64,000 bases of DNA from Callorhinchus milii (taxonomy: Eukaryota), in assembly GCF_018977255.1 (NCBI RefSeq), contig NW_024704742.1:85996001-86060000 (forward strand). Reading direction: 5' to 3'. Shown here piece after piece: positions 1-64,000 of the stretch; the stretch's first letter is position 1, and each line of letters opens with the position of its first letter. Both the position numbers and the translations under genes were made by a program. The notes below the pieces were generated by a model, which did not search any database, was not told where the DNA came from, and saw nothing but the letters and a program-made list of their open reading frames with translations.

Positions 1-358
1 AAGATGAACAGCGGTGTGCCGTCACATGCGCAGCCCGGGCTCGGCAGGAAGGGGATGCTAGGGAAACGACAGTCAAAGCCAATCACTTCAACCTGTGGCA
101 CAAGCAGGATATGCCCCGGCCGCTGTGTGGCTCCGATGTGAAAGCTGCCTCTCTGCTGTGCAGCACAAGGCTGGATACACGGCAGGCGGCAATTATTTCT
201 TCCCTTTACACAGACTTCAATAATCTCCGTTCTTTTTAATATCCAAGATGACTTTGCACTGATTTCACTTCCAGTGTACCAGCCAGCCCCTTTAATAACC
301 TCAAGAGGTTTCCAGTAGGTGGAAGAGAGAGGGGAGGAAGAAAAAGTTTGAAAAACAG
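1..358 (+). other. Probable non-coding 5' exon of a large + strand gene (start lies at or before the window edge)
   Basis: CpG-rich unique sequence ending CAG|GTGAGT (donor 359-364); only short closed uORFs (ATG at 4 and 248). Confidence 0.55.
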
Positions 359-709
359 GTGAGTTTTCTAAAACCTTCCTTTAATGGTGCAATATTACTG
401 TCTTTGCTGTAAAGTCAAATGTTCTGTACTTGAATATTCAATGGAATGTGGAAATGTACTTTTCTATTTGTTCTGAGCTATTGAACAATCTCGGCACTTA
501 TTGTACTCTTTGGTCCTGGATGTTCAGTGCATTCTGTTGATTCCCCAACACAGCTTCTCTTTGGGGTTATGGAATATAATTTCAGCAACTTTTATTATCT
601 TTACTCGTATGTAAACTTTGTAGTTGAGGTTAATTGAGAATTACAAAGCATTCCCTGAAGCACTAGATTGTTTTGCACACACTGCCCAGCTGAGGTAGCC
701 AACACCGCA

Positions 710-1018
710 ATTCCTGAGCAGGGCTATGCCTGGAAGACCTGGAAGACAAGGGAGCCTTAGGTATGCAATGGCCTTTCACTTAGGAAATCCGAGTTTAAAT
801 CCTCTGGCGTCTCCAGGCCTTGTATTTTGTGAACCTGCACCTTATACTCTTCGAGGTAAGGTATGCAGGGGGCATCCCTCCAGGGAGAGAGTGTGCATTC
901 CATTCAAGACACAGGAAAATTTCTGTGTGTATGTTGGCATACATATAAACGCCTCTGTCTTGTTTGGATACTCTTAAGCATGGTGATGGGTTTCCACATG
1001 TGTCACCCGGCTGACCAG
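710..1018 (+). mobile_element. Unassigned structured retroposon-like family, diverged copy
   Basis: Shares catccctccagggagagagtgtgcattcc and the 3' end ggatactcttaagcatggtgatgggtttc...cccggctgacca with the copies at 34305 and 48945. Confidence 0.7.
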
Positions 1019-1659
1019 TGCTTGAAGAAAGATTTTTCTTAAATAACCCATTTGCTAGTCTTTGTAGTGAATTCATTTAGACTATTTTACCTACTATGTA
1101 TTTACTTGGATAAGTACATCCAATTTCCTACTTGCTGTTTCTGTATTAATTTGGAGTTTTTATTGAACTAATCACAGGATCACAAGTGATGATTGGATGA
1201 AGAAAGCCCTTTGGCACATCTGATTTTTTTGATCACCGTGGCTATTTGTCGGACATTGCTGTGGCAAACTGGCTGCCACTATTGCCTACCCTCTTAGTAA
1301 AATCCTGTGAAGAACTTTGAAACTAGAAAACGAAATAAATATCTAAACAGAGTAAACCATAGGAGTATGGGGAAAGGATAGGTAAATGGAGTAGAAAACA
1401 TTGCTTATAAAAGATCCAGGACAATGGACTGGATAGCCTTCTTCTGCGCTGTAAGCTTCTATGGTTGTGATGATGTAATAAGGCTCTATATCAAAAATGC
1501 AACGATGATAATTATTTTATCTTTCCAATGTAAACCAAACTTTTTTTTCACATGCATATCATGTATCTCAGAATAGGAATGATTAAACTTCTAATATATA
1601 TGGTTATCTCCAGTTGATCTTTGACTGTTGGTTTCTTCTATTTGTGCTGTGCGTTAAAA

Positions 1660-2523
1660 TCAAATACAATACAAAATTACATTTGTATAGCGCTTTTCAC
1701 ATCGTGAGGATGTCCCAAGGCGTTGGACAATCAGGGATTTGGACCCAAGCTGGGGGTTGGGATTGTGGAGGGTGGAGGGCAAAGAGGGTAGGAGGATGGC
1801 CAAAAGCTCAGTTGAAGAGGAGGGTTTTGAGACACACTTTGAAGGAGGCAAGGGAGGAAGTGAGGTGAAGGGAATGAGGGTGGGGCAGAAAGGCTGAAGG
1901 CCCAGCCACTGATGGTGGGGTGGGCCGGGTGGGGGATGTGGAACAGGCAAGAGCCTGCTGAGAAGAGGGAGCGGACCAGTTGATATGGGGTCAGCAGCTC
2001 ACAGAGGTAGGAGGGGACAAAGCCATGAAGGGCCTTAAAGACGAGGATGAGGATTTTGAACTCTATCCACTGAGGGATGAGGAGCCAATGGAGCCGGGCG
2101 CGGGTGGGGATGATGGGGTCATGGAGCCTGGAGCGGGAGAGGACACAAGCAACAAAGTTCTGGATGATCTGCAGCTTGTGGAGGGAAGAGTTGGAAAGGC
2201 CAACAAGCAGAAAGTTGGCGTAGTTGAGCCTAGATGTGATGAATGCATGATGAGGGTTCCGGCAGCCTGAGGAGTGAGGCAGTGGTGGAGCCGGGTGATG
2301 TTGCGGAGATGGGTGAGGCAGAGCAGGTCATGGCGCGATGTGGGGAAGAAAGGACAGTTGAGGGTCAAACAAGACCCCAAAGTTGCGGACTGGCTTAGTA
2401 AGGTGGAATATGCAACCATGGATGGTGATGCTGTCAGTGCTTGAGATATGGAAGCGCAGACGGGAGCCAATCAGGAGGGACTCGGTCTTGTTGATGTTCA
2501 ACTGTAGAAAGTTAGTTCTCATC
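1660..2523 (-). mobile_element. L2 LINE, 5'-truncated
   Basis: Minus-strand peptide MRTNFLQLNINKTESLLIGS...RNFGVLFDPQLSFLPHI (L2 RT C-terminus); L2 3' tail near 1660. Confidence 0.85.
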
Positions 2524-2534
2524 GAGGAATTGAT

Positions 2535-2832
2535 GCACTGTGGCCTGCTCCATGACCCCGCCCTGCCAACCCACCACCACCTTCAGCCATTCAGCCACCA
2601 CCCACTGGAACTCCATCCTGGAATCCCTCTGCTTTGCCGCTCTCTTTGCCTTCTTTCTTGGCCCATGTCAAGACCTTCCACTTTGACTGTGCCTTCAGCG
2701 ACCCTGCCACCTTCCTACCCTTCACCCCTCTTGATTCCAAACCCCAGTTCAGGTGCAAACCTTTTACTGTCCAGCGGCTTGGTATGTCCTTCTGATGTGA
2801 AAAGCGCTATATAAATGCAGTTTATTGTTGCT
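2535..2832 (+). mobile_element. L2 LINE 3' fragment
   Basis: aagaccttccactttgactgtgccttcag and 3' tail gtgaaaagcgctatataaatgca; opposite orientation to the adjacent L2. Confidence 0.75.
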
Positions 2833-2834
2833 GA

Positions 2835-3890
2835 AGATTGTGGATTCAAATCCCACTTCGAGAGTTGGAAACCATATAGTCTATGCTGTTACTAGAATCC
2901 AATGCTAGGATGGTGCTGCATTGTTGGAGGATCCGATCTTCAGATGAGACATTAAACTGAGGTCCCTGTCTATCTGGATGTTAAAGATCAAATGGCACTA
3001 TTCAAAAAGTGTTTTAGAAAGTGAGTTTCTCTCTCCTGGTGTTCTGGCCAACAATCCCTCCAAAAATATTGGTTGATGTCTGCAACGTTGCCAGACTCCA
3101 CCACTACCTCGCCCCTCAGGCTGCCGAAACCCTCACCCACACATTCATCACGTCAAGGCTCAATTATGGAAATTCCCTCCTCATCGGCCTTCATAACTCT
3201 TCCTGTTTCAAGCTGCAGATCATCCAAAACTCTGCAGCTCGTGTACGCTTATGCACCAGGCTCCGTGAACACATCACTCCCACCTTCACCTGACTCCACT
3301 GGCACCCCATCCCTCAGAGGATCGAATTCAAGATCCTCGTCCTCACTTTCAAGGTCATCCATGGCCTTGCCCCCTCCTACCTCTCTGATCTGCTGACTCC
3401 CTACCAACCTGCCCGCTCCCTCTGTTCAGTAGCCGCCGGCCTGCTCCATGTCTCTCGCCTGACCCGCCCTACCAGTCTCTTGCCCCCACACTCTGGAACT
3501 CCATCCCACAGTCCCTTCACCTCGCTTCCTCCCTTGCCTCCTTCAAGGCCGGTCTCAAGACCCTCCTCTTCGATCGTGCCTTCAGTCGCCCTCCCACCTC
3601 TCTGCCTTCCCTCACCCCTACCCCACCCCTTCTCCATGCTTGGGTCCTGACCCCTGCCTGTCCAGCGCCTTGGGACGGTCTCCCGATGTGAAAGGTGCTC
3701 TATAAATGTAATTTTGTTGTTGTTGTTATGACATTATGATGTTTGTGAGAAATTGCTGCGTGCAAATTGCCTAATGAATTCACCCACAAAACACACACAT
3801 GCACATCACATTATAGTATATCCTGTGAGGTGCTTTGAGATGTCTTGACATGATAAGAGCTGGATCTAATGCAAGGATTATTATTGTTAT
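2835..3890 (+). mobile_element. Deu-domain (SacSINE1-like) SINE split by an L2 insertion
   Basis: Deu core cagatgagacattaaactgaggtccctgtc...ggcactattc at 2941-3003; SINE 3' half resumes near 3728. Confidence 0.7.
3078..3727 (+). mobile_element. L2 LINE, 5'-truncated, nested in a SINE
   Basis: NVARLHHYLAPQAAETLTHTFITSRLNYGNSLL; (TTG)n tail at about 3715-3727. Confidence 0.85.
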
Positions 3891-3958
3891 AGTTTGGACT
3901 GGAGATTCTTAAGCATAGTGATGGGATTCTACCTGAGTCAGATATCCGGTTGACCAAA
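3890..3958 (+). mobile_element. Unassigned structured retroposon-like family, 3'-end-only copy
   Basis: ttcttaagcatagtgatgggattc...gtcagatatccggttgaccaaa. Confidence 0.6.
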
Positions 3959-4156
3959 TGAAATTGGTAAAATATGTTCCACTGACCAATGCTCACAGCC
4001 AAAGTTGAAGGTCCTCATTTTGAGGAGCACAAATATTTACTCAAAAATGTTTTTTGAACTTAAAGGCAGTTTTTTTTAATGAATTGTTTACTTATAGGTG
4101 TGCGAAATAACTCACATTACAGTATATCCTGTGAAGGTATTTCTATGTGGTATTTT

Positions 4157-4469
4157 TAGGGCTTCCAATTTTCGGTTTAAACCGATAAATACTGATGAAA
4201 CACCTCCGATACAAAAACGATGAAATCGGTGTTTATCCAATAAACACTCTCGTTCCCTGCCTTTCATTCTCTGCCTCTCCCTTTCTGCCTCTTCCTCTCC
4301 TCCATGTGTGCAGGCATGTCTGGAGAAGCGTACCTGAAAAAATCTCATTATAGAATATAAAAAGCGAAAGACCCAAAAAACCCTGATTTTTGGACGTCTA
4401 TGTAGAACTCAAAAATTGCTAAAAGAAATGCAAAATTAAATTAATGAATACCGATAAACTGAAGCCCTA
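4157..4469. mobile_element. hAT-superfamily MITE (313 bp)
   Basis: TIRs TAGGGCTTCcaattttcgg / ccgataaactGAAGCCCTA; 8-bp flanks ggtatttt and agtgtttt (6/8); repeated CCGAT subterminal motifs. Confidence 0.8.
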
Positions 4470-6589
4470 AGTGTTTTGTTTAATATAAAGTTTGCTATCT
4501 AACTCTGGCAACATCAGCATCTCTATGGAAACCCAAGAAATATTAATTAACAAATAAAAAAGTACACATTTGTTTTCTGGGCATGACCCCGGCCCTCCTA
4601 TAGGGATTGAATGGCCAGCACCAGCGAGAGGTGTGGATGAATATTGTTTGGCAGGTGGAATGCCTCTGGCCCCTTTTTTCCACTCTTTCCTGTCAATGTA
4701 TTACAATAAGCTCAGGCTAGAACATCAGGTGAATGTCAAATGCACCTGTTTTGCGTGTTCAGAGCTTTAACTTGCCCTCGCCTCATCTCAAGTGGAACTA
4801 ATATGCTGCATATCTTCCCTCCCCAGTTACACCATCTTCTATTGACTGAACTACTGCACCAGCAACATGGTCCGATTGATCACTCTCCCATCATTAGGAG
4901 GATCTGTGCAGGTAAATTGCTTTGGCTGGAATGGGGTTTAGATGAATAGATATCCAACTACTAAAGGACCTTTTAGCTGTGTTTTGCAATTGAATGAACG
5001 TGAAAGTAATTGTTCAATTGGGTGCAAGTGCTTGCAATTAACAAAGCCTCCCAACATAAGTAGCAACCAACCGATCAACGACTTCCTATTTTGACAGCTG
5101 TGTCTTTTATTGGTAAATACCATTAAAGTTAGTTTTTAGTATTTTTTTACCATAAACATCTTTTCTGCGAAAGCGAATTGGTTAACAAAGAACTGTTATC
5201 TTCTGAATTTCAGTTTAAAAAAAAATCTTTTTTTTTGTTTGTTTCTGGCTTGGAGCTCCGAGATGCTACTCCACGTGAAGAGCACTATATAAATGCACGT
5301 TATTGGTGTTTTCATTGGTTTCACGTTGTATTGCACTTGCAGGGAGGGAGCCTTGTTTTAGAAATGTATTGTGTCCATCATGTTACTTTCTGCCTTTCCT
5401 TGATGATTTTTTTGAAAAAATTTTTTCACTGCATTTACTCTTTTTATATATTGTATCAAATGTTTCCACTGACTTTCTCCCATTTGCTTCATGTACACCC
5501 CAACCAAAAAAAAGCATTCTGTGGATAAAGCCCACAGTTGTATTAGTTTAATCTAAACACACTGACCTAAATTCCTATCAATTCAGGCAGAAGCTGATGA
5601 GGGATCTTTCGATACTCTGCTGTCTTTAAGGAAACGAGTGAAAAATGTGGTACCTCATCACTATTATCACTAGTATAACTCCCCGAACTGATACCTAAGT
5701 AATGGGATCAGTGTGGAGATGGGATCAAAGGCAAATACTGATGAGCTCAAAAACTGCAACAAGTGGCTCTAGGCAAAATGATCTGATCAAAAAAGGGGAG
5801 AATAGGGAGGAAGGGGGAAAGTTTCCCACCTTAGCCATCGAATTGGAGCATCTCCAGGAATGTAATGTCTGCGACAATTGGGATACCACATACTACACTA
5901 CGTTTGCACACCCTCAGTCACTTGGCAATGAAGCTGTCACTTTCTGGGGTTGGAGCCTCGTACGGTTGTTTTAAAAAACAATGATTGACGTTGAATCCTT
6001 TTCAGTGCAAGGGGACCCCGTTACTGCAGGCGGTTTGACCCGGTGTTCAGACAGGTTCTGAAAGTAGCTGCCGTGTTTCAGGGCAGGCTCCATAACCTGG
6101 TGTCTTCACTTGTTGTCATGGGAACATTAGCAGATGGCTGCTTAATCTCTCCGCGGGTGATGGCTAATTTTGTTTGAAACCTGTTGATCTGAAACAGGTG
6201 ATAGTTCAGCATGTGCTGGACTCTGGACTGTTTCAGAAGATGGGCTGAGTGAAGCCACTTGCACGTTGATTCCTGCTGCGTATTTTCTGGGGGGAAAACC
6301 CTCCATCCACCCTGATTTAACTAGACCAATCTCATGGCCTTGCTCGCAATGAGAGTCCATTAAACTACAGGGACTGGGACATGAAATTGTTGGGGCTGTG
6401 CTCTGAGAAGTGGATGCATGTCAGCGCCTCCACCTGGGCATCGCTCATAGTGCAGATGAAGGCGCAGTATAAACCCAGCATCTGGCAACAGAGACATTGA
6501 TCCTTAACCAACAGAATGCAACATTGTTGTTTTGTTTTACTCAACCTAGGTTTGTAAGAAACATTGGTGAGGCCCGCATTTATTGCCCA

Positions 6590-7080
6590 CTGCTCCAGCC
6601 TAGCTCAGTTAGTAGCACTCTCGCCTCTGAGTCAGAAGGTTCAAGTCCTACCTGAGGACTTTGAGATCATAATCTAAGATGACACTTCAATGTAGTGCTG
6701 GGGATGTGTTACATTGTCAGAGGTGTTGCCATTCAGACTAGACATTAAACTGAGGTCCCCATCTGCCTGTTCGGGTGGACTCTAAAGATCCCTTGCTACT
6801 ATTCAAAATATGAGGGAGTTTCTAACAGTGATTACAAGAAGATTTCCAAAGCGTCGGATACACTGAACATCCCAATGGGGGATTATTGGTAGTGTCCAAT
6901 AATCCCCCTAAATAAAGTTAGTCACTGACTTCACAATGGGACATTGTTTTGTGCAAATTGACTGCTGCATTATCCTACAAAATAGACAGTCACTGCACTT
7001 TACAGTAAACCTGTGAAGTGTTTGAGGCACTCTCCCATTGTGAAAGCAGCTGCACCACATGTAAAGATTATTATTATTAG
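6590..7080 (+). mobile_element. Deu-domain SINE, near full length
   Basis: tRNA-like head (tagctcagttagtagcactctcgcctctgagtcagaaggttcaagtcc), Deu core and (ATT)n tail. Confidence 0.8.
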
Positions 7081-7774
7081 TTGCACAACGGAGGTCCCGA
7101 TGAGGGCGGGGCCCTCTCTTTAAACTGCTAATGTCCTTCTGGCAGTGGCGAACCTATGATGCCAGTTAGTAGCCAAAGCCCCCACAGAGAGAAGAAACAA
7201 TCTATCATGTGAAATGCATGCCTGCAGGAGAATGGTTTTCACTGCACCCGTCTGCGAGTATACATGGGAGTATAAGACCTGAGTGTGAGAATTTGGACCG
7301 TCTGAGTCCTGTGCAATGGAGATTTGTTAGCATTCACTAACAGGAAGTGCCAATTACTGTTGAAGCAGGAAGTACGATGATCCAGGACTACATCAAAGAC
7401 AGGCAGACATCTCATGAAGCTGTACGAGGCAGGGGTTTGAGCGTTTCTATGGCTACTGGCTAGCATATGCGAGAGCTGAATTATAATGTAGTTGCTTATT
7501 AAAGCTTTATGAATTTCTTTTGAAAATACTCACAAATTTACTAATTACTGCTTTTTCCGCAAGTCCCTAATTTAATTCTAAAATGTTCAAAGACATTGAA
7601 ATAGCCTTTTTTTTTGGCTTGGATTGGTGATCGAATTTTCTGTTTTATTATTAGAAAACAGATTCTTTTTAAAATAAATCTATCAAAGGAGCACTATTTT
7701 TATGAAGAAAACAGTGTTTGCTGATTTCTTTGAGAAGGAAGACGTTAGTGTACAGTATACATCGTGTCTTGTTA

Positions 7775-8066
7775 TTATAATAATAATTCTTGCATTTGAT
7801 ATAGCACCTTATCATTTTGCCAGGACATCTCAAAGTGCTTCACAGGCTATACTATAAATTGGTTTTGATTGTGTTTTGTGGGTGAAACACGGCAGCTAGT
7901 TTGCGCACAGCAATGTCCCACAAACAGCCATGAAATGAGTGACCAATTTTATTTGAGGGATTTTTGGCCAGGATACTGGGTGAAACTCCATTTTCTTTTC
8001 GAATAGTGCCATGGGATCTTTTAATATCCACTGGAATAGGCAGATGGAACCTTGGTTTAAGGTCCC
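7775..8066 (-). mobile_element. Deu-domain SINE (3' two-thirds)
   Basis: Reverse complement of the Deu core and L2-type tail. Confidence 0.75.
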
Positions 8067-9059
8067 TCGATATTGATCATTCACTTCATGGCTGTTTGTG
8101 GAACATTGCTATGCACAAATTGGTTACTGGACTCACACAGTCACTACATCTTACAGTAAATCCTGTGAAGTTCTTTGAGATATTTTCCTGATGTAAAAGA
8201 AGACAAAAGAGGAAATGTTCATTGAACTCTGTTTATCCAGACAATGTCCATTTAAATGAATTTTCTTGGTATCAGCAATGTATTTTTGTATCATTTACTC
8301 ATTTTTTTTTACAATATAAAGTGACAGTCCACATCCAACCTGCTCCAACAAATACCTGTGGTCACATCTAGAAAAGTCAAGACCACAAACAAGTTAAGTG
8401 CCAGAGGTGATTCGAGGTTGTTATTTTGGTGTCGGTAACAAATTTTGTAACTTTCACTAAGTACACATCCTATCTGCCACTGCGATCTTTAACATCCACC
8501 TAAGCAGGCAGACAGTACCTTGGTTTAATGTCTTAGTTTAATCCAAAAAGCACCTCTAACAGTGCATTGCTCTCCCAGCACTATTCTGGTCTGTCAGCAT
8601 AGACTATGAGCTCAAAATTCCAATGCGGGGATTGAACCTGTAACCTTTTGATTTAGTATGAGTGAACATTGCAGTATATGATGTGATGATCATTTTTCAT
8701 GCTGCTCTCTTATCTGAATCACCGGGTATTATTTGAATGACTTCTGCGACTCTGTAAGACTTAAACTGATTGATACAGTAGTTGAAGCGCTCTGGGACGC
8801 TACTGCGAGTGAATGGCGCTGTATGAATGCAAGTTGTTCTTGTTGGGACTTGTAAAAAAAACAGGTTAGGGCTAAATTTATGACATTTCATAACAGATTT
8901 GATGTGATGACATTGAATGTGTTGTGAAATGCTGCAAATTTCAACCTTCTGTTCCCAAAATTAAATGTTATAAATAAGAAGCAGACTTTTTGCCAGCGGA
9001 TAATTCTGCAATTTATCAGAACTGTAGAACCACAAGTACAATTTTTTAAAAAAAAGTGT

Positions 9060-9140
9060 TTGGAGTTGAGGTACAGATCAGCCATGATCTAATAAAATGG
9101 CAGAACACGCTCGAGGGGCTGAATGGCCTACTCCTGTTCC
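9060..9140 (+). mobile_element. CR1 LINE 3' tail
   Basis: gatcagccatgatc...gctcgaggggctgaatggcctactcctgttcc. Confidence 0.7.
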
Positions 9141-9149
9141 GATCAAATG

Positions 9150-9370
9150 ACTGTTGGTTAGACTAAGCTGATAGCACTCTCACTTCTGGGTTGGAAGTTA
9201 AGGGCTCGAACCCCAAGCTGGAGTTTGATTTCACACTGCAGTACTGGAGGAGCTCTGCATTTTCAGATGTGCCATCTTTCAGATGAGAAATTAAACCGAG
9301 GTAGACGTTAAAGATCCCATGACACTTGAATGGAGTTGCTCTCGATGCCCTGGCCAACAATTTCAAAATG
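9150..9370 (+). mobile_element. Deu-domain SINE fragment
   Basis: tttcagatgagaaattaaaccgagg...gttaaagatcccatgacac. Confidence 0.65.
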
Positions 9371-9382
9371 GTTCCTGATAAG

Positions 9383-10843
9383 TTGGGCCAATAGAAAAGT
9401 GTGAAAATATTTGCAAAAAAATTGCAGAGAGCTTTATGAATTTTGTGGAAGGTTGGGGAAACGTTTGCTGCATTTTGCGGGCGAATTGCGGAGGGGGGTG
9501 ATTGGTACTATTCAGAGATGCATTTTGCTGCTAACCTACATTTTTTTTCTCATTTTTAAAAACTAAACATAAAGAAATAACAATTCATAGATTATTGGAA
9601 AAAAATGAATTTATTAATGTATTCTTTAACAAAAACACAACATAACACAATTCAAAAAATACAAAAGCACAGTTTCAATCATTCAGGAACAAGTACACAT
9701 CCGTGTCCTCAACATGTTTCTTCAAAAATGCTTCATGCTCAGGAACAAGCTCCTTCAAATATGTATTCCAAAGCTGTGATGGTGTTGGAATAGTCCCTCC
9801 CTGTTTTGTGTACTTGCATAGAAACTCTTGGAAGGCAGGAGGTTTTTCAAGCGGTATGTCTGCTCTAGTCAAATACTGCACAAAGTCAATATGAATTCTT
9901 TCCTCTCCATAGATGATGGATGGCTCCAGAGAAGCAGGCTGTCAGAGGAAGTTGTCTTTGGGATCCATTGCCACCTAGAAAGGAAAAAATAAAAATTGAT
10001 CTTGATGATACATTTGTCGTTAGAAATGTTCTGCCTATCTGTTTTTATTTGCTGTGGTTGTTTTATGTGCATTTAAAATTCAATCAAAAAGGAGGGAGGT
10101 TAACTTTTGTAATCATACAAATTAAGATTTTCTTTCAAAATTAAAGTGAAAACAAATAATGATACATTTTCATTTAATATTATATATATATCCAAAGTAT
10201 TTTACCTTCCTTTTTATTCTTTATTGCCTCTGCCTTGCGTTCACAATGTGCTCAGCAATGGTGTACTTGCGAACATGGTCAATTGTGTGACAGCAAATGC
10301 AGCGAAACAACTGACCCCCTTCTTCATAAAGGTTATCTGGATAGAGTACAATTCTATCTGAGGGACAGACGGAAAATGGGATGAGCTGCCCCTTGGTTTC
10401 CTCACGGGATTTACAAAAACGTTGAGACATTTTTGTATTGAACGACCTAAAAAGTGAAACAACCCTAATTAAAACTATAGGTATATATCCCCTGAAAATG
10501 TAGTTATGTATGAAATACGAAAATTTTAATTTGAATAGTACGGCTCTTACTACGCGTTTATCGCAGTACAGTAGTGTGACGCAGCTGCTTTTCCTATTGA
10601 GGTTCACTCACCAGCAAAGTCGATTTCCTGCACACGCCACTTCTGCGGTCCTAAAATTCACCGCCCTGTGCCATGGGCGATTGGTGTTGCTCCAGCCATA
10701 GTAGCAGCATTGAGCAAACAGTGTGAGAGGCCTGGGGCCTAGCACACTGTGTGGTTCGTACCCGAGGGGCTGTTTGTAGCGGACGAGGGTCATTGTTGCG
10801 GAAAATCAGGGAAACATGCACCCGCACCTTATTATTGGCCCAG
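9383..10843 (-). mobile_element. Non-autonomous hAT DNA transposon carrying a CGGBP-like gene
   Basis: TIR TTGGGCCAATAGAAAAGTGTG (9383-9403) vs reverse complement of 10823-10843 CTGGGCCAATAATAAGGTGCG (16/21); perfect 8-bp TSD CTGATAAG at 9375-9382 and 10844-10851. Confidence 0.85.
9675..10430 (-). pseudogene. CGGBP1-like gene (hAT transposase N-terminus with zinc finger), two coding exons, frameshifted
   Basis: Exon 10430-10206 (SVCPSDRIVLYPDNLYEEGGQLFRCICCHTIDHVRKYTIAEH) and exon 9974-9675 (QRQLPLTAC...IDFVQYLTRADIPLEK...FLCKYTKQGGTIPTPSQLWNTYL) match recalled CGGBP1 motifs (PLDRVTEF..LHEDGGKLFC..C...LNHVRKSAISDH; DFVKMCLEANIPLEK..FL.RHVKNGGSIP..DQLRRAYL); GT-AG intron 10205-9975; three 1-nt frameshifts. 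Confidence 0.85.
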
Positions 10844-12829
10844 CTGATAAGGCGCAGAGACACCACGGAGCACACGGGTGCTGTTGAAAGAGCAACGAGA
10901 CTATTTCTGAGGCTAAACGATTGCTTTATGTAAAGTCTTTTGGATAACAGATGATCTCACATTCGTGGAGTGTGTACAAGTGAGGCTTGACTGCTTGTGT
11001 GAAGCAGCCAAACCTCATGTATAATTGGTATGGTAATTGGATAATGAATAGGCTGGTTAGTTTAGCTGGTTAGTAAGTGTGTGAGTGAGCTGTCTAGGTG
11101 CTGATCCCTGCCTGAATTTAATCTGAATAGAGTTTATATCTAAAATAAGTACAGCTTCTGTTTGAACTAGTTACCAATGACTTAATATCACACTGGTAAT
11201 GCTTTAGAATAAGGCTACATGGTGTACATTTGTTTCCCTTTAGATAATGCACACACTAATGCCTCCCATCTATGCTCTCCACCAAAGCATTCGTTCCCAT
11301 GGTAATCTTCTACAATTCCAGTATTGCTGAAAATTCCCAATCCTGTTCTGATTTCACTCCGTTCACTAAATAACAGTGTAGAATGTGATTTCCTACACTA
11401 AGATTTGAATTGGTGTACCATTTAAATTTCTAGTGAGTGCAGACAATTATTATATTAAATGTAATTTCTCCCCTTTCATGAAGTTGTAGATCTATGATAT
11501 TGAGAGTCTTTCTTACTCTGATTGCTAAAAATAATGATCTTATAATTATGTCTCTATAGCAGGATTTTAACAGATCAAAAGATCACTATATTTAGTGGCT
11601 GTCAATGTGGTGCTATTTCATAGACTCTTAGGGATAAAGGTGGATTCGTCTCTGGGTAAGAAGGAGATTGACGTTACAGGTCTAAGTATAGACTGAGATG
11701 ATCAATAACTGCAATACACTGTGGTTTTTGTCCTGCTGGGTCTATGCAAATGTCAACTCAGAAATTCATCTGCACAAGGTTGAATAATTTTGATTGATAT
11801 CCTGGAAGTTTAACTCAATTATTTTCAGGAACCAGGGAGAAATTTCAGAGATTCCTTTCAGAAGCTTTGCCTGCAGGTCATAATCATAATAATAATCTTT
11901 GTATTTGATATAGTACCCATAGCACCTCAACCTGTTTCACAGGCAGTTGCCCACTGTGAGACATAAGGCTCATTACTGTTGGGGCAGAGTAGAGGAATTT
12001 TTCATTATACCAGACCTGGAAGTTCCTCATAAGCACATTCCTCTAACACTTGTTGCTCTCCTTGCTTACTTGATATTGACATGAGATACATACTTTACAA
12101 TATATTTTGTGACGTGCCTTGAGATGTCTGAACAATGTGATAAGGCGCTAAATACAATATTAAATGTAAGGATTATATTATAAATGTAAATGTTTTATTC
12201 CCCCTTGAATGAGGACCAGATCTCCTGGAAACTAAACAATACTGGATAATAGTAATTTATTACAGAGTTTCTTTTAACAAAACATTTTGATGAGTTGTCG
12301 CTGTTTACAGTTTGACAGGTCACAAGTCTCTCAGTACCATCTGCTTGGATGTGCTTCAGTTCTGAGACTGTTGGCTGTGTCCAGATTATTGCCCAGTCAG
12401 AGATCTTGATAGGATCTTCTATATTTGTCTCATATTAATGACTGGCACAAAGGCGCTAAAGTGTGTACAGGATTTCCAACATTAGGTCTACCTAATCAGT
12501 TTAGATAATGCCCCTAACCTCTGGAACTCTCTTTACCCCTCGGTTTTGCCACCTCACTATCTGTCTTTAGTATCCCACCTTGAAACTCACCACTTTGATC
12601 GTGCCTATGGTCAAATCACTCACATCCTCCTTTTCCATATATTTACTCCTGGGCTGCCTGTAGGAAATCCTGATTAATGGATGTATTAAATGGATTGACA
12701 AACAAGACAGACAACCTGTTTAGTCTGATGACATTAATTGTTGTGCTGCACTACTTAAATATTGTGTGGCACTGGATTTGGCCCCTTCCGGTAATCTTGC
12801 GGAATCAGTCTGCTTTTGAGTTCGATCTT

Positions 12830-12983
12830 CTGATTACTGCGTCGTTTCCGTCTGCCACACTGCAGTCTCATCTACACAGTGATGGATCCGGTTTTACAGG
12901 AGCTTGTCTTTATTCTTCCTCCACTCCCTGCTGCTCCCTCTCCCTCCTTCCCGGGTTGTCTTCTGTTGCTGTGACAAGGAGAG
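12830..12983 (+). other. Candidate alternative exon of the host gene (5' boundary uncertain)
   Basis: Unique, more GC-rich sequence ending in the consensus donor GAG|GTAAGT (12984-12989). Confidence 0.3.
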
Positions 12984-13610
12984 GTAAGTGCCTCCTGAAA
13001 GACACAGGATGAAAATTGCGAACTAACATCCTCTCTCCAAAACACTGCCCTTTTACACTTATAAGTCAAAATGCAGCATTCAACATGACAATGATTTGAC
13101 TTAAAACCTAAGGCCAAGCCTGCCTCAAGAACCTGCCACCTGCTTGCTCATAATTAACAAGGGTTCCTTTCTGGCTGTCATAAGATCCAATTAAGCACCT
13201 TGGACAGTGATACAAATCTCTCCTTTTCTCAGGTCTTCTCTAACTTTCCTGCTTACACTGATAGATGTAGTGTATAAAGGTGCAGCTCCGGCTGTGATTA
13301 ACATCACTGTAAGGTGATGCAATCCAGCTGTATTGTCAAGGTATTGAGGTATTGCACAGACAACAATTCCCCCAGATAAAAATTGGTCACTCACTCCATT
13401 GCTGTTTGTGGGTCTCTGCTGTGGGCACATTGGCTGCCCCGTTCACCTACAAATACAATCACTCCACTTCACAGTAAAACTTGTGAAGTGCTTTGAGGCG
13501 TATCGCCAAAGTGATGAGACGTTATATCAAAATGCAATGAATAATTTTAGCCTAGTTGATGAGACTCCCACCATCTCTCTCCTATTTTGATTTAACCATT
13601 CTACTTAATT

Positions 13611-13878
13611 GTGGAGTCCTGTAGCTCAGTGTTAGTTAGTAAGTTTCCTTACTCCACACACCTAATAATAATACCCCCAAAACCAAAAACAATAATAATT
13701 TGGTCATTTTCAATCTACGACTGTTTGTGGGACATTGCTGTGCGCAATTGGCTGCCGCATTCGCCCACAAATATACATTCAATTCACTTTACAGTGTGCT
13801 CTGTGAAGCGCTTTGGGACGTCCTCCCGACGTGAAAAGCACTATATCAAATGCAAGGATTATTAGGATTATTATTATT
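13611..13878 (+). mobile_element. tRNA-head SINE (SINE2-1_CM-like), deletion in the head
   Basis: gtggagtcctgtagctcagtg...gggacgtcctcccgacgtgaaaagcactatatcaaatgcaaggattatt. Confidence 0.85.
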
Positions 13879-14219
13879 AATTGCCTATTTAGTTAGGAAA
13901 CAAGGTGTTTCTTACATGTCTGTCAGTTCAGCAGCTTCCAGCCAGCTCCGATATCAGGCAGACACCTATTGCTGTACAGAATACACCGCTGATACTCCGT
14001 GTGGGATTCTGTATTAACCCTCACCCTACTGGTGTAGATTTCACAGCATTTCCTAGTCTTCTTGCGATTCAGTATGAATATTAAAATGATATGCACCATC
14101 TTTTGAGTATTTCTCTCATGCAGGATTCTGAGGAGCAAAGTGACTCATTAGGCATCTGTTTTATCAGCCGCAAGTGGCAATGTTTCATGAAGATTTCAGC
14201 TAACTAGGGGCTGCAGCTG

Positions 14220-14508
14220 TGTTCAGCTTGGCTCAGTTGGAAGCATTCTCACTTCTGAGTCAAAATGTTGTGGTTTCAAGCCCTACGTCAGCACTTTGAA
14301 TCCACTGTCTAGGCTGTCACTCCAGTGCTGGGAACGTTCTGTGTCGATGTCAGATAAACCAAGGTCCCGTCTGCCTGTTCAGGTGGACATTAAAGACCCC
14401 ATGACTGTTTTCCTTACAAAAAAAGCAGTCACCACACTTAATCCTGTGAAGCGCTTTGAGATGTCTCAGTGATTTCATAAGGTACTATCCCAAATGCAAG
14501 GATTATTA
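14220..14508 (+). mobile_element. Deu-domain SINE with internal deletions
   Basis: Head cagcttggctcagttggaagcattctc, Deu core, L2-type tail. Confidence 0.7.
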
Positions 14509-15847
14509 AGGACTACGTCCTTCTCTCTGGGAGCACCAGCATTACTTCTGACACTGGATGCTGTGCATGGTTCCTCTATAAAAATCTGGTAGCTTTGAAG
14601 ATGAAAAATGAAAGAATCTATCATGGATGACAATACAATCCCACCCTCCTGACTGGTTTAGGTGGTGCAAAAGGGAAGAACAATGAAAGAAACTTTATGA
14701 ACAAAGAAAGAAAATGTCTTTTTCTTTCAACTGTTACAGAAACCGAGGGGCAGAATCCTGTGTATATGCAGGTCCCAAGTCAGAGATGAACAGTCGGTGT
14801 CACATCTGATCTGGCTTTCTCATAAGCAATCACATTAGATGCCAAAACATACTAAATCCCAAGAAGTTATTAACCAGCAGAGAGACGTGTAAGGCACCAT
14901 GGCAACTGTCATTGAAAAGGGCAGAATTTTCTTTAAAATCCCAAGATATCTATCTCTTCTTAGTAGAGTCCATTTGATCTGTGAGTGAAGTGGAATGTGA
15001 ACCCAGACAAATCTTCAGATGTTGAAGGCACGCTGGGTTTCCCGGAGCTTGTCTTTGTCTGCAAGCCTATTGTATGCTGGATTCTGACATTTAGGAGCAT
15101 TTGAAATCAAGCTCCACAGAAGATCATTAAAACACATGATATTTGCAATTATGCAGCAGAATGTAAAGGTACTAAAACTGGATCACGTTTGTGTCCACTG
15201 GCATTATTTCAATTAAGCAAAGTCCCAGAGGGACTCTGCAGAAAAGACTGCAATTGAATTGGAACAATAGCAATGTCACATTTCTCTTGAACGTCCTTTT
15301 CTGAAGAAAGAAGTGGTTTATCTTGATCGTAGTTGATCTGCATGTCTTTTGTCAGCTCCTTTTCCCTAAAGGAGAAACTTTAACAGGTGAGGAAAAGAAT
15401 GAATTGGGTGTTTTGTACACGAACATCCATCCGGTACAGGATGTGCCATTGGCCTTAAGATTTATCAGATCAGAGCTCTCTGCATTGAGGGTAACTCAAC
15501 TGGAATAGGTACCAAAAAGGAAGGGGTTGAGGCCAGGACACTGGACTTATTCAAAACACAGCTTGATGCTGTGATGCGAGGCTGGTAGAAAAGGTCTTTT
15601 GGAAGGATGAGATCACATAGGCCGAAGGGCCTTCTCCATCTGAAACAATCTTCTTTTCTTGTGAAGTAACCTTGGGTCATTCGGAATCTTTTGCATTTGG
15701 TGGGTATATCGATAAAGGAGGTGCATTTCCCTCTCCCTGTGGTAGATACGTGGGAAGGATAGTAATTTTCTGGAATCCAGGACTATGAAGAAGGGGAGGA
15801 CTTGATGAATAATTTACTAACTGTACTGTACTAACTATAATAATCAT

Positions 15848-16195
15848 TGGAGTCCTGTAGCTCAGTGATTAGAGCATTCGCCTTGCATGCAAAAGAGGTT
15901 TAATTCCTGGCAGGGCGAAATGTTGGATAAGTTTCCTTACTCCACACACCTCTGTTTACCGAGCAGTAAGTAGGAACCCCGGTTGTTAGTCGATTGGCAG
16001 ATCGCTTTTCCTGGGGTAATAATCCCTTCCAAAAAAAAAATTAATAATTTGGTCAATTCAATTCACGACTGTTTGGGACACTGCTGTGCGCAATTGGCTG
16101 CCCATTTTTCCCACAAGATACACAATCAATTCACTTTGCTGTATATTCTGTGAAGCGCTTTGTGACATCTCAAAGATGTGATAAGGCACTATATA
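15848..16195 (+). mobile_element. tRNA-head SINE, long (CORE-like) variant
   Basis: Same head and tail as 13611 plus the internal segment cctctgtttaccgagcagtaagtaggaaccccggttgttagtcg. Confidence 0.8.
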
Positions 16196-17477
16196 TTATA
16201 TAGCACCCTCTACGCAGGGTAGCGTCTCAGAGCACTTGGGAGTGGGAGTGTTACTAATACTGAGCTGCCAGGAAAAGTGACTCCTTGTCATAAGCTCTAT
16301 CTTGTGCAGGGAAATCTTTGTATTTCACATCAATCCCCCTTTATTATCTGAGGTGATCTTGGGTCATTCATGGCCAATATCTGGGGAGTTTGTTGACCTG
16401 GGTTTTATTGCTTGGCAGCCACGCTTTCCAGTGACAGAGTGATACAGAGGCAAAACCAATATTGGAAGATGATGCTTATCGTTTCTTAAATTGTTAAGCA
16501 TATTTTGTAACAAGTGTCAGATCAAAGGATTGGTCACATTCATGTGAAAATGAAAACGAGGTATGAAAAAGCTACTGACAGAATAGCATTGAATTATCTG
16601 ATCTACAGCTAATTTAAAAGCAGGCATCTTTTCTTTAAAGGTGACCTTAATTTTTCAACAAAAATTGCTCTTAATTGAAATTATCCTTCCAGAAATTATC
16701 CTTCAACTGAACTAATTTCTCAAAAGGAACTACAGGAGTGCTGTAAATTACTGTTGAACTTTTTGCTTTTAAGCAGAATAACCTTAACAAATATTAAACT
16801 ATCATTCAGTTGTGATAGGATGGCTGACAACTTAAATACCTCATTGGTAAATTGCTAACATTCTGTGTGCACTGAAGGAAGATAAAACACCTTCTCATAG
16901 GGACAAGAGGAAGCCATTGGCCTATCCAGCCTGCTCCAAGACAGATAGTTTACTCTCTTTTCCTTACCTTTTTGTATATGTGTGCCTGTGTGTATGTATC
17001 TGTGTGTGAATGTATGTATATATATATATATTTCACTGTATATATTTCCAGCATTCAACAGGTCTACAAGACAACATGTGGACCCACAGTGCAATGGAAT
17101 CCAACTGTACTTGGGCAATGAAATGGGCTGAATGGCCTTCTCCCATTCCTAATTTCCTATTTTCCTACAGTCCTACTGTGTTGTCATAGCTGGAGGGGAA
17201 TAGAAGGGTATGGGAGGAAATAAGGAATAGGTAAAGACTTGTGTAGAGTATAAATACTGCCATGGACTTGTTGGGCTGAGTTTCCATGCTGTATATTTTT
17301 TGTAAGAGCTTGAATTTATATAGCACTGTTCATGTAACATCTCATAGCGCTTATTAGTGATACTGTGGGGTTGGGGAGTCTATCAAAGGCCAATTGCTCA
17401 ACGCGGTCATATTTTTGTACTTCATTACTTAATGGTGAGTGTCAAAAAAATTGTTATGAATAAGTTATGTAAAATTA

Positions 17478-17785
17478 TGGAGTTTCGTAGCGTAATGGTT
17501 GGTGTACTCGGCTCGCGAATTGAGAGGACCCGGGTTCGATTCCTGGGCAGGTGAAATGTTAGGCAAGTTTCCTTACTCCACGTGCCTCTGTTTAACCTAA
17601 GAGTAAGTAAAAAGTTGGTTGTTAGTCAATTAGTGGATCGCTTTCCGGGTGTAATAATCCCTTCAAAAAAAATGTGGTCACTCAATCCACAACCGTTTGT
17701 ACGACACTGCTGTGCACAATTGGCTGCCGTGTTTTGCCCACAAAATACACAGTCTTTACAGTCTTTTCACTTTACAATATATTCA
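17478..17785 (+). mobile_element. tRNA-head SINE, long variant
   Basis: A/B boxes (tagcgtaatgg...ggttcgattcc) and CORE-like segment. Confidence 0.75.
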
Positions 17786-18472
17786 ATATATATAGTGTGG
17801 ACATCAACAGCCATTTATTACTGAGGGTCACCTCATGGCATTAGAAAATTGAGCCAAGAGTATTTAATATAAAATTTAAAGTAAAATTCTAAGTAGTCTT
17901 TCAAGTGTAGAAGGATGCACAATTCACTGTGACAGCAGGCGTTTTGAAAAGCCTGTGTAGGAGTTGCATCCAAACCTAGTATTTTCAATCCTTCACGTGC
18001 ATTTCCTTTCAAATACTCCCAACCTCATCGAGTCCAAAGTACTATAATTTCCTCTAGGTTCAAGGCTCATCTGTTGAGCCACTGATGGAATACAAAAGAA
18101 ATACGATAAATTATTATAATCAAAACTAATCAGGGGGTTTGATTCCACAGCCTTCTGTTGGAAAAAAATTACTAACCCATATAGTGAAAGGAAACTAAAG
18201 CTTAGGATGTGTTTTGTACCAACATGCCTGAAGCACATTGACTACTTTTGCCCATGTTGCAACATTTCTTTATGGATTTCTAAATTAGAAATACAGTAAG
18301 AAAGCAGCAACCTGTTATTTCCTTATTGATATCTCGATTGTACATATCTGATGTTCTAAGTAATTTAGGGAAATATACATACAGTACCATATAATTGAAT
18401 CAATAACCCAATATTCCACTGTACCTAATGTTCTACTTCAACATAATACTGGGGAGAAATTCTTCCCAAGTT

Positions 18473-18656
18473 TAGATTTATTCAATTTATTTAAAATTTC
18501 AGAACATCAAGAATTTAGCAAATTGTTGAATTTCATTTCAATTTTCAATTTTGGTTTTCTGTAATTCTTTATACAAAACTGGCTTCAAAATTTGAGGCTG
18601 TATTTAAGAATTCTGGAGGCTCTGAAATACTAAGAAAATAAAGTAAATCTAGCCCC
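18473..18656. repeat. Old palindromic MITE-like element
   Basis: 18473-18515 matches the reverse complement of 18609-18651 at about 33/43; no TSD recognised. Confidence 0.4.
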
Positions 18657-19244
18657 AAGTGAAATTTCACAAAGACTGCCTATTTGTTTCACTGGTGGTA
18701 TCATTTTTTAATTGGGATGTTCATGATATATTAAATCAAATAAAATTGAATAATTTTTACTTGCCAATTTTTGTGGGTTAAAGCAAAAATCTTTCTTTCA
18801 AGTGTTTCTTTGTTGTTGCTCATCCTCTGTGTTGTGGGCAGATGGAAAATGTCTCCACTGGCATCAGTCCATGTGAGTGCAATACAATTCTCTCTGGTTG
18901 CACTCGCTTTCATTCAGCAGCTACTATCACAGAAATTATGACTGTGTTTAGGGGAAGCATTTCACCATTTAAAATGTTTGTGTAACGTAGAAATTTATAG
19001 TACAGGAGGCTATTTGGCCCATCTATCTACGCTGGCTCTCAAAGCGAGCTGTCCATTCAATCCCACTGCTCCGCCCTATCCCTATACCTCATATATTTGT
19101 CTGCTTATCTCTTGAAACACACAATGGACTCTGCCACTACCACCTTACTTGACAGGGCATTGCAACAACTCTAAATGAAAAATATTATTCTAAGCTCTCT
19201 TTTCACTGTTTCCTCCAAATACAATTGGTCACTCACTCCATAGC

Positions 19245-19332
19245 TGTTGGATACACTTAAACATAGTGATGGGTCTAACTTCTTTACCTGTGCCAGGTAA
19301 CTTCTTTACCTGTGCCAGGTACCCGGCTAACT
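19245..19332 (+). mobile_element. Unassigned structured retroposon-like family, 3'-end copy with an internal tandem duplication
   Basis: ggatacacttaaacatagtgatgggt...acccggctaac; taacttctttacctgtgccagg occurs twice. Confidence 0.55.
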
Positions 19333-20122
19333 AGAAACAAGTCATCCAAATTCCATTGCTGATCTTAATTTATGGACCCAGATTTGATGACAGGACTTAA
19401 ATTGGCTATAACGTTCGCCTACAAGTAGAAACACAGAAACAGGAGTAGGCCATTCAGCTCCTCGAGCCTGTTCCACATTCTATAAAATCATGGCTGATGT
19501 GTACCTCAACTCCAATTACCTGCCCTTGCCCCATATCCCTTGATACCCTGACCTAACAAATATCTATTCAACTCATACAGAGTCACAACATTTTACAGTA
19601 AATCCCGTGAAGCGCTTTGAGATTTTCCACCAAGAGATAAGGTTTTATCAAACCAATGGTTATTATAGCTAAAGGAGTGTTTTAGCCACATTTCCAAAAT
19701 TCTCTTAGTTTGTAAAATCTACTAAAACTGAAATCAGGGGGAAAAACCAAGCTCCAACAGGTGTCACATAACCAAGATGCAGACACTGGTTTCACAATAG
19801 TTCTATGAAGCCTATATTTAGGAGGTGTCTTTCACACATTTGTGAAGCCTTGGCACTGTAAAGTAAAGGAACAGGCTCTTCACCTTTTCATCTCGTAGTT
19901 TTTTTAAAAAAATGTAAGTAAACACGTTTCTTCTTTCACGGATAATTGTCGATCAGCTTTCTGATGGAACGTCAGTTTATTTACTTGATCGTGCTGAAGT
20001 GCTCGCATGATTGTATGTTTGATCTGACATAAAAAATCAGACCACAGGCAATGTACAACATGTTTTAAGTGACATCAGTCTGACAAGGTTCGTTCTCTTG
20101 TTTCTTCCTTGTGTCTCTGCAG

Positions 20123-20158
20123 CCACCGGAGACACTGGATTTTTAATTTGGGATATCT
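20123..20158 (+). other. Candidate 36-nt internal exon
   Basis: Long polypyrimidine tract ending tgcAG (20121-20122) and donor GTAAGT (20159-20164). Confidence 0.55.
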
Positions 20159-20859
20159 GTAAGTGAGGTTTGTTGCCTTAATCACAACGCCTGTTCTGTG
20201 ACCTCCTGTTTGTGATTTTTTTCTCGTGGTATATAAGGTAGCCGGTGGCAGATCTAAAAGGGAGTTCAGGAAGAACTTCTTTACTGGGAGAGAATTTATT
20301 ATGTATTTTAATAAAATGTGTCTTCAACTTTTCCCCCAAATTCTGTTACTTTCAAATTATTTCCCTAATTGATAGAGAATCGTGTGGAATTTAGATCCTA
20401 TAAATAATCTCTTAATGCCCTGGCCATTATCACTCTCATTACAAATTAACCAGAAAAATGTACAGTATTTGTCATAGAACATCAGATGACATCTCAGACT
20501 TAAAGTTCTCACTGTGACCAACAATATAGTTCCTGTAGTTGTCCATTTATAACCACACCTGAATACGATTAACTAAGTGCTGACACCTGGGATAGCTGAC
20601 TTGTCCAGGTAGATGTAAAGCCTGAGAGCTGCTATAAGAACAGTGGCCAGTGGCATACCTGTGCGGTTTCACATCAATACTTTTTCTTGTTTTTTTTTAG
20701 TTGATTTTTTTTCACACTTTGGTTTCTTTTTGACATGGCTGATTGTCCTTCCTTTTCAAATCATTCAGCTTTCGTTTTAAGAATGGACAGGTATGGGATG
20801 AGAAAAGACCATTTAGCTAGTTTTCATTGATATAAAGTTTTACTTTTGTTTTCACAACG

Positions 20860-21160
20860 TCCGTGCGGATGAAGAAGGCCCTTTGGCCCACTTGAACTCA
20901 TCCCTCCAGACTACCCTCCCTACCATCCCCTCATCACTGCATCAAGTCACTTTTTAAAGGTGTCCTGGCGTCTACCACTTTTCCTGGCAACCTGTTCCAG
21001 CCATTGATCACACTCTGAATAAAGAAAATCTTCTTGGTGTCTGTCCTGAAATTGCCCCTTGCAACTCTAAACCTATGTCCTCTTATTCTACTGTCTTGAT
21101 ACATCCTAAAGTATTGTTTTGTGTTTAGTTTTTCAAGCCCAATTAAAATTTTATATGGTT
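20860..21160 (-). mobile_element. CR1 LINE 3' fragment (old)
   Basis: gaagaaggccctttggccca tail and ctctaaacctatgtcctcttattc (GH.FR-like RT C-terminus on the minus strand). Confidence 0.55.
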
Positions 21161-21883
21161 CTGAGATAGAAGATATTTGATCTCATCCTTCAAGATCACC
21201 CACCCGACCATACTTCCATCACAACGCTGAGCTGTTTTTTAAATGAGTCCAGTGTCCTGGACTCAGCCAGCCTTCCTGATACCTTGTGGACAATTGGCCG
21301 CCGCGTTTCGCCTACAAAATATACAGTCAATCCACTTTAGAGTATATTCTGTCAAGTGCTTTGAGATGTCTCAAAGACGTGATGGGGTGCTATATCAAAT
21401 GCAAGTATTATTATTATCCAGTGGATTGGGTTAATTTTTCTCATTGTTGGGGCTGGAAATACACTAATTCCAGCTGAAGCACTGAGATGGTTTCTATTGA
21501 TTCCTACACGTCTGCACGTAATTTCTCTTATTTAATTTTGTGTCCTGCATTGTTGCTAACTGTGAGGGAGGACATCCAGTCAACTGTGCCCATTGCGGGA
21601 TAAAAAATGCGATGCTTCATAACAATTATCATTTAAAATCTGATACAAAATGATCGTAATCCCGTTACGATCCATTCACCACAGCGGGCTGGGGCAGCTG
21701 CTGCTGCTGGACAAGCAGCTGAACACCCTGCAATCAAAGCAGGACAGTGGCATTTGTACAGAGACACAATGCATGTGGAACAGCAGCGGCACACGCAAAG
21801 GCAATGCAAAGTGAAGCAAGTGCAGAGAGCACCTGGCTCAGTGATGAAGGGAATTGAGGGGTGCAGCAGGTTCTTGGGGGCAG

Positions 21884-21987
21884 GTGTGGAGTATAAACAC
21901 CGGCACAGACTAGTTGGCCCGAATGGACTGTTTATGTGCCTAATTACATTGGACCAACTAGCCGGTGCCGATGTTTATACTCCACAC
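21884..21987. repeat. Inverted repeat (about 42-bp stem, 21-nt loop) derived from a CR1 3' tail
   Basis: gtgtggagtataaacaccggcacagactagttggcccgaatg vs cattggaccaactagccggtgccgatgtttatactccacac (37/42 paired). Confidence 0.85.
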
Positions 21988-22444
21988 TCTGGTAACTGCA
22001 ATTTGTGAGGAAGATGCAATGGCCTCTCGGAGTTAGGAATTTACTTGAGGGTCTCGGGTAAGACTGACTATGTTTGCTGTTAGATCGAGAGGATAGCGCA
22101 GCTGGTTGACAACAAGCAGTGGCTGTCACTATCTTTGCTCCACAGAGAAATCCAGGCAGATGTGCAGGGAGCGAGGCAAAACGCAAGATCAGTGCTATGA
22201 GTAACAAACTCAGGGAATCATCAGTAAAACAGTGTTGTGCAACTGCAGGCTCTCTAACTACTAACTTGGAGCTCATTGCAACATCTCTGAGGGATTCACA
22301 GCTACTACTGCAGCTGTGGAATAGCAGGGAACTAACCCCAGGAGGTAACATTGTGGCAAATACTATCTTACAATGTTGGTTGCTTCCTTAACCGGGTGCC
22401 AGAGCTTGTGGTTAAATTCATGCATTTAAACATAGCTCCCCTTA

Positions 22445-22802
22445 AATAATAATCCTTGCATTTGGTATAATGCCTTATCATGTTGTTGAGACGTCTCAAA
22501 TCGCTTCACAGAATATACTGTAAAATGAATTGACTATTTTGGGGGTGAAATGCAGCAGCCAATTGCGCACAGCAGTGTGCCACAAACAGACGTGGATTGA
22601 GTGACTAAATTATTATAATTTTTAAAGGATTATTACCCCCGGAAAGTGATCCACTAATCGATTAACAACTGGGTTCCTACTTACTGCTAGGTAAATAGAG
22701 GTGTGTGAAGTAAACAAACTTGTCTAAGGTTTCACTCTGCCTGGGAATCAAACCCGGGTCCTCTCACTTGAGTGCTCTAACCAATATGCTACAGGACTCC
22801 AT
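22445..22802 (-). mobile_element. tRNA-head SINE, long variant
   Basis: Reverse complement of the 15848-type element (ends ...gctacaggactcca). Confidence 0.8.
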
Positions 22803-24048
22803 TCCTTAAACACAGCTCCCCCTAAGCACAGCTCCCCTTAATCACAACTCTGTTGTACCTTGAGGGGAGATATTCCCCCAGTGCTAAAGTCACTTGCTGT
22901 TTATTGTTGTGATCTCTCATTAAAGCCCATTCTCTTTTTGGACAAAAGAAAGTGGAAAATAAACCCTAACATTCTGAACAAAAAGAGTGGCCAAAATGTT
23001 TCCCGGTCTCCTGGCCAACAATTCACCAGATAAAATTGTCATTAACTTTTTGGCTCTTTGTGGGACATTGCTATGTGCAAATTGTCTGCTTCGTTCCCTC
23101 ACAAAACACAGTCACTGCACTTTACAGTGTATCCAGTGAAGCAATTTGGGACGGAGATCCTCCCTATGGAATGAATCAATGTCCCAAAGCAGCAAGGGGT
23201 GTTTTGAGCTAAAATCAGATGATTTGGTCTTCTTGTTGTTTTGCCTGAATTTCCCGTTTTATAACGTAAACGTTATAAAGTGATGCCTGTTTAACCCCAC
23301 AGATTGCTTCGTAGAAGCTTTTGAGGGTCAGAAGAAGGATAAAAGAAACTCTTGGCTGCAGACGAAGCACATGTTAATTCCACCCAGTCTTGGCCAGCAA
23401 GACCATTTTGTCTTAAAACTGAAGGTTGCGCACATTTGTGGAAAAAAATTAGAAATCAATCCTAATTAGGAAGCCAGCTTTCTGCAGTTGTTAAAAAGAA
23501 ATGGCTTGCAAAATTAGACTGATATAAGAATCTTCCTGTATTCTGTGTCATCTTTCAAAACAAAATGGTTGTACAGGCTAAGACAAGGTGTAACATCATT
23601 CAAAGTAGACTGGGTGTTTTAAGAGGTAGAATATAAGAGAGAACTGCGAAACCACAGGGAATGAGGTGAGAGTAGACAGCTACAGTGGACTAACAAACAC
23701 CAGCTTGATGTGCCAAATGTGTGTTCGTTTGCTATCATTTGTATGATTATGCAAGGCTCTGGTGAACTATGTGTCACCTTCAATGAGTTGGTGGCACTCT
23801 CACCTTTCAGTCAGAAAGCTGTGGGCTCAAACTCGACGTCAGGACATGGAACTCATATAGTCCAGTCTGACACTCCAATGCAGTGCTGGGGATGTGCCGT
23901 TCTTCAGATGACCCTGTCTACTTGTTCAGGTGGATGTTAAAGATCACATGGCACTATTTGAAAAGTGGAGGGAGTTTCTCTTGGTGTCCTGGACAACAAT
24001 CCTTCCAAAATAAAATTGTAAATAACTTGATGGATGTTTGTGGGACAT

Positions 24049-26127
24049 TAGAATCATAGAATTATGCAGCACAGAAGAAGGCCATTCGGCCCATCGTGTC
24101 TGTGCCGGCTCTTTTAAAAGAACTATCCAAATCAATCCCACTCCCCATAGCCCTGCAAACTTGTCCTCCCCAAATAGTTATCTACTTCTCTCTTAAAAGT
24201 TGTTATCGAATTGGCTTCCACTGCCCTTTCAGGCAATGCATTCCAGATCTGAACAACTCGCTGTGTGAAAAAATTTCTCCTCACCTCCTCTCCGTTTCTT
24301 TTAACAACTATTTTAAATCAGTATCCTCAGGTTACTGACCCACCCGACATTGGAAATAGCTGCTCCTTATTCATTCTATCGAAATCACCTCAGAATTATG
24401 AAAACTTTGATTAAGTCTCCTCTTAACCTTCTCTGCTCTAAGAATAAACCTAGCTTTTTAGCCTCTCCTGATAACTGAAGTCCCTCATTCCTGGTACCAT
24501 CCTGGTAAATCTCCTTTGCAACCTCTCCAATGCCTTGACATCCTTCCTAAAATGTGGTACCCAGAACTGAATGCAGTCTCTAGCTGAGGGCTAGCCAATG
24601 TTTTATAAAGGTTTATCATAAATTCCTGACTTTTGTTATTCTATACCCCTATTTTTAAAGCCTAGTATCCCGTATGCTTTTTTAACAGCTTTATCCATCT
24701 GTCCTGCCACCTTCAATGATGTATTTATATGACCCCCAGGTCTCTCTGTTACTTCACCCCCTTTAAGATTGTACCATCAGCGTATATTGCCTCTCCTCAT
24801 TCTTCCTCCCAAAATGCATCACTTCGCATTTCTTCACATTAAACTTCATCTGCCATATGTCTGCCCACTTTACCAGTCTGTCTATGTCCTCTTGCAGTCT
24901 GCTACAACAACAAGATTTAATTTATAGAGCCCCTTTCAAGTCGGGAGGACGTCCCAAGGCGCTGCACAGTTGGGTCGGGACCCGAGCAGCGGGGAAATGG
25001 TCAGGGTGAGGGGAGGGAAGGGAGGGAGCGAGGAGGGGGTAGAGAGTCGAGAGGGGAGCTGAAGGCACGGTCAAAGAGAAGGGTTTTGAGACCGGCCTTG
25101 AAGGAGGAAAGGGAGGAGGAAAGTCGAAGGCATTGGGCGATGGAGTTCCAGAGCCTCGGGGCTGAGAGGCTGAAAGCCTGGTCACCGCCCGGAGTTGCTA
25201 CTATTCAACTCACAGTTTACTAATTATCCTAGCTTAGTTTCATCTGCAAACTTGGAAATTGTACTCCCTATACCCAAGTCCAGGTCGTTTATATAGATCA
25301 AAAACAGCAGTGGTCCCAATACCGACCCCTGGGGGACGACATCACTACACATTTCCCTCCAGTCAGAAAAACAACCGTTTACCACCACTCTCTGCTTTCT
25401 GTTTCCCAGCCAGTTCTGTATCCAGGCTGCCACTGTCCCTTTAATACCGTGGGATTCTGTTTTGTTTTCAAGTCTCTTATGTGGCACTTTATCAAATGCC
25501 TTTTGAAAATCCATGTAAACTACATCAACTGCACTGCCTTCAAACACCCTCTCCGTTACTTCATCAAAAAACTCTATCAGGTTTGTTAGACACGATTTTC
25601 CTTTAACAAATTCGTGTTGGCTGTCCTTTATTAACACATATTCTTCTAAGTGAAAATTTATTTTGTCCCGGATTATAGTCTCTGGAAGTTTCCCCACGAC
25701 TGACATTAGGCTGACTGGCTTGTAGTTCCCGGGTTTATCCTTCTGCCCCTTCTTATCCAGAGAAGTAACATTTACAACCCTCCAGTCCTCTGGCACCACC
25801 CCGGTGTCCAAGGAGGATTGAAAGATTGTTGCCAGAGCCTCCATTATTTCCACTCTTACTTCTCTCAGTAACCTCGGATGCATCCCGTCCGGACTGGGTG
25901 ACTTATCTACCTTGAGCACCGTCAACCTTTTTAGTACCTTCTCTCGGTTTATTCTTATCCAATTTCTCTACCCTCTTCTCCGGTAACTCCGGCTGCATCC
26001 TCTTCTTTTGTGAAGACAGATGCAAAGTAATCATTCAGTACGTCAGCTATGCTCTTTCCTCCACAAGATTTCCTCTTTGGTCCCTAATTGGCCCCAACCT
26101 ACCTTTGACTAACCCTTTTATTCTTTA
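24049..26127 (-). mobile_element. CR1 LINE, 5'-truncated, with RT domain
   Basis: ORF 25925-25224: [15 protein letters not shown]...[13 protein letters not shown]...[20 protein letters not shown]...KFADETKLG; (ATTCTATG)-type tail near 24049. Confidence 0.95.
24906..25195 (-). mobile_element. Young L2 3' fragment inserted in the CR1
   Basis: (CAA)n tail; TSD tgctac at 24900-24905 and 25196-25201; very similar to the 3' end of the L2 at 41583. Confidence 0.85.
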
Positions 26128-26952
26128 ATGCTGTGTGCAAATTGTTGCTGCGTTCATTCACAAAACACAGTCACTGCACTTTACAGTATATCCTGCGAAG
26201 CGCTTTGGTACATGAAATGCGCTATACCCGACAGAAGGAATATTACTATTATTAAGTCCAGGTTAATACATGGAAAAGCAAAGAACAAGATAAATTACAG
26301 CCAGAGTATTCTGGAGCAAAAACAGCAGGTGAATTAAAATCATAGCAAAAGCTTCAGAGTGAGTTATTTTCAGAGAACCCCTGCTGTTTGGTGGAATTCT
26401 TGGGAGATTATTCCCTGTAATTAAAGATATCAATTGCACCTGACTGGGCACAGAGGTGGTGAATGTGATAAACAGTAAACAATCCCTAAACTGGCTCACA
26501 CAGAGCAGGGGCCATCCTTGCAGCTTCCAGTGAAATTACTATTATTTAATACCAAGCAGCTGTACACACTGCTTCATTCAATGCTTCTGCACTGAAAGTG
26601 GGGGCAAGAAATTCAGGTTGTGAACTGATTGGGGAGATGTAGAAAAGGTTAAAGTTTTACTTGAAGGAGCTAAAAATGTAATATTATACAGAGGAGGAGG
26701 TGGGATTGTGTCATTTTCGTTTCTCAGTGAATGAAGGGAGGGTTCCCAAGCACATTACTTACTCTTTGCACAGCCGTGTAAGTGAGTGAGTGAGTGAAGC
26801 AACCGAGGGAAGAGCAGCTGTCTTCTTTCCTTTGCTCTTTTATCTTCACAAATACAAAGCCTTTAGCACACACTGTGACAAACAGCACCCAGGCTGTGAT
26901 CTCAATCAGCGATGGATTAGAAAGTGGGGGTGGAAAAGGAGAGACGGAACGA

Positions 26953-26978
26953 CAGAGAGAGAGAGAGAGAGAGAGAGA
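26953..26978 (+). repeat. (GA)n microsatellite in the putative 5' UTR or promoter
   Basis: Direct observation. Confidence 0.9.
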
Positions 26979-27199
26979 CGGTACGTGTCTGTATCTTTAA
27001 TGGAAATGCCTCCACTAAAGCTGTTCGGCTGTTTCTAAAATAACCCCCTGCACCTGTGTTGCCACAAGAGGCGGAGGGGATTCTTTGCAACCTCCAGCCT
27101 TCTAATCACCAAATATCCAGTGAGAGAAGAAAGCTTTCGTGAGAAAGGTGATGCTTACATTTTTACCAGCATAAGCCGATCAATCTTTTCCCTGAAAGT

Positions 27200-27373
27200 A
27201 TGCGAACCAACAGAAAGAAGTGGCAAAGCCCAGGAGAGGTGGAGAGAAGGTGCTCTGTCCGGGATGAGGGTGGAGGACGGAGGTCGAGCCGAGGGAAATT
27301 TGCGGAATCTTGGAAAAGGCTGAGTTCGAAGCAGAGTTCCTTGAAGCGATCCGGTCTCCCATCTCAGCAACAG
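27200..27373 (+). CDS. Probable alternative first coding exon (58 codons, phase 0) of the host gene
   Basis: ATG at 27200 with A at -3; [58 protein letters not shown] then CAG|GTGAGC; CpG-retaining unique sequence; gene not identified. Confidence 0.7.
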
Positions 27374-27514
27374 GTGAGCAGGTTGCTGCCAGCATGTCTG
27401 TGTACAGGAGTCTGTCTGGGCATCAGACATGTTAACTGAGGTGTGGGTGGGGCTCTTTTCGAAAGTTCGGGCATTAATAACCCGCTGTCCCTAATGTCAG
27501 ATTGGTGTGGACAG

Positions 27515-27851
27515 ATAATAATAATAATAATCATAATAATAATCCTTGCATTTGATATAGCGCTTTTCACGTCGGGAGGACGTCCCAAAGCGCTTCACAG
27601 AACACACTGTAAAGTGAATTGACTGTATATTTGTGGGCGAACGCGGCAGCCAATTGCGCACAGCAATGTCCCACAAACAGTCGTAGATTGAAAATGACCA
27701 ATTTATTATTGTTTTTGGTTTTGGAGGGATTATTATTAGGCTCTGTGTGGAGTAAGGAAACTTGCCCAAGGTTTCGCCCTCTGCCTGGAATTGAACTCAG
27801 GTCTCTCACTTGCAAAGCGAGTGCTCTAACCACTGAGCTACAGGACTCCAC
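27515..27851 (-). mobile_element. tRNA-head SINE, short variant, young
   Basis: Complete head to (ATT)n tail with CpGs intact. Confidence 0.9.
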
Positions 27852-28819
27852 AAAGATCACTTTGGGTGGGGTGTTGATGGGGTGGGACAAGGGGGAATCA
27901 TCAATGGGATGACATATATACAATTTGCTACTAAGAGATTGAGTGAAAAGAATCAACTAAAACATCATATTGTGTACATTTAATTCTCAGTGCCTCAAGA
28001 TATAATGAAGTCTTAATTGAAGTAAAAATGATTAAAATTGATACTGCCTTTGGCTCTCCACTGCTGATCAATTGTTGGGACTTGGAAAATGCAAGACAGA
28101 GGAAAGGAAATTATGATTCCAGATGGAGGACATCCTGGTGCTTGCTGTTGCCTAGAGATGCATAATTTACTTCAAAACCTAAGCTAATGCTCCTAGAAAT
28201 GAAAGTGAGATGATTCTGCTGAGGCTGTCCCTCTCAAATAGGCGCTGTTGTACGTCAAGGGCTTATAAAAGCTTGCAAAATACACAAATGTTAGATGGTG
28301 AAACTGTGCTCAAAGCTATGGAAAATAAACTTGAAAAGTCTGTGAAACATTAACCGTCAAGATGTTCCATATGTAATGTTGTAAAATCCTAATGGATTTC
28401 ATACAAAACTGGAATTTCCCATTATGTGTTCTTTATCGAAAGGGGAAAGAGTGTAAGTGAAGGGAACTGTAAACGTATTGTGCAAACTTTATAGCAGCCA
28501 TACTCCTGGCTGTCATGTAGTTTTTACTGCACTGCGCTTCAGAGACAAGTAGAGTAGTGTACAGGTGGTAGAAAGATGTTGCCCATATACACAGAGGGGT
28601 TGTATTTCAGAAGATGCTGTTTGTTTATCTCAGGATCTAAGCCCTCCAGTTAATGCCCTGAACCCCAGCCGATGATGTGATTGTGATTAGTTATTACAAA
28701 CTGCCTGGTACAGCTCAGAAAAGAAAGAAAGGTAAATTGCTATTCTTGCATGAGTGCTTCAAGTGATCAGAAGTAATTGGTGTGGTTATCGCCTTGTGAC
28801 AATACAGAGAGATTGGACA

Positions 28820-29320
28820 GTTTGCAGGTTTTCTCTCTTGAGACGAGATGATTCAGAAGGCACTCACTCAATAGAGGTGTTTAAAATAATGAAAGGATTC
28901 GATAAGGTGGATGCTAATACACTACTTCCACTTGTTGCTGAGTCCAAAACAAGGGTCCATAAATATGATAGCCAGTGGCAGATCTAACAGGGAGTCAACA
29001 ATAACAACAACAACAAAATTACAAGGGGGAACTTCATTATGCAGAGGGTGGTGAGAATATGGGACTCACAACTGGAAGCTTTAGTTGAAGCAGAAAGCAT
29101 TAACATATTTAAGAGGAAATTTGAAGCATGCATGAGGGAGAAGTGAACAGAAAGCATAGGAGAAGGGATTAGCAGGCTCATTTGGAGTATGCGCTTTTAG
29201 ACATCTTGATGCTCTCAAGGCGCTCTTTCAAATGCAAGGATTATTTTGTTAATAAAAGTGGACAAGTTGGACTGAATGGCCAGTTTCTGTGTTTACAGTC
29301 TATGTAAATCTACGTAATAC
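28820..29320 (+). mobile_element. CR1 LINE 3' fragment
   Basis: IEVFKIMKGFDKVD...SKTRVHKY and tail ggactgaatggccagtttctgtg. Confidence 0.75.
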
Positions 29321-29924
29321 CTTTAAATAGTGCACCCTGTTGGCATGAAGAAAATTATTTGCCTTGTTTGTTTTGACTGTACCCCTGGAGACTGAGCTGA
29401 AAATGCTATGATTATTTACTGACCGACATTAAATAAGGACACATATAGTTGCTCCAAGGCTGTCTGAAATTCTTTTCCACAGCTGGATTTAGGGTTTTCC
29501 TATTTAGCCAAACACAGATTGACACCTATGGCTGGTAACATTGCAAAGAACAAGTGAAAATGTAGGAGTTACCTGTTGCACATGATCCATTACCATTGCG
29601 ATGAACAATGTCAGGAATAATCTTCACTAGAAAAACAGAACGAACTATACAGGGCAACTCGAACCTCTTAAAACCTCTTAATGTACAGTCCATTTAAATT
29701 CCAAACTCTTCTGAGGTACAATTACGTAATGTGTGAAACTCTGAGTGCATATCCCTTTTGTGTGATGTACCCTGACTCATGCTTTGCCTGCACAACACTC
29801 ACTGCAATCAGTGAGGCCCTTCAATAGTGGCTAAAGCTCCCCCACTCTTTGATTATTGACTGTAGTGACGGAATCCCAAACCCCTTCGTCCTGCGACATA
29901 GTCTTAGAAATAGTCTGTGTCTGA

Positions 29925-30390
29925 TTCTCTGTGGTGTTCTCGGTATTCTGGTTCCTGAGCCAGGTGGATCTGCCTGGGCACCAGGGCACTTCTGATAGCA
30001 GATCAGCCAGTCTGGCTCATCAAGAAGACTTGAAGGGGCAGAAGGGGGACAGAATTCTTCCCACTCAGCTCCTGTTAGCACTGCAAGCCGAAGCCCTAAT
30101 GGGGATGGTGATCCTAGCTCTTCACTGTCTGGCAAACTTCCCATTACTTGCTCTCAGTGACAAGCTATGAGGTTTTAGCTGGTTAAACTCCAGCAGTAGC
30201 CAAATGCACACTCTAAGATCCCCAAGCCTTGGCTCTTGTCAATCTGTGCCTAATACTCTCCCGAGTGTACATTCCATAACAAACACAGGGAAATTTCTAT
30301 CTCCAGGTGGCAATGTGCGAACTCTCAGCCTGGCTTGAATACTCTTGGCACGGCGATGGGTTTCCATATGTCAAACAGCTGTCTGACCAA
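29925..30390 (+). mobile_element. Unassigned structured retroposon-like family, diverged long copy
   Basis: ttcctgagccagg...ctggctcat, cagctcctgttagcactgcaagccgaagccctaa, caagctatg, cccaagccttgg and 3' end gtctgaccaaa. Confidence 0.75.
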
Positions 30391-30419
30391 AGAAATGCAC
30401 TCTGTTTGATTTGCTGAAT

Positions 30420-31853
30420 CCCAGCATAGACTGTGAAACGGCTTCTCCTCCAGCCCCCGGACCGTCTTGTGTGGAATTCCTCAGGGCTCTGTCCTTGGTC
30501 CCCTCCTCTTCAACATCTATATGCTGGCTCTTGGTGACATCATCTGCAGACATGGGGCGAACTTCCACATATATGCGGATGACACCCAACCTCTATCTCT
30601 CTGCCTCCACCCTTGACTCCTGGAGTACTGTGGAGTCCTGTAGCTCAGTGGTTAGAGCACTCGCTTTGCAAGTGAGAGACCTGAGTTCAATTCCAGGCAG
30701 GGCGAAACCTTGGGCAAGTTTCCTTACTCCACTCGCCTAATAATAATCCCTCCAAAAAAACAAAACAATAATAAATTGGTCATTTTCAATCCATGACTGT
30801 TTCTGGGACACTGCTGTGCGTAATTGGCTGCCGCATTCGCCCACAAATATGCAATCAATTCACTTTACAGTATATTCTGTGAAGCGCTTTGGGACGTCTA
30901 GAAGATGTGAAAAGTGCTATATCAAATGCAAGGATTATTATTATTACTGCTGTGCTGACAGAATGTCTGTCAGACATCAAGTCCTGGATGAGAGCCAACT
31001 TTCTTCAATTGAATGTCAACAAGACCGAGGCTCTCCTGATTGGCTCCCATTAGCGCCTCCTCACATCAGGCGCTGACAGCATTACCATCCATGGTTGCAC
31101 ACTCCACCTTACTAAGCCAGTCCAGAACCTTGGGGTCTTGTTTGACGCTTAACTTTCTGCCTCACATCTGCGCCATGACCCGCTCTGCCTTTCCCCACTT
31201 CCACAACGTCACCCTGCTCAAACACTGTCTCACACTGCAGGCCACCGAAACCCTCATACACGCCTTTATTACATCAAGGCTCGACTATGCAAACTCATTG
31301 CTTGTCGGCCTCTCCAACTCCTCCCTCTACAGGCTCAGATCATCCAGAACTCTGCAGCCCGTGTCCTTTCCTGCACTAGGCTCCCCAACCCTATCACCCC
31401 CATCCTTGCCCAACTCCACTGGCTTCCCATCACACAGTTCAAGATCCTGGTCCTCACCTTCAAAGGCCTCCACGGTCTTGCTCCCCCCTACCTCTCCAAC
31501 CTCCTACCCCCTACCACCCTGTTCGCTCCCTCCGCTCAAAGGGCCCTGGCCTGCTTCGCGTCCCCTGCCTTGCTCACCCCACTATCGGTGGGAGGGCCTT
31601 CCGTCACTCTGCACCCACCCTCTGGAACTCCATCCCGCAGTCCCTCCATCTCGCCCCCTCCCTTGTCACCTTCAAGACCCACATCAAGACCCCTCCTCTT
31701 TGTGCTTTCTATCTCCCTGCTTCTTCCCCTCCACCCTCCCCGACCCCGATTCTCAGCTTGGGTCTGTACAGGGTCTGTAACGCTGTCTATCCAGCGCCTT
31801 GGGACATCCTCCTGACTTGAAGGTGCTATACAAATGTAATTTTGTTGTTGTTG
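30420..31853 (+). mobile_element. L2 LINE, 5'-truncated, interrupted by a SINE
   Basis: [11 protein letters not shown] and HIYADDT codons at about 30478-30585; TETLIHAFITSRLDYANSLL; (TTG)n tail. Confidence 0.9.
30631..30944 (+). mobile_element. tRNA-head SINE, short variant, nested in the L2
   Basis: Full-length copy; TSD tactg at 30626-30630 and 30945-30949. Confidence 0.9.
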
Positions 31854-32691
31854 AAACCTGATGTATCAAAGCCAAACCTGATACTGGGGTCTAATTTGTA
31901 AATAGCTAATCCTGTAGGTGCATGGATCTGTTTCAGTCCAACTCTCTGGAATTCTGCTCAAGTGCCAATTGCCTGCTGAGAACTGGGCGTTTCTTCCAGG
32001 AATCCATCTTTACAAGCACTTGGGACTCTGCCTGAGGGGCTCCATGTAAATGCACCTTTCATGTCAAGAGGATGTCCTGAAACACTCAGATGGTTGAATG
32101 ATTAGCTATTTTCAAATTGTCTTGCAAATTAGACCCAATTGTACGCACCTCATGTCAGCACATACCCAATTTTGTGAGTCAGTGGCCAGCAACCAGAAAC
32201 TGGGAACTTGACTGATATTTCACTTCCGAGCCATGGGACAACAAGATCAAGTTTAGCCACCTTACTGCTACTGTAGATGAGAAAGGTTTACTCAGCTTAG
32301 AACTGTGATTGAATGCTGGGACTCTCTGGACCAGTAGGGTTGAGTTTCACACTGGGCATTAGCTTTAAGAGAAACCAGCAATTCATCATTTAATGGTCTT
32401 GGAAGCAAAAAAGTTTTTTTTAAATCAAATATTTAATCATCTTCTTGATGATTAATTTTTTTTTTTACCTGACTTGATGATTATTATTAATAACAATATT
32501 AATAATCAACTGAAAGACACCCTTCACTATTTAAAATTTTCCTTGTGACAATCTATATATGTCTCTCCGTCTCAATGAAGAGCTACTCTTTAATTTTGAG
32601 GTGTGAAATTCCACATAATACAATTTTGAACGTTAGTTAAGATGTGATCGCAACATCATTAGGTTTATAGTACTTATGGAAAGGGACAAGG

Positions 32692-33486
32692 GTCAATCAA
32701 AGGTGAAGATACTCAACTGGAAGAGGGCTAATTTCAATGAATTGAAAAGGGATCTAGCCAAGGTGGACTGGAAAGAAAGATTAGCAGGTAAAACAGCTGA
32801 TGAGCAATGGGAAGCCTTCAAGGAGGAGATAATTTGGCGATAGGACAAATGCATTCCCACAAAGGGGAAAGGTAGGGCATCTAACCTCCTTGGATGACTA
32901 AGTAAATTGGGATTAAAATAAAACAGGAAAGGGAAGTTTATGATAAATGTCAGGTTCAAAATACAGAAGATAATCAAATAGAACTTAGAAAGTACAGAGG
33001 AGAACTGAAAAAGGAAATAAGAGGGGCAAAGAGATTGTGTGAGAAAAGATTAGCGGGTAACATAAAAGGGAATCCTAAGGTATTTTATAAGCATATGAAG
33101 AATAAAGGGTTAGTCAAAGATAGGGTGGGGCAATTGGGGACCAAAGAGGAAATCTTCTTGTGGAGGCAGAGGGCATTGCTGACGTACTGAATGAGTACTT
33201 TGCATCTGTCTTCACAAAAGAAGAGGATGCAGCCAATGTCACAGTATCGGAGGAGAGGGTGGAAAAATTGGATAGGATAAGAATAAAACAGACGAGGTAC
33301 TAAAAAAGTTGATGGTACTCAAGGTAGATAAGTCACCTGGTCCGGATGGGATGCATCCCAGGTTACTGAGAGAAGTTAGGGTGGAAATAGTGGAGACTCT
33401 GACCACAATCTTTCAATTCTCCTTGAACACCAGAGTGGTGCCAGAGGACTGGAGGGTTGCAAATGTTACTCCCCTTATCAAAAAAA
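32692..33486 (+). mobile_element. CR1 LINE internal fragment (linker to RT start)
   Basis: [28 protein letters not shown]...VPEDWRVANVTPL; same family as 24049. Confidence 0.85.
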
Positions 33487-33899
33487 TGTTAAAACACATC
33501 TCTCGGTTTTCTTTAACCGTTACTGACAGTTACAATCAAATAACTGTTTACATTAATCGTTAAACTCTTAGTTTAACACAAGATTTTGAAAAAAGGTATT
33601 TTTCCATTAATTTACGTACTCAAGAAGACTGAGATTCACTGCACTTCACTACAGCCTCTGGCATTACCTACATCGGGTAGGGAAGAAATGTGCTATGTGG
33701 GGATGGGTGGGTGAAGAAGTGCAACAATGAATATATCAGTGTATTGAGGGGAGGTTCCTACACTGCTGTAGGAAAGTGGTCTGTAACTGATTCGCAGAAT
33801 AATGAATGTTAACATTGAAAACACTGCTCATTTGGTTATTGCATTGGGACGTGAATCAGATGATCTAAGCTGACACTCCAGTGCAGTGCTGCGGGTAGC

Positions 33900-34180
33900 C
33901 CTTCGGCTGTCTGTGCTGGCTCTTTTAAGGGCAATCCTTTCAGTCCCATTTACCTGTGCTTTCCCCATACCCCATGGTTTACTTTTTATTTGTTTATCTA
34001 CTTCCCTTATGAAAACTAATCTGGATTCTGACTTAGTTACCGCTCTAGTCCGGGCATTCCATATCCTAACTACTCTGTGTGTGAACCTCTCCATTTGTAC
34101 ATTTGCTAATTATCTTAAATTGATGCCCTCTCATCACCGCATCACCAGTCAGTGAAAATAATTTCTTAATTCAACTAATA
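33900..34180 (-). mobile_element. CR1 LINE 3' fragment
   Basis: FTHRVVRIWNA...FIREVDK on the minus strand. Confidence 0.65.
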
Positions 34181-34304
34181 TCCTGTGAAGAAATAATCAA
34201 ATGCTTCCTCTAAGGTTTAAAATTAAAGTAGTTCTTTTTTAATATACAAGGAAGCGGAATCTAATAAACAAAGTTGGGAGGGGGGGTGGGGGGATCTAGC
34301 ATTA

Positions 34305-34888
34305 TGAGCTGAACTGGCTCCAAGGTGACATGCCTGGCAATGGAATGTCAGAATCCAGCCAACCCTCTGGTGATCTCTAGTCTGTATCCTGAGCCAGATG
34401 GATCTGCAGTACTACAAGGCAACGCTGATGACAGCATAGCCAGCCTGGCTCATCGACAGGACCTAGAAGGGCAGATTAGTCACTGGGGGCAGGGAGTCAT
34501 TCCTCTCAGCTCCTGTTAACCTGCAAGCCAAAGCCCTAAGAGGTAGGTTGTTCTTAGCTGAACAAGCAGCGGAAAGCTTTCCAGACAAGAACATCAATGG
34601 TAAGCTATGTGGTTTTAACTGGTTAGACTCCATCAGTAGGAATTCTGGGGACCCAAGCCTTGGCTTTTGCCAACTGAGGCTAATCCTTTCCGGAATTAGG
34701 TAAGCAGGATGCATCCCTCCAGGGAGAGAGTGTGCATTCTGTTCCAACAATCTATCTGTGGGATTTCCATGTGTAAGTGGGATTTCCATGTGTAAGTGGG
34801 ATGCATGGAATCTGTTTAGTTTGGATACTTTTAAGCATGATGATGATGGGTTTCTGCATGTGTCAAAACCTGGTTGACCAAAAAAAAT
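34305..34888 (+). mobile_element. Unassigned structured retroposon-like family, long copy
   Basis: Colinear with 48945-49502 from ggctccaaggtgacatgcctggcaatggaatgtc to ttgaccaaaaaaaa. Confidence 0.85.
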
Positions 34889-36086
34889 TTACTTTGAAAT
34901 CGGCAGTTCTTGAAAGAATGTATGGAAAAACAACTTAAAAACTAATTTAAGAGCTTGCCAAATTCTAGATGCTTTGAAAGGCTACGAAAGGGCAGTAAAT
35001 CTAGGATTTCTTCTCCATTGTGTCAAAATGCTGTGCATCCACAGAGTTCTGAATTGGGGGGCATTCGTAATAACTATGAACTAACACAAAGAGGAATAAA
35101 TCAGGCTTTCAGTTCCTTCCAGTAGTGTACGTGCAGCAACAAAACTGTTCCTCCTGGAACTGACTACAGATGGAGTCAGGGGTCACGCTGCCCTGTCCTC
35201 ATAGAAGTGACCAAATAACGAAGACAAAATTGGAAATGTTGAAAATGCACGAATTCTATTCTCAACTGTTGCTGCTGCATCATGTTTATCGATTAATTTG
35301 GCTACTAACGGTACATCACCACTGAATCAACTTGGTAATGATTTAAACCTTCAGTCAGGAGGGCACCTCCCCTGTCTCCCTAGCTTGGCATCAAGCTCCA
35401 CCATTGTTAAGAGCGCCGAGATGCTACGTGAATGAAGGGCGCAATATAAATAAATGTAGGTTGTTGTTACGACAACTTGCATTTATATAGCACCCTCTAA
35501 GCTGGGTTCTATCCTATCAATGCTATCAACCGAGTCTATCTTAGAGCGCTTAACAGTGGCAGAGCCTAATACTGAGCCATAGAGGTGATTGTTGGCACAT
35601 TTGAGTGATAGAATACAGAATGCAAATTTCTCCTCTACACTTCACAATACTCATTTATATAAAAATGTGGCTAAACAGCAGTAATTTCACCCTTGCAACG
35701 TTATTCCAGAGTACACATGAATGTTGCAAACTCCCCTCGGGGTTCTGATATCAATCTGAACCTTTAGTGAGATAACTGCTTCGGAATCATCCATCTCTGT
35801 GCACAAGCAGGCAATGTGCTTGTTGTCTTTAATCACTCCAAAAGAACAAATGAGAATTAAGGATTTTCCACATTTAATGGGTGATAACCCAGTGGATAGG
35901 GTTTTTCTTCATGTTGTGCTTGCTTGAAAACATATCATGCTGTTTCTATTTCCTTCATTGTCCAGTGTCCTTGTCCTCAGTAGTCCTCGCTGATAGAAGG
36001 GGAGGGTAACTTTGGTACCCTACATACAGGAAAGATAACAGCCCCACTGTAAATTCTAGCACAGCTGCACCACTCAGCCTGTATCC

Positions 36087-36300
36087 CTGGGTAATGTCCC
36101 CTGTGTGTGTGCATGCACGTGTAATGCTGGGTAACTAACTCCCTGTGTGTGTGAGTGTGTTCCACTGGGTAACTTTGCATGTGTGTGTGTGCCTCTGGGT
36201 AACGTCCTGTGTGTTTGTTTGTGCCGTTGGGTAACGTCCCCTGTGTGTGCACGTGTGGTGCTGGATAACTCCCCATGTGTGTGTGTTTCGCTGGGTGAAT
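36087..36300 (+). repeat. Degenerate minisatellite, about 7 units of 30-40 bp
   Basis: Units start ctgggtaa (or variant) at about 36087, 36127, 36165, 36195, 36227, 36261 and 36291, each followed by a (TG)n-rich stretch. Confidence 0.75.
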
Positions 36301-39300
36301 TAGTTCAAAGTACCAAAGTGGGGCTGCAACCCACAACCTTCTGACCCAAAGACGAAAATGCTAACAACCGAGCCAGGCTGAAAGCCTACGAAATACATCG
36401 CAAACAAAAACAAGTAATTTAAAGCCTTGATACTTAAAAAATAACTGCAGACAGTATTTATTTTATGGCAGACAGCACTGTGAAGTCTAGTGAAGTGTAG
36501 ACAGTGGAATATTATGCCAGACTCTTGTTATTGAAGTGATAATCAGGAGATGAGCAGTAGTGTAGAACGGACAGCTTCATCACTTAAAGTGGTTTGGGAA
36601 CAGTGGGTCTGTTTGACCAGCACAGTGAGCGGCTGAGCTTTCGAAAAATGGTTTCTGTACATGAATGTTTTTCTGACCTGCCTCCAGTCTCTCTCTCTCT
36701 GACCTTTTGATTTGATGTGAAAGAACTGAGTTTTTTACAAGATCATGTTCAGTTGCCCCTGTCCATTTAATCCGCTTTTACTTGGTGTTCCTGTAATTCT
36801 GATTTTGGATTCTCTAGTTTTGTGTACAGGTCAATGATGGTCTCATTGCTTTGAATAAATATGTAATGTACTACAGTAACAAATAATTGTATTTGGCCAG
36901 AACTGTTTTTCAGTTCTGTAGCTTCTCTCCAGGCTAAGTTTGCTTTCTCTCCACTTTGCTTGTTTGGTATTTCGTGATTTTCTTCTTTTACTCTTTGCTG
37001 AGCTTCCCTGGCTAAGCGAACAGCAATTGTGTGTCAGCCTGGTTTAGTGTCTAGCACTGTTCTCTCTGAGTCACAAGGGTTATGGGTTTAAGTTCCACTT
37101 TGAGACTTTGAATTCACAATGAAGGCTGATGCTCCAGTTCTGTGCTGGGGGTGTGTTGCATTGTTGGAGGTGACATGCTTCAGATAAAAGCATGAGGCAT
37201 AAAAGCACACAGTCCAATGAACCTTCTGATTAGGAGCCTCTGCAGCCCAGAGCCCACACGGGTTAACTTGTCCCTTCAGTGTGAAGAATAACAATGAGCC
37301 GCACTTGTATCTTAAAGCTTCGCTCTGCCTCTAACAGCCTCTGCCTAAAATCCCAGTTGTCATAGTGTTAGGCACAGAGGGAAGAGTTAGACTGTGGCAG
37401 GTGCTGTACCAGCTGCACTGTGAAATTTGTTAATACATATTTTTTATTTTTAATTAAACAAATGATAAAAAATAATTTTTCTGTGTGTAGTGGGCGGGGA
37501 GGGGGAGATGGAGCAGACTTACTTGGTTATGCTATGGCATTTCTGAGTTACTAATTTGTTTATGAAGTGTGAGCCAGATTTCTTGCTGGGTACTTTCCAA
37601 TGTTGTTTGACACTTTTGATAAGAGGACAATGGTCAGATTAGCTGTCATAAATCTCAGGATGTTCAACTCAACTTTTTTTGCTGCCCCAAAAGGTGAAAC
37701 TGATCTCCTCTAGGATTATATTCTGTTGTATTAATCCTGTGTTTCATGTAGCATTTTTTCATGTTTCACAAAATATACAGTCAATTCACTTTACAGTATA
37801 TCCTGTGATGTGCTTTGAGATGTCTTGAAGACATGATAAGGCTCTATATCACATGCAAGGATTATTATGTTGTTGAGATGTCTCAAAGCACTTCACAGGA
37901 TTTACTCGAGACTAGTGGTGGCAAACCTTTGGTTTGCAGGGCAGAAGTGGCCCATGGGGCCGTCAAGAAGTGGCTCCCCCGAACATTCGCACTAGTCTGG
38001 GTAATAATAATAACAATAATCCCATGCATTTGATATAGCACCTTATCACATTGTTGAGATGTCCCAAAGTGCTTCACGGAAGGTATGTTCATGTTCAATC
38101 AATACGGTAGTACATTTCCAATTTTTTCTTGATTGAATATTTCTTGATTTATGCCATAAATCAAAAAATATTCAATCAAGAACATTTATTTTGTTGGTCT
38201 ATCAAAAAGGTTGGCCACCACTGGTCTAGTAGTGACTGTGAATATTACAGATGGATGTCATGTAGTTTTGTTCAAACTGAAATATTTCAGAGCCTGAAGC
38301 TGTGTAACTGTTGTAAATTGTAAAGGTTTGTCTGCCCCACATGAACAACAAGATTACATTTGTATAGCAAGGGTGATATACCAATGTTATTTCATTCCAG
38401 CTCCTAGATCTGTCAATCGAGTCATCTTACTACATTTTCCTGACTGTCTCGTATCTGATGATGGTCAGATAGGTGAGAAAACAAAGAACTTTGACTGACA
38501 AGTTTTGGATTGTAAAATAAATTGGGTGGACTGTATGCCAAATTTTGCATACGGTCATATTTTATTGTGTAATAGATGCATGATTTTGCATTTATTATGC
38601 AATAATCTACTACTACTATTCAACGATCGTGATTGCTAAGTAGCAGACAGCAGGGAGAGTATAAGGGATGGGTGCAGTATTAGACATTGTTGCGCTTTAT
38701 CACACTGAAATTATTAGCACATCACCTTTTTGATGCCAACATGTGCAATTTCGAGTGGCCACATATAGATGGACAAACTGAGTTCACCAGATTATTTTGG
38801 ATGAAGAAGGCCCTTTGGCCCATTTGATCTCATCCTGCCAAAATACACACACTAACATCTTCCCATCATCACATTAACCTTTTTTTTAAATGAGGATAAT
38901 TAACCAGTTTTCTTTCCAGATCAGACCTGCATAATATATATCCATATGTGAGGCAGCTTTGTCAATCTCTCATTTTAATTGAGGTCAAAAGGCTACGTGG
39001 GGAACCCCAGGCAAATCATAACTGGGCCCTTATGCACTGGTTGGTCTATGAGGCAGGATGAACAAACTACAAGAGTTAAGCTAATTGGAATTTTGATTTG
39101 CCACCATGCACTGAGGTTACCCATTAGCTATGCCAGGTACATTGCTGTTTTAGTAAAATGAGCTTTGCGGTTTTCATGGAATCACAGGGGTGAAATTTGC
39201 AGCGTTTCATTACGAGTTCCTTGTCTTAGTTAACACACAAAGGAATCCATTACCAAACATCACAAATGTCACAGCACACGACTTGGCCCAGCAAGTCTCC

Positions 39301-40914
39301 ACTGGTGCATTATGAAAAAACATACCTTGTTTTACTTTGTTGCACATTATTTAGTGAATGGCTAAGGAGCTCTGGACCTGCTGCAGAACACTTTTATTTG
39401 TAGGAGATGCTGGCTGCCTGTGCCTCTGGCACACAAGCTCACAAATGGGCCAAATGGCTTTTCTTTCTGTTGACTGTAAGCATTCTAAGTGAATGGAGCT
39501 TAGAAAGGTCTTACCCATATGGAGGCCACAGCACAAGACTAGAAAACTTCTGCATGAAGAACCATTTGGTGGCAGTTGTTTGGGAATAGTAGAAGGATGC
39601 CCTGTGTGGAAATAAAAATAATAATAATCTACTTTTGATATAGAGTCTTATCCAGACATCTAAAAATGCTTCACAGGAATATACTGTGAAGTTTAGTGAC
39701 TGTATATTTAAAGGAGAATATCAATGGTACACTGTGGTAGGGAGTTCCTGTGTTGAGAAATATTCCTGGGAATAAGTATATACAACTAGTTTTATTTATA
39801 GCTTACCTCAGGTCCATTGGCGTTCTGTTCACAGAAAGGTCTGTATGAGCACCAACTTCCTGTAACTAAATATGGATTAAGAATGAATCCATCCCCCTTA
39901 GTTCCCATCAACGTCTCCTCATCTCCATCTCTGACCTCCTCAACCTCTCTGCCCTATCTCTAAAAAAACTCACCAAACCAGTAAACAACCTCGGCTTCCA
40001 GTTCAACATCCTTCCTCTCTCACTGACTCTCCACAATGCACTACTGCAATGCACCAACCTGGTTTGAATAGCACCTTCCAGCCTCCCAACCTTCTCCATG
40101 GGATCTTCAGCATCCACCTAAACAGGCAGATGACTCCTCAGTTTAACGTCTCATCCAAAAGATGTTTGCATAGATCTCCTGCTCCTTCAGTGTTGGTAGA
40201 TTGAAATCCTGGAACTCCCTGCCCAACAGAATTGGCAGAAAGACTGTAGTGGTTTAAAGAGAAGGTCCACCACTGGGGCCACTCGGGAAGGGCATGAAAT
40301 CACAGCCCTGACAGCCCTCACATCCAGAGAGAAAATACTGTGAACATGGATTGAATTATTTTGTTCCAAACAGGGCAGGAATTTAAACCATTTTCTGACA
40401 AATAAATGAGTAAAAGATCTAAACTTCGCCGACAGAAAATCACCTCAGTTTCTTTGAAAAGGGAATCCTGCACCGGGAACCCAGGCAGATGAGGCTTTGT
40501 GCTTTGATGAATTTTCTACAAGCTGCTCGCATACTTTTTTTTTAGAAAAATCCAAAATATCTGCACGGTCAGATAAGAGAATCAGGAGAGGAAATAGTTT
40601 CTCTATGTGGTGTCTGTGTATCTATGAGTCAATTATATCATCCAGAAAGCTGACAGTTTATCTACTGGATGATGAATGGTTATAACTTGAAGCCTTTTGG
40701 TGAATTGCAATTTAGAAGCTACACAACAGCATTTTGTGTGACAGGAGTGCTGCCAAATGTTGATACATTGAAGAGTATTAACTGAAACTGGGCTAATAGC
40801 ATACTTGACTCAAAACACCTAAAGAGGGTCAGTTGACAGCATGAACTGTTAGAGCAAAGACTGAATGTTTTAAAGCCCCTCTCGGCCCATGATCCATCCA
40901 GACATTGATTAAGT

Positions 40915-41072
40915 ACACTTTCTGGAATTAGGTAAACAGGATGTGTCCCTCCAGGGAGAAAGTGTGCATTCCATTCCAATAAATATCTCTGGAATTTCCT
41001 TGTGTAGGTGGGATGCATGGAACTTTCAGCCTCTTAAGCATGGTGATGATGGGTTTCCGCACGTGTCAGACA
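40915..41072 (+). mobile_element. Unassigned structured retroposon-like family, 5'-truncated copy
   Basis: ggaattaggtaaacaggatgtgtccctccagggagaaagtgtgcattcc...ctcttaagcatggtgatgatgggtttcc. Confidence 0.75.
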
Positions 41073-41224
41073 GCTCTTCCCTCAGGAGAAGACTGCAGCA
41101 TTGAAATCACTCTGGAATGTGTTTATAATGCACCGGTAATACATAGTCAACTCACTATGGGCTGAAACTGCAGTTTTGAAAAACAGATTCAGTTTGGAAT
41201 GCCAGATTGCGAGATTTTCTTGCC

Positions 41225-43100
41225 ACCTTTACTCAGATTTAGGTGTCAGCCTGGCTCGGCCGGTAGAAGTCTGACCAGAATCATACAGTTACGAGTTCAA
41301 ATCCTAAGTAGCTTCACACTCTTGGTTGACCCTCTAATGCAGTGGTGGTGGGTGGGGGTGGAGTTTGCTGTAATATTGGAGGTGCCTTCCTTCCAATGAG
41401 ACGTTAAACTGAGGTCCCATCTGCCAGTTCAGTTGGACCTTAAAGATCTCATGGCACTGTTCGAAAAGAGAATGGAATTTTTTCTGGTGTCCTGGCCAAT
41501 GGTTGAGTCACTAAAATTGGTCATTCACATGGCTGTTTGTGGTACATTGCTGAATGCAAATTGGCTGCCGCATTTGCCTAAAACAACAACAACAAGATTG
41601 CGTTTATAGAGCGCCTTTCACGTCGGGAGGATGTCCCAAGGCGCTGGACCGTTGGGTCAGGACCCGAGCAGGGGGGAAATGGTCAGGGTGAGGGAGGGAA
41701 GGGAGGGAGCGAGGAGGGGGTAGAGAGTCGAGAGGGGAGCTGAAGGCACGGTCAAAGAGAAAGGTCTTGAGACCGGCCTTGAAGGAGGAAAGTGAGGAAG
41801 CAAGGCGAAGGCACTGGGGGATGGAGTTCCAGAGCCTAGGGGATGAGAGGCTGAAGGCCCGGCCACCGATGGTAGGGCAGTTGGGTCGGGGGATGTGGAG
41901 CAGACCGGAGCCAGAGGAACGGAGGGTATGGGCAGGTAGGTAGGGGGATAGTAGGTCGGAAAGGTAGGAGGGAGCAAGGCCATGAATGGATGAGGATCTT
42001 GAATTCAATTCTCTGGGGGATGGGGAGCCAGTGGAGGCGAGCGAGGGTGGGAGTGATGTGGTCCCGAAGCCTGGTGCGGGACAGTACACGAGCTGCAGAG
42101 TTCTGAATGACCTGCAGCTTGTGGAGGGAGGTGCCGGGAAGGCCGGCGAAGAGAGAGTTCCCATAGTCCAGCCTTGAGGTGATAAAGGCGTGGACCAGAG
42201 TTTCAGCGGCGTGAGGGGTGAGGTAGTGCCGTAGTCTGGCGATGTTTTGGAGGTGATGGAAGGCGGTGCCAGTTGTGGCGCGGATATGAGGAAGAAAGGA
42301 CAGCTCAGGGTCGAACAGAACCCCGAGGTTCCTGAGTGGCTTTGAGAGGTGGAGAGTGCAGCCTTGGATGCTGATGCTGTCAGCGCCTGAGGTGCGGAGG
42401 CGCTGACGTGAGCCAATCAGGAGGGCCTCAGTTTTACGCACGTTGAGCTGAAGAAAGTTGTCTCTCATCCAGGACTTGATGTCGGACAGGCAGGCTGTCA
42501 GGACATCGGTGGTCGTGGAGTTGAGGGTAGAGGAGGAAAGGCAGAGTTAGGTGTCATCCGCGTCTGTGGATGATGTCACCAGGGGGAGCATATAGAGGGT
42601 GAAGAGGAGGGGACCGAGGACAGAGCCCTGAGGGACACTGCACGAGACAGTGCGGAGGCTGGAGGAAAAGCCGTTTGTGGAAACAAAATGAAGATGGTGG
42701 GAGAGGTACGACCTAAACCACTCAAGGACAGAGCCTTGAAGGTTGAGGTGGGAGGACAAGCGGTGGAGGAGGATTGCGTGGTCGACCGTATCGAATACTG
42801 CCGATAGGTCGAGGAGGCAGAGGGAGCCCTGGTCGCAGATGGTCAAGATGTCATTGGTGACCTTGACCAGGGCGGTTTCTGTGCTATGGGTAACACGGAA
42901 ACCCGACTGAAGGGGTTCGAATAATGTATGGGTGGAGAGGAAAGAGCGCAGCTGGGAGGCGACAACTCTTTCAAGGACCTTGGACAGGAAGGGGAGGTTC
43001 TACTCAGTAACTACATTTTGCAGTAAATCTTGTGATGCACTTTGAGACATCCTTCCAAAGTGAATGGTGCTATTCCAAATGCAACAATTCTTTCTTCTTT
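41225..43100 (+). mobile_element. Deu-domain SINE split by an L2
   Basis: Head and Deu core at 41225-41582; tail resumes near 43001. Confidence 0.7.
41583..43000 (-). mobile_element. Young L2 LINE, 5'-truncated (RT domain and C-terminus)
   Basis: [13 protein letters not shown]...[19 protein letters not shown]; 210-aa frame MRDNFLQLNVRKTEALLIG...LHWLPIPQRIEFKIL; (CAA)n tail; many CpGs. Confidence 0.95.
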
Positions 43101-43334
43101 ATTTTGTTGGCTTGCAATTCACTAGTTGCTGTCTGCAAATCTTGCATTCCATCACTCACAAATTGGAAGTGACAATTAACTACTCAAAAGGCGGTTTGTG
43201 AAATCGCACTTTCTAAAAGAAAGTAAGATGGTCATTAGGGTAGATTCCATTCAAACAAACACAATGTGTGTTGCCTTTTTATTGGACGCTAAACATCTGT
43301 TATTTAAATTAAATTGGAAATACGGTTTAACACT

Positions 43335-43348
43335 TGCCACCTACTGGC
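43335..43348 (-). promoter_or_regulatory. Candidate CTCF site
   Basis: Reverse complement GCCAGTAGGTGGCA matches the CTCF core CCASYAGRKGGC; lies in unique sequence. Confidence 0.4.
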
Positions 43349-43496
43349 ACTGATAAACAAAAACTTGTTTTTTNACTTTATTTTTTGTTTCCTTTTAGAT
43401 ATAAAAATCTCTTGTCCTTCATTAACCTTTAAAGTTACACAATATCTTATGAATTGTGTTAAGGAATTTGGTTTTGGTAATTATTTATTAATTAAA

Positions 43497-43735
43497 TAAT
43501 AATCCTTGCATTTGATATTGCAGGAGGTCATGTCAGGATGATGTCTCAATGCGCTTCACAGGATTTACTAAAATGTAGTCACTGTATTTTGCAGGAATAC
43601 ATGACAGCCAATTTATGTACCACAATTTTCCACAAACAGCCATGAAGTGAATTACTGATTTTATTTGGAGGATTATTGGCCAGGACACTGAAAGGAATTC
43701 CCTTCTCTATTCGAGTAGGTGCCATGGGATCTTTT
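43497..43735 (-). mobile_element. Deu-domain SINE 3' part
   Basis: Reverse complement of the tail and Deu core. Confidence 0.7.
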
Positions 43736-44269
43736 GTATTATAACAATTGTTTGAAAGGGGCACAACACTGGGATCACAATTGAATTTGGATGTGGTGCA
43801 ATATGTCTTCAAATAAGAGAAAGTAAATGGGTTATACTGAGTGAGATGATGTGCAGAAAAAAAGTTGTTGAAGTCTCTACCCAATGAATGTGAAGGATGA
43901 TGGACAGAGCTGCTTTCAGTAGCTGTTAATTATTTTTTGCACGGAGAGAAGGAATAGCTCAGTCCATATCAAATGCCAGGTTTTCAATGTAACATATACA
44001 TCAATAAATATCATCCTGTTCTGCTTGTAAAAACATTTGTTGACTAAAACTGATAATGTGTTTTCCTTCTTGATTTCATCAAACTTGCCGTTACTTCTTG
44101 AATCTTGTCGTATGAATTACCATAATTTTGCATTTACTGTTCTATGAATCACCGTAGCTTCTGTGCGACTAGGTGTCAGCCTTGTTCAGTTGGTAGCACT
44201 CTTGCCTCTGTTTCAGAAGGTTATGGGTGCAATATGTTTTTGGTTCGTTGGGTACCTGACATATGTGGC

Positions 44270-46258
44270 GACCCATCAGACATCCAAACCAGACTGAGTC
44301 TGGTTCACCGGCATCTGTGCCTTGAGCATCTTATCTACCACCGCTCCCTCTCAAGCCCAAACCACTTTCTAATCAAGTTATTCTCAAGGCCAAAAAACAA
44401 CCCAAATGCTGTTCTCGACCACCCACCACCTCTTCCACATCTCCTCTCCAGCACCCTCGATCCTCACTTCTGATGCCAAGTCCGAAAAGGTCCTGAACTT
44501 CTTTATCTCTAAGATAGATACATCTGCCTGGCTGCCTCCTCCTCCTCCCCCATGGCATCTACCACCCCCTCCCACCATGCGTCCCTCATCACCCTCTCCT
44601 ACTATGGCCCCCTCCCTACAATCCTTTATCCCATCTCTTCCTCCTCCCTTTCCTCCACCATCCCCCAGATGAAATTCACCATCTGCTACCTGGACCTCCT
44701 CCCCACCCAGCTTATGGTCACTCAACTCCCCCTCCTCTGCCCACTCCTGGCTGACATAATCAACCAGTCCCTCTCCTCAGGTTCTGTCTCACTCCCCCTC
44801 TAAACCCCTGTCATCACTCCTCTCCTTAAAAAACCTACCTTCGATCCCTCCAAGCTCACACCTATCTCAAACCTGCCCTTTCTGGCCAAAGTTTTGGGAC
44901 ACATCGTTGCAAATCAACTTTGGTCACATCTCTCCCTCTACTCTCTACTCGAACCCCTCTAGTCTGGTTTTCGCCCTACCCACAACACAGAGACAGTGTT
45001 CGTCAAAGTGACAAATAACGTCCTCTGTATCTGTGACCAGGGCTCCTTCTGCCTCCTCATTTTTCTGGACCTCTCCACGGTATTCGACACAGTCGATCAC
45101 ACCATCTTCCTCCACTGCCTCTCCTCCCTCGTCCACCTTAGTGGGACCGCACTCACATAGTGCGAGTCCTACTTAACTAACCGCCAATAATACATTTAGG
45201 CAAGTGTTTTTTCCTCCTTCCTCCGCCTGGTCATTCTGGGGTTCCCCAGGTCTCCATCCTTGGCCCCCTTCTTTTTCTTATCTACATGCTCCCTCTTGGC
45301 GATGTCATCTGAGGTCAACTTCCTTGGGTCCAGCGCCTTGGGACGTCCTCCTGACGTGAAAGGCGCTCTATAAATGGAATCTTGTTGTTGTTGTTGTTGT
45401 TCCACATATATGCGGATGACACCCAAATCTACTTCTCCTCCTTCAGCTGCGACTCGCAGTCCACTGATGTCCTGTCAGTTTGTTTGATGGACATCAAGGC
45501 CTGGATGAGTGCAAATTTCCTGCAGCTGAACATCGGCAAGAGGGAAGCCATATTCTTTGGCTCATGTCAACGTCTTCTCTCCTGCGGTGTCTGAATTACT
45601 CAACCTCCCCAGGCTCTCTCTCAGTCTCACTAAATCTCTGCGCATCTTAGGCATCAGTTTTGATCCATCCGTACCTCACAACCAACGAAGCTGAAAGCCT
45701 GGTCCACATCTTCGTCACTTCCCGGCTGGACTATTCCAATGCCCTTCTCGCTGGTCTCCCCAGCTCCATCATACAGAAAACTCAACTAATTCAAAACTCC
45801 ACTCGGATGCTCACCCCTACAAAACCCGCACCTACCCCCATCACATCAGTCCTTGCCAGGCTCCACTGACTCCCAATTACTGAATGGATCAATTTCAAGA
45901 TCACTCGTTTTCAAGTCCCTCCATGCTCTTGCACCTCCCTATCTATCTGATCTGCTTACCCCGCACTCTACCACCTGCTGTTTGTGCTCGGCTGGCTCCG
46001 GCCTCCTGTTGTCCCTTGTCCCCTCCGCTTCACCATCGATGTCCATACCTTCAGCCACTGTGCCCTAAAACTCTCTCCCTCAATCTCTTCAGCTTGCCCA
46101 CTCCCTCTCTTCAAACCCTGCCTAAAGACCTTCCTTTTTGATTGTACTTACAGTCACCTCCTCCCTCTCCCCCTGGCTCAGTACTAGACTCTGCTACTGT
46201 TAAGTGCTCTGGGACGCGATCCCTGTGAAAAGCGCTGTATAAATGCAAGTTGTTGTTG
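44270..46258 (+). mobile_element. L2 LINE, degraded, older subfamily
   Basis: [20 protein letters not shown]...WMSANFLQLNIGK, ESLVHIFVTSRLDYSNALLAGLP; (TTG)n tail. Confidence 0.9.
45324..45399 (+). mobile_element. Very short L2 3' tail inserted inside the older L2
   Basis: cagcgccttgggacgtcctcctgacgtgaaaggcgctctataaat+(TTG)n; TSD ttcc at 45320-45323 and 45400-45403. Confidence 0.75.
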
Positions 46259-46782
46259 AAGGCTGATGTCAACATTCTACAGAAACTGCTGTGAAGCATT
46301 TGGAGAAGTTTTGATGTGATAAAACTGTATAAAATTCAAGTATTCTAAGTCTCCACCATTGGACATGTGTGCTTGAAAAACTATTTAGGCATTTTGTGCA
46401 AGTGGAAAGGTCAGGTTGAACAATTTAGTGAGCTATTGCAATTGAATGTATCTTCTAATAAGCACTTAGTGTTCTATTCACGTTATCTGTCAACAATTTT
46501 GTAGATTGCATTCTGCTTTTTCTTTTGAGCTTAGACAGCAAACATTATTATTCACGACCACATGATGATAAACAGTTCTGTAAATAGAAGAGCACTGGGA
46601 TACAATTTTGTTTTTCATTACAATTGTAACATGGTTCATATGTAGGATGGTTAAGTGTTGTGTGGAGACTAGTTTTATCCCAAAAGTGGGATGCAACTTG
46701 ATGATCAAAATAAGGCCAATGCGATCCAAGCAACATTACCTTAATATCATCATTAGTAATAATTATTAGTCTCATCCAAAGG

Positions 46783-47450
46783 ACTGGAACAAAGGAACAG
46801 GAGGAGGCCATTCAGCCCTTCAAGCCTGTTCCACCATTTAATTAGATCACAGCTGATCTGTACCTCAACTAATCTTTTCAATTCCAATATCCCACTTTCT
46901 CCCCATATCCCTTAATACCCTGACCTACCAAAAATATATCAACCCCACTCTTGAAGGTGTGGATGGATCCAGCATCCACGTCCTTTTGGAGGAGACAATT
47001 CCATATTTTTAACACCCTTTGAGTGAAAAAATGCTTCCTGATTTCACTCTTAAATGGTCTGGCTCTAATTTGAAGACTATGCCCCCTTGGATTCCCCCAC
47101 AAGAGGAAATAGCTTCTCTGTATTTACCCTATTGAATCCCTTTATCATCTTAAATACCTCAATTAAATCACCTCTCAACCTTCTAAACTCGAGGGAATAT
47201 AATCCAAGTTTACACAACCTTTCCTTGTAATTTAACCCTTTTAGGCCTGGTAACATTTTGGTGAACCTGTCTGCACTCCCTCCAGGGCCAATATATCTTT
47301 CCTGAGGTGTGGTGCCCAGAACTGAATGCAGTACTCCAGATGGGATCTGACTAATGCTCTGTACAGCTGAAGCATAATTTCTTCCCCTTTGTATTTCAGG
47401 CCCCTTGAGATAAAGGTCAACATTCCATTCGCCTTTTTGATTACTTTGAT
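46783..47450 (-). mobile_element. CR1 LINE 3' fragment
   Basis: KKANGMLTFISRG...LYRALVRSHLEYCIQFWAPH; RGHSLQIRARPFKSEIRKHFFTQRV. Confidence 0.9.
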
Positions 47451-48124
47451 CAAAAAAGTACCTTTTTTGTCAACTTTTTTTTCGACTGCACCTCCAACAA
47501 TGCAGTGTCTTCCAAGTACTTTATTGGAGTGTCAGCATAGACTATATGTGCCATGCGATCTTTCACATCCACTTGAACAAGCACGCAGGAACTCGGTTTA
47601 ATGTCTCATTTTTTAAAAAAACTACTCCGAATGAACATACTCCAACCAAAATGTACAAGTTGCATTTAATGCTTCCCACCCTAAACTGAAATATGGCATT
47701 TAACAGTTTTTTCATCTGAAGGATATATAATGGTTAAAATGGGGATTTCAGTGTTTTTTAGTAGGAGATTAATTCTCAAAAAGAATGAGTCAGTGCTGAT
47801 TTAAGCCTTCTTGTGGCATGTGTGCAGGGATTAAGGGCATTTACCAAATCCCTTCCGATTCGGTGTATGAGAAGCAATGTTTAATTGTGAAGTGAAGGGT
47901 GCCAAGAGATTGCAGAACAGATTCTGACAGGAGAATTGAAAGAATCAACATATTATCATGTACGTAATCCCTGGATTGAAAAGGAAATCAGTCTTGCACT
48001 TAGTATCATAACCACGGTGAGAAAGCATGGCTTGCAAAGCTTTTAAACCTAATTTAAAACTAAGAAATGCACAGAAAATAGTTTTGTGTATACAATGTGT
48101 CAGTGAAGTACTATATGATAATTG

Positions 48125-48465
48125 CACTCCAGTGAGATGCTAGGGGTGTGCAGCATTGTCAGAGGTGTCATCCTTCGGTTAAGATGTTGAACCAAGGCCC
48201 TGTCTGCCTGTTCAATTGGATGTTAAAGATCCCATGGCACTATTTGAAAAGAGAAGGTAATTTCTCCTGGTGTCCTGGCCAATAATCCCCAAACAAAATT
48301 GGTCATTCACTTCATGACTGTGGAACTTTGCTGTGTGCAAATTGGCTGCCGTGTTCGCCCACACAGCACACAATGACTTACACTTTACAGTATATCCTGT
48401 GAAGCACTTTGAGACATCCTCCTGAATTGCAAGGTGCTTTACCAAATATAAGGATTATTATTATA
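48125..48465 (+). mobile_element. Deu-domain SINE
   Basis: Deu core plus L2-type tail. Confidence 0.8.
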
Positions 48466-48944
48466 CCACAAAGGACAAAAGTGTCCTGCTCCATCTACCC
48501 CTGTGCTGTGCAAAAGTAATATGTGAGCATCTATAAAGCATCAATTGCCCCTGATATAGATATCTGCCAGATAGCTAATGAGGATACTCTGACAGCTGTT
48601 GGAAGACATTACCCAGAGTCCGAGTTTGTGATCACATTGTACATCCAGCGCTTGGAATCCCCACCTTGACTGGCCTGCAGAAAGGCAAGCAGCTGCTGCT
48701 TAAACTCCGCACCTCCAATTGTTGAAACTATCGCTCAATGGGAAGGGATGTGTGCCCAAGCTGCAGACAGAAAGATGGTGGCAATGCTATCACACATTTC
48801 ATGCTGAGATGTGTTGCCCACTGGGTAGCATGCAGGGAGTTCCTTGTACCTACCATCCACTGAGTCAGGGCTCAAACCCATGTTTGTCTGACCAACTAAT
48901 GATTATAGTCCTTGCGGAGTGGTGGGGAGGTAAGCAGGATCTCC

Positions 48945-49502
48945 TTGGAGCTAAACAGGCTCCAAGGTGACATGCCTGGCAATGGAATGTCGGAATCGAA
49001 CCAACCCTCTGTGGCGGACTCGGTAGTGCGGTTCCTGAGCCAAGCAGGTCGGCTGTATTCCAAGGCGCTGCTGTTGACAGCACAGTCAGCCTGGCTCATT
49101 GGCAGGACTTAGAAGGGCAGATCAGTCACTGGGCGCAGGGAGTCATCCAATCAGCTCCTGCAAACCAAAGCCCTAATAGATAGGGTGGTCCTAGCTGGTA
49201 AAGCAGTGGGAAAGCTTGCCAGACAACAATTTCAATGGCAAGCTATGTGGTTTAGCTGGTTAGACTGCAGCAGTACCCCAACCCATACTCTGGGGACCCC
49301 AAGCCTTGGGTCTTGCCAACTTGCGCCTAATACTTTCCAAAGGATGTGCTCCTCCAGGGAGAAAGTGTGCATCCCATTCCAGAAATCTATTCCTGGAATT
49401 TCCATATGTAGGTGGAATGCATGGAATTCTGTTTGTTTTGGATGCTCTTAAGCATAGTGGTGGGTTTCTGCATATATCAGACGCCCGGCTGACCAAAAAA
49501 AA
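48945..49502 (+). mobile_element. Unassigned structured retroposon-like family, best-preserved copy
   Basis: Multiple stems (e.g. agcttgcca 49213-49221 / tggcaagct 49236-49244); ends cccggctgaccaaaaaaaa. Confidence 0.85.
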
Positions 49503-49529
49503 GCTGAATTCAATATTCGGGCCCATATA

Positions 49530-49770
49530 ATAATAATAATAATCCTTGCACTTGATATAATGGCTTTCATGTCAGCAGGACATCTCAAAGTGGTTCACAG
49601 TATTTGCTGTAAAATGTAGTAACTGTATTTTTAGGCAAATGAGGCAGGCAACTTACACACAGCAATGTCCCGCAAACATCTATTAAGCGAATGGCCAACT
49701 TATTCTGGTTCAAATCTGAATGTCAATCTAGTGGTGGTAAGAGTGCTATCAACTGAGCCAGGTTGACACC
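49530..49770 (-). mobile_element. Deu-type SINE with internal deletion
   Basis: (AAT)n tail and head aactgagccaggttgacacc. Confidence 0.65.
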
Positions 49771-50649
49771 TGATCATAGATATCAGGATATTACAAGCTT
49801 AACTTTGTTGGTCAGGTAAAAATTAGCTAATTGTCCTCTGCATATGCTCCAGTACCTTATTTTCTGAAATAACTGAAGATTAGTGTGGGGAGAAAGTACC
49901 ATCTCAATTTTTTTTACAAAATACATTTTGTTGTTACATTAATTCGCTTAAATTCATTTTCTAATACAACTGAAGAGCATACATTTGTCTCTCAAGCTCA
50001 ATGTTGTGGTGGGAAGAGTGAGTGTTTGCCATACAGTAAACATGTCCTTTCACTGCCTGGATAGCCAATATTATGATAGATATGATTGATTGAGGAAGTG
50101 CTGCATATAGTTATTGAGGTTTCTATTGCTGACAAAGAAATAATGCTTGTGACAAGCTCCAATTACAGCTCCAAACTTCAAGGACCCACTTTTTAAAGAA
50201 TGAGTGTTCATGCATGTTTGCAGTGATATTGTGAGGTTTGCATGGCAGTTTATTTCTCCATCACCTTAAATCCACAAACAAGATCCAGGAAAGTCACAGC
50301 ACAAAACAATAAATCTCAACTGCTGGATGAAGGAACGATTTGCGCACACAATGTTGGTATCCCTGGTAACTAGATCATAAATTCTTACTTTTCATTTAGT
50401 GAAGCAGCCACTATTTTTTATTAAATGAAACATATTGAGCTGCCTTTGCTATAACATTGACAAATGTTTAAAACATTAAACTTACTCAAACAGAATTAAT
50501 GAAACTGAGAGCGCCTCAGAACATTTTACAGAGTGTGATATTTCGAAGAGAGCCCCTCACCAATCTGAGCCTTTGAGACAGAAAGGTTCCATTCCTTGGG
50601 ATTTCTGTTTTTTTTGATTCAGCCTGATTTTAAGATCACAGTCTTTTTC

Positions 50650-50945
50650 AAATCCCTTCTTGCCCTGGTACCTCCCTACCTCTCCGACCTGCTTAATAAT
50701 AGTCCTTGCATTTGATATAGCGCCTTATCTCGTCTTTGAGACGTCTCAAAGAACTTCACTGTTCCTCTATCCCTTTGTCTTGCCCCTTCCTTCCCCATCT
50801 TCAGGTCACGCCTGAAGACCTTCCTATTCGACCGTCCTGACGGTAACCTCCCCCTTCCCCCCGACTTGGAGCTGTGCTCCATCACTGTTAAGGGCTCTGG
50901 GACTCTACCCTGTATGAGGGGCGCTATTATCAATGCAAGTTCTTT
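50650..50945 (+). mobile_element. L2 3' fragment interrupted by an inverted SINE tail
   Basis: ctccctacctctccgacctg...gaagaccttcctattcgaccg; SINE tail at about 50694-50760 on the minus strand. Confidence 0.6.
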
Positions 50946-51479
50946 TTGTAAATCTACTCTAGTATGTGAGGTTCTGTGTTCTTATACTGAAAGCAAAAGG
51001 GATTGTGTTGAATTACAGTGCTGTCACTGTGCGTGTGATGGTTCAGGTTAGACCAGATTCACCAATTCATTTTCAGTGGCAAACTGGATGACATTTTCAA
51101 CAAAGGAGGAAGCTTAAATTGGTCTGCTACTTCCACTCTTATGACTACCTCTCATACAATAATGACTATGCTGCCACCTTTGTTTGTCATATCCCCTGAC
51201 AGACCATGAACTGTGCTGCTAAGCTGCAGATTGTGAAACGGGAAGCCTTTTTTTTATTTGAAGGCATCATGCATCTGACTGTGAATTCAGTTTAAAAAAA
51301 ATTACTTGGGATTTTCTGCCATTTTTGCACATGTCTGATGGATTCTAAAATTCCCTGGTGATCGTTCAACTGAACACATCACGATACAAGCCATGAAAAT
51401 TATTTCTGGAAAGTATCAACATTTATTTGAAAGATTTAAAAATTATGCTAAAAATCGAAAATAGATGGTCTTGCATGGG

Positions 51480-51955
51480 CTGGGGCAGCCAGAATGATTG
51501 ATGTGATGGAGGGATTGGAATATGAGGAGCGATTAAGTAAACTGGACATGTTCACACTGGAGAAGTGAAAGTTGAGAGGCGATATGATTGCGTTTTTAAG
51601 ATTCTAAAGGGATTGGACAATGTAGACAATGATAAGCTGTTTTATCTTGTCCAGAACAGTACAACTAGGCGATTGACAAATGGTAAATTCAAACAAATCT
51701 GTGGAAATACTATTTCAGTAAGCGAGTAGTGAATGTATAGAACAGGCTCCCTAAGGAGACGGTGGAAGCAGGAAGTGTTGATTCTTTCTAAAGCAAATTA
51801 GATAGATTTCTTTTAGGAAATGATATCATGGGATACAGAATATAGTTTGGGACATTACATGTTCATGCGATTGCCAGATAGTGGAAGGCAAAATAGATGG
51901 ACCTTGGTCTTCTTTCATCTAGCAATTCTTATATTCTGTGTTCTTGTATTCTTAT
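51480..51955 (+). mobile_element. CR1 LINE 3' fragment (distinct subfamily)
   Basis: YEERLSKLDMFTLEK...RGDMI...FSKRVVNV; tail attcttatattctgtgttctt. Confidence 0.75.
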
Positions 51956-52044
51956 GCTGGTTCCTTCAACGTCACGGAGATCTGTTGAAGAATAGATGTA
52001 ACTGAGGTGAGGGAAGCATTCATTGGATCTAAGCTATCTGTAAT

Positions 52045-52270
52045 AACCATAATAATCATAAAAGTCCTTATATTTGGTATATCGACTTTCAAGTCAGAGG
52101 ATATCCCAAAGCACTTCACAAGATATACTGTGAAGTGGAGTGATTGTGTGCTTTGTGGGCGAATGCAACAGCCTATTTGTGCACAACAATGTCCCACAAA
52201 CAACCATGAAACTGAGTGACCAATTTTGTTTGGGCAATTGTTGGGCAAAACACCAGGAGAAACTCTCTTG
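52045..52270 (-). mobile_element. Deu-type SINE 3' part
   Basis: Reverse complement of the shared SINE 3' half. Confidence 0.65.
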
Positions 52271-53524
52271 CTTACTCATAACAGTTCAAAAACATGCACT
52301 TCTTGTCATGGATTTCATGATGACTCCTCACATGAAGTACAAGCTTTGAATGTGGCCATGTGGTGTTACTTCACTGCCCTCATATCTGTCCTGGGCACTG
52401 TGTGACTAAAGTCCGACTGAAGTCTGTGTACTTTCATGAATCTTATGGTGTGAAATTAGCCAATGTTATAAAAGATGGGAATCATTGAATAATCAAGTGC
52501 AAAAGAGGCTAAACCTTTAAGTTAGCTAGTTTTTTCTTATTTTCAGCCAACGTCTTTACAAGGAAACTAATTGTTGATGACTCTCCAAATTCTAAACACT
52601 CTGTATGTTTGGGAGATCTTTTACAATAAAGGAAGATTGATGTGCTGATTATTATTTTTTTCACCCACAATGATCTTTAATGGGTTTCCTTGGATCATTG
52701 AGGACCAGGTTGCTGGAAGCAACTGATATCATGTTTCATTTGGGATTGCATCACTTGCTAACAGACTCTTTCGTTGAACAGATGTTTTCAACAGAAGAAG
52801 CAATTATCAATTAAAAGAAAATGAGCCCCATTCAACCTGATTTGATATAAGAGCGATGACAACAAGTAAACTAACAAGTATCACTGGGCATGAAGCCTGC
52901 ACTAAACACCCTTTAATAGCTTCTCTTGATTCAGGTTGTCAAACCCTCTCAATTAGCTAACTAAAATGTTTTCTAATTCTCACGCATCATTAACCGCTGC
53001 ACTTCAAAACTGTTTGCAGTGGATGAAATCACTGAGCCTGAGAAGAATGTCAGCTTCCCAAATCCATACATTAACATGATTAGCGACCAAACGGGCAGTG
53101 CGAGAAAATGCAGAGGAACTGGCCAGCTGGTTAGTGATTTTACTCTGATTTTTGAAATTCCACTAACTCTGTCCGCTCTGCAGCTGGAAGATAAATGTGT
53201 GATACGGTGACCATTGAGGTGCTGGGATGGGGGAGGGAGAAAGAATTGTCTTCCACAACACTTGAGATCAATTGTGACCTAAAATTGCGTGAGTCAAATA
53301 GTGAAAGGGTTTATGTCAGATTTGGATTTTTGGGGGGCGCGGGTTCAGTGGAGTATTCCAGATGAGGCTCCAGAAATATCCAGAAATTGGGAATCGATGC
53401 AGCTAATTGCAGCCTGACATGTGAGGGTCTCTCTGACTGTCACCGAGCAACTACACACCAGAGCGGAGTTCCTGGAGCACACAGTCATTCAACCCAATCA
53501 GGAACTAGTGAATGACTGTCATCT

Positions 53525-53890
53525 GGGCATCCTCAAAAAGGAAGGTCTTGAGGCGGATCTTGAAGGAGGTGAGGGAAGGGGTGAGGCAAAGGAACTCTGG
53601 GATGGAGTTCCAGAGAGTGGGGGCAGATAGGCTGAAGGTCCGACCATCAACGGTGAGGCAATTAGGTTGGGGGTCTGAAGCAGGCCTGGGGCAAAACCAT
53701 GGAGGGATTTAAAGATTATGACAAGGATTTTGAACTCGATCCGCTGGGAGGTGGGGGTCACAGTGGCGCCGGGCAAAGATGAGGGTGATAGACTGGCAGA
53801 GCCTAGTGCGGGAAAGGACTGCAGATTTCGGGATGGTCTACAGCTTGTGAAGAGAAGAGGCTGAGAGTTACTGTAATCTGGCCTTGACCA
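53525..53890 (-). mobile_element. L2 fragment
   Basis: SRPDYSNS...QRIEFKILVIIFKSLHG. Confidence 0.7.
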
Positions 53891-54379
53891 CAAAAATAAA
53901 GAAAAATCTTTGCCACTTACAAAACGTGTCTAAGTATGTAAATAAGCTGCAAAATTACTACAAATATTAGAAAAAAGCATGAAAATAATGGGAGCCTTAC
54001 AACAGTCAAGTTTCACAGTATCTTTGATACTGTTTGATTCTGGCAGTGAATTTGACATTCTGTGCGAAGAAGTTTCATTTGAGAGAATGTCAACTGTAAA
54101 TTGCACCATGTTATTAATGGTGCCGCTCTTAATAAATGAGGAATGTTTTGCGCCAGATGCCTGAAAGGAAAAAGTATACCAATTCTGTAATTTTTCTGAA
54201 CACTTGCTGTGCATGGCCAAGGATTTCACAACTCAAAAGATTATCAGATTTAACAACCCGTCTATTTTTAAATGTACAAAAAAGGTAACAAATTAAACTG
54301 CAGCTTTCCTACAGAAAAGCCAGAAAATATGTAATAAATGATATTTAAAATTTAAGCGTTTAAGTCGTTGGTCTTCCAT

Positions 54380-54830
54380 AGAAATTTCAAGCACAGAAGG
54401 CCATTCAGCTTATCGTATCTGTCCTGGCTGTTTTAAGAGTAATCCTTTCAGTCTCATTTACCTCCCTTTCCCCATACCCCTGTGGTTTCCTCCATCTTAG
54501 ATATCTGTCTACTTCCCTTTTGAAAGTCAATTTGGATTCTGCCTCAACCATTGCACCTGGCAGCATATTCTGTATACCAGATCCTCTGTGTGTGAATAAA
54601 TTCATCCTAACCGCCCCATTGATGACCACTTGCCACTGAGTCATTGACCAGTGGAAATAATTTCTCCCCACTTAAAACCCCTCATAATTTTAAAATTCTC
54701 TATCAGGTCACCCTTCACCTTCTTTATTCCAAAAGAAAGAATCCCAGTTCTCCAGTCTCCGCTCATAAGCCAAACCACTCATCCCTGGTATCATCTTAGT
54801 AAATCTCCTCTGCACCCCTCTATTGTTTTG
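54380..54830 (-). mobile_element. CR1 LINE 3' fragment
   Basis: VQRRFTKMIPGMSGLAYERRL; FKREVDRYL. Confidence 0.75.
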
Positions 54831-55246
54831 ATGTCTTATAAATAGCATTGCTTTAAAAGCAGGATTGGTCCATTTAGTGTGAATCAAATTCCACTGCTCC
54901 TTGTGGCCTGAAGAGATTTTCAGATAAAGCATATTTAAGTGATTATTTCACTGTAACAGGAGTGTTTCTGAACGAATTTGGACATTTTAAAATTTTCTTT
55001 TCAATATGACAGTTCACCGAGTATTGTTTCATAAATTATGCTTGGCGGGTATCAACAATACTGTGTTTGACATGTTAGTCTTGTACATATAGACGTATCG
55101 GTAGAGAGAAGATTCCTACATTCTTACATTATATTTTATTGTATTGTACCCTTCCTCTGCTTTTTCACATTGGAGTACCAGGGAGAAATGGTCAAGTTCT
55201 CCGGTGAAAAGGAATCACCCCCCCACTGTTACTGCACTCCAGTCTC

Positions 55247-55808
55247 GAAGCGCTTCACAGAATATACTATAAAGTGAATTGATTGTATATTTGGTGGGCC
55301 GAAATGCAGCAGTCATTTGCGCACAGCAGTGTCCCACACACAGTCGTGGGTTGAGTGACCAATTTATTATGGGGTCCTGTAGCTCAGTGGTTAGAGCACT
55401 CGCCTTGTAAGCGAGAGACCTGGGTTCAATTTCCAACAGGGCGAAACCTTGGGCAAGTTTCCTTACTCCACATGCCTGATAATAATCCCTCAAGAAAAAA
55501 ACAATAATAAATTGGTCACTTCAATCCACGACTGTTTGTGGGACACTGCTGTGCGCAATTGGCTGCTGCATTTCTCCCACAAATATACAGTCAATTCATT
55601 TTACAGTATATTCTGTGAAGCGCTTTGAGATGTCTAGAAGACGTGAAAAGCGCCATATCAAATGCAAGGATTATTATTATTAATTTTTTTTGAAGGAATT
55701 TTTATCCCTGGAAAAGCGATTCGCCAATCGACTAACAACCGGGTCCCTACTTACTGCTAGGTAAACAGAGACATGTGGAGTAAGGAAACTAACCCTACAT
55801 GACTCCAC
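55247..55808 (-). mobile_element. Long-variant tRNA SINE split by an oppositely oriented SINE
   Basis: 3' half at 55247-55370 and 5' half at 55684-55808. Confidence 0.75.
55371..55683 (+). mobile_element. tRNA-head SINE, short variant, nested
   Basis: Complete head to (ATT)n tail, inserted at a ttattat tract. Confidence 0.85.
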
Positions 55809-56527
55809 AAGTTTATGGAGTTCCAGAAAGCGGGGGCAGAATGGGTTCCCTCCGATGGTGGGTGGGGAAATGAAACAGGAAAGTGGCTGGGTCAGTAGGG
55901 TCGAAGGAGGTTACTACTGCCCTCCTGACGCCAATGGACAAAGTAGCTCAAGAAAAGAATTCTTTATGCCTGCCACAGGCCTGATTTTATTTTCATTTAA
56001 AGGGGCCACTTTTAAGACATTCCCCCTGCCCTCCCTTCCCATTTATATTTTAAGAAATTATAAATAAAATAATGCTAGCAGTGGTTTATGGCCAAAACCT
56101 AATTCATGTCACTCTGTTTAAAGCACGAAAAATCAGGGAGGTGATTTAAAAAAAAACTGTACTGCTTCCAAGAACTGTTTATAGAGAGTGATAATTTGAG
56201 TGATGTAGAATAAATGCCTATGCTTACCACAGCTCTGATTACCCCTGGTGCACTTCAGCAATAAAAAGGAAAGAAAATATAGGGATTCAATCAAAATACT
56301 CCAATTACTGTTACCGTTGCGATGAATTGAATGGGTACTTTCATCCTGAGTTATCTTGGATATTGATTTAACTTTAACTTACAAAAGAAAAGAGAGTTTT
56401 TCTTGGCGCCTTGGAAAATAATTCTCTAAATAAATTTGGTTACTAACTATGGCTAATTGCAGTTCATTTCTGTGCGCAAATTGACTGGCGTGTTTGCCTC
56501 CAAAATATACAGCAACTATACAGTATA

Positions 56528-57334
56528 CAACAACAACAAGATTGCATATATATAGCGCCTTTCACGTCGGGAGGACGTCCCAAGGCGCTGGACAGTGTAC
56601 AGCATTTCAGACCCAAGCTGGGGTCAGGGGGGAGAAGGGAGGGGAGGAGAAGGTGGGGTGACCAATGGCATGGTCGAAGAGGAGGGTCTTGAGAAGGGAC
56701 CTGAAGGAGGCTAAGGAGGGGGTGAAGCGGAGTGATTGGGGGATGGAGTTCCAGAGGTTGGGGGCAGAGTGGCTGAAGGCTCTCCCGCCAATGGAGGGGC
56801 GGGTGGGTTGGAGGATGTGGAGCGGCCGGAGCCGGCTGAGTGGAGGGAGCAGGCGGATTGGTAGGGGGCTAGGAGGTCACAGAGATAGGGTGGGGCGAGG
56901 CCATGGAGGGTTTTGTATATGAAGACCGGTATCTTGAACTGGATCCTCTGAAGGATAGGGAGCCAATGGAGATGGGTGAGAATGGAGGAGATGGGGTCAC
57001 GGAGTTTGGTGTGGGAGAGGACACGAGCTGCAGAGTTCTGGATTATCTGCAGTCTGTGGAGGGAGGAGTTGGGAAGGCCGACAAACAGGGCGTTTGCATA
57101 GTCGAGCCTGAAGGTGATGAAGGCATGAACAAGAGTTTCAGTGGCCTGAGGGGTGAGGTAGTGGCGGAGTCGGGCGATGTTACGGAGGGGAGGGAAGGCA
57201 GAGCAGGTCATGGCTTGGATGTGGGGAAGAAAAGACAGTTGAGGGTCAAACAAGACACCTAGGTTCCTGACTGGCTTGGTGAGTTGAAGTGTGTAACCAT
57301 GGAGGTTGATGCTGCCAGAGCCTGAGATGCAGAG
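56528..57334 (-). mobile_element. L2 LINE, 5'-truncated, nested in a SINE tail
   Basis: VRNLGVLFDPQLSFLPHI...LHWLPILQRIQFKI; TSD gtata at 56523-56527 and 57335-57339. Confidence 0.9.
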
Positions 57335-58434
57335 GTATATCCTGCAAAGTAATTTGAGATGTCCTCCCAACATGAGAAGGTGCTTTTCCAAATGCAAGGA
57401 TTATTATATTATTATTTTGTATATCTAATGATTTCAAAATATGAATATATTTTTGGTGGAGTTGGTGATTTCATCAAAGGTAGCAAGCTGGTGGGAGTTA
57501 CTAACCCAGCAATAAGAGGCAACTGAATTAACATCAGCAGGGACATATGGGGCTGAAAAGGTAGTTTTCACTACCTAGAGTCACTGATGACAAGTCTGAG
57601 TCACAAACAGTAACTTCAGCCTGTAACTGGAAGTGCATTGCACCAACCCGTGGGAACGCCACTTCGGCATGGCTGGAAGCAGTGTGTGGAGTTCCTGTGA
57701 GTTGTGATGCACTTCAGATTAACATCAGGAGTGGCTATTAGTGTAGCTCCAGGTAGCATTGTCAACTCCATAGTCAACGTGCCAGGGTGCTTCAGCGTTT
57801 ACCATGCTGATTCAACACCCGCCTCAGCAACAACTAATGTGGATTCAAGTAGAAATGTGATTGCATGATATTAGCCTATTAGTCACTGCACTCAGCAACC
57901 CCTGCAAGCCATTATTCTTGATCTCACGCACCATTCCAACAATTTAAGTCACTAGATGTTCGGCAACCGGAGTGTGAAATTCAATCAGAAACCTTTATAA
58001 CTGTCTGACATTTTAAGAGGACTAATGCACTCAGTTTCAGACTTCAGGCTAGAGAATTGAAATTGAATTCTGCAGCTCCTCAAAGTCGAAAACTTCAAGG
58101 AAAATCAACAACACTTCACTGTTAATGTTTCCTCCTTTCAAAAACAGTAAAAACAAATAAACAAAAAAAATGTTAATGAGGTTCCTTTTGAAGTTAATAT
58201 TTATATAAATGGCACTGGTGATATTCAATCCGCACTCGTGATTTTTTGTGCTGGGCAACACAGCGTAGATTGGGAATACTGCAGTTGTTTATTATCGAGT
58301 GTATTTCTATTTCTCCTAGCCCCTTGCAATGCTTATCTGTGTCTTACACCTGTATTGGCAGCTACAGGGGTTGAGAGCTAAAACTAATACCTGGCATCAG
58401 CTTCATGATGCTGAGTATTGTTGAATACTGAATG

Positions 58435-59603
58435 TCTCCTGATACTGCATCCCAGAGTGCTTAACAATGGTGGAGCCTGATGCCGCGCCAGTGGGAGGGG
58501 GAAGGTGACCATAGGCACGGTCGAAGAGAAAGGTCTTCAGCCGTAACCTGAAATTGAGGAAATAGGAGCAAGGCAACGGGATTAAGGGAGGGAGTTCCAT
58601 AGCTTCAGGATGTAGTGGCTGAAGGTGGAGAGGAGTGCAGTGAAGGTTGAGGAAGTGGGGCAGGAGGAGTTGAGATGAAGGTTGAAGTCGCCCATGATGA
58701 GCATTCAGTGCAGAGGGACAGGGATAAGAGGAGAGAGGAGATGTCCATGAGGAAGGAAGGAGCCAGGAAGTTTAGAGGGTGGTACACAAAGAGGATTTTG
58801 AAGGAGAGGGAGGAGGAATGGTAGAGTGTGAGGTGCTCCAAAGAGGGGAAACAGCCAGAGGATAGTGGGATAGGTTAAGAGAGGTTTGGCAGATGAAGAC
58901 CACCCCACTGCTGCAACGGTTGGTGCGGGGGGTGTGGTGGAATATGTTGCCAAGGGTGGGGGGAGAGTTCGATGAGGGGGACGGGGTCATCGGGGGCCAG
59001 CCAGTTTCCGTGAACCCTAGGATGTCAATTTGCTTCTCCAGGGTGAGGTCCTGGATGGCGAGGGCTTTGTTTGAGAGGGAGCAGATGTTTTGTAGGGCGA
59101 TGCGGGAGGGGGGCACTGATGGGATTCGATGATGGGGGAAGGGTTTTGGTGGTTGCAGATTGTGGGGGGAGAATGGCTGTGGGGTTTGAGGGGTTGGAAG
59201 AGTTGTGAAAGAATGTGGATGAGGAAAGGATTTGCCATAGATCCGGGGGAGGGTCTTGCATAATGAGTGGGTGATGGGGCAATCGGGGTGGCTGCTCTGG
59301 GACAACCAACGACGCATGCCATGATGAGCACGGTGGAGGATGCCCAGGCTGGAGCAGAAGGAGGCAGAGGACGAGTCCAGGAGAGAGAGAAGGCGAGGAG
59401 GGTGATAAGAGAGGAGAACGGAGTTCGTGTAGTGAAGGGTGTTCAGTAGAGTTTGGGGCATTTTGGGGGGGAGGGGGAGACTCAGGTCAGGGTCGGCAGC
59501 CAGAACCCGCACGCCTGGACCTGTAGCGAGCGGTCAGCAGGACATGGTCAGCCACAAGCATGGGAGGAGATTAGAGACAGCACAGAGGGGCGGGAGAGGG
59601 GGT
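58435..59603 (-). mobile_element. Internally deleted L2 (ORF2 N-terminus/APE joined to the 3' end)
   Basis: IALQNICSLSNKALAIQDL...IDILGFTET and YHP / GDFN-like APE motifs; junction near 58625 to the L2 3' end (KTFLFDRAY). Confidence 0.75.
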
Positions 59604-60054
59604 TGTTGGGTTCTTTCTTACCGTGATTGGATCCTCGCCATTAACCAATAAAGGTCTGAACATGGAGTTATAAAATCAAGACAGTTTATTCAACAATGTA
59701 ACAGAATATACTACCAGATAAGTAGTCTTGCCTGATGACCAGCACTTAGCTCAGCAACTGTAGTTCTTACTCTGTGGAGCTCAACTTTTCTTTGTGTGTC
59801 TGTTGTATTTATACCCAGCTAGTTGGTGTATCCGTGATCTGCTCGTGATGGTACTTCTCCACTAGCCGATGTGCCCTGCTGAGACTAGTTTTCCTCCTTA
59901 TCTAGCTGCTTGTCCGTACTCCCTGTTCTTCCTCAATCAGTATGTTTCATAATCTTGCATTCCAGTCTCTGGTCTCTAGTCAGGGACTCTACTCACAGCT
60001 CACAGGTTGCTGCATATGAGCCATCTATTCTGTTAATCTTTTCTTATACTAACA
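59604..60054 (-). mobile_element. Solo LTR (451 bp)
   Basis: TGTT...AACA termini; 4-bp TSD gggt at 59600-59603 and 60055-60058; minus-strand TATAAA (59813-59808) upstream of AATAAA (59690-59685). Confidence 0.75.
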
Positions 60055-60204
60055 GGGTGACACTCATAATTTTATTTGTTGGGTTGGACAAAAGTCCAGG
60101 CCAATAAATAGTAAAGAGTGGGAGAGAGGTGGGAGAGGGAGAGAGAGAGAACAAAAGGGTGAGAAGGTAAAGCAAATCTATGAGTCAATTTAAAGCATGA
60201 CTCC

Positions 60205-60485
60205 TAAACAGCCATGAAGGGAATGACTCAATTTTATTTGGGGGATGTGTTGGCCAGGACACCGGGAGAAACTCCCTTGTCTTTTTGAATAGTGAGTAAG
60301 ATCTTTAACGTCCACCTGTATGGCAGATGGGACCTTGGTTTAAAATCTCATCCAAAAGATGGCATCTCCAATAATCCAGCACTTCACTGCAGTACAAGCC
60401 TAAACTATGTGAGTTCAAGATCCCGATATGGGGCTTGAACCCACAATCTTCCGACTCAGAGGCAAGAGTACTACCAACTGAGTCA
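60205..60485 (-). mobile_element. Deu-domain SINE
   Basis: Reverse complement of the head and Deu core. Confidence 0.8.
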
Positions 60486-60611
60486 ATAATGCAAATCCCT
60501 GTGACTGGAACCTCATTGATATGGCAGAAAGTAAATTCCATTTGGCCATTTGAAATTTATTCGCTGAAGCTTCTTAATTTGTGAATTGAATTTTTTGCTT
60601 AGTAGAGTGAC

Positions 60612-60745
60612 GAGTCCATCATTGTGCTTAAGAGTATCCAAACCAAACTACAAGGAATTCCACCTATATACGGAAATTTCCCTATGTCTGGAATGGAGTG
60701 CACACATGCTCCATGGAAGGACACACCTTGCTCACCTAATCCACG
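60612..60745 (-). mobile_element. Unassigned structured retroposon-like family, minus-strand fragment
   Basis: Reverse complement contains gtgtgcactccattcc...taggtggaattcc...tttggatactcttaagca. Confidence 0.65.
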
Positions 60746-63434
60746 CGGTATAAAGCTGGAACTGAAACTGAATCACCAGAATGATAATGCAGAAATAATT
60801 GAAAATAGTTTTCTCGACTTTGGTGACTTGTCTCTTTAGCAACTTGGAACGATGATGATGGTGAATAATAAGGTTATGATTCCCAAGCTCTGTGAACTGT
60901 CTCTTCTGGTTCACTAGAATGGAAACCAAGGGGAGCTGCTTGTCTCAGATTTGAATGTACAGTAAACAGATGGATTTGAGCAGATGACACCGACGGACAG
61001 ATAATTGAGCAGCATGAGACTAATTTAAAGTAAAATGCTCTGAAACCACTCCAGGCTTGGCGTTTTTACAAAATGCCATTGGGAGAGCAGTTCTGATTAG
61101 CACTTTTTATGCAGCAGAGCAGTAGGTTTCCATGCTGTGAACAGGGAATCATTTGCATGGCTAACCTTTACAGTGGAGCAGCCCAGCATTGGGAGATCTG
61201 ACTGCTCCATCTGTTGCCAATGATGTTACAGGAGCCCACTTGGATCAGTGGGAGACTGCAGTACTCTCAGTAGTCTGTTCAAAAGATTGACTCTGATAAA
61301 ATGGAGCTGCGCTTTATCATAAGGATGGAAATTCTGTGGCTGCAGAGCCCAGCTTTATTGTCATTGAAAATCCATTCTGTTAATTTGCACTAAACTTGTC
61401 ACATTGCCACTGTGTTTCATTCCTCTCTCTCTAGAAGATTTCATTGAACTGAATTGTTGAGGTTGGTAAAGCTCTATAGAATTTGATGCAGGAGAGTTAT
61501 TTATTACTTTTTGCCACATAATGTAACTGATTTATTTGCACACCCAAGATTTTAAATGGGGAATAAATTGTTCTTAAAGCCCGGGTTATAGCAATCCAAT
61601 CTCTGGTACATGGGATTAACTCCATCCCACATTCATTGTCGGATTTCTCTCTGCCATGTAAGAATCTCATGTAAAGATCACGTGTAAGAACCTCATGTGA
61701 GACATGTTTGGGGAGTCCAAGTTGGGCATGAGATTGCAACCATCAAAGTGATCCCCAAGGACAGTCTTGTATACAATAATAATTGTTGCATTTGGTATTT
61801 GGCCTAACATGTTGAGAGGCACTTCACAGGATTTTACTGCAAAGTCTAGTGAATGTGCAGTTTTTAGGCAAATTGATTTCTCTGTATCTCTGAGATCAAT
61901 CAATGTGACGTTTCTTTGCTGAGCTGCAGTGCGGAGAAAAAAGAGTGGCAACGGAATGGACCCAACAGCATGCAGAAGATCTGGTCTGAGTTTGGCACCT
62001 GTTCTCTGTTTCTAGCCCATTCCTGTCCCCCATCTATAGAAGAAGCCCCATTGAGAAGCCATTTAGTAAATGGCCTCCTCCCCAACACCATGTGGGAATG
62101 GCAATCTGCCTCTGGTTTCAGTGGTAAAATGCTAACATTTATTTCCTTGTAGCTCAACATTTTAAGTTATTAAAATATTAATGTAGCAATCCACAGTCGT
62201 GTCTATTTTCTGATGTGCATGAGCAAACACCAGAAGCTACCAAGTAAACATTGGCACTATTTCTCCAAACCATAGCACTTGTTGTAAAGCATTAGAGAGG
62301 CTGTTCATTGCAGAGAACACCTGGGGTTCTGGTGCTGGAGTCATGAGCCTTGAAACGCTGAAAACATTTCAGTGATAATGAAGATCGGAGCAGCTACCAT
62401 TCCACTGAATATAAAACAATCAATGGCTCAGATAATTGTTACCAACCGCTTGGTTAACCAATGAGGCTAATGAGGTTCAGAGTTTTTGTTGGTCAGCAGA
62501 GTGCCGCATTATAACTTGTGAGAAAGTGATGAATAGTACATAGTGTCTTATTACACTTCCTCTCTTCGTTTAAGAATTTGTCAGAGACTTACTTGTGCAT
62601 CCTGTGATGTAGCCATAATATTTTAGAAAAACAATTGCACATCAATGTTCTATCACCTAACTTTATCTGACAACCCATAAAAAAGCATGGGCATATAGCA
62701 AAATAGATTGAGAATGGGCTATGAGGTCATTCCTCCCAACAGAGTGATAATAATAATCAATAATCCTTACATTTGGCATAGCCATGTTGGGAGGATGTCC
62801 CAAAGTGCTTCACAGAATATACTGTAAAGTGCAGTGACTGTGTTGGGGGTGAACGCGGCAGCCATGTTCCGCAAACAGCCATGGACTGAATAACCAATTT
62901 TATTTTGAGAATTGTTGGTCAAGTTGATGCTGTGCAAATATAATTCACTCTGAGCAGGTTACCCAGTGGCCTAAGGGAGATGAATAATCACAGGTAAAAC
63001 TTAAGGAGTAATTTCTCCTGGCTACCCGTGAGGTAACCTCACAAATCTCTGGGCCTTCACTAGAGCAATTGAAACCCACATTACTGAAGCTTGATTGGAA
63101 GCTTAATGTTGTGCAGAAAATTTGTTTTGCGGGTGTCAATATCATTGGCAACGACCTGAAATTTCACAACATCAGAGGGGGGAGGCTTTAACATTGCAAA
63201 ACAAGAAATGTAAACAGCAAAGCTGGCTCCGGATTCAGGTGCCGCAGGCCAAGGCTGCAATTCAGAAATCAAAACTCAGATATTCATCCAAATGCAGTTT
63301 CAGAGAGTCCTAACTGGTACATGAAGATTTGCTAGTAACTAATGGTAAATATAACAATATTGGCCTTTGATGCACCGCCAAACGTATCACATTGTCAACA
63401 ACTCAAAGTGCTTTACAGGATTTACTGTAGAACA

Positions 63435-63690
63435 CTTTTGCTTCTGAGTCGAAAGGTTGCAGGTAGAAGTCCCATGTCGGGATGTGGAATTTGTTAGTCA
63501 AGGCTGACACTCCGGTGAGGTTAGAGATGTTGTCAGAGGCAAACTCCTTCAGATGAGACATTAAACTGAGTTTCTGTCTACCTCCTTTAGTCGCCATACT
63601 TTACAGTATAAGAGTACTTCCTGTGAAGTACTTTGAAACATCCTTCTGACATGAAAGATGCTATACCAAATATAAGGATTATTACATTAT
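63435..63690 (+). mobile_element. Deu-domain SINE with deletion
   Basis: cttcagatgagacattaaactgag core plus tail. Confidence 0.65.
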
Positions 63691-63744
63691 TACTGATGGA
63701 CCAGAACTCATCCCTGGACTATCAAGGATCACATCTTCAATACA

Positions 63745-64000
63745 ATAAATTTACGTTTATATTAGTGCCTTTCATGCCAGGAGGATGTCCCAAAGCCAGT
63801 TCACAGTGCTGAATGGGCAATCAAGCTAAGGGATGGGAGCTGAGAGGACAAGGAGGGAAAAGATCAAGGAAAAGGTTTGAAACGTGCCTTGAATGAGGGG
63901 GAGGAGGGAGCAAGGTGGGGGGACTCTGGAGTGGAGTTCCAGAGGGAGGGGCAGAATGGCTGAAAGCCCTGATGATGAGCAGTACAGCCCAATCAAAATA
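63745..64000 (-). mobile_element. L2 3' fragment
   Basis: gtgcctttcatgccaggaggatgtcccaaag...ggagttccagagggaggggcagaatggctgaa. Confidence 0.65.

Follow-up and report, generated by a model that had tools for sequence, protein, structure and literature searches.

The element at positions 9383 to 10843 of the window, the 64,000-nucleotide stretch of Callorhinchus milii contig NW_024704742.1 analyzed here, is an internally deleted, non-autonomous hAT transposon, hAT-19-like by its shared N-terminus only and KP-element-like in architecture, and its coding remnant stems from its own transposase, of which it represents the N-terminal DNA-binding part. We propose, with a probability of about 85%, that this decayed copy derives from an autonomous element of 2.66-2.9 kb by a single deletion of ~1.26 kb, and that the shortened form was mobilized in trans and then decayed neutrally. 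As a relic, the element is ordinary.

The ends of the element are real and not a product of chance. Direct reading confirmed what the initial annotation had claimed, namely 21-bp terminal inverted repeats, a perfect 8-bp target-site duplication, and a length of 1461 bp (Table 1). In a repeat search over positions 9000-11300, the terminal pair ranked first of 110 inverted pairs, and the 21-bp family terminus, CTGGGCCAATAGAAAAGTGCG, is present at both ends of many copies elsewhere in the genome. A proposed search for other copies with the same ends and different target duplications was successful: both ends were identified in 17 copies, 13 of which keep at least 6 of the 8 duplicated bases (about 2 of 8 are expected by chance), and the 8-mers flanking other copies differ from that of the window copy. 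The flanks agreed at 8/8 positions in five copies, 7/8 in five, 6/8 in three, and 4/8 in another three, and were shifted by one base in the last one, with three of the flank pairs having been read by eye. Two observations count against our main explanation: target duplications are poor (4/8) in three short-form copies, and the family ends begin with CTG. The ends of hAT elements usually start with CAG or TAG. A search with the two flanks of the window copy found no paralogous empty site in the same genome, as the right flank is unique and the left flank is unique apart from a high-copy repeat at its far end.

Table 1. Features of the window copy (positions within the window)
Feature	Position	Strand	Remarks
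Target-site duplication, left copy	9375..9382		CTGATAAG, 8 bp, direct reading; identical to 10844-10851
Terminal inverted repeat, element 3′ end relative to gene	9383..9403	+	16/21 match to 10823-10843
Retained 3′ UTR of transposase gene	9404..9674	-	Aligns with 3′ part of long copies, downstream of transposase frame
Subterminal TTGCGG-type repeats	9422..9492	+	At 9422, 9443, 9475, and 9486; some CpG-decayed to TTGCAG or TTGTGG
Stop codon TGA	9675..9677	-	Made at deletion joint, between about 9677 and 9676; 2-nt TT microhomology
Exon 2 remnant	9678..9974	-	Linker and second (Hermes-type) DNA-binding part of transposase
Intron of transposase gene	9975..10205	-	231 nt, GT..AG; inside the element in all copies, short and long
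Exon 1 remnant	10206..10430	-	ATG at 10428-10430; putative BED-type zinc finger
5′ non-coding region	10431..10822	-	Aligns to 5′ part of other copies; CpG-rich, fast-decaying; 12% diverged from family majority
Terminal inverted repeat, element 5′ end	10823..10843	-	Partner of 9383-9403, 21 bp
Target-site duplication, right copy	10844..10851		CTGATAAG, 8 bp, direct reading

Between its ends, the window copy retains the outline of a two-exon gene. The promoter and 5′ UTR presumably lie within the 5′ non-coding region. The acceptor AG of the intron is at 9975-9976, and the split-codon reading across the intron, KK-G-GSGPQ, agrees with the database protein P0002. Direct reading of the retained 3′ UTR located an AATAAA hexamer on the minus strand at 9610-9615, which may serve as the poly(A) signal. 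The TTGCGG-type repeats are concentrated near the 3′ end, with 4 matches in 71 nt versus 93 in the 64 kb on both strands, and the majority sequence of 19 copies contains six CCGCA motifs in a single orientation in its last 110 nt. By analogy with the elements described in PMC8097297, these repeats are presumed transposase-binding sites. Scans of 8800-11400 for tRNA and Rfam families gave no matches, nor did a Pfam and PDB sequence search with the exon pieces of the window copy.

The minus-strand gene of about 175 codons that had been annotated here is not open. Relative to the family, exon 1 carries a 16-nt frameshifting deletion within the zinc finger (between 10248 and 10247), which takes out the stretch with the second histidine, and exon 2 carries two 1-nt frameshifting deletions (between 9919 and 9918 and between 9888 and 9887) and a 9-nt in-frame deletion (between 9682 and 9681). 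Open stretches reach 69 and 88 codons at most. Due to the three frameshifts the protein cannot be made, and the window copy is an old, dead transposon relic with nothing to suggest a functional gene.

Copies of the family, at 70-89% identity, are numerous in the genome (68 scored matches), and a protein search placed the exon-2 part at 59 distinct loci, with all 84 first-look candidates scored and 61 of them matching. Four long copies (L078-L081) have both ends, measure 2662-2911 bp, and are flanked by target duplications of 8/8, 7/8, 6/8, and 6/8. In the copy L013, a single frame of 224 codons connects the CGGBP-like part, by way of FLDETTDSSG, to the catalytic region and is collinear with residues 114-325 of a 596-aa homologue (E 4e-29); this continuous frame contradicts the idea that long copies are short copies with a foreign insertion. 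A further candidate for a full-length copy, L065 (2615 bp, duplication 7/8), was rejected, being a short derivative with foreign retroelement insertions. When seven longer homologues of the N-terminal profile (426-639 aa) were scanned, the Pfam model Dimer_Tnp_hAT was above its cut-off in four, and DUF659 reached E<=0.01 in six, in two of them above cut-off. The family's own decayed catalytic pieces stay under the curated Pfam cut-offs for both DUF659 (E 4.4e-5) and Dimer_Tnp_hAT (E 0.035), and hAT-typical motifs are still readable in them (DETTD, ATDNASYMIKAF..CIAHLLNL, and LPVSTADVERSFS). Membership of the hAT superfamily of DNA transposons, which had been claimed from the start, is supported by both the 8-bp target duplications and the relatives, which are hAT transposases. 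The notion of a gene carried as cargo was not borne out, as the coding part, with its intron, is the remainder of the transposase gene of this element after an ordinary internal deletion. All four full-length copies examined are broken, with no intact autonomous copy among them, so we infer trans-mobilization from structure only.

Through the ~1.26 kb deletion, DETTD, the first catalytic motif, directly adjoins the 3′ UTR, with a new stop codon at the joint. Long copies read ACCACTGATTC followed by CAGTGG on the 5′ side of the joint and GTGTTG followed by AAACTGCAC on the 3′ side, while short copies read ACCACTGATTGAAACTGCAC, which translates as D-E-T-T-D-stop. With a 120-nt probe across the joint, 7 of 40 scored matches span it, the window included, and most other matches break at or near the boundary between probe positions 60 and 61. 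Sequence alignment found the identical joint in L001, L002, L003, L010, L014, L018, and L037, with L012 a probable eighth, and the flanks of these copies are mutually unrelated. The same joint at seven unrelated loci means that a unit without the catalytic domain was mobilized, as the initial annotation had suggested, and the truncation is not confined to this one copy. A full-length element that inserted at the window locus and lost its catalytic part only afterwards can be given almost no probability: the window copy does have small private deletions (16, 9, 1, and 1 nt), but the large joint that it shares with copies at unrelated loci refutes this reading. The shared joint is also the main argument that the short form probably had a common origin; against it, these copies are not grouped as a clade in the family tree, which is star-like, and only a single good diagnostic substitution supports that origin. 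The pair L010/L018 was considered as proof of late transposition by an already broken short form and rejected because the 92% likeness of the two copies is limited to the inner 1.1 kb, the ends being 72% alike. The short form originally had an open frame confined to the N-terminal DNA-binding part: the family majority has no interruption in exon 1 or exon 2, and the joint gives FLDETTD-stop.

Taken as a sequence of events, the parent element would have had 21-bp inverted ends, CGG-containing subterminal repeats, and one two-exon transposase gene, with a BED-type zinc finger in exon 1 and, beyond the 231-nt intron, a second DNA-binding part in exon 2. The latter would have continued into an RNase-H-like catalytic domain, starting from the DETTD motif, and then into the hAT C-terminal region. 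The deletion extends from the DETTD motif to just beyond the transposase stop codon, and abortive gap repair with 2-nt microhomology would fit it. It spared exon 1 and the intron along with the putative promoter, the 3′ UTR, and a truncated exon 2, and a TGA was made at the joint, so that the derivative encoded ~180 residues, with the domain content and size of CGGBP1. The derivative kept both ends and moved, probably in trans with transposase supplied by full-length copies, to no fewer than seven loci, where 8-bp target duplications were made, and all copies then decayed neutrally.

At the level of sequence, homology to CGGBP1 is solid along nearly all of CGGBP1 and in both halves, which agrees with the CGGBP1-like similarity claimed earlier for the whole coding part. 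The family profile matches the cluster containing the mammalian 'CGG triplet repeat-binding protein 1' (E 1.2e-21), hhalign against CGGBP1 gave 99.5% probability, E 2.7e-22, and 33% identity over 134 columns (residues 17-156 of 167), and the gene model of the window copy gave E 7e-23 and 34% identity. The C, C, H, and H positions are nearly invariant in 46 homologues, and the family majority and these homologues keep C38, C41, H56, H62, and P108; conserved C, C, H, H and a proline have been linked to sequence-specific binding (PMC8097297). Pfam zf-BED matches neither the family nor its homologues, and no zf-BED match was reported for CGGBP1 either (PMC8097297). The predicted N-terminal fold has a pLDDT of 89.5, although its middle may be distorted, as the first sequence of the model was a mis-spliced gene model. 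Its VIA-align matches are weak (best Z 5.6): residues 13-78 matched zinc-finger entries at Z 5.1-5.6, the best of U1/matrin type, and residues 78-160 matched assorted helix-turn-helix domains at Z 4-5, with no Hermes or BED entries among the fold matches listed. Foldseek with the predicted N-terminal domain returned nothing at E<=0.001.

The window form, which we call Short-A (7-8 copies), is not the only amplified deletion form. Short-B has the joint GATGT-AGGTTAG, in four copies by sequence and three by coordinates, and both forms end their frame 0-2 codons from the joint, Short-A in DETTD-stop and Short-B in EDTDVG-stop. At least 10 distinct deletion joints were counted, their 5′ breakpoints lying within 160 nt just before the catalytic domain, and two long copies have no direct repeat of at least 14 nt connecting one breakpoint zone with the other. 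Neither the cluster of breakpoints, seen in a sample drawn with probes that favor such clustering, nor the fact that both amplified forms stop at the joint is predicted by purely random deletion, and both count against our main explanation. They would be accounted for if the shortened forms had spread because a DNA-binding-only protein and the transposase competed for the CGG-containing subterminal repeats, in the manner of KP, thereby providing raw material for CGGBP-type host genes and leaving today's copies as dead remains. The KP element of the Drosophila P transposon encodes a 207-aa short protein with the N-terminal DNA-binding part (PMC7776569), and, as in that derivative, the present copies are internally deleted and non-autonomous and keep the N-terminal DNA-binding part of their own transposase. 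The two independently amplified deletion forms, the repeated joints near the domain boundary, and the lack of long direct repeats between breakpoint zones all fit such a role, as do the retained intron, putative promoter, and 3′ UTR with its AATAAA, and the six CCGCA repeats at the 3′ end. In addition, the 'CGGBP1-like' protein P0002 matches exon 2 of the short-A copy L003 with the intron removed, and its accession series is presumably cDNA-derived.

A repressor role nevertheless seems unlikely to us. Both exons are intact in none of the 40 copies examined, and the pN/pS against the family majority is 0.91 in short-A, which is no lower than in the long copies (0.82), with 0.69 in the second subfamily and 0.81 in all copies together. 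Codon-position scores are 529:491:452. Divergence from the family majority is 9.8% in exon 1, 7.3% in exon 2, 12% in the 5′ part, and 6.3% in the intron, which is thus the least diverged region, and the exons are no better conserved than the intron. The star-like tree has no sign of a long-lived short-form lineage. The substitutions, then, look neutral, and the suggestions of the initial annotation of a repressor and of a step toward domestication are unsupported. The sample was biased toward copies keeping the DNA-binding region because the probes contained that region, and geometry alone predicts loss of the central catalytic part over the 5′-proximal part. By coordinates, 17 of 40 5′-end matches have no exon 2 nearby, indicating that other derivative types exist. 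KP also belongs to a different superfamily (P/THAP as against hAT/BED here), and its repressor activity has been demonstrated experimentally, whereas all copies here are dead. It is similarly improbable that DNA-binding-only deletions arose repeatedly, that two of them were amplified through KP-like inhibition at CGG-containing ends, and that such mobile mini-genes, each complete with a promoter, intron, and poly(A) signal of its own, usually gave rise to the many CGGBP-type genes that have been reported from non-syntenic positions in fishes, insects, and fungi. A literature search on hAT truncated-transposase repressors, or on this family in the chimaera, found nothing specific.

The origin by internal deletion that we favor has a parallel in the Ds elements of maize Ac, which are internally deleted hAT derivatives that keep both ends and are mobilized in trans. 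Many internal deletions of one autonomous element are common to both systems, whereas the amplified derivatives described here, unlike Ds, keep the whole 1.1-kb 5′ part with the DNA-binding coding region. The cis requirement of hAT derivatives is usually a few hundred bases, far less than what is kept here. Closer relatives may be sought among the autonomous CGGBP-like hAT elements, mainly hAT-19, such as hAT-19_Crp and hAT-13_LCh, which measure ~2-2.5 kb; in this group, the transposase N-terminus matches the CGGBP1 domain model and CGG-containing subterminal motifs are present (PMC8097297). The present family is similar to that group in its 2.66-2.9-kb long form, its CGGBP1-homologous N-terminus, and the TTGCGG-type repeats at its 3′ end, with the CGGBP1-like N-terminus as the sole basis of the assignment to hAT-19. 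The text and Table S1 of PMC8097297 do not include cartilaginous fishes.

Amniote CGGBP1, which is conserved only in amniotes (PMC8097297), has a homologous bipartite DNA-binding region and a similar size (167 residues versus ~180), and it ends near the same domain boundary, its last aligned residue being ~30 residues before the DETTD motif of the family. In contrast to that single-copy host gene, the present family is mobile, exists in many copies, and is bounded by inverted ends and target duplications, and its members are broken and evolve neutrally. The two are linked as homologues, and an ancestor-descendant relation between them is unsupported.

We consider it very improbable that the window locus is a domesticated CGGBP-like host gene that merely lies between chance inverted repeats. 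An intron-containing gene model exists there (P0003, 145 aa, a UniRef 'uncharacterized protein'), and an intron together with a length of less than 200 aa has been taken as a sign of host genes (PMC8097297). However, P0003 bypasses the frameshifts through unsupported splice sites, the intron belongs to the transposon itself, and family termini, a perfect target duplication, and three frameshifts are not what an immobile host gene would have, nor are dozens of copies, none of 40 intact, with pN/pS of 0.81-0.91. Contigs from runs X1, X2, and X7, whose RNA nature is only a guess, contain no joint at the predicted intron; many derive from other copies, and some extend across the exon 2 acceptor or from the element into its flank, which DNA or unspliced read-through would also do, so that they speak neither for nor against a transcript.

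Origin by internal deletion offers a concrete one-step route by which a CGGBP1-sized, DNA-binding-only frame could arise inside a still-mobile element. Together with a promoter, intron, and 3′ UTR of its own, the frame could be copied around a genome, and such a route would explain non-syntenic CGGBP-like genes. Since the transposon possesses this intron itself and became truncated while still mobile, the presence of introns and a length below 200 aa (PMC8097297) cannot separate host genes from relics. UniRef contains at least six Callorhinchus milii entries that are gene models drawn over decayed members of the family, one of them named 'CGG triplet repeat-binding protein 1-like protein', and for the same reason the numbers of 'CGGBP genes' counted in transposon-rich genomes may be too high.

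The element at 9383-10843 belongs to the hAT superfamily, and its coding part corresponds to the N-terminal region of the transposase encoded by the element itself, rather than to the cargo gene proposed in the initial annotation, since long copies of the family continue into the catalytic region. The element matches many sites in the 991 Mb genome at 70-89% identity (at least 68 matches, scored from 40 of 1042 first-look candidates), and an exon 2 protein probe found 59 distinct loci (84 of 84 candidates scored, 61 matched). Several copies carry 0.9-1.4 kb of extra DNA exactly where the window frame stops, encoding the hAT-type motifs ATDNASYMIKAF..CIAHLLNL and LPVSTADVERSFS..L..NRQSL. Long copies with both ends (n = 4) measure 2662-2911 bp, and all four full-length copies are split into many frames. 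In one genomic copy, L013, the CGGBP-like part and the catalytic region are still joined in one 224-codon frame that passes through ...DVYLFLDETTDSSG...; this frame is collinear with a 596-aa homologue over its residues 114-325 (E 4e-29). Pfam searches of the family's decayed pieces gave DUF659 (E 4.4e-5) and Dimer_Tnp_hAT (E 0.035), both below the cut-offs; in seven longer proteins matching the family N-terminal profile, Dimer_Tnp_hAT was above the cut-off in four and DUF659 was found at E<=0.01 in six. The hAT identity suggested earlier is upheld by the 8-bp target duplications and the hAT transposase homologues.

The target-site duplication and inverted ends first described for this copy were both recovered (see table), and the end pair is the top-ranked inverted repeat of the region in an inverted-repeat search. 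The terminus typical of the family is CTGGGCCAATAGAAAAGTGCG. Flanking 8-mers, compared in 17 copies with both ends, vary in sequence by locus and were alike at 8/8 positions in five copies (L001, L007, L025, L066, L078), at 7/8 in five (L015, L009, L020/L063, L065, L079), at 6/8 in three (L014, L080, L081) and at 4/8 in three (L002, L003, L037), with the remaining one (L024) off by a one-base shift. Target sites drawn from L001, L007, L009, L014, L015, L020, L025, L065, L066 and L078-L081 have a central AT at positions 4-5 in common and mostly A at position 7 (for example CTGATAAG, GTCATCGG, CCTATGAG, ATAATGAG and GTTATAAG), a pattern that points to a marked target preference.

Features of the window copy; lesions are scored against the family majority, and a slash separates the bases on either side of a deletion.
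Feature	Position	Strand	Description
Target-site duplication	9375-9382 and 10844-10851		CTGATAAG on both sides, direct reading
Inverted ends	9383-9403 and 10823-10843		16/21 positions match; enclosed length 1461 bp
Exon 1 frame	ATG at 10430	minus	69 codons, open-frame reading
Intron	10205-9975	minus	GT..AG, between both coding pieces
Exon 2 frame	end at 9675	minus	88 codons, open-frame reading
16-nt deletion	10248/10247		exon 1
Two 1-nt deletions	9919/9918 and 9888/9887		exon 2
9-nt in-frame deletion	9682/9681		at deletion joint; DETTD -> ND

The claim that the element had moved as a unit already lacking the catalytic domain is supported by the joint of this deletion derivative, which we call short-A. 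Long copies read ...GATGAGACCACTGATTC/CAGTGG... on the 5′ side of the joint and ...CAAACTGTGTTG/AAACTGCAC... on the 3′ side, and the short form reads ...GATGAGACCACTGATTGAAACTGCAC... across it, with a TGA assembled at the joint and 2 nt of microhomology; the short-form frame is therefore D-E-T-T-D-stop. Because the 3′ breakpoint falls shortly after the transposase stop, the 3′ UTR with its AATAAA hexamer is still present in the short form. With a 120-nt joint probe, 7 of 40 scored matches span the joint, the window included, and most others break at the probe middle or close by. The joint is identical by sequence in L001, L002, L003, L010, L014, L018 and L037, and L012 is, as judged from its sequence, a probable eighth copy, so the truncation is not confined to the window copy. 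In pairwise comparisons of short-A copies the flanks are unrelated and homology is limited to the element; together with the identical joint, this indicates that the shortened unit was itself mobilised. Two of these copies, L010 (contig C16, 8.886 Mb) and L018 (C16, 8.440 Mb), lie in opposite orientation and have frame-breaking mutations in common; their inner 1.1 kb is 92% identical and their terminal 100 nt just 72%, and L010 is truncated, which suggests gene conversion or partial duplication, not simple transposition.

The gene of about 175 codons first attributed to the window copy was not found as a continuous frame, only as two coding pieces with an intron between them. The 9-nt loss at the joint is later than the formation of the joint itself.

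Other deletion derivatives are present in the family. A second amplified form, short-B, has the joint GATGT/AGGTTAG, reads ...EDTDVG-stop and was identified by sequence in L006, L007, L019 and L066 and by coordinates at three more loci; further single joints were found in L004, L009, L015, L016/L020, L022, L024, L025, L030, L058 and L065. The 5′ breakpoints of at least 10 joints fall at element positions 297-454, the stretch of 50 codons that immediately precedes the catalytic domain, and four more joints break inside the catalytic part (L008, L021, L029, L060). This clustering is the sole observation not expected under plain random deletion, and the copies were drawn with probes that contained the clustered region, which biases the sample. 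No direct repeats of at least 14 nt linking the breakpoint zones were found in two long copies. By coordinates, catalytic sequence adjoins 23 of the 59 exon-2 loci, seven catalytic loci have no exon 2, and 17 of 40 matches to the 5′ end lack an exon 2 in the surrounding 2 kb.

An intact ORF and purifying selection, both raised in the initial annotation, were not recovered. Frameshifts or stops interrupt at least one exon in every one of the 40 copies examined, a set that covers all but about 19 of the 59 exon-2 loci. With the badly aligned L059 left out, pN/pS was 0.91 for short-A (n = 8), 0.69 for short-B-like (n = 6), 0.82 for long (n = 15) and 0.81 for all copies (n = 40), and differences at codon positions 1:2:3 were 529:491:452. 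Copies diverge from the family majority most in the 5′ part (12%; non-CpG, 9.7%), followed by exon 1 (9.8%; 7.9%), exon 2 (7.3%; 6.8%) and the intron (6.3%; 6.0%). In the tree of the copies, which is star-like and has long terminal branches, short-A copies do not form a clade; one substitution is diagnostic for them (5 of 6 short-A copies vs 1 of 31 others). This decay looks like one transposition burst followed by neutral decay.

The motifs bound by CGGBP-like hAT proteins mostly contain CGG and are found repeatedly in the subterminal regions of the proteins' own elements (PMC8097297). In the family majority, the final 110 nt at the 3′ end contain six CCGCA motifs, all in the same orientation and reading TTGCGG on the opposite strand; the window copy retains four of the six, of which two are intact and two are CpG-decayed. 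The DNA-binding domain of the family would, by analogy, have bound these CCGCA/TTGCGG repeats; transposase would have come in trans from full-length copies, and short copies that kept both ends would have been cut and pasted. A short protein from the deletion forms might also have been a competitor at these repeats, in the manner of the 207-aa KP protein of P elements (PMC7776569); this reading is unlikely, and pN/pS, codon positions and exon versus intron divergence gave no sign, in the 40 copies, of selection keeping the short frame. The element is an ordinary internally deleted transposon.

The CGGBP1-like similarity noted at the outset was borne out. A profile (A4) of 20 rows of translated, unaltered pieces, searched against 1.84 billion representatives, gave 463 matches at E<=0.001, of which 92 reach E<=1e-10 and 7 reach E<=1e-30, comprising short proteins and 570-700-aa proteins aligned at the N-terminus. 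One match, P0028 (E 1.2e-21), is the representative of a cluster in which the members that carry a name are mammalian 'CGG triplet repeat-binding protein 1', and hhalign against a 167-aa member gave 99.5% (E 2.7e-22, 33% identity, residues 17-156). C, C, H, H and one proline are nearly invariant in 46 homologues. CGGBP1 is homologous to the element's coding part, with the same domain content; being mobile, present in many copies, broken and neutral, the element does not qualify as a CGGBP host gene. Placed by its CGGBP1-like N-terminus alone, it would fall in the CGGBP1-like group, mainly hAT-19, of PMC8097297, where cartilaginous fishes are absent from the text and Table S1. The element exemplifies how a single step can yield a mobile, CGGBP-sized mini-gene.

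Several further loci touch on this family. Two distant relatives of the catalytic part (G000:C429:5314-5721 and G000:C400:63074-63487; 36-37% identity) have uninterrupted frames of 261-263 codons and perhaps represent a younger hAT family or else a domesticated gene. A striking share of copies lies at ~8.0-8.9 Mb on the small contigs C12, C13, C16, C18 and C19, which may represent comparable repeat-rich chromosome regions. Two loci 70 kb apart (C20:12596851-12598060 and C20:12667350-12668569), in opposite orientation and with identical scores, have the 5′ end and catalytic part with no exon 2 detected, and are probably an inverted segmental duplication. Window positions 10689-10783 (~95 nt, 5′ non-coding part) match alone at at least eight other loci (79-82% identity) with no exon 2 nearby and may be a separate short derivative or MITE; tRNA and Rfam scans of this segment gave no match. 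Positions 9059-9143, in the left flank at the far end, are part of a very abundant short repeat (968 first-look candidates, 92-96% identity over ~60 nt, word depth in thousands in sequencing runs).

The nearest database proteins, the UniRef entries P0001-P0006 (90-161 aa), are filed under Callorhinchus milii and are gene models over decayed transposon copies; in several of them the splice sites are improvised. The model P0003 (145 aa) combines three segments of the window copy, with splice sites that bypass the frameshifts, and P0002, named 'CGG triplet repeat-binding protein 1-like protein', is a 97% match to exon 2 of the short-form L003, its exon junction KK-G-GSGPQ being consistent with the inferred intron. 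P0001, P0004, P0005 and P0006 correspond by eye to L006, L058, L024 and L013. Intron-containing, truncated 'CGGBP-like genes' in databases can therefore be transposon relics. One of the six is named a DUF4371 domain protein.
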